Positions 1 to 32,000 of a stretch of DNA of 32,000 bases are shown here, piece after piece. A program made the position numbers and the translations under genes. The notes under the pieces are model-generated. The model was not told where the DNA came from and made no database searches. It saw nothing but the letters and a program-made list of their open reading frames with translations. The DNA is from Candidatus Calditenuis fumarioli. Its GTDB lineage: Archaea > Thermoproteota > Nitrososphaeria_A > Caldarchaeales > Calditenuaceae. Positions within the stretch are counted from its first letter, which is position 1, and each line of letters starts with the position of its first letter. The stretch spans positions 595,548 through 627,547 of the forward strand of contig JANVYR010000001.1 of NCBI GenBank assembly GCA_030059665.1. The letters are read 5' to 3'.

Positions 1-81
1 CTTCAGGGTGATCAGGTACCTGTTGCCCTTCTCCGTCAGCAGCAGCACCCGGTCGCCATGGGTGGGTGACCTCAGCTCCAA
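1..81 (-). CDS. 5' end of a gene running off the left edge; N-terminus resembles tRNA (adenine-N1)-methyltransferase TrmI/Gcd14
   Basis: Minus-strand frame is open from TTG at 81-79 to the window edge: LELRSPTHGDRVLLLTEKGNRYLITLK. The GD.V.L....G.RYLIT pattern recalls archaeal TrmI N-termini. Only 27 codons are visible. Confidence 0.25.
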   Translation of the reverse strand, partial: MELRSPTHGDRVLLLTEKGNRYLITLK

Positions 82-126
82 CTCCCCTTCTCGTGACCCG
101 GGCTCTCTTTAAAACCGGAACGCGGC

Positions 127-1389
127 TCAGACCTCGTATACCGCTCCTAACTCGGGATCCACCGCCTCCGTTCCGAGCTCCTCCCGCGCCCACCTTGCCA
201 GCTCCGCGCAGGACTCCGGCTCACCGTGCACCGCGAAGACCCTCGCGCCCTCCGCGGTCCTCCTCAGGTAATCGTGGAGCTCCTTCCTTCCCGCGTGACC
301 CGAGAGCCTGAACTGGGAGACCTTGGACCTGACGGTGACCGATTCGCCGTCCGCCTCGAGCACCTTCCTGCTGAGGACCGCCTCGCCCGGCGTGCCCGGG
401 ACCTGGAAGCTGACGAAGGTTATCGAGGAATCCTCGCGCTCCGCGACCGCCCTGGCGTAGTAGACGGCAGGCCCTCCCTGGAGCATCCCGGCCGGGGAGA
501 TCACGACCGCCGCCTCACTTGACAGGCGCTCCCTCATCCTCCTTCCCCTCACGTACCTCACCCTCTTCACGGCCTGGCCGAGCAGGTCAATCCCGTCGAC
601 GAACTCCTCCAGCTCGAGGTAGAGGTTGGTCAGCTCCTTAGCCATCCCGTCCATGTAAACGTCGTGCGGGAAGTTCAGGGCCCTGAGGATCATCGCCACC
701 TCCTGGGACCGGGAGACCGAGAAGGCCGGGACCAGAGCCGTCCCTCCCGACTCGACCGTCTCCCTCAGCTGCTCCACGAGCGCCCTCTCCAGCTCCCTCC
801 TCGGCTGGTGGTCCTCCCTCGCGTAGGTCGACTCGGTTATCACGACGTCGAAGCCTCCCGATGGAACGTCGGCACCGTCCATCAGCCTCGTCTTGACGGT
901 GGTGAAGTCGCCGGTGTAGAGCAGCGTCTTGTCCGAGTTCAGGATCACCTGCGCGCTCCCTGGGATGTGGCCGGCGTCGATCAGCTCGATCTCGACGTCC
1001 TTGACCCTCACCGTCTCGTTGAAGTTGACGCGCTCCCCCTTCCCGAGCGCCTTCCGGACCTCTAGCTCACCGAAGAAGAGCCGGTCGCCGTTCAGCTTGA
1101 TCATGTCGTTGAGCAGGTACTCCGACTGCCGGTACGTGGCCTCGGTCGCGATCAGCCTTGGGCTGGCGCTGACGAAGAGCATAGGGATCGCTCCGGAGTG
1201 GTCGAGGTGCGCGTGCGTCAGGACAACGGCGTCCAGGTCCTTCGGCGACACGTGCATCGGGAAGTGGATCTCGTCCTCCGGGTCCACCTTCACCCCGTAG
1301 TCCAGCAGTATCCTCGCTCCGCCCTTGCTCTTGACGAGTATCGCTGACCTTCCCACCTCTCTGGCCCCTCCGAGGAACCTTATCTCCAT
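127..1389 (-). CDS. Metallo-beta-lactamase / beta-CASP ribonuclease (aCPSF2-like)
   Basis: 420-aa ORF with the MBL motif THAHLDHSGAIP near the N-terminus. The later GDF...D and VHGE motifs and the size are typical of archaeal beta-CASP RNases. Confidence 0.8.
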   Translation of the reverse strand: MEIRFLGGAREVGRSAILVKSKGGARILLDYGVKVDPEDEIHFPMHVSPKDLDAVVLTHAHLDHSGAIPMLFVSASPRLIATEATYRQSEYLLNDMIKLNGDRLFFGELEVRKALGKGERVNFNETVRVKDVEIELIDAGHIPGSAQVILNSDKTLLYTGDFTTVKTRLMDGADVPSGGFDVVITESTYAREDHQPRRELERALVEQLRETVESGGTALVPAFSVSRSQEVAMILRALNFPHDVYMDGMAKELTNLYLELEEFVDGIDLLGQAVKRVRYVRGRRMRERLSSEAAVVISPAGMLQGGPAVYYARAVAEREDSSITFVSFQVPGTPGEAVLSRKVLEADGESVTVRSKVSQFRLSGHAGRKELHDYLRRTAEGARVFAVHGEPESCAELARWAREELGTEAVDPELGAVYEV

Positions 1390-1529
1390 CCCTCGCTCAC
1401 TTTCCCGTTAATCCTGCCCGTCCATCAACAACCACAGTAATAAACTGAGCGGTTAAGCGGGGGACGTCACGTGCTTCGGGAGCTGGAGCCTGTGGCCCGG
1501 GATCTGATGGGCGATGGGTCAGCGGGCGG

Positions 1530-1733
1530 TCACTTCTTCGAGGAGAGCCACCAGGTCAGGTACTCGTCCTTCCAGCGCTTTGCTCGTTCCTGTCTCTCCC
1601 TCTCCGCCCTCACCCTCTCGGTTGCCTCAAGCAGCTCCTGGAGGTTCATGACGGTGCCGCACGACGTGCAGACGTACTGCTTCACCGAGCGCTCGTAGAC
1701 CATCGTCCCACCGCACTCGGGGCACGGCCTCAT
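1530..1733 (-). CDS. Small zinc-ribbon protein with a basic helical tail
   Basis: 67-aa ORF with CPECG...(13)...CTSCG, i.e. two CxxC pairs, followed by a charged helix (RVRAERERQERAKRWK). Confidence 0.5.
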   Translation of the reverse strand: MRPCPECGGTMVYERSVKQYVCTSCGTVMNLQELLEATERVRAERERQERAKRWKDEYLTWWLSSKK

Positions 1734-1801
1734 CCACGCTCGCCTCCCATCAGCAGGTTTTGAGTCTTTTGCAGGTCGACCGGCGCGTGGGCTCGTCCCT
1801 C

Positions 1802-2743
1802 TCAGTACATCTCACGGAGCACGTCCTCGGGCAGGAAGGCCCGCTCGATCTCCCGATAGCGCTCTATCCCGACCAGGGAGTGATGGTCTGAGGTGGGAAG
1901 CCCCTCCTCGAGCTGCTCCAGCTCCCACTGGGCCTCCTCCTGCCGCTCAAGCAGAGCCTTCGCGAACCTGTATACCGCGGCCATCTCCGCGTGGAGCGCC
2001 CCCATGCTCACGATTATCAGCTTGTAACCCCTCGAGGCTATCTCCCGGAATCTGAGTCTGCTCCTCGATTTCGTCCATCTGAAGCTGGAGGAGTAGTTGA
2101 AGAGGAGGGGAACGTCCGGGTGCTCGGCCCTCACCCGCTCCGCGAAGTCCCAGGCCCTCTCGTCGTCAGGTCCCGTGAACTCGGCCCAGAGGACGTCAGC
2201 TCCGGCGTCCGCGAAGGCGATCGCCCTCCTGACGGCCTCCTCGAGCGTTCCTCCCTTCGTGCCCAGGACGTCGGTCCTCGCTATCAGGACGAAGTCCGGG
2301 TCGACCTGGTCGCGGGTCCTGCAGAGCGATCTCACCTTCAGCACCGCCTCCTGGAAGGGGAGCACGGTCTTCCCGGCAAGGTGGCCGCACCTCTTCGGGA
2401 ACCTCTGGTCCTCCACGTGGATCGCAGCCACCCCTGCCCTCACGAACTCCTCCACCGTTCTGGTGGCCGTGACGGCGTTGCCGTAGCCGTCGTCGGCGTC
2501 CGAGATCACAGGTATCCGGACGGCCCTCGCCACCCTACCGGCGAACTCGACCATCTCGGTCATCGTCAGGAACCCGATGTCGGGCCTCGTCAGGTACCCG
2601 ATGGAGCAGGAGTAGCCGCTGACGTAGGCGACCTTCAGCCCCACCATCTCGAGTAGCTTCGCCTGAATGGGCGTGTAGACGCCGGTGGTCCAGACGTACT
2701 CCTCCTTCCTGAGGAGGTTCCGCAGCTCCCTCGAGCTGTCCAC
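1802..2743 (-). CDS. Isocitrate lyase / PEP mutase superfamily enzyme (methylisocitrate lyase or carboxyvinyl-carboxyphosphonate phosphorylmutase-like)
   Basis: 313 aa. It has SDADDGYGN and the EDQRFPKRCGHLAGK catalytic-loop motif (K[KR]CGH) characteristic of the ICL/PEPM family. Confidence 0.75.
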   Translation of the reverse strand: MDSSRELRNLLRKEEYVWTTGVYTPIQAKLLEMVGLKVAYVSGYSCSIGYLTRPDIGFLTMTEMVEFAGRVARAVRIPVISDADDGYGNAVTATRTVEEFVRAGVAAIHVEDQRFPKRCGHLAGKTVLPFQEAVLKVRSLCRTRDQVDPDFVLIARTDVLGTKGGTLEEAVRRAIAFADAGADVLWAEFTGPDDERAWDFAERVRAEHPDVPLLFNYSSSFRWTKSRSRLRFREIASRGYKLIIVSMGALHAEMAAVYRFAKALLERQEEAQWELEQLEEGLPTSDHHSLVGIERYREIERAFLPEDVLREMY

Positions 2744-2966
2744 ACCTTTTCCAACTCGGGTCCGGCTAAAGCGTTACCCCCTCAACGCGTTGTCTCGATC
2801 CGTGGAGAGAGATCCATCGCACACGCTTTCCGGTGTTGGTGGAATGACCGAGCGGGTCGGAGGGTGAGAGTAGCGGCACTCCGCTTGGATCCCTAGCGCA
2901 ACTGGAGGGAGCAAGAAACGCGTGACCTGATCACCGTTTATCCCGTGCCGCTCCAGGGCATTCAGG

Positions 2967-3266
2967 ATGGCCAGCCTCTCCGAGCTCCAGAGGATGATGG
3001 ACCGGCTCTACGGCGACCGCGACAGGAAAAGGGGGCCCGAGCGGACGCTGCTCTGGCTCGTCTCCGAGGTGGCCGAGGTCGCGGAGGTCCTGATCAAGGG
3101 CAAGGCCTCTGGATCCAGCTACGAGGACGAGCTGGCCGATGCCCTGGCCTGGCTCCTCAGCTTCTCGAACCTGGTCGGCGTGGACCTGGAGTCGGCCTTC
3201 ATGAGGAGGTACGGATCAGGGTGTCCCCGTTGCAAGCGGATCCCCTGCGTCTGCCCGGAGCGATGA
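2967..3266 (+). CDS. MazG-like nucleotide pyrophosphohydrolase domain protein
   Basis: 99 aa. The EVAEVAEV...DELADALAWL pattern (EExxE...D of all-alpha NTP-PPases) is present. The Cys-rich tail reads CPRCKRIPCVC. Confidence 0.65.
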   Translation: MASLSELQRMMDRLYGDRDRKRGPERTLLWLVSEVAEVAEVLIKGKASGSSYEDELADALAWLLSFSNLVGVDLESAFMRRYGSGCPRCKRIPCVCPER

Positions 3267-3299
3267 GGTCGTTCCGGATATCCGGTGAGCAGAGCCACC

Positions 3300-4103
3300 T
3301 CAGTCGGTGAGGAAGCCGCCGTCGACCGCGATCACGGCGCCGTTGACGTAGCTCGAGAGGTCGGAGGCCAGGAAAAGCACGACCCGTGCCACCTCGTCCG
3401 GCTCCCCCAGCCTGCCGAGAGGTACCCTGCGGAGGAAGCTCGCCCCCGTCAGAAGGAATCCGAAGTCGAGCCTCTTCAGCGCCTCGTTCCTCATCCTGTC
3501 CGCGCCCGGAGTTTTGATCCCGCCGGGCATGACCGCGTTGACCCTGAAGCCCTTCGGTCCGTACTCCCTAGCGAGCGCCCTCGTAAGAGCCAGCACTCCG
3601 ATCTTGCTTATGCCGTAATGCACGAGTCCCCTCACAAGGTGGAGGACCGCCTCGACGGAGCTGACGTTGATTATGTTTCCACCCTGCTTCTCCCTGTGTT
3701 TTATCATGTGCTGACACATGTAGAACACCGACTTCAGATTGACCGCCATCGTCCTCTCAAGCAGGGCCTCGTCCACCTCGAGGAAGTCCCTCGACTGGTA
3801 GATGCCTGCGTTGTTCACCAGTATGTCCGGAGGGTTGTCGCCGATCTCGTTCCAGAGCGCCTCGATCTGTTCCCTCCTCGAGAGGTCGACGACGTGCTGC
3901 GTCACCTTCCTGCCGAACGTGCTGGATATTTCGGACGCGGCCTCGGCGAGCGCCTCCGCGTTGACGTCCACCAGCATCAGGTCCGCACCTGCCTCCGCAA
4001 GCCTCTCCGATATGGCCCTTCCTATGCCCATCGCCGCACCAGTGACAAGTGCGGTTCTCCCCTTGAGGGAGATGAGGTCTGCAATTGTTTTGCTGTTGTG
4101 CAC
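3300..4103 (-). CDS. Short-chain dehydrogenase/reductase (SDR), 3-oxoacyl-ACP reductase-like
   Basis: TGAAMGIGRAI Rossmann motif, NNAG, and the Y..SK catalytic motif (HYGISKIG). I trimmed the start to the GTG at 4103. The tracked ORF extends to 4391, but that extra part is low-complexity and overlaps the divergent gene. Confidence 0.8.
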   Translation of the reverse strand: MHNSKTIADLISLKGRTALVTGAAMGIGRAISERLAEAGADLMLVDVNAEALAEAASEISSTFGRKVTQHVVDLSRREQIEALWNEIGDNPPDILVNNAGIYQSRDFLEVDEALLERTMAVNLKSVFYMCQHMIKHREKQGGNIINVSSVEAVLHLVRGLVHYGISKIGVLALTRALAREYGPKGFRVNAVMPGGIKTPGADRMRNEALKRLDFGFLLTGASFLRRVPLGRLGEPDEVARVVLFLASDLSSYVNGAVIAVDGGFLTD

Positions 4104-4164
4104 GACTTCACACGTCCTGCGGCCTGCATAAGCCTTTTCATCCCCGGGGACACAATAGAACTGG

Positions 4165-5835
4165 GTGACCTTCGTGGAGGAGGTCCGGGTTGACGCACTC
4201 GTGGTGGGATCAGGTGCTGCAGGCCTGGTGGGAGCCCTGACGATAAGACACGCTGGATACGAGGTGCTTCTGGTGGAGAAGACCGAGCTCATCGGTGGAT
4301 CGAGCGCCATGTCCGGCGGCGGCCTCTGGATACCGAACAATCCGGTTTCGGCAGAGGCGGGCGTCGAGGACTCCTTCGAGCAGGCCCTCACTTACCTCCG
4401 CAACGTCGTCCCGGAGATGAGGGATGCATCGTCCCTCGAACGGATCAAGGCCTACCTCACGTACGGGCCGGAGATGGTGCGCTTCCTGAGGGATCTGGGC
4501 TTCAGGTGGAGACCATCGCTCGGATATCCCGATTACTACCCCGAGGTCCCCGGAGGATCCGTAAAGGGCAGGTGCATTGAGGGAGCCGTCTTCAACGGGA
4601 GGAAGCTGGGGGAGTGGAGAAAGAGGCTGCGACGGTACCCGGGAGCGCCTCCGCTGCCGATCCACACCAACGAGGCGTGGCGCCTGTACCTCATGAGGAG
4701 CAGGATCGGGGTGGCAGCTCTTCTCAGGATAGGATTCAGGCTGTTGGGAAACTGGATGCTGGGAAGGATACCGCTGACTCTGGGAGCCTCCCTCGTCGGG
4801 CAGCTCCTCTACCTCTGCCTGAAGCACGGCGTTCGGATCTGGCTGGAGTCTCCCCTCGTTGAGCTGGTGACCGATGACGGTCGGGTCATCGGGGCCGTGG
4901 TCATGCACGAAGGCAGGTACGTCCGCGTGACCGCGAAAGGAGGGGTGCTTCTCGCTGCGGGTGGGTTCGAGCACAACCAGGAGATGCGCGAGCGGTTCCT
5001 GCCTAAACCTACAAGCACCGAGTGGGCGGTGGGCTCTCCCGGCAACACTGGCGACGCCATTAGCGCAGCCATGAGAATCGGTGCCAGGGTCGCTCTCATG
5101 GACAAGGCCTGGGGAGGGCCCGTGGCCGTCACTCCCGAGGGTAAGCCTCTCTTCCTGCTCGCCGAGAGGTCGCTGCCTTTCGGGATCATCGTCGACTCCA
5201 GCGGCGAGCGTTTCATGAATGAGTCGGCCTCCTATGTTGACTGCTGGCACAGCATATATCGGAGGAACAGGGAGGTACCAGCGATACCGTCTTGGCTGAT
5301 CATCGATAACAGGCACAGGTCGAGGTACCTCTTCGGGACCTTGCCTCCGGGCTACACTCCATCGAAGGCGACCAGCTCTCGCTTCCTCGTGAGGGCTCGC
5401 TCTCTCGATGAGCTCGCCGAGAAGGTAGGCGTTGACTCGCAGGGCCTGAAGGCGACGGTGAGGAGGTTCAACGAGATGGCCAGGAAAGGGAGGGACGAGG
5501 ACTTCAAACGAGGAGAGAGCGCTTACGACCGCTTCTATTCGGATCCCTACGTGAGGCCCAATCCGAACCTCGGTCCGGTGGAGAAACCACCGTTCTACGC
5601 CACCGCCGTCTATCCCGGAGAGCTGGGGACTTGCGGCGGCCTACTGACCGACGAGTGGGCGAGGGTCCTGCACGAGGACGGCCACCCGATAGAGGGCCTT
5701 TACGCTGCGGGTAACGCGTCAGCCTCCGTCTTCGGCGGAACCTACCCTGGCCCGGGATCGACGTTGGGGCCCGCCTGCACCTTCGCCTACATAGCGGCCA
5801 GACACATCGTTCAGCGCCTCCGCGAGATGCCTTGA
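4165..5835 (+). CDS. FAD-dependent oxidoreductase, 3-ketosteroid-delta1-dehydrogenase (KstD) / fumarate-reductase-flavoprotein-like
   Basis: 556 aa. N-terminal dinucleotide fold DALVVGSGAAGLVGAL...VEK...GGSSAMSGGGLW, and a C-terminal GLYAAGN motif typical of this flavoprotein family. Confidence 0.75.
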   Translation: MTFVEEVRVDALVVGSGAAGLVGALTIRHAGYEVLLVEKTELIGGSSAMSGGGLWIPNNPVSAEAGVEDSFEQALTYLRNVVPEMRDASSLERIKAYLTYGPEMVRFLRDLGFRWRPSLGYPDYYPEVPGGSVKGRCIEGAVFNGRKLGEWRKRLRRYPGAPPLPIHTNEAWRLYLMRSRIGVAALLRIGFRLLGNWMLGRIPLTLGASLVGQLLYLCLKHGVRIWLESPLVELVTDDGRVIGAVVMHEGRYVRVTAKGGVLLAAGGFEHNQEMRERFLPKPTSTEWAVGSPGNTGDAISAAMRIGARVALMDKAWGGPVAVTPEGKPLFLLAERSLPFGIIVDSSGERFMNESASYVDCWHSIYRRNREVPAIPSWLIIDNRHRSRYLFGTLPPGYTPSKATSSRFLVRARSLDELAEKVGVDSQGLKATVRRFNEMARKGRDEDFKRGESAYDRFYSDPYVRPNPNLGPVEKPPFYATAVYPGELGTCGGLLTDEWARVLHEDGHPIEGLYAAGNASASVFGGTYPGPGSTLGPACTFAYIAARHIVQRLREMP

Positions 5836-5938
5836 TGCCGTCGTGTCCCTTCACCTGCGGCCCCACTGGATCCCAGAATCGCGTTTCCGAGAAAGGGATA
5901 TTGGAGACGGCGACCCACTTCGTGCGTTGCCCTTCAAG

Positions 5939-6292
5939 GTGAAGCGGGTCTACGAGGCGCCCTCGCCCGATGACGGGTTCAGGGTCCTCGTCGACAGGTT
6001 ATGGCCCAGGGGCCTGAGCAAGTCCACGGCAAGGGTCGACCTATGGCTGAAGGAGGTGGCGCCCTCGGATTCCCTCCGGAAATGGTTCGGTCACGACCCC
6101 AGGAGGTGGGAGGAGTTCAGGCGTAGGTACTTCGCCGAGCTCGAGGGGAAGAAGGACCTAGTGCGGGTGCTGATCGATGCGGAGCGGGAGCACGGGACAG
6201 TCACGCTCCTCTACTCCGCGAAGGACGCGCTTCACAACAACGCGGTAGCCCTGCTCGAGTACCTTCAGGGCGAGCTCAGCCGTAGGTCGTGA
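5939..6292 (+). CDS. DUF488 (YeaO-like) family protein
   Basis: VKRVYEAPSPDDGFRVLVDRLWPRGLSK...WLKEVAPS..LRKWFGHDP..W..F...Y matches the DUF488 signature. The ORF is open from 5843, but homologues start at the KR[VI]Y motif, which corresponds to the in-frame GTG at 5939. Confidence 0.65.
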   Translation: MKRVYEAPSPDDGFRVLVDRLWPRGLSKSTARVDLWLKEVAPSDSLRKWFGHDPRRWEEFRRRYFAELEGKKDLVRVLIDAEREHGTVTLLYSAKDALHNNAVALLEYLQGELSRRS

Positions 6293-7289
6293 CGACCCTC
6301 AGCCAGTCCCGAAGGCGTATCTCCATCCCGTACCTCAGCTCCTTCGACTTCATGTGGAGGAAGATCCCGAGCAGCAGCCTCAGGTTCGTCAGCGGGTTCC
6401 CCTCGCCGCGTATCTTGTTCCTGATGTACCTGAACGCGGTCCAGAGGGGCTCGAAGAACCCGATCAACTTCGAAGGGTACTCCTCGAGCCTTCCCTCACG
6501 GAGAAGGGACGAGAACAGCTCAGCCGACTGCATCCCCGGTATGATGCCCTCCCCGAGGACGGGGTAGACGGCTCCCACGCTCTCGCCGACACCGTAGACG
6601 TTGCCATGGACTATGGGGACCGCGAGACGGGGCGGGGTTATCCTGACGGGCCTTCCGACCTTCGCGATCACCTCTCCGCCGTTCCTCGCCACGAACTCGT
6701 TCAGGACCTCGACGTGGCGCTTGTAGTAGTCACCTGCCCCGACGTGGGCCAGCCCGTCGCCCAGGGGGAAGTACCAGAAGTAACCCGAGAGCGGTTTGAT
6801 GGGTTTGACGTAGAAGTCGTCGAGCGGGGGGTCCCTGTACCTGATCAGGTACTCCAGAGTCGGGATGTAGTAGTCCTTCTGGAGCCTTGGGAGCAGCACC
6901 CTGTGGAAGCCTGTGGCGTCGACCACCACGTCGCCCCTCACCTCGTCGACCCTTCTGACCTCAGCTCCGTACGTGACCTCGACCCTCCTGTGCATGTCGA
7001 GGATCAGCCTCCGCTTGTCGAAGGTGCAGAGCCCCTTCAGCGGGACTTCGATCGCTTCGTCTCCGAGGTCAACAGTCATCCGCTTTCCGACGTGGAGGAC
7101 GTAGTCGTCGAACTCGATGTCGACGAGCTCCAGTAGCCTCCTCATCTCGTGGTAGCTCGTGCCCCAGGCGCAGACCGCCCTGAAGCTCTCCGGTCTCTGT
7201 CGCTCGAGGACCCTCAGGTCGTGCTCCCCCCTAAGCAGGTTCGCGAGGTAGCTCCCGACGATCCCGCCGCCCGCGATCGTCACCCTCAT
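6276..7289 (-). CDS. FAD-dependent oxidoreductase, geranylgeranyl reductase family
   Basis: MRVTIAGGGIVGSYLANLL dinucleotide-binding start, then GYFWYFPLGDGLAHVGAG and GESVGAV..LGEGI motifs typical of GGR-like flavoproteins. The ORF is open to 7349; I prefer the ATG at 7289. Confidence 0.55.
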   Translation of the reverse strand: MRVTIAGGGIVGSYLANLLRGEHDLRVLERQRPESFRAVCAWGTSYHEMRRLLELVDIEFDDYVLHVGKRMTVDLGDEAIEVPLKGLCTFDKRRLILDMHRRVEVTYGAEVRRVDEVRGDVVVDATGFHRVLLPRLQKDYYIPTLEYLIRYRDPPLDDFYVKPIKPLSGYFWYFPLGDGLAHVGAGDYYKRHVEVLNEFVARNGGEVIAKVGRPVRITPPRLAVPIVHGNVYGVGESVGAVYPVLGEGIIPGMQSAELFSSLLREGRLEEYPSKLIGFFEPLWTAFRYIRNKIRGEGNPLTNLRLLLGIFLHMKSKELRYGMEIRLRDWLRVVTTYG

Positions 7290-7447
7290 CCGGAAGACGG
7301 TTCTCGGAGCGGCTATTATCGGTAAGCTCCCGTATGGGGACCGGGTCATCGATCATTTCTCATAATCCCATCCAGGCGCGCTGTAGCTCTATGTCCAATA
7401 AAGACTGTTGCATGCCGCACGTCGGATGATTAACCTTTTTCAGCCGG

Positions 7448-8569
7448 TTGAGGAATGCGAACGTAGGGAAGCTCTTGATCAAACTGCACTTGAGGAACTT
7501 CAAGGGCGTAGTTGAGGGAGAGATAGAGCTTCCTGACGTCTCGATATTAGTAGGAGGAAACAACTCGGGCAAGTCGACCATTTTGGAGGCGATCTTCCTA
7601 GCTCCTGATCCCTTAAGGGGGACTCCATACGGAGCTAAGATGCCTCCAATTGCAGTAATCGAACGCATACATTCTACACTTCGGGGTCGAGGATATGCCT
7701 TCCTCCTCAACAATTATTCAGCCGATACCGCAGAAATCTCCCTATCAGTTGACTCAAAGGAATTTAACCTTCACATCGTTAAAGGCGAGCGTACTATTGG
7801 ATTCTGTACGAAAAACCCAGCAGGTTTAACTTATTTTTATGGTGCTGGAGACAAGTTCTCAACTACATACTATTTGACTTTCGGCCAGCCATATAACGAC
7901 ACTTATCCACAAAGTTGTATGGACGATGCTGAAAGGACCCGAAGATTCATAGAGCGAGCGGGCCTCAGTTTCGACTATATTATCAAGCGTCGAGATCGTA
8001 TTGAGACACTCCTTTATCATCCATCTTTACTTGATCTTGTAATCGAAGGTCTTCCGCATAGGTGGGCAGAGGTACAACCTTTAACCAAGAGCGTCGCATC
8101 GAAATTATCAGGTCTTTCGTGGGATGCGATTGTAAACATCACGTTCGAGCCGTTCGGAGGCTCGGTTGAAAACATCACACTCTACGCGCAATTGGAAGAT
8201 GGTAGGAGGGTCAGAATAGGTGACCTAGGGGACGGAGCTAAAAACTTGTTAGTCAGTATGCTCCTCTACGAGATCTCACGACCTAAAATTCTGCTATTAG
8301 ATGACCTGGAGAGTCACATGAACCCTAGAGCATTGGACGTGATGTTCGATTGGTTATGGGATGAAATCAAAGAGGGTCTCCGGGTTGTGGCGTCCACACA
8401 CAACATAGAAGTGGCAAAGAGGTTTCTGAGCAGGTTTGATCAGTCAAAGGCCATCCTAGTGGGGCTGAAGCAAGGCAGGCTTGGTTACAGGTCGTTCACG
8501 TTAGACGAACTCGAAGATTTGGAGGCGGGGGGCCTGGACATCCGAGTTGCGGAGGCCTTTCTGCTATGA
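7448..8569 (+). CDS. ABC-type (AAA_15/AAA_21-like) ATPase, first gene of a two-gene accessory module
   Basis: Walker A GGNNSGKST, signature-like LGDGAKNLL, Walker B ILLLDDLESHMNP, and H-loop STHN. An alternative TTG start at 7475 would give the typical N-terminus MIKLHLRNFKG. Visibly lower G+C than its neighbours. Confidence 0.75.
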   Translation: MRNANVGKLLIKLHLRNFKGVVEGEIELPDVSILVGGNNSGKSTILEAIFLAPDPLRGTPYGAKMPPIAVIERIHSTLRGRGYAFLLNNYSADTAEISLSVDSKEFNLHIVKGERTIGFCTKNPAGLTYFYGAGDKFSTTYYLTFGQPYNDTYPQSCMDDAERTRRFIERAGLSFDYIIKRRDRIETLLYHPSLLDLVIEGLPHRWAEVQPLTKSVASKLSGLSWDAIVNITFEPFGGSVENITLYAQLEDGRRVRIGDLGDGAKNLLVSMLLYEISRPKILLLDDLESHMNPRALDVMFDWLWDEIKEGLRVVASTHNIEVAKRFLSRFDQSKAILVGLKQGRLGYRSFTLDELEDLEAGGLDIRVAEAFLL

Positions 8570-9315
8570 GGCTTGACATCACATCAGCAAAATACCGGAT
8601 AAAGTCGGCTATAGAAAAGGCGTTTGATCTTTGCAGCATTCAACTTAAGCGGGCGATGGGTGAAATAGAGCTTGTGGTCGTTATAATGGACGGTAGCGAG
8701 GACTCACGTGTCATTGCCTTACTACTGCACAGACTTAACGGAGAATGCTCAGCAGCCATAATCACACCAAAAGATCTCGGAACGGACAACGTTGGCAAAA
8801 ATCTCGCAACCTATATGAGCAAGGGAGTGAAGCAAAGGGCATTCCTCGTTGTGCTCGATCAAGAGGAGCTACAGTTAAATGAAGTATGGCGAAGGATTGA
8901 GGATTCGCTCAAAAAGCACGGAATTGCATACAAAGAGTGCGAACCCGGAGATAGGTGGAAAATATATTCGTGTAACCACGGTGATAAAGAGTTCCTCGTT
9001 GGCGTTGTCATTAACGGGCGAGATCTGCCGTTCCAAAAGCATTCTATTGAGGACCACCTGCTCGAGCTGCTCAACAAGCTCGCGGACACGACGTCATCAC
9101 AACAGTTAACCAGTCTGAGAGTAGCTGCTAATTCATCTAAGGATGCATGGTCGAAAATTGCAAAGAATAACCACGATGTCCAGCGGATGGTTTACAGTGC
9201 GGTCGTGAACAGCGAACACGCTTCCACTGTTTTCCAGCAACATGTGAACGCTGTAGAGAGATTGAGGAAGATGCTGCGTGGGCAGAGGTTCGATTGTGGT
9301 AAGTCATCAACGTGA
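8566..9315 (+). CDS. Hypothetical protein, possible Toprim/DUF4276-like nuclease partner of the upstream ATPase
   Basis: ATGA start/stop overlap with the ATPase gene. Three motifs sit in Toprim-like order: LVVVIMDGSED (aa 36-46), FLVVLDQEE (aa 93-101) and SIEDHLLELL (aa 160-169). An alternative start is at M31 (8656). The function is inference only. Confidence 0.45.
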   Translation: MRLDITSAKYRIKSAIEKAFDLCSIQLKRAMGEIELVVVIMDGSEDSRVIALLLHRLNGECSAAIITPKDLGTDNVGKNLATYMSKGVKQRAFLVVLDQEELQLNEVWRRIEDSLKKHGIAYKECEPGDRWKIYSCNHGDKEFLVGVVINGRDLPFQKHSIEDHLLELLNKLADTTSSQQLTSLRVAANSSKDAWSKIAKNNHDVQRMVYSAVVNSEHASTVFQQHVNAVERLRKMLRGQRFDCGKSST

Positions 9316-9412
9316 TCCCGTCATAACACCGTTAACCCTGAGCGGGTAATGCGTAACATCCGAGGGTGAGTGTCGAGGACTGTTGGGAGTCGTAGGAAGG
9401 TCATTCCCTCTG

Positions 9413-9422
9413 CCATAAAACC
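9413..9422 (-). terminator. Oligo-T tract downstream of tRNA-Leu
   Basis: The minus strand reads GGTTTTATGG about 40 nt past the tRNA 3' end. Archaeal terminators are T-runs. Confidence 0.3.
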
Positions 9423-16180: not shown

Positions 16181-16355
16181 GGCGGGCCGGCAGAGGTGGT
16201 CGCCGGGGTCCGGGGGAAGCCTCGGGCTCGGGTGCCCCGACCGGTACCAGGGCCCGAAAGGGTGCCGCAGCCGGAAGGGGTACGGGCGGCTGACGCTCAC
16301 CGGCGGCAACTGGGAAGGTGGGCGTGAAGCGCCCGCGAACCGCCGAATGCCCGTC
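16181..16355 (+). ncRNA. Unassigned structured RNA candidate (closed four-helix fold)
   Basis: Terminal helix 16181-16191 / 16342-16355 (11 bp, 3-nt bulge). Inner helix 16195-16205 / 16301-16311. A 10-bp hairpin at 16206-16229 with a GAAG loop. A long imperfect hairpin at about 16237-16289 capped by GAAA (16256-16259). A 7-bp hairpin at 16318-16336 with a UGAAG loop. An AT-rich TATA-like stretch lies about 25-30 nt upstream. There is no coding potential. The strand is inferred from the GNRA/GNAR loops. Confidence 0.35.
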
Positions 16356-16367
16356 TCCGTTCTCCCC

Positions 16368-18656
16368 TCAACCGAATTCCCTCACGAGCTCCCAGAGGTA
16401 GTTTGGCTTTGCGGGCGACCCGTCGATCCTCAGGGGCCAGAGCGCGTCCTCGATCGCGTTCATCACCGCCTGCGCGAACCCTATCGTGGCCGCCTCCCCC
16501 ACGCCCTTCGTCCCGAGGACGTTGGGTGCCGGCGTAACCGTCCTGTCCAGCTCGAACCTCGGAACCTCCGCCGCGGTCGGGACCAGGTAATCGGTCAGCG
16601 TCGCGGTCAGTGGCTGCCCCTCCCCGTCGTAGACCACCTCCTCGTGAAGGGCCTGGCCCAGCGCCTGCACAGCGCCTCCTATCAGCTGACCCTCGACCAG
16701 CATCGGGTTCACCACGTTGCCGCAGTCGTCCACCATCACCGCCTTCAGCACCCTGACCTGGTACGTCTCGGGATCGACCTCGACGACGACCGCGTGGGCG
16801 CCGAACGGGTACGTCAGCCTCGGCGAGTGGTGCGCTGAGGCCTCGAGTCCGGGCTCGATCTCCTCGGGCAGGGAATCCTCGTCGTGTGCCGCCGCGGCGA
16901 CCTCCCTGAAACCGACGGATCTGTCCTCGTGGCCCCTCACGTGGAACCTCCCCCGCTCGAAGACGACGTCCTCGGGCCTCACCTCCAGGAGGTGCGCGGC
17001 CACCCTCACCATCTTCTCTTTGACCCTCTCGCACGCGGCGATGATCGCGGCCCCTCCCGACGTCAGCGTCCAGCTCCCCGCCGTTCCCCCTCCCTCGGGC
17101 GCGGTCTCCGTGTCGCCGTACAGAACCCTGACGTCGTCGAGCTCGATCCCGAAGAAGTCGGCCACCAGCTGGGCGAAGGCCGTCTGCTCTCCCTGGCCGT
17201 GGGGCATGGTGCTGGTGTAGACGGTCACCCTGCCGTCGCTCTCCACCTTCACGCGGGCCGACTGGGAAGCGAAGTTGCAGACCTCCACGTAGGCGGAGAG
17301 CCCTATCCCCACGAGCTTCCCCTCGGCCCTGGCCCTCTCCTTCAGGCCCCTCATCTGCCGGTACCCGAGGAGGTCGAGGGCCCTTCTCAGCGCCGCGGCG
17401 TAGTCGCCCGAGTCGTAGGTGTGCCCCGTAACGGTCCTGTAGGGGAACTCGTCACGTCCGATGAAGTTGCGGAGCCTCAGCTCAGCCGGGTCGATGCCGA
17501 GCTCCCTCGCGAGGCGTTCGACGGTCCGCTCGATGAGGTAGGATGCCTCCGGCCTTCCAGCCCCCCTGTAGGGCCCCGCGGGGACCTTGTTGGTGTAGAC
17601 GCCCACCACCTCGCCCTCTATGCCCTTCAGCCTGTAGGCTCCCGGGAGCATGCTGAGGACGCTCAGGAACGGGGCCTTGGTGAGGCTGTAGAGGTAGGCG
17701 CCGACGTCGCCGAGGATCCTCGCTCTGATGCCGGTGAGCAGGCCGTCCCTCCTCGCGGCCACCTCGATCTCAGCGACCACGCCCCTGCCCTGAGTCGACG
17801 CGGTGAGCGACTCCGACCTCGTCTCGACCCACTTGATGGGCCTCCCGAGGAGCCTCGCGGCCGCTGGCACCGCCACGTCCTCCGGGTAGTGGGCGATCTT
17901 CGACCCGAAGGCCCCTCCGACGTCGTGGACCACGATTCTCAGGTCGCTGATCGGGATGCCGAGGGCCTCTGCAGTCCACCTCCTCAGGTCGTGAGGGAAC
18001 TGGTGCGTCGCGTGGACCACCAGCCTCCCGGTTCCCGGCTCCGGAACCGCCAACACTCCCCTCGTCTCCATGGGCACCGCCGCGAGGCGCTGGATCCTGA
18101 ACCTGTACCGCTTGACGACCTCCGCCGCACCGAAGGCCCCTTCCGGGTCACCACCGGTCCTCCTGTGGGTGAAGGCCACGTTGGTGCCAAGCTCCTCGTG
18201 GACCAGCGGAGCCCCCTCGCTCAGCGCCCGCTCCACGTCCGTGACCGGAGGCAGCCTCTCGTACTCGACCTCGACCATCTCAGCGGCGTCGTAGGCGACG
18301 TACCTGTCCTCCGCTATCACCATCGCCACCGGCTCCCCGTAGTACCTGACCTTCTTCGAAGCCAGCGGCCAGGCCCTCGGGACGTCGCTGCCCGCGTCCG
18401 TGCTAACGGGCCCCGCGTGCCTCGCCATCTCCTCCGCCGTGAGGACGGACACCACTCCCCTCATCCTCTCGGCCCTACTCGCGTCGATCGACCTGATCCT
18501 CGCGTGGGCAACCCTGCTCCTGACGAAGGCCGCGTACAGCATGCCTGGAACCCTCAGGTCGTCGAGGAACGTCCCTGTGCCGGTCACGAACCGCCTGTCC
18601 TCAACCCTCGGAACGGGTCTGCCCACGTACCTGAGCGACGCGAACGGCCAGCTCAA
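16368..18656 (-). CDS. Molybdopterin-dependent hydroxylase large subunit (xanthine dehydrogenase / CoxL form II-like / aldehyde oxidoreductase family)
   Basis: 762 aa. N-terminal GRPVPRVEDRRFVTGTGTFLDD and the active-site loop PAGPYRGAGRPEA (the AYRGAGR type, not the form I VAYRCSFR). TTGA overlap with the upstream gene. Confidence 0.8.
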   Translation of the reverse strand: MSWPFASLRYVGRPVPRVEDRRFVTGTGTFLDDLRVPGMLYAAFVRSRVAHARIRSIDASRAERMRGVVSVLTAEEMARHAGPVSTDAGSDVPRAWPLASKKVRYYGEPVAMVIAEDRYVAYDAAEMVEVEYERLPPVTDVERALSEGAPLVHEELGTNVAFTHRRTGGDPEGAFGAAEVVKRYRFRIQRLAAVPMETRGVLAVPEPGTGRLVVHATHQFPHDLRRWTAEALGIPISDLRIVVHDVGGAFGSKIAHYPEDVAVPAAARLLGRPIKWVETRSESLTASTQGRGVVAEIEVAARRDGLLTGIRARILGDVGAYLYSLTKAPFLSVLSMLPGAYRLKGIEGEVVGVYTNKVPAGPYRGAGRPEASYLIERTVERLARELGIDPAELRLRNFIGRDEFPYRTVTGHTYDSGDYAAALRRALDLLGYRQMRGLKERARAEGKLVGIGLSAYVEVCNFASQSARVKVESDGRVTVYTSTMPHGQGEQTAFAQLVADFFGIELDDVRVLYGDTETAPEGGGTAGSWTLTSGGAAIIAACERVKEKMVRVAAHLLEVRPEDVVFERGRFHVRGHEDRSVGFREVAAAAHDEDSLPEEIEPGLEASAHHSPRLTYPFGAHAVVVEVDPETYQVRVLKAVMVDDCGNVVNPMLVEGQLIGGAVQALGQALHEEVVYDGEGQPLTATLTDYLVPTAAEVPRFELDRTVTPAPNVLGTKGVGEAATIGFAQAVMNAIEDALWPLRIDGSPAKPNYLWELVREFG

Positions 18657-19468
18657 ACCCCATTACCTCGCACACACTGTTCCCGGATCGACTTGAACCT
18701 GTTCCTCGCCCTGCGGAGTTGTGAGGGCAGGGCGCCGCGCTCCAGGAGGTCCAGCGTCCGCTCGCACTCCCTCAGGAAGGCCCTCATCACCCTCATGGAC
18801 GCCGCGGAACGCATCGGCTCATCCAGGTAGAAGGAGTCGGATTCGGAGAGCGCGATCTCGACGAGTCTCATCAGCGCTCCCATGCTGTTGGTGGGGAGGG
18901 GCTCAGCGGCCGACCTGGACAGGGCGAGGGCCGCGGCGAGGCCGATGAAGTGCGTGAGACCGACCGAGTAGCGGACGGAGGCGTCGTGCTCCCTCAGCCC
19001 CATCGTGATGACCCTCGTGCCGGGGAGGATCCGATCGATCACGCTCCTCTCCGCTTCCTCGTCACCGGGCTCGACGTGGACCGCCACCGTACCCTCCAGG
19101 TCCTTCGTCCTCGGACCGAAGAGGGGGTGGAGCATCACCACGGTCATCCCTTTCCGCCGGAGGCGCCTCACCTCCCCCGCGACAGGCCCCTTCAGCGCCG
19201 AGATCTCGACGACGAACCCGTACCTCTTCGGAAGGGAACCGAGCTCCCTCAGCGCTCCCCTCGCTGCCCTCGACGGTACCGCGACGATCACCCCATCGCC
19301 TCCGCCGGACTCCCGGAGATCCCCTATCGGCCTCCCTCCCACCTCGGACGCAAGCCTCTCTGCGGCGTTCCGGTCGACGTCGTAGAGCTCAAGGGAGTGC
19401 CCGAGGGAGCTGAGGTGCCGCGCGAACCACCCTCCCATCTGGCCGCAGCCGACGACGAGGAGGCGCAA
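18653..19468 (-). CDS. Prephenate/arogenate dehydrogenase family protein (NAD(P)-binding)
   Basis: MRLLVVGCGQMGGWFARHL Rossmann start, a later HPLFGP motif, and a helical C-terminal domain, as in TyrA-like enzymes. Confidence 0.55.
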   Translation of the reverse strand: MRLLVVGCGQMGGWFARHLSSLGHSLELYDVDRNAAERLASEVGGRPIGDLRESGGGDGVIVAVPSRAARGALRELGSLPKRYGFVVEISALKGPVAGEVRRLRRKGMTVVMLHPLFGPRTKDLEGTVAVHVEPGDEEAERSVIDRILPGTRVITMGLREHDASVRYSVGLTHFIGLAAALALSRSAAEPLPTNSMGALMRLVEIALSESDSFYLDEPMRSAASMRVMRAFLRECERTLDLLERGALPSQLRRARNRFKSIREQCVRGNGV

Positions 19469-19483
19469 GGCCGCGTGGCCCGC

Positions 19484-20290
19484 TCACTCGATGTAGGAGA
19501 CCCTGTCCCTCTCCTGCTCGTCGTACTCCTGCTCCAGCCCCCTCACCAGCTCCTTCAGGTCCTCGTCGCCCTCGACGAGCGAGTTGACCTTGCTGTCGAA
19601 GACCGCGGCGTCGACGTAGAGCCTCTCGAGGCTGAGGTTGATCTCGAGGACGGAGCTGAGCTTCTCGAGCACCGCCAGTACCACCCTCGGGTTCGGGATG
19701 TTCAGGTACGTGGGAACGTGACCCCAGAGCGAGAGCGCCTCCAGACCCTTCAGCGCGGAGTTGTAGATGATGTAGCTGTGCATGCTCGCGGGGCCCCTGT
19801 AGTTCGACGGGTTCATGCCGAGGGCCATGCACTTGGCGTAAAGCCTCCTGCTCGTGGTGAGGAAGGAGAGCTTCACCGGCCTGGTGTGCGGGGTCCGGTC
19901 GATGAGGCCGCCGATCGTGACGAGCGTCCTCGAGCCGAACGCGTCCATCAGCTCGAAGAGGGCCTTGACGAACTGGTCCCAGCCGTGGGAGAGCTCGTAC
20001 CCCGAGAGCAGGATCAGGTCCGCGTCCTTCCTCATGGCGTAGTGTATCTCCCACCCGGGCATCCTGATCTCCTTGATGAATCCCCCCTCGATGGTCACCA
20101 CGGGCCTGTGCTGGGTGTGGTCGATCAGGTCGGAGGTCTCGATCCTCCCCAGCTCCATCGCTCCCTCAGCCTCCCTCAGGTACGCAAGGGAGAGGGTGGA
20201 GACGTTCCCGGCGTCTGCCCAGCCTCCGAAGCCCATCACGGTGATCGGGTTCCTCATCTCCGGAGTCTTGTACAGCACCAGCCTGCTCAA
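19484..20290 (-). CDS. PAC2 (proteasome assembly chaperone 2-like) family protein
   Basis: 268 aa. The ITVMGFGGWADAGNVSTLSLAYL N-terminal motif is typical of archaeal PAC2/DUF75 proteins, and the C-terminal tail is acidic. Confidence 0.55.
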   Translation of the reverse strand: MSRLVLYKTPEMRNPITVMGFGGWADAGNVSTLSLAYLREAEGAMELGRIETSDLIDHTQHRPVVTIEGGFIKEIRMPGWEIHYAMRKDADLILLSGYELSHGWDQFVKALFELMDAFGSRTLVTIGGLIDRTPHTRPVKLSFLTTSRRLYAKCMALGMNPSNYRGPASMHSYIIYNSALKGLEALSLWGHVPTYLNIPNPRVVLAVLEKLSSVLEINLSLERLYVDAAVFDSKVNSLVEGDEDLKELVRGLEQEYDEQERDRVSYIE

Positions 20291-20351
20291 CCCAGTGCTA
20301 CCCCTTCACGTCCCTAATAGCTCTGCTACCTCGAAAGCTGGGGGAGAAGCC

Positions 20352-21083
20352 TCAATCCACCACGCCCGACATAGCCCTGTCGATCTCGTCGGCGTCCATC
20401 TTCTCGTACCTCTCGATCGAGCCGACGTCGAGCCAGAACTCCGTCACGGTGTACGGCACCACGACGAACCCCCTCCTGATCATCTCCGGTATCAGGTCCC
20501 TCATCAGGTCGGACCTCGGCCCCAAACCCTCGAGCAGGGCCAGCCCCCTCCCGGAGAGCGTCAGGACGCCGATCGTCACCATCAGCGGCAGCCTCGGCTT
20601 CTCCACCAGCTCGACGACCCTCTCCCCCTCCACCCTCGCAACGCCCACGGGAAGCTCGTAGCCGCTCGAGAGGGCAAGGACCGAGTCGGCCGACCTCTCC
20701 CGGTGAAGGTCGACCATCCTCGAGACGTTCAGGTTCGTCAGTATGTCGCCGTAGTGGACCAGCACGTCCTCCTCCGGCGAGAGGGCTCCGATCCTGATCG
20801 CGTTGAGGAGAGATCCTCCGGTCCCCGAGTACTCCTCTGTGTCCTCAACGTACGTGATGCTCCAGCCGAAGCGCTCTCCGGACCCGAAGTAGTTCCTGAC
20901 CTGCTCGCCCCTGTACCCCACGAGCACCACGAAGTCCGTGATCCCGTGCCTCGCGATGTTCGCTAAGACGTAGTGGAGCAGCGGCAGCTGCCTCTTCCCG
21001 ACCGGGACCATGCACTTCTGAAAGTAGTACGTCAGGGGCCTGAGGCGCTTCCCCTCACCGCCTGCGAGGATTACCGCCCTCAT
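20352..21083 (-). CDS. Sugar-phosphate nucleotidyltransferase (glucose-1-phosphate thymidylyl/uridylyltransferase-like)
   Basis: MRAVILAGGEGKRLRPLT signature (G.G.RL.PLT) and size typical of NTP_transferase proteins. Confidence 0.75.
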   Translation of the reverse strand: MRAVILAGGEGKRLRPLTYYFQKCMVPVGKRQLPLLHYVLANIARHGITDFVVLVGYRGEQVRNYFGSGERFGWSITYVEDTEEYSGTGGSLLNAIRIGALSPEEDVLVHYGDILTNLNVSRMVDLHRERSADSVLALSSGYELPVGVARVEGERVVELVEKPRLPLMVTIGVLTLSGRGLALLEGLGPRSDLMRDLIPEMIRRGFVVVPYTVTEFWLDVGSIERYEKMDADEIDRAMSGVVD

Positions 21084-21175
21084 CCCTTCCTCGAATGCGG
21101 TGTGCTCAGACCGAATTTAACCGTTGGAGAAAAGCTGTGAGAGTGAGGGTGAGGATTTGCGGAGGAGGTTTTGGG

Positions 21176-24100
21176 TCAACCGGAGACGCAGACGGACCAT
21201 CCGCAATCGGCGCACGTGACGCACCCGCTCTGGTGGATGAGCGTCCTGCTGCCGCAGACCGGACAGGCCTCTTGAGCGCCGACTTCGCCGCGGCCTCCAC
21301 CCGTTGATCCTTCCACCTCCTCGGCCGCTGGGCCCACCTTCAGGAAGACCTTCGCCTCCTCCGGCGACTTCTCCTCCAGGTGGCGCAGGAAAGGCGTCAC
21401 GTCGATCCCGAGCGACCTCATCATCTCGATCGTGTTGTTCCTGACCCTGAGCACGTACCTCTCGGTCCGCTGGGATGGCGTCACAAGGACCTGCCCGGGC
21501 TTCGACTGGTCCCTGTAGATCGTGATCCCCTTGAGACCGAGCCTGTAGGCGAAGAGGTAGGCCGCCTCGACGTCCTCCACGGTCACCCACGAGGGCATGT
21601 TGATCGTCTTGCTAACGGCCGCGTCCACCCAGAGGCCGACGTGGTACTGCGCCCTCACGTGGTCCCACCAGGGTATGTCGTAGGCCACCACGAAGACCCT
21701 CATCGCCTCCTCGTCGAAGAGGTCGTCCAAGCCCTGGATCGAGCCGCCGTTCTCCGCGACCCTCTTCAGGACCTCGTCGGTCTTCATGCCCCTCTCCTCC
21801 AGGTACCTCTCGAACTCGGGGTCGATGTAGTAGAAGGTACCGACGGTCACCCTCTTCTCGTAGACGAGCGCGAAGACCGGTTCGAGGCCCGAGCTCGTGT
21901 CGACGAGCATCGATATGCTCCCCGTCGGAGCGATGGAGAGGACGAAGCTGTTCCTGATCCCGTTCCTCTTTATCTCCTCCACGACCCTGTCCCAGTCCAT
22001 CGTCCAGAGCTCCCTGTGGTAGAAGCCCTCCAGCGGCAGATGGCCCTCGGGATAGCTGCTCTGCCAGTAGAGCGGGAACGGCCCCCTCTCCTTCGCCCTT
22101 TTGGCGCTCTCCATGTAGGCGTGCCAAGCCACGAACTCCATTACCCTCTGCATCGCCTCGAACCCCTCCTCGCTGTTGTAGGGGATCCTCAGGGCGTACA
22201 GCATGTCGGCGAGCCCCATTATCCCGAGGCCCACCCTTCTCGTCCTGTGGGCCATCTCGTCGATCTCCTTAAGCGGGTAGTTGTTGACGTCGATCACGTT
22301 GTCCAGGAACCTGTAGGCGATCCTGACGGTCTCCGCGAGGGCCTCCCAGTCGACCTCCGCCTTCCCGTTGACCCTCTTGACGAAGGCGTGGAGGTTGACG
22401 GACCCGAGGTTGCAGACCTCGTACTCGTACAGAGGCTCCTCACCGCAGTTGTGGACGAGGAGCCCGTTGGCGTCGAACGCGTTTATCCCCGGCACGGAGA
22501 CGTCGTAGACCTCCTCGACGCCGTCAGGGCAGACCGACTCCACGGTGGCGACGAAGAGCTCTCCGTTCGGCCTCCTCCGGTAGCTTGCCAGGTGCTCCAG
22601 CAGCTTCCTCCGCTTTTCGGTATGGGAGAGGCCTATCAGCTCGGCGAATCTGACGAGGCTCTCGTTCGAGATCACCAGCTCGTACTGCGGTGCCGTCTCG
22701 TACTCCCTGTAACCTCCGCGCCCGTCCGGCAGGGGTTTCACCGCGCGGTCCCTGCGCTTGTAGATCCTGCTGAAGATCCCGAGCCTGAGCAGCATCCGCT
22801 GGACGGATTTCAGGAATGCCAGATCGCTCTGCGCGAGACGCAGCGAGACGCCCTTCCTGTGACTGCCCTGAACCGAGCCGTCGCTGTCGAAGAGCGCCCT
22901 AAGGTAGCCCCTATAGAACTCGGACGATTGGCGCTCCAGCTCCGGAGTAACGACCCGTGCCCCTCCCCTCCCGGGCCTGAGGCCGAGCCTCGCGGCGAGT
23001 TCCGTGATCGCCGAGAGCCTCATGACGTAGCGCCCGCCGTGCGGGCCGATCCATCCGCCCCAGTCGCTCCTGTGGGGGAGGTGTGATGCGGCCTCCTCCA
23101 GCTCGAGCATCGTCTCGGCAGCCCCTCCGTCCGCTGCCCATACCGCTATGACTGCGCGAGTCCTCCCTCTTCCTCCGTTGGTGATCCAACCGTCGCCAGC
23201 CAGAGCTCCCACCAGCAGCCCCTCTTCGTAGCCCAGCTCCCCAGGCCATCCGGCGAGGGCCCTGTGGTCGTTCAGTAGGACCTTGTCCCCCGGTCTCAGA
23301 TCAGAAGCCCTGCACCACTCCCAACTGACCTCGTAGCTCCACCCGCCTCCGATCCATTTCCTCCTCACCGAGGTCACCTTCGCCACCGGATGGTCGCCCG
23401 TGAGCCGGAGCTCGTATCCTTCACGAGTGATGAGCCTCAGGACGGGTTTGACGCCGGTGCTGAAGAAGCCGCTCTCGGACCTGTAGACCCTTCCGTTTAC
23501 CACCAGGTCCACCGGTCGTCCGACCAGCTCCTTGACCTGCCTCGGCCCCTCTGCGGTCATCACCCACGTGTCTCCGGTAACGCAGGGGTTGGTAGCCCGT
23601 ATCTCGCCGAGCGCCTTCCTCAGGACGTTCCGTCTGTTGATGTTGTCCAGGAAGAGGACGCCTGGGTCCGCGGTCTTCCAGGCCATCTGCGCGATGAGCC
23701 TGAAGAGGTGCCTCGGGTTGACCCTCCCCCAGACCTTCCCGTTCCTCGGGTTGATCAGCGGGTAGGGCTCGTTCCTCTCGAGGTGCTCCCAGAACGAGGG
23801 CTCTATCAGGACGCTGATGTTGAAGTTCTCCAGGACGCCCGGCTGCTCCTTCGCCCTGACGAACTTCTCGATGTCAGGGTGCCAGACCTCGAGGATCCCC
23901 ATGTTCGCTCCCCTGCGCTTCCCTCCCTGCTTGACGACGTCGGTCACCGTGTCGATGATCCGCATGAACGTCACAGGCCCCGAGGCCACGCCGGATGTCG
24001 ATGCCACTATGTCTCCCTCGGGCCTCAGCTTCGAGTAGTTGATCCCAATCCCTCCACCGCTCTTGAAGATCATCGCCGCATCGGTGGCCGCCTTCATGAT

Positions 24101-24979
24101 CGATTCCATGTTGTCGTCTATCGGGAGGACGAAGCACGCCGACAGCTGTCCGAGCCTCGTCCCGGCGTTGAAGAGGGTCGGGCTGTTGGGCATGAATTTC
24201 TTCTCCGCCATGAGGTCGTAGTACCTGAGGTAGTCGGCGGCGTGGTCGTCGAGCTCTCCGGACCTCAGCATCTCCAGGAACCTCGAGAAGGGAACCCTCA
24301 TCGCTCCCTCGGAGTTCAGCCGGTCGTAGAGCGCCTTCATCCGGTCCAGGTGCCATCGGTTCCAGGTGAAGAGGAGGTTGCCCTCGCTGTCCCTCAGCCC
24401 GAGCTTCCCCTCCCAGAGGACCGGGTCGAACTCCTCGTTCGGGTGGACCGGCTGGCCCCTGTCGACGTCGAAGACCCTCGGGTCGTAGAGGAGGTCCGGG
24501 ATCACCACGAGCGCCGCGATCCTCTGGAACATCTGCTTCGGTCCCTCGATGAGCTTCCCCTCCTCGTTCCTGAGCAGGTACCTCGAGGCCATCAGCCTGA
24601 GCGCGTTGACCGAGAAGCGCTTGTCCACCTCGTCCAGGTAGTCCTTCTCCAGTATCCGCATCTTCTCCTTCCTGATCCTCTCCCTCTCCTTCCGGTAGAG
24701 GATGTAGGCCTTGGCGACCTCGTACAGGTCGAACTTCACCAGCGTCAGCTCCACCAGGTCCTGGACGTCCTCGACGTGGGGGATCCTCTCTGTCCCGAAC
24801 TTCTCGGCTATCAGCTGGAGGACGTGCTGCGTCACCTTGTCCAGCAGCTGCTCGTCGAGCTTCCCCGTGGCGACCATCGCCTTCCTTATCGCGTTCCTGA
24901 TCCTCTCGGGATCGAAGTCGACGACCCTTCCGTCGCGCTTTACGATCCTCTTCACCGGGTACTGCTCAACGTCGTACAT
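21176..24979 (-). CDS. nrdJ: Adenosylcobalamin-dependent (class II) ribonucleotide reductase with N-terminal ATP-cone, one intein and a C-terminal zinc ribbon
   Basis: ATP-cone VKRDGRVVDFDPERIRNAIRKA, followed by PNSPTLFNAGT and SACFVLP motifs. The active-site NP-C-GEEPL motif is split by an intein. The C-terminus has CPVCGS...CVTCADCG. Confidence 0.9.
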   Translation of the reverse strand: MYDVEQYPVKRIVKRDGRVVDFDPERIRNAIRKAMVATGKLDEQLLDKVTQHVLQLIAEKFGTERIPHVEDVQDLVELTLVKFDLYEVAKAYILYRKERERIRKEKMRILEKDYLDEVDKRFSVNALRLMASRYLLRNEEGKLIEGPKQMFQRIAALVVIPDLLYDPRVFDVDRGQPVHPNEEFDPVLWEGKLGLRDSEGNLLFTWNRWHLDRMKALYDRLNSEGAMRVPFSRFLEMLRSGELDDHAADYLRYYDLMAEKKFMPNSPTLFNAGTRLGQLSACFVLPIDDNMESIMKAATDAAMIFKSGGGIGINYSKLRPEGDIVASTSGVASGPVTFMRIIDTVTDVVKQGGKRRGANMGILEVWHPDIEKFVRAKEQPGVLENFNISVLIEPSFWEHLERNEPYPLINPRNGKVWGRVNPRHLFRLIAQMAWKTADPGVLFLDNINRRNVLRKALGEIRATNPCVTGDTWVMTAEGPRQVKELVGRPVDLVVNGRVYRSESGFFSTGVKPVLRLITREGYELRLTGDHPVAKVTSVRRKWIGGGWSYEVSWEWCRASDLRPGDKVLLNDHRALAGWPGELGYEEGLLVGALAGDGWITNGGRGRTRAVIAVWAADGGAAETMLELEEAASHLPHRSDWGGWIGPHGGRYVMRLSAITELAARLGLRPGRGGARVVTPELERQSSEFYRGYLRALFDSDGSVQGSHRKGVSLRLAQSDLAFLKSVQRMLLRLGIFSRIYKRRDRAVKPLPDGRGGYREYETAPQYELVISNESLVRFAELIGLSHTEKRRKLLEHLASYRRRPNGELFVATVESVCPDGVEEVYDVSVPGINAFDANGLLVHNCGEEPLYEYEVCNLGSVNLHAFVKRVNGKAEVDWEALAETVRIAYRFLDNVIDVNNYPLKEIDEMAHRTRRVGLGIMGLADMLYALRIPYNSEEGFEAMQRVMEFVAWHAYMESAKRAKERGPFPLYWQSSYPEGHLPLEGFYHRELWTMDWDRVVEEIKRNGIRNSFVLSIAPTGSISMLVDTSSGLEPVFALVYEKRVTVGTFYYIDPEFERYLEERGMKTDEVLKRVAENGGSIQGLDDLFDEEAMRVFVVAYDIPWWDHVRAQYHVGLWVDAAVSKTINMPSWVTVEDVEAAYLFAYRLGLKGITIYRDQSKPGQVLVTPSQRTERYVLRVRNNTIEMMRSLGIDVTPFLRHLEEKSPEEAKVFLKVGPAAEEVEGSTGGGRGEVGAQEACPVCGSRTLIHQSGCVTCADCGWSVCVSG
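22448..23584 (-). mobile_element. Intein (379 aa) with LAGLIDADG homing-endonuclease domain inside nrdJ
   Basis: Begins with Cys466 (CVTGDTWV) after ...ATNP. Block B is LTGDHPV. The LAGLIDADG motifs are LLVGALAGDGW and YLRALFDSDGSV. It ends in LLVHN, followed by extein CGEEPL. Codon coordinates were checked against the nucleotide sequence. Confidence 0.85.
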
Positions 24980-25152
24980 CCGAAGACGTCACCACCGATT
25001 GGGGCCTTATGCGGGTTTCCCTCACGACCCACTCTGTGTACCCCTCGGCCCGTGATAAAGACTGCACGGTATGACCGTCGCAGATTATCAGGGAATGGAT
25101 CTCGGGCGCCAGTTTGGCCAGAGCTGGACCCTGTGCCGTCTTCCGAGCTACC

Positions 25153-25164
25153 TTTTTTATAAGG
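25153..25164 (+). promoter_or_regulatory. TATA box (TTTTTTATAAGG) of the rpo7-spt4 operon
   Basis: A strong A/T box about 30 nt upstream of the ATG at 25194, consistent with a leaderless or short-leader archaeal transcript. Confidence 0.45.
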
Positions 25165-25193
25165 CGGTGCGGAAATCACGCCAAGTCGGGATC

Positions 25194-25745
25194 ATGTTCT
25201 TTCTGGTCAGGGTGGAGGACGTCGTGGGCATAGAGCCGCGCGAGTTCGGGAGGCCGCTCAAGCAGGTGGTGATGGAGAAGCTCTCAAGCGCCTACGAGGG
25301 GCTCGTCGACGAGGAGCTGGGCTACGTCGTCGCGGTCATCGACGCAGAGGTCGACCCGATAGGAGTACTGCTGCCGAAGGACCCCGCATCCTACCACAGG
25401 GTAGTCTGCACCCTGCTCGCGTTCATCCCGCAGGTCCAGGAGGTCGTCGAGGGCGAGGTCGTGGACGTCACCGAGTTCGGTGCCTTCGTCAGGATAGGAA
25501 CCGTCGATGCGCTGCTCCACCTCTCCCAGATCATCGACGACTACGTCTCGTTCGACAAGAGGAACATGGAGCTCATCGCCACCAAGTCGGGCCTCCGGCT
25601 CGGCGTCGGCGACAGGGTGAGGGCGAGGATAGTTGCGGTCTCGATCGCCGGAGGTAAGGTAGGGCTCACCACCCGGCAGCCGTACCTCGGCAAGCTCGAG
25701 TGGATCGAGCAGCAGCTGGCCCCGAAGCCTCAGGCGAAGAGGTGA
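25194..25745 (+). CDS. rpo7: DNA-directed RNA polymerase subunit Rpo7 (E')
   Basis: MFFLVRVEDVVGIEPREFG... N-terminal domain followed by an S1 domain (VVEGEVVDVTEFGAFVRIG.VDALLHLSQI). The tracked ORF starts at 25071, but the conserved N-terminus and the TATA box favour the ATG at 25194. Confidence 0.85.
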   Translation: MFFLVRVEDVVGIEPREFGRPLKQVVMEKLSSAYEGLVDEELGYVVAVIDAEVDPIGVLLPKDPASYHRVVCTLLAFIPQVQEVVEGEVVDVTEFGAFVRIGTVDALLHLSQIIDDYVSFDKRNMELIATKSGLRLGVGDRVRARIVAVSIAGGKVGLTTRQPYLGKLEWIEQQLAPKPQAKR

Positions 25746-25751
25746 GCGGCC

Positions 25752-25937
25752 CTGAGGGAGAGGGCCTGCAGGGAGTGCAGGGCCATCACCACCGGTGACA
25801 GGTGCTGGAACTGCGGCTCCACCAACCTTTCCAACAGCTTCTCCGGGTTGATCGTCGTCCTGGTCCCCGAGGAGTCGGAGATCGCGAAGCTGCTGAACAT
25901 CGCCAAGCCGGGGAGGTATGCGGTCAAGGTCGAGTGA
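25752..25937 (+). CDS. spt4: Transcription elongation factor Spt4 (RpoE''), apparent non-canonical CTG start
   Basis: In frame directly behind the rpo7 TGA: (L)RERACRECRAITTGDRCWNCGSTNLSNSFSGLIVVLVPEESEIAKLLNIAKPGRYAVKVE. This is a four-Cys zinc ribbon plus the S.IAK...G.YA motif of archaeal Spt4. There is no ATG/GTG/TTG between the TGA and the first Cys. Confidence 0.65.
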   Translation: MRERACRECRAITTGDRCWNCGSTNLSNSFSGLIVVLVPEESEIAKLLNIAKPGRYAVKVE

Positions 25938-26472
25938 GGTCTTCCCGCCCGGTGCGGAGGTCCTCAGGCTCAAAGACGAGCACCGGCAGCTCCTGAAGAG
26001 GCCGCTCGGTCGCCTGATCACCGGCCCGCCGGACCAGGTCTCGCTCGAGTTGGGGAGGGCGATCTCGGCCAGGAAGGGCCCTCTGGTGGTGGTGGGGGAC
26101 GTGGTCTCTTCGACCGTCTCCCCTTTCTCGCCCAACGAGGTCGTCTACGTGACCGACGGCAAGACGCTCCGCGAGCTCACGTCGGAGGTGAGGCTCGATG
26201 TGGACAGGGTGGTCAGGTGCCGGAACGAGGCTGGGACGATCTCGAGGGAGGCCTTCGAGGCCCTCGAGGAAGCGATTCGCTCCGGCGGAAGGGTCCACCT
26301 GGTGGTGGAGGGGGAGGAGGACCTCCTGGCGCTCGCGGCCGTCTACCTCGTCCCCTCGGGCGGCCTCGTGGTCTACGGTCAGCCCGGCGAGGGCGTGGTG
26401 GTTGTGGAGGTGGACGACGCGATCAGGTCCTTCGCGTATTCGGTGCTGAAGGCCATGGTCCCTGAGCGGTGA
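25918..26472 (+). CDS. GTP-dependent dephospho-CoA kinase (DUF359 family)
   Basis: L.RPLG.L..G, VVVGDVV, VTDGKTLR, VVEGEEDLLALAAVYLVPSGGLVVYGQPGEGVVVV match the DUF359/COG1909 signature. The position after spt4 is conserved in archaea. Confidence 0.7.
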   Translation: MRSRSSEVFPPGAEVLRLKDEHRQLLKRPLGRLITGPPDQVSLELGRAISARKGPLVVVGDVVSSTVSPFSPNEVVYVTDGKTLRELTSEVRLDVDRVVRCRNEAGTISREAFEALEEAIRSGGRVHLVVEGEEDLLALAAVYLVPSGGLVVYGQPGEGVVVVEVDDAIRSFAYSVLKAMVPER

Positions 26473-26476
26473 GCTG

Positions 26477-26689
26477 TCACCTCCTCCTCGCTCTTGCGGG
26501 TGAGGGCTTCGGCGCCTCTGCGGTCTTGAAGATCGTGTGGTGGCACCGGCCGCAGTAGTACCTGTCTCCGTGGTCGGCCATGAAGTAGCCCTCTCCGCAG
26601 ACGGGGCAGAACCTGCTCTTCCTCACCAATTTCCCGTCCTGCGTGACCTCGTACAGCTTGTAAAGCGGTCTCGTCCCTCCCCTCACCAT
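26477..26689 (-). CDS. rps27ae: 30S ribosomal protein S27ae (eS31)
   Basis: [41 protein letters not shown] is the S27ae zinc-ribbon signature. Confidence 0.85.
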
Positions 26690-26732
26690 CGGAGGAGTCC
26701 GCTGAAGGCCCAGTAAAGAACGTTCGCCGGGC

Positions 26733-27953
26733 TCAGACCAGGTCCCTTCCGATGAGGGTCCTCGCGACGATCAGCTTCATGATGTTCTCGGTTCCCTCGG
26801 CTCCGACGACGTAGCTGAAGGCCCCGAGCCAGGCCCTCATGATGGGGAGCTCCTTGAAGTACGCCGCTCCCCCGAACCACTTGGTTACCTCCATCCCTAT
26901 CTCGACCGCGAGCGGAGCGCACTTCAGCTTTGCCATCGCGCCGTACAGGGCCACGTCGCTCAGCGTGAAGTTGGGATCCTTGTGGAAGTAGTAACGGTCT
27001 GCGACCCACGCGGCCTTGTAGCAGAGGAGCCTCGCGGCCTCGAGCTCCTTCGCCAGCTCCGCGAACCTGAAGCTGATGGACTGGTACGAGGCTATCGGCC
27101 TCCCGAAGACCTCCCTCTTTCTGATCCACTCGAGGCCCTGGTCTAGCAGCCACCTGGCGCATCCTATCGTGACAGCACCGATCATGCTCCTCGCGAGGTT
27201 GAAGCCCTCCATCGCGATCTTGAACCCGCCGTTCACCTCGCCTATCCTGTAGTGGTCCTTCACCCTGGTTCCGTTGAAGGTGATCACCGATGTGTCCAGG
27301 CCCCTCCTCGCGATCTCTGTCCATGGTCTGTACGAGACCGTTGGGTCCCTTACGCCGTTCCGCTTCATCGGCACGAAGAAGTCGGTTATTGTCCTGTGCT
27401 TCAGCGCCGGATCCCCTGTCCTGGCTATCGTGAACCAACCTCCTCCCCACCTGAGGGACTCGATCACCGTCGGGAGCGAGGTCATGGTCTTCTCGCCGCT
27501 GATGACCCACTCGTCACCCTCCCTCACGGCCCTCAGCCTGACATCGGAGACGTCGCTTCCCCCGTGGGCCTCAGTGCTCGAGATCCCCATGGCCGCCCTC
27601 CCCTTCGCTATCTCAGGAAGGACCTCGGCCTTCGCCTCCTCGGTGCCGTAGAGCTGGAGGACATAGGGCCATGAGGCCTGGATGAGGAAGAGCACCGCGA
27701 TCGAGAGCGCTGGGCCGTGGTAGGCGAGCTCCTCCCCGGCGATGGCTGCCTCCGTGAAGGTCCCTCCCTGACCTCCGTACTCCTCGGAGATCGTGAGGCC
27801 GTAGATCCCCGCCTGGGCCATCCGCTCGATCAGGTCGGTTGGTATGACGCCCCTCTCGTCGACGTCGATCCAGATCGGCTCCACGTGCCGCTTGCAGAAC
27901 TCCCTCACCGACTCCCTGAAGATCCTGTGCTCGGGCGATTCGGAGAAGTCCAC
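26733..27953 (-). CDS. Acyl-CoA dehydrogenase
   Basis: 406 aa with the three-domain ACAD pattern: an N-terminal helical domain, a middle [11 protein letters not shown] beta domain, and C-terminal helices with the catalytic region ...[15 protein letters not shown]. Confidence 0.85.
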
Positions 27954-28040
27954 GCCGGAACCGCGCGTCCGCCGTATTTCTCCCTTGGTGGACGACCTCT
28001 TGCAGTTGCTCCCGAGAGGATCCGTATCAGGGCTTCGCCG

Positions 28041-28931
28041 CTATCCCACAGACGGCACGACGTCCTTGACGAACTCCCTCATCTTCGAGAGCAGCGCGTC
28101 CACCGGCAGGTCTCCGAGGTAGATTGCGACGTGCTCGACGCCGAGCTTCGCGTACCTCGAGAGCTCCTCCGCCACCCTGGATGCCCATCCCCCCACGATG
28201 TACCTCCTCTCACCGGAGCCGGATCTGGATTCCTCGCTCTTCGCGCTGGGATCGAGCTTGACGGTCAGCCTCCCGCTGACGGTGAAGCCCTCCCGTCCAG
28301 AAGACCTGATCAGCGCCATCCGCTCCTCCAGCTCGTCGAACGGTATCCCCGTGAAGTGCCAGCCGTCGGCCAGCGAGAGAGCCCTCCTCACGGCCCTCTC
28401 CGTGTTCCCTCCGACCCAGATCCTGGGCCCTCCTTTCTGCGCCGGCAAAGGGCTGAAGATCACGTCCCTCACCCGGTGGAACCTGCCCTCGAAGACGGGC
28501 CGCTCGCTGGACCAGAGCACCCGCAACAGCCTCAGCTGCTCCTCGAGGAGCGCGCCCCTCCTCCTGAAGTCGACGCCGAAGGTCCTGAACTCCGTCGGCT
28601 CCCAACCCGCGCCCACCCCCACGATCAGCCTCCCTCCGGAGAGGTAGTCGATGGTGGCCAGCTGCTTCGCCGTCAGGATCGTCGGCCTCAAAGGCATCAC
28701 CACGATCGAGGTCCCGAGCGTGATGCTCTCGGTCTTAGCGGCGATGTAGCTGAGCGTCGTCAGTGACTCGAGGATCCTGCCGTAGGGATAGGGGTGGGCT
28801 GCGCCCACCGTGATGTGGTCTGTGGTCCAGACCGAATCGTACCCGAGTCTCTCCGCCTCCATCGCCGATCTCACGACTCCCTCCCTGCTGAGGTTGTTGC
28901 CGAAGTTGGGCACGCAGATCCCGAACCTCAC
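28041..28931 (-). CDS. Luciferase-like monooxygenase (LLM) class, probable F420-dependent oxidoreductase
   Basis: MRFGICVPNFG....EAERLGYDSVWTTDH and GRLIVGVGAGW motifs typical of LLM/F420-dependent oxidoreductases. Confidence 0.7.
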   Translation of the reverse strand: MRFGICVPNFGNNLSREGVVRSAMEAERLGYDSVWTTDHITVGAAHPYPYGRILESLTTLSYIAAKTESITLGTSIVVMPLRPTILTAKQLATIDYLSGGRLIVGVGAGWEPTEFRTFGVDFRRRGALLEEQLRLLRVLWSSERPVFEGRFHRVRDVIFSPLPAQKGGPRIWVGGNTERAVRRALSLADGWHFTGIPFDELEERMALIRSSGREGFTVSGRLTVKLDPSAKSEESRSGSGERRYIVGGWASRVAEELSRYAKLGVEHVAIYLGDLPVDALLSKMREFVKDVVPSVG

Positions 28932-28967
28932 GGAACCCCTCCGGCTTTTCCTGGATTTAACCGGATT

Positions 28968-29945
28968 TCACCGCTCGATGACCTCCGCACCGCCTCCGAT
29001 CCCCGAGACCAGGACCTCGAACCCCGCGTCCCTCAACCTCTGGACCACCTCGTCGATGTGCTCCGGCATCGCGTTGACGTAGACCGTCGGGCCCGTCTGC
29101 ATCGAGAAGTAGGCCTCGATACCTTCAGACCTCATCCTCCTCACCAGGGAGATCACCCGGAGCGACTCGGGCGTCATGAGGATCATCCCGGATGATCCGG
29201 TCATGGTGACCGCGTGGAGCTCCAAGGAGTCCTTCTCGACCTCCGAGCCGAAGGTCTTGAAGTCCCCCTCGATTATCGCCCTCTCAACTCTATTGCACCT
29301 CTCGTTCGCGACCTCGATCCTCCTGCTGAAGTACGGCGACGACTCCGCCTCCCTGTGGGCCTCCTCGGTGGTCACGTCGATGCCCAGAGGAACTATCGCG
29401 AAGCGCAGAGGCAGGTTCCCCTCGTCCGCGAACCTGACCGCGTAGCTGTCCTCGTCCCCGGTCCCCGCGTACCATCGGGCGTACTTCCCGACCACCGACC
29501 TGCAAGCAGAACCTGCGAGGAGCCTCGCTATCCTCGAGATCAGGGCCTCGTTCCTGCCATAGACCTCATCGAGGCCGGCGGCGAAGTACGCGGCCGTCGC
29601 TATCGAAGCACCGGCAGCGGATGAGAACCCCAGCCCCTTAGCACCGACCTTCGGGTGGTTCTCGGTTCTGACGAGGGCCCTCTCCTCGATCCCCGAGAGC
29701 TCCCGGACCCTGTCGAGCACCGCGACGACCCGTTCCCTCGCCCTCCCGGTCAGGATGCTGCCGTTGGCGATCACCACGTCCTCGTCGAGGCCGCCGAAGC
29801 TCACCTCAGCCACAACGTACGCGACGTCGGTGTTGACGGAGATGCTGTCGTGGTAAGGTATCCTGAGCTTCCAGTCGCGGAGGCCGTGGTACTTCACCAG
29901 AGCCTGCATCGTGTATGCCCTCGCCACAGCCCTCATCTTCCCCAT
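28968..29945 (-). CDS. Mevalonate-pathway decarboxylase homologue (GHMP superfamily; diphospho- or phosphomevalonate decarboxylase)
   Basis: ALVKYHGLRD...IPYHDSISV N-terminal motif and the GHMP motif GLGFSSAAGASIATAA. The size (325 aa) fits the MVD/PMD family. Confidence 0.65.
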   Translation of the reverse strand: MGKMRAVARAYTMQALVKYHGLRDWKLRIPYHDSISVNTDVAYVVAEVSFGGLDEDVVIANGSILTGRARERVVAVLDRVRELSGIEERALVRTENHPKVGAKGLGFSSAAGASIATAAYFAAGLDEVYGRNEALISRIARLLAGSACRSVVGKYARWYAGTGDEDSYAVRFADEGNLPLRFAIVPLGIDVTTEEAHREAESSPYFSRRIEVANERCNRVERAIIEGDFKTFGSEVEKDSLELHAVTMTGSSGMILMTPESLRVISLVRRMRSEGIEAYFSMQTGPTVYVNAMPEHIDEVVQRLRDAGFEVLVSGIGGGAEVIER

Positions 29946-30024
29946 CTGACCACCCGGCTTCCGGCGACCCGCCGCCTCCCAACCAAATAACGTTGATATC
30001 TGCCCTGCACCAAAGCGATCGGGG

Positions 30025-30213
30025 ATGGCGCAGCAGGTGGTCTACCAGTGCGTCAGGTGCGGAACCCTCTTCGAGCGGGACATCGGTCCGAGGGCTGCGC
30101 AGCTCAGGTGCCCCAACTGCGGCTACCCGGTTATCAGGAAGCCGAAGCCTAACGTGGCGAAGCTCATCGTCACCTCCCAGCTCTCGGAGGAGGTGAAGCT
30201 GTTCTACACCTGA
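30025..30213 (+). CDS. rpoP: DNA-directed RNA polymerase subunit RpoP (Rpo12)
   Basis: YQCVRCGTLFE....LRCPNCGYPVIRKPKP is the Rpo12 zinc-ribbon signature. At 62 aa it is slightly longer than usual. Confidence 0.65.
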   Translation: MAQQVVYQCVRCGTLFERDIGPRAAQLRCPNCGYPVIRKPKPNVAKLIVTSQLSEEVKLFYT

Positions 30214-30392
30214 TCCTTTGGCTCTCCCTTCCTGGAACCCTGAAGTCGTCTCGTGTCGCGCTCGCAACCGCCACAACTGTCTATGAACCCGAGGGCGGAT
30301 CGGTCTTTCGGCGAGACATCCGGGTCGCCCAGTATCGTGAAGAAGCGTTTTTCCGGTGACCGAGCTGGTGAAATTGCGGGTCCCGGTTCATC

Positions 30393-30815
30393 ATGGAAGG
30401 CGAGCTCAGACCCGAGATCGAGGACTGGTTCTATGAGGCCTGCGTCGACCTCGAGGAGGCGGAGGACGCCCTCAGCAGGGGAAGGAACAACTGGGCCTGC
30501 TTCGCAGCCCAGCAGGCCGCAGGGAAGGCCCTCAAGGCAGCGTACCTCGCGATCAAGAGGAGGCGCTTCCCTAGGACCCACGACCTCCTCGAGCTTTACC
30601 TCGAGCTCCGGGGTGAGATCTCAGTCGGTGACGAGGGGAAGATCGGGCTCCTCTCGTCCTTCTACGAGCTGTCGAGATACCCCAACGCGGGCGTCAGGAG
30701 ACCCTCCAGGTCGATCTCAAGCGACGTTGCCCGGGAAATGCTTAACCTCGCTAAGGAGGTAGTGAGGACGGTCGGTGAGAGGATTGGCCTCGCGTGCGGC
30801 CCCCAAACTCGGTGA
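30393..30815 (+). CDS. HEPN domain protein (toxin component of a HEPN-MNT pair)
   Basis: 140 aa. A..L.....W..A.F.A.QA..KALKA and a ...PRTHDL motif (R-x-H, the HEPN catalytic signature). Confidence 0.75.
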   Translation: MEGELRPEIEDWFYEACVDLEEAEDALSRGRNNWACFAAQQAAGKALKAAYLAIKRRRFPRTHDLLELYLELRGEISVGDEGKIGLLSSFYELSRYPNAGVRRPSRSISSDVAREMLNLAKEVVRTVGERIGLACGPQTR

Positions 30816-31143
30816 CCTCGGTTTGCCCGAAGACGTGAGGAGGAGGATCGAGAGGGCCGTCGAGGTGATCAGGAGCGTCGCGGCCGACGCGAGGGTTCTG
30901 CTCTTCGGGAGCTTCGCCCGAGGGGACTGGCTCGAGGAGAGCGACATCGACCTTCTGGTGATATCCGACGCGTTCGGGGGGATGAGCTACCTCGAAAGGC
31001 TCGAGAGGATAAAGAGGGCCCTTCTGGAGAACGGCCTCCCGAGGGTCCACGTGATACCGCTGACGTGGGGCGAGCTTGAGGAATTGGGTGAGAGGAGCGT
31101 CGTGATCAGCGACGCGCCTGAGTATGCCGTGGAGGTGGTCTGA
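30775..31143 (+). CDS. Minimal nucleotidyltransferase (MNT; antitoxin/AMPylase partner of HEPN)
   Basis: VLLFGSFARGDWLEESDIDLLVISD is the G[SG]x9-13[DE]xD polymerase-beta-type NTase motif. It overlaps the end of the HEPN gene, and its exact start is uncertain. Confidence 0.8.
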   Translation: MRGLASRAAPKLGDLGLPEDVRRRIERAVEVIRSVAADARVLLFGSFARGDWLEESDIDLLVISDAFGGMSYLERLERIKRALLENGLPRVHVIPLTWGELEELGERSVVISDAPEYAVEVV

Positions 31144-31226
31144 TTCCGAGATCTTCTGCTGTGTTAGCCCTCAACTTTCCTCGCGAGAACGACGAGTTCA
31201 GCCGAGAAAACGCGAAATCTCCGTTG

Positions 31227-31328
31227 CGGGCCCGGTGGGACTCGAACCCACGACCTTCCGGTTAACAGCCGGGCGTTGAAGATATTGGGGGAATACCCCA
31301 ATATACTCTTCCGCTGAGCTACGGGCCC
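31227..31328 (-). tRNA. tRNA-Asn (anticodon GTT) interrupted by a ~30-nt intron in the D arm; no encoded CCA
   Basis: Hand fold. Acceptor GGGCCCG/CGGGCCC. D stem GCTC...GAG|C split by the insert. Anticodon stem CCCGG/CCGGA (one C-A mismatch) with loop CTGTTAA. Variable loop AGGTC. T arm GTGGG-TTCGAGT-CCCAC. Discriminator G. Confidence 0.8.
31276..31305 (-). other. Non-canonical tRNA intron (D-arm position, about 24/25)
   Basis: TATATTGGGGTATTCCCCCAATATCTTCAA contains a perfect 9-bp stem, ATATTGGGG/CCCCAATAT. Removing it restores the GCTC/GAGC D stem. The exact splice junctions are not determinable by eye. Confidence 0.6.
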
Positions 31329-31352
31329 ACGTACTGATTATTTTCCATCTTA

Positions 31353-31363
31353 GCATTTAAACC
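31353..31363 (-). promoter_or_regulatory. TATA box (minus strand GGTTTAAATGC) for tRNA-Asn
   Basis: An A/T box centred about 30 nt upstream of the tRNA 5' end at 31328. Confidence 0.45.
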
Positions 31364-31625
31364 TTAGTAGACGAAAGAAGACACCGTTCGGATGAGCGTC
31401 AGCTCCGTCGATCTCTGCTCATCCTCATCGCTTACCGAAATCACATGATTAACTCGATGATAAGAAAGGGAGTGATTTCAGTTAGCAGATGGTTGTCAGT
31501 ATTGTTTAGGGGAGCCGGAATGAGGACCTCAGGCATTCGGCTGTTAATTGCTTCATCCCCCCTCGCGGTAGGTCTGCATTCGGCGCTCTATTGCCCAGGT
31601 CCCCATCCGGCTCTTTCCCCCGTTC

Positions 31626-32000
31626 TCACCTCTTCATCGCTTTTAGTGTATTCTTTACGGTTTTCAGGACCTCCCGCACCTCTTTGCCCTTGATCTTCTG
31701 CCTTCCCTTCACACTAATTGTCAGCGATTCTGTCGCATCTTTCAGCATTTTGTTGTACTTTCCGTCGTTCGGATAGTAGTTACCAGTATAGGTCAATATC
31801 TTCCTCAGCCCTAAGCTGAAGTCCACGTACAACAGCAGTTGGACCAAAGCTACCCTGCCGTAGAGGCATTTGCCTGAGCTGATCCTCAATCTCTCCGATA
31901 TCTGATGGATCGGTAGGAAGCTTCTCGCCAGTGCGTCTATCTCCCTGGCCAGCTTATCTTTCCGCCTCCTCAGGTGATTGATGAGATGTCTGTAGTGTGC
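31626..32000 (-). CDS. 3' part of a hypothetical gene running off the right edge (low-GC, possibly mobile-element derived)
   Basis: The frame is open from the window edge to the TGA at 31626: AHYRHLINHLRRRKDKLAREIDALARSFLPIHQISERLRISSGKCLYGRVALVQLLLYVDF...KAMKR. No recognisable family. G+C is visibly lower than in the core genes. Confidence 0.4.
   Translation of the reverse strand, partial: AHYRHLINHLRRRKDKLAREIDALARSFLPIHQISERLRISSGKCLYGRVALVQLLLYVDFSLGLRKILTYTGNYYPNDGKYNKMLKDATESLTISVKGRQKIKGKEVREVLKTVKNTLKAMKR

Follow-up and report, generated by a model that had tools for sequence, protein, structure and literature searches.

The 32,000-nucleotide stretch of Candidatus Calditenuis fumarioli DNA analysed here (the window) contains a 380-bp spacer, located between a class I lysyl-tRNA synthetase gene (14377-15987, minus strand) and a gene of a CoxL-like molybdopterin enzyme (16368-18656, minus strand), in which no ORF with a family match is found, and it raises the question of what such a spacer may encode. 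Its part at approximately 16178-16357 has a G+C content of 75% versus 62% in the flanks, is free of ORFs, and ends 10 nt from the CoxL-like stop codon. According to our analysis, 16178-16357 on the plus strand is a real stand-alone structured-RNA gene, belonging to an uncatalogued family of Caldarchaeales (Aigarchaeota). Taken jointly, the observations are best explained, as we see it with some reserve, by an independently transcribed gene of a new RNA family whose transcript would be cut by EndA and joined by RtcB into a 154-nt circle.

The strand of the gene is established by its fold. The plus strand at 16175-16360 has a minimum free energy of -112.4 kcal/mol (z = -3.64), a stability that 200 dinucleotide shuffles never attain, whereas the minus strand of the RNA region gives z = +0.14, so that the stretch folds better than its shuffles on the plus strand only. 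A closed fold of a G+C-rich, ORF-free stretch had been proposed by the sequence-only reading, and it is on the plus strand that this proposal holds. The strand-specific signal places the RNA on the strand opposite to both flanking genes, and the G-U pairs likewise place it opposite to the lysyl-tRNA synthetase and CoxL-like genes.

Homologs of the RNA are found in 35 copies in genomes of at least eight Caldarchaeales genera, and in 27 further distinct metagenome sequences. BLASTN detects the stretch in four of six congeneric genomes, with 75-88% identity; a covariance model made of five sequences of the Calditenuis genus (R1) reached a second genus, and model R2 extends the family to three genera from two families, with a single full-length copy in each genome that has it (by genus, 4 of 6, 7 of 8 and 6 of 7 genomes). 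A synteny search beside a conserved protein gene added more divergent members from four other genera and from a single stray genome (G041) belonging to a fifth. A pattern scan with one genome per GTDB species gave true matches only in Caldarchaeales, namely in Ca. Calditenuis, of which a culture (Calditenuis ramacidaminiphagus) has been recently obtained (PMC12979851), Ca. Terraquivivens and other Caldarchaeales MAGs. Bacterial pattern matches all failed the covariance model, and the scan of viral contigs gave no member; among metagenome matches 41 of 67 loci are members, and the full-length ones make up the 27 distinct sequences. Model R2, applied to 151 genomes of the phylum (132 of other classes), found no member outside the class, at a low sensitivity, as only 17 candidates per genome were scored. 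In family f4, G041 is the only one of 18 genomes that has the RNA and the neighbour protein, which lie side by side (locus L080); this RNA resembles the g3 type, and the pair may have come there by bin contamination or horizontal transfer.

All members share one plan, composed of a helix P1, an asymmetric internal loop (7 nt/4 nt), a helix P2 and three hairpins with almost no linkers between them. In the window its parts are as follows.

[quoted passage not shown]
16349-16356, plus strand: 3′ strand of P1; trailer, predicted to be discarded; pairs with 16180-16187
16195-16199, plus strand: 5′ strand of P2, GGUGG; pairs with 16340-16344; 100% paired in 22 members
16201-16234, plus strand: hairpin H1, apex GGGG-GAAG-CCUC with loop 16216-16219; 9 of 11 modelled pairs with double changes
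16235-16281, plus strand: hairpin H2, long and imperfect, with GAAA cap 16256-16259; 12 of 12 basal pairs with double changes
16283-16335, plus strand: hairpin H3, with a lower stem, an internal loop, a 9-bp upper stem and an apical element at about 16301-16317; 10 of 11 upper-stem pairs with double changes

Relatives keep this fold by compensatory changes. In the 22 best-scoring members 56 of 66 base pairs have changes on both sides and 92.9% of cells are paired, values inflated by the alignment having been fitted to the structure of the model; in the same structure-fitted alignment the covariation score is 0.679, while shuffles give 0.204, with 0 of 500 as high, and slid partners give 0.05-0.13. 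P1 has at least 6 bp in 33 of 35 members and up to 12 bp, being broken or short in L008 and L083, and P2 has at least 5 bp across members, two of its pairs covarying (AU/GC/UA and AU/GC/CG, 22 members). Several helices drawn by the sequence-only reading reappear here: its terminal helix as 16180-16187 with 16349-16356, its 10-bp GAAG hairpin (16206-16229) within H1, and its long GAAA-capped hairpin as H2, each with compensatory changes in relatives. Two others did not survive the comparison. The inner 10-bp helix (16195-16205/16301-16311) has only 6-8 of 11 pairs left in congeners, the 7-bp UGAAG hairpin (16318-16336) loses pairs there, and both are impossible in other genera; the relatives support in their place P2 (16195-16199/16340-16344) and the long H3.

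Outside of helices, conservation across the family is concentrated in two segments, CCGG-N-A-N-AGG-N-G at the 5′ end and C-N-CCGA-R-N at the 3′ end, and partly in the H1 apex. The sole universally conserved nucleotides (CGG-N-A-N-A-GG and CC-G-A-R-N, respectively) adjoin P1. The H1 apex, GGGG-NNNR-CCYC, is kept in most genera with a variable cap (GAAG, GGAG, GGUG, GAUG, GUAA, GAAA or GCAA). The H2 cap is GNRA or UNCG in relatives, the UNCG type occurring in other genera, and this interchangeability makes the H2 arm look structural. The apical block of H3, a G-rich tip, is invariant inside each genus and different between genera.

The gene is framed by the following elements.

16143-16159, plus strand: BRE/TATA-like promoter block, aligned with AACCGAATTATATTGGA of congeners; presumed to act as the promoter
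16359-16369, plus strand: pyrimidine-rich tail GTTCTCCCCTC, likely a termination zone; weak in the Calditenuis genus

The AT-rich, TATA-like block upstream, pointed out already from the sequence, is real and conserved in every member tabulated: a TATA-type box (TTTATATA, GTATAAAT or ATTATAT) is located about 24-31 nt upstream of the RNA in all 22 of them, each time preceded by an A-rich BRE-like stretch. A T-rich tract comes after the terminal helix throughout the family, and relatives have T runs (TTTTT, TTTTTT) within 5-15 nt past P1. Across members the RNA has 61-78% G+C versus 39-67% in the flanks, and in relatives with AT-rich genomes it forms a G+C island (61-66% versus 39-50%), an appearance typical of a stable RNA gene in a thermophile. 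About 190 nt (window 15988-16175) separate the start codon of the lysyl-tRNA synthetase gene from the AT-rich block, and the RNA gene and this divergent gene probably share the block as a promoter region.

It would be logical to ask whether such an element serves one of its neighbours or is a disguised form of a known RNA, and both suggestions had been made for this locus. A cis element could here serve the CoxL-like gene as its 3′ UTR or terminator, precede the lysyl-tRNA synthetase gene as a leader, or be a sensor of the riboswitch type that drives antisense transcription. The 10-nt distance to the CoxL-like stop codon, the position at the 3′ end of the CoxL-like gene being retained in genera g1 and g3, and the convergent gene that follows the RNA in every lineage speak for it. 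Against it, the G-U pairs and the z-score assign the RNA to the strand that neither neighbour uses, and the RNA is preceded by a promoter of its own. Genera differ in how it is oriented with respect to the CoxL-like gene, lysK is not a constant neighbour even within the genus, and a same-strand gene follows the RNA in no lineage. A cis role is thus very improbable, and the 3′ UTR/terminator variant, which the sequence-only reading had held in reserve, is ruled out by the strand test together with the independent promoter. Its other comparison was with the S domain of SRP RNA or with a reduced RNase P RNA, and we find a reduced or second SRP-like or RNase P-like RNA hardly credible. The two hairpins capped by GAAG and GAAA in the C. 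fumarioli genome and a size near that of type T RNase P RNA do recall these molecules, but no Rfam family, including Archaea_SRP, RNaseP_arch and type T, matches at E <= 10, the caps vary or turn into UNCG in relatives, and the AGCA loop and CR-I/CR-V are absent. The bona fide RNAs are encoded elsewhere in the genome, the SRP RNA on contig 2 in full length (81.6 bits, the Rfam gathering score being 96.5 bits) and a type A RNase P RNA with 141.5 bits, and with both located the SRP-like reading of the spacer RNA fails.

Other searches for a known identity were equally negative. Rfam 15 at the gathering level finds only two tRNAs in the whole window; on the RNA region at E <= 10 it gives only noise far under threshold (MH_s36, Pab19, rydB), and on four divergent members at E <= 1 nothing meaningful. 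Archaeal SRP RNA (RF01857) was rejected for the lack of a match at E <= 10 and of the AGCA loop of helix 8, and with the SRP RNA present on contig 2; RNase P RNA of types A and T (RF00373, RF02357) was rejected as no model matches and there are no CR-I/CR-V and no P4 pseudoknot. For an H/ACA guide sRNA the Pab19 match reaches 15 bits versus a gathering score of 55 (E = 8.3), there is no conserved ACA, and the hairpins are near-continuous helices. A Moco/Tuco-type riboswitch, suggested by the CoxL-like neighbour, has no Rfam match and no same-strand gene downstream, and a link to lysK was rejected because this neighbour varies even within the genus. The literature search found no description of the family. 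With no Rfam match, a conserved covarying structure and an independent promoter, the label of an unclassified structured RNA, first given as a possibility, is supported.

As to the genomic surroundings, two genera (g1 and g3) have the RNA next to the 3′ end of the CoxL-like gene, yet in opposite orientations, convergent in Calditenuis and tandem in g3 (sites compared: window 16368-18656, minus; L014 23-1429, plus; L010 1701-3179, minus). This flip suggests a small inversion in which the RNA gene moved together with its promoter.

The key to the possible fate of the transcript is the conserved core next to P1, which can be refolded as a BHB motif, the signal of the tRNA-splicing enzyme, with a 3-nt bulge, a 4-bp helix and a 3-nt bulge, P1 serving as the outer helix. 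To calibrate its geometry and the place of the cut, we used nine canonical tRNA introns found in the genome itself. In these the order is an outer helix (the anticodon stem), a central 4-bp helix (positions 32-35 with the intron) and bulges b1 b2|b3; the cut is after the second bulge base on both strands, and the bulges read ag|a, gg|a, ta|a, aa|a or ac|a. Transferred to the window, this gives the following assignment.

16188-16191, plus strand: 5′ strand of the central BHB helix, CGGC; pairs with 16342-16345 (GCCG)
16192-16194, plus strand: 5′ three-nt bulge AG|A, predicted cut 16193|16194; 3 nt long and A-N-A in 35 of 35 members
16340-16345, plus strand: 3′ strand of P2 (16340-16344) overlapping the 3′ strand of the central helix (16342-16345); two alternative registers
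16346-16348, plus strand: 3′ three-nt bulge AA|U, predicted cut 16347|16348; A-R-N in 35 of 35 members
16194-16347, plus strand: predicted mature RNA, a 154-nt circle with the four arms P2, H1, H2 and H3, as deduced from the BHB geometry

The BHB geometry itself is a constant of the family: the exact 3-nt/4-bp/3-nt spacing, with the strand topology of tRNA introns, is present without exception in the 35 genome members and the 27 distinct metagenome members, and the central helix CGGN/NCCG is paired at 4 of 4 positions in 29 of 35 and 27 of 27 of them, respectively. A comparable end motif appears in 42 of 3000 shuffles (1.4%), and at the ends of the genome's own SRP and RNase P RNAs no comparable BHB is found. 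The fourth central pair covaries among the 35 members (AU 22, GC 7, CG 2, UA 1, GU 1, GA 2). Its 5′ base is unpaired in the P2 register, and its 3′ base covaries also with base 20 in P2, so that both registers are apparently under selection. The two lie close in energy: relative to the P2 register the BHB register costs only -2.6 to +6.9 kcal/mol at 37 °C across members, and in the window +0.4 kcal/mol (37 °C) or 0.0 (75 °C). The bulge bases that the circle would keep are conserved, and two of the three that would be discarded (N16 and the third base of the 3′ bulge) are variable. The predicted junction, G16345-A-A|A16194 (...CCGCCGAA|AGGUGGUC..., or in another notation ...GAACCGCCGAA|AGGUGGUCGCC...), is a GAAA loop closing P2, and it would read GARA, a GNRA-type loop on a C-G pair, in all 35 members.

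The enzymes for such processing are encoded in the genome, which has two EndA-domain genes (contig 1: 825730 and 664270) and RtcB; two EndA subunits imply the alpha-beta type of TACK archaea, and the TACK-type EndA is described, along with the definition of the BHB, as accepting relaxed motifs (PMC7714728). The RtcB match is split on contig 2 of the genome (G000; 419269-422019, loci L184 and L185), with profile positions 1-83 at 419269-419544 and 46-426 at 420808-422019, both parts lying within one 974-aa open frame, which suggests an intein or another large insertion in the RtcB gene. ARAGORN also reports several tRNA genes (Asn, Asp, Arg, Lys, Ser) with "introns" of 1.1-2.1 kb, at window 31226-32000 (G000 contig 1: 626773-628148) and at other sites.

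We propose the following course of events. A primary transcript of about 185 nt would pair its ends as P1, and the conserved bases beside P1 would fold into the BHB; the tRNA-splicing endonuclease would then cleave each bulge behind its second base (16193|16194 and 16347|16348), and RtcB would join the ends of the excised inner part into a 154-nt circle. This circle would be a four-way junction of H1, H2, H3 and P2, the latter having a GAAA cap made by the ligation. As both ends bear the signal at which the tRNA-splicing enzyme cuts and the pieces are joined, the RNA in its mature form is probably, judging by the sequence, such a 154-base four-armed ring, and in other genera the predicted circle would measure 151-194 nt.

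The same conserved ends can be read in another way, namely as belonging to a stable linear RNA in which P1 is kept in the mature molecule and the 7/4 loop is a motif for protein recognition or tertiary contact. Some weight is lent to this by the P2 register, which has the lowest energy in the majority of members. The inner flanking helix of the BHB, 3 bp in the window, shrinks to 1-2 bp in g6, g9, g13 and the majority of g15; there the 5′ bulge would depart from the canonical form, and the competing register is more stable by up to 6.9 kcal/mol. P1 is also long (6-12 bp) and covarying, as would befit a structural closing stem. A linear molecule, however, leaves unexplained why base 14 covaries with a base that pairs also with base 20, why the 3/4/3 spacing is exact in 62 sequences, why the circle-retained bases are conserved in comparison with the discarded ones, and why the would-be junction is always GNRA. 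Nor does the conserved loop, on comparison by eye, look like an H/ACA element, a K-turn, loop E/sarcin-ricin, UAA/GAN or the 11-nt tetraloop receptor, none of which fits its variable positions. We therefore hold the linear form to be rather unlikely and continue with the excised and ligated circle.

What would such a circle do? Our best guess, made with low confidence, is that it is a stable protein-binding scaffold RNA, with the H1 apex and the genus-invariant tip of H3 as its specific surfaces. A candidate partner is suggested by a gene of a ~230-aa protein (sites: G000 contig 2: 358203-358850, L026 1468-2148; L014 1693-2388, minus; L022 1735-2403, minus), which lies tail-to-tail with the RNA in most genera of the order, namely in g3, g4, g6, g9, g13 and g15, and also in G041, and in g13 overlaps the 3′ end of the RNA by about 20 nt. 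The protein has the invariant features KxNHSxxE, a D, ExETGF and SKxARY, and gives no sequence match in Pfam, NCBIfam or PDB. Its AF2 model (pLDDT 90) leads in Foldseek to PD-(D/E)XK nucleases, including a tRNase toxin domain, with low TM-scores (0.28-0.5), so that it may be said to resemble this nuclease fold. We may even imagine that the RNA and this protein form one RNA-protein machine, the circle being a subunit of a new ribonucleoprotein that would act as an RNA-scaffolded or RNA-directed nuclease. Besides the structural hits, the direct convergent adjacency in the seven lineages named and the absence of both genes from family f4, save for the one genome that has them side by side, favour this idea. 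In the Calditenuis genus, on the other hand, the RNA and protein genes are on different contigs, and a second RNA copy beside the protein gene was not found there. The protein is widespread, with more than 4300 homologues in many other Nitrososphaerota families, and the RNA is absent beside them in 20 sampled genomes of other families, while genus g5 has the protein and no detectable RNA; a joint loss of two adjacent genes, moreover, needs just one deletion, and the TM-scores are low. The separate contigs, the thousands of homologues, and the RNA-less neighbours in the 20 genomes and in g5 make us rate the partnership, and the nuclease ribonucleoprotein with it, as improbable.

Among known systems the closest to the proposed circle is the permuted circular SRP RNA of Thermoproteus tenax and T. 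uzoniensis, a functional circular RNA made at a BHB (Plagens et al. 2015; PMC4731332). There, as here, a stand-alone stable-RNA gene with a TATA box has a short leader and trailer that pair into a BHB, and the host is a TACK-group thermophile; EndA cleaves and the ligation makes a functional hairpin loop at the junction, as is predicted for the spacer RNA. The Thermoproteus RNA, unlike ours, is recognisable, permuted in its gene order and of known function, whereas the spacer RNA matches none of the known families, shows no visible permutation and is accompanied in the genome by an SRP RNA gene of the normal linear type; its circularity is a prediction. Circular pre-16S and pre-23S rRNA intermediates also arise at BHB motifs of archaeal processing stems (PMC7714728, PMC10351888), where flanking inverted repeats form the outer helix with the BHB at its base and the inner RNA is excised and circularised, as we predict for the spacer RNA. 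Those circles, however, occur on the way to a large known RNA and are later opened again, while the RNA considered here, of 154-190 nt, is without a known linear mature form. With archaeal tRNA introns (hBHBh′) it has an identical strand topology, 4-bp central helix and 3-nt bulges, and its bulge letters match those of the genome's own introns (ag|a, aa|a); a tRNA, though, is made of its exons and loses a short intron, whereas here the "exons" amount to about 15 nt of covarying stem on either side, all the conserved structure being in the excised part. Finally, type T RNase P RNA (RF02357) is of similar size, G+C-rich, from a thermophile of the same phylum and closed by a P1/P2 stack, but it differs by its model match, P4 pseudoknot and CR-I/CR-V, which the spacer RNA lacks, and a full RNase P RNA of type A is encoded elsewhere in the genome.

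The mechanism, in which a BHB is cleaved and RtcB ligates the ends, is known to act on tRNA introns, rRNA intermediates, one 5′ UTR and the permuted SRP RNA of Thermoproteus (PMC4731332, PMC7714728). The new part is the RNA family itself, which matches nothing catalogued. If the proposed processing is true, this would be, as far as we know, the first case in archaea of a stand-alone gene family that has, as its only conserved product, a circle generated by the tRNA-splicing machinery, without a recognisable linear ancestor. It would also mean that BHB-dependent circularisation builds dedicated stable RNAs in thermophiles, beyond intron removal, rRNA maturation and the rescue of permuted genes. 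We know of no non-coding RNAs described in Aigarchaeota beyond the universal ones, and the family adds to this group a class-wide and probably abundant RNA.
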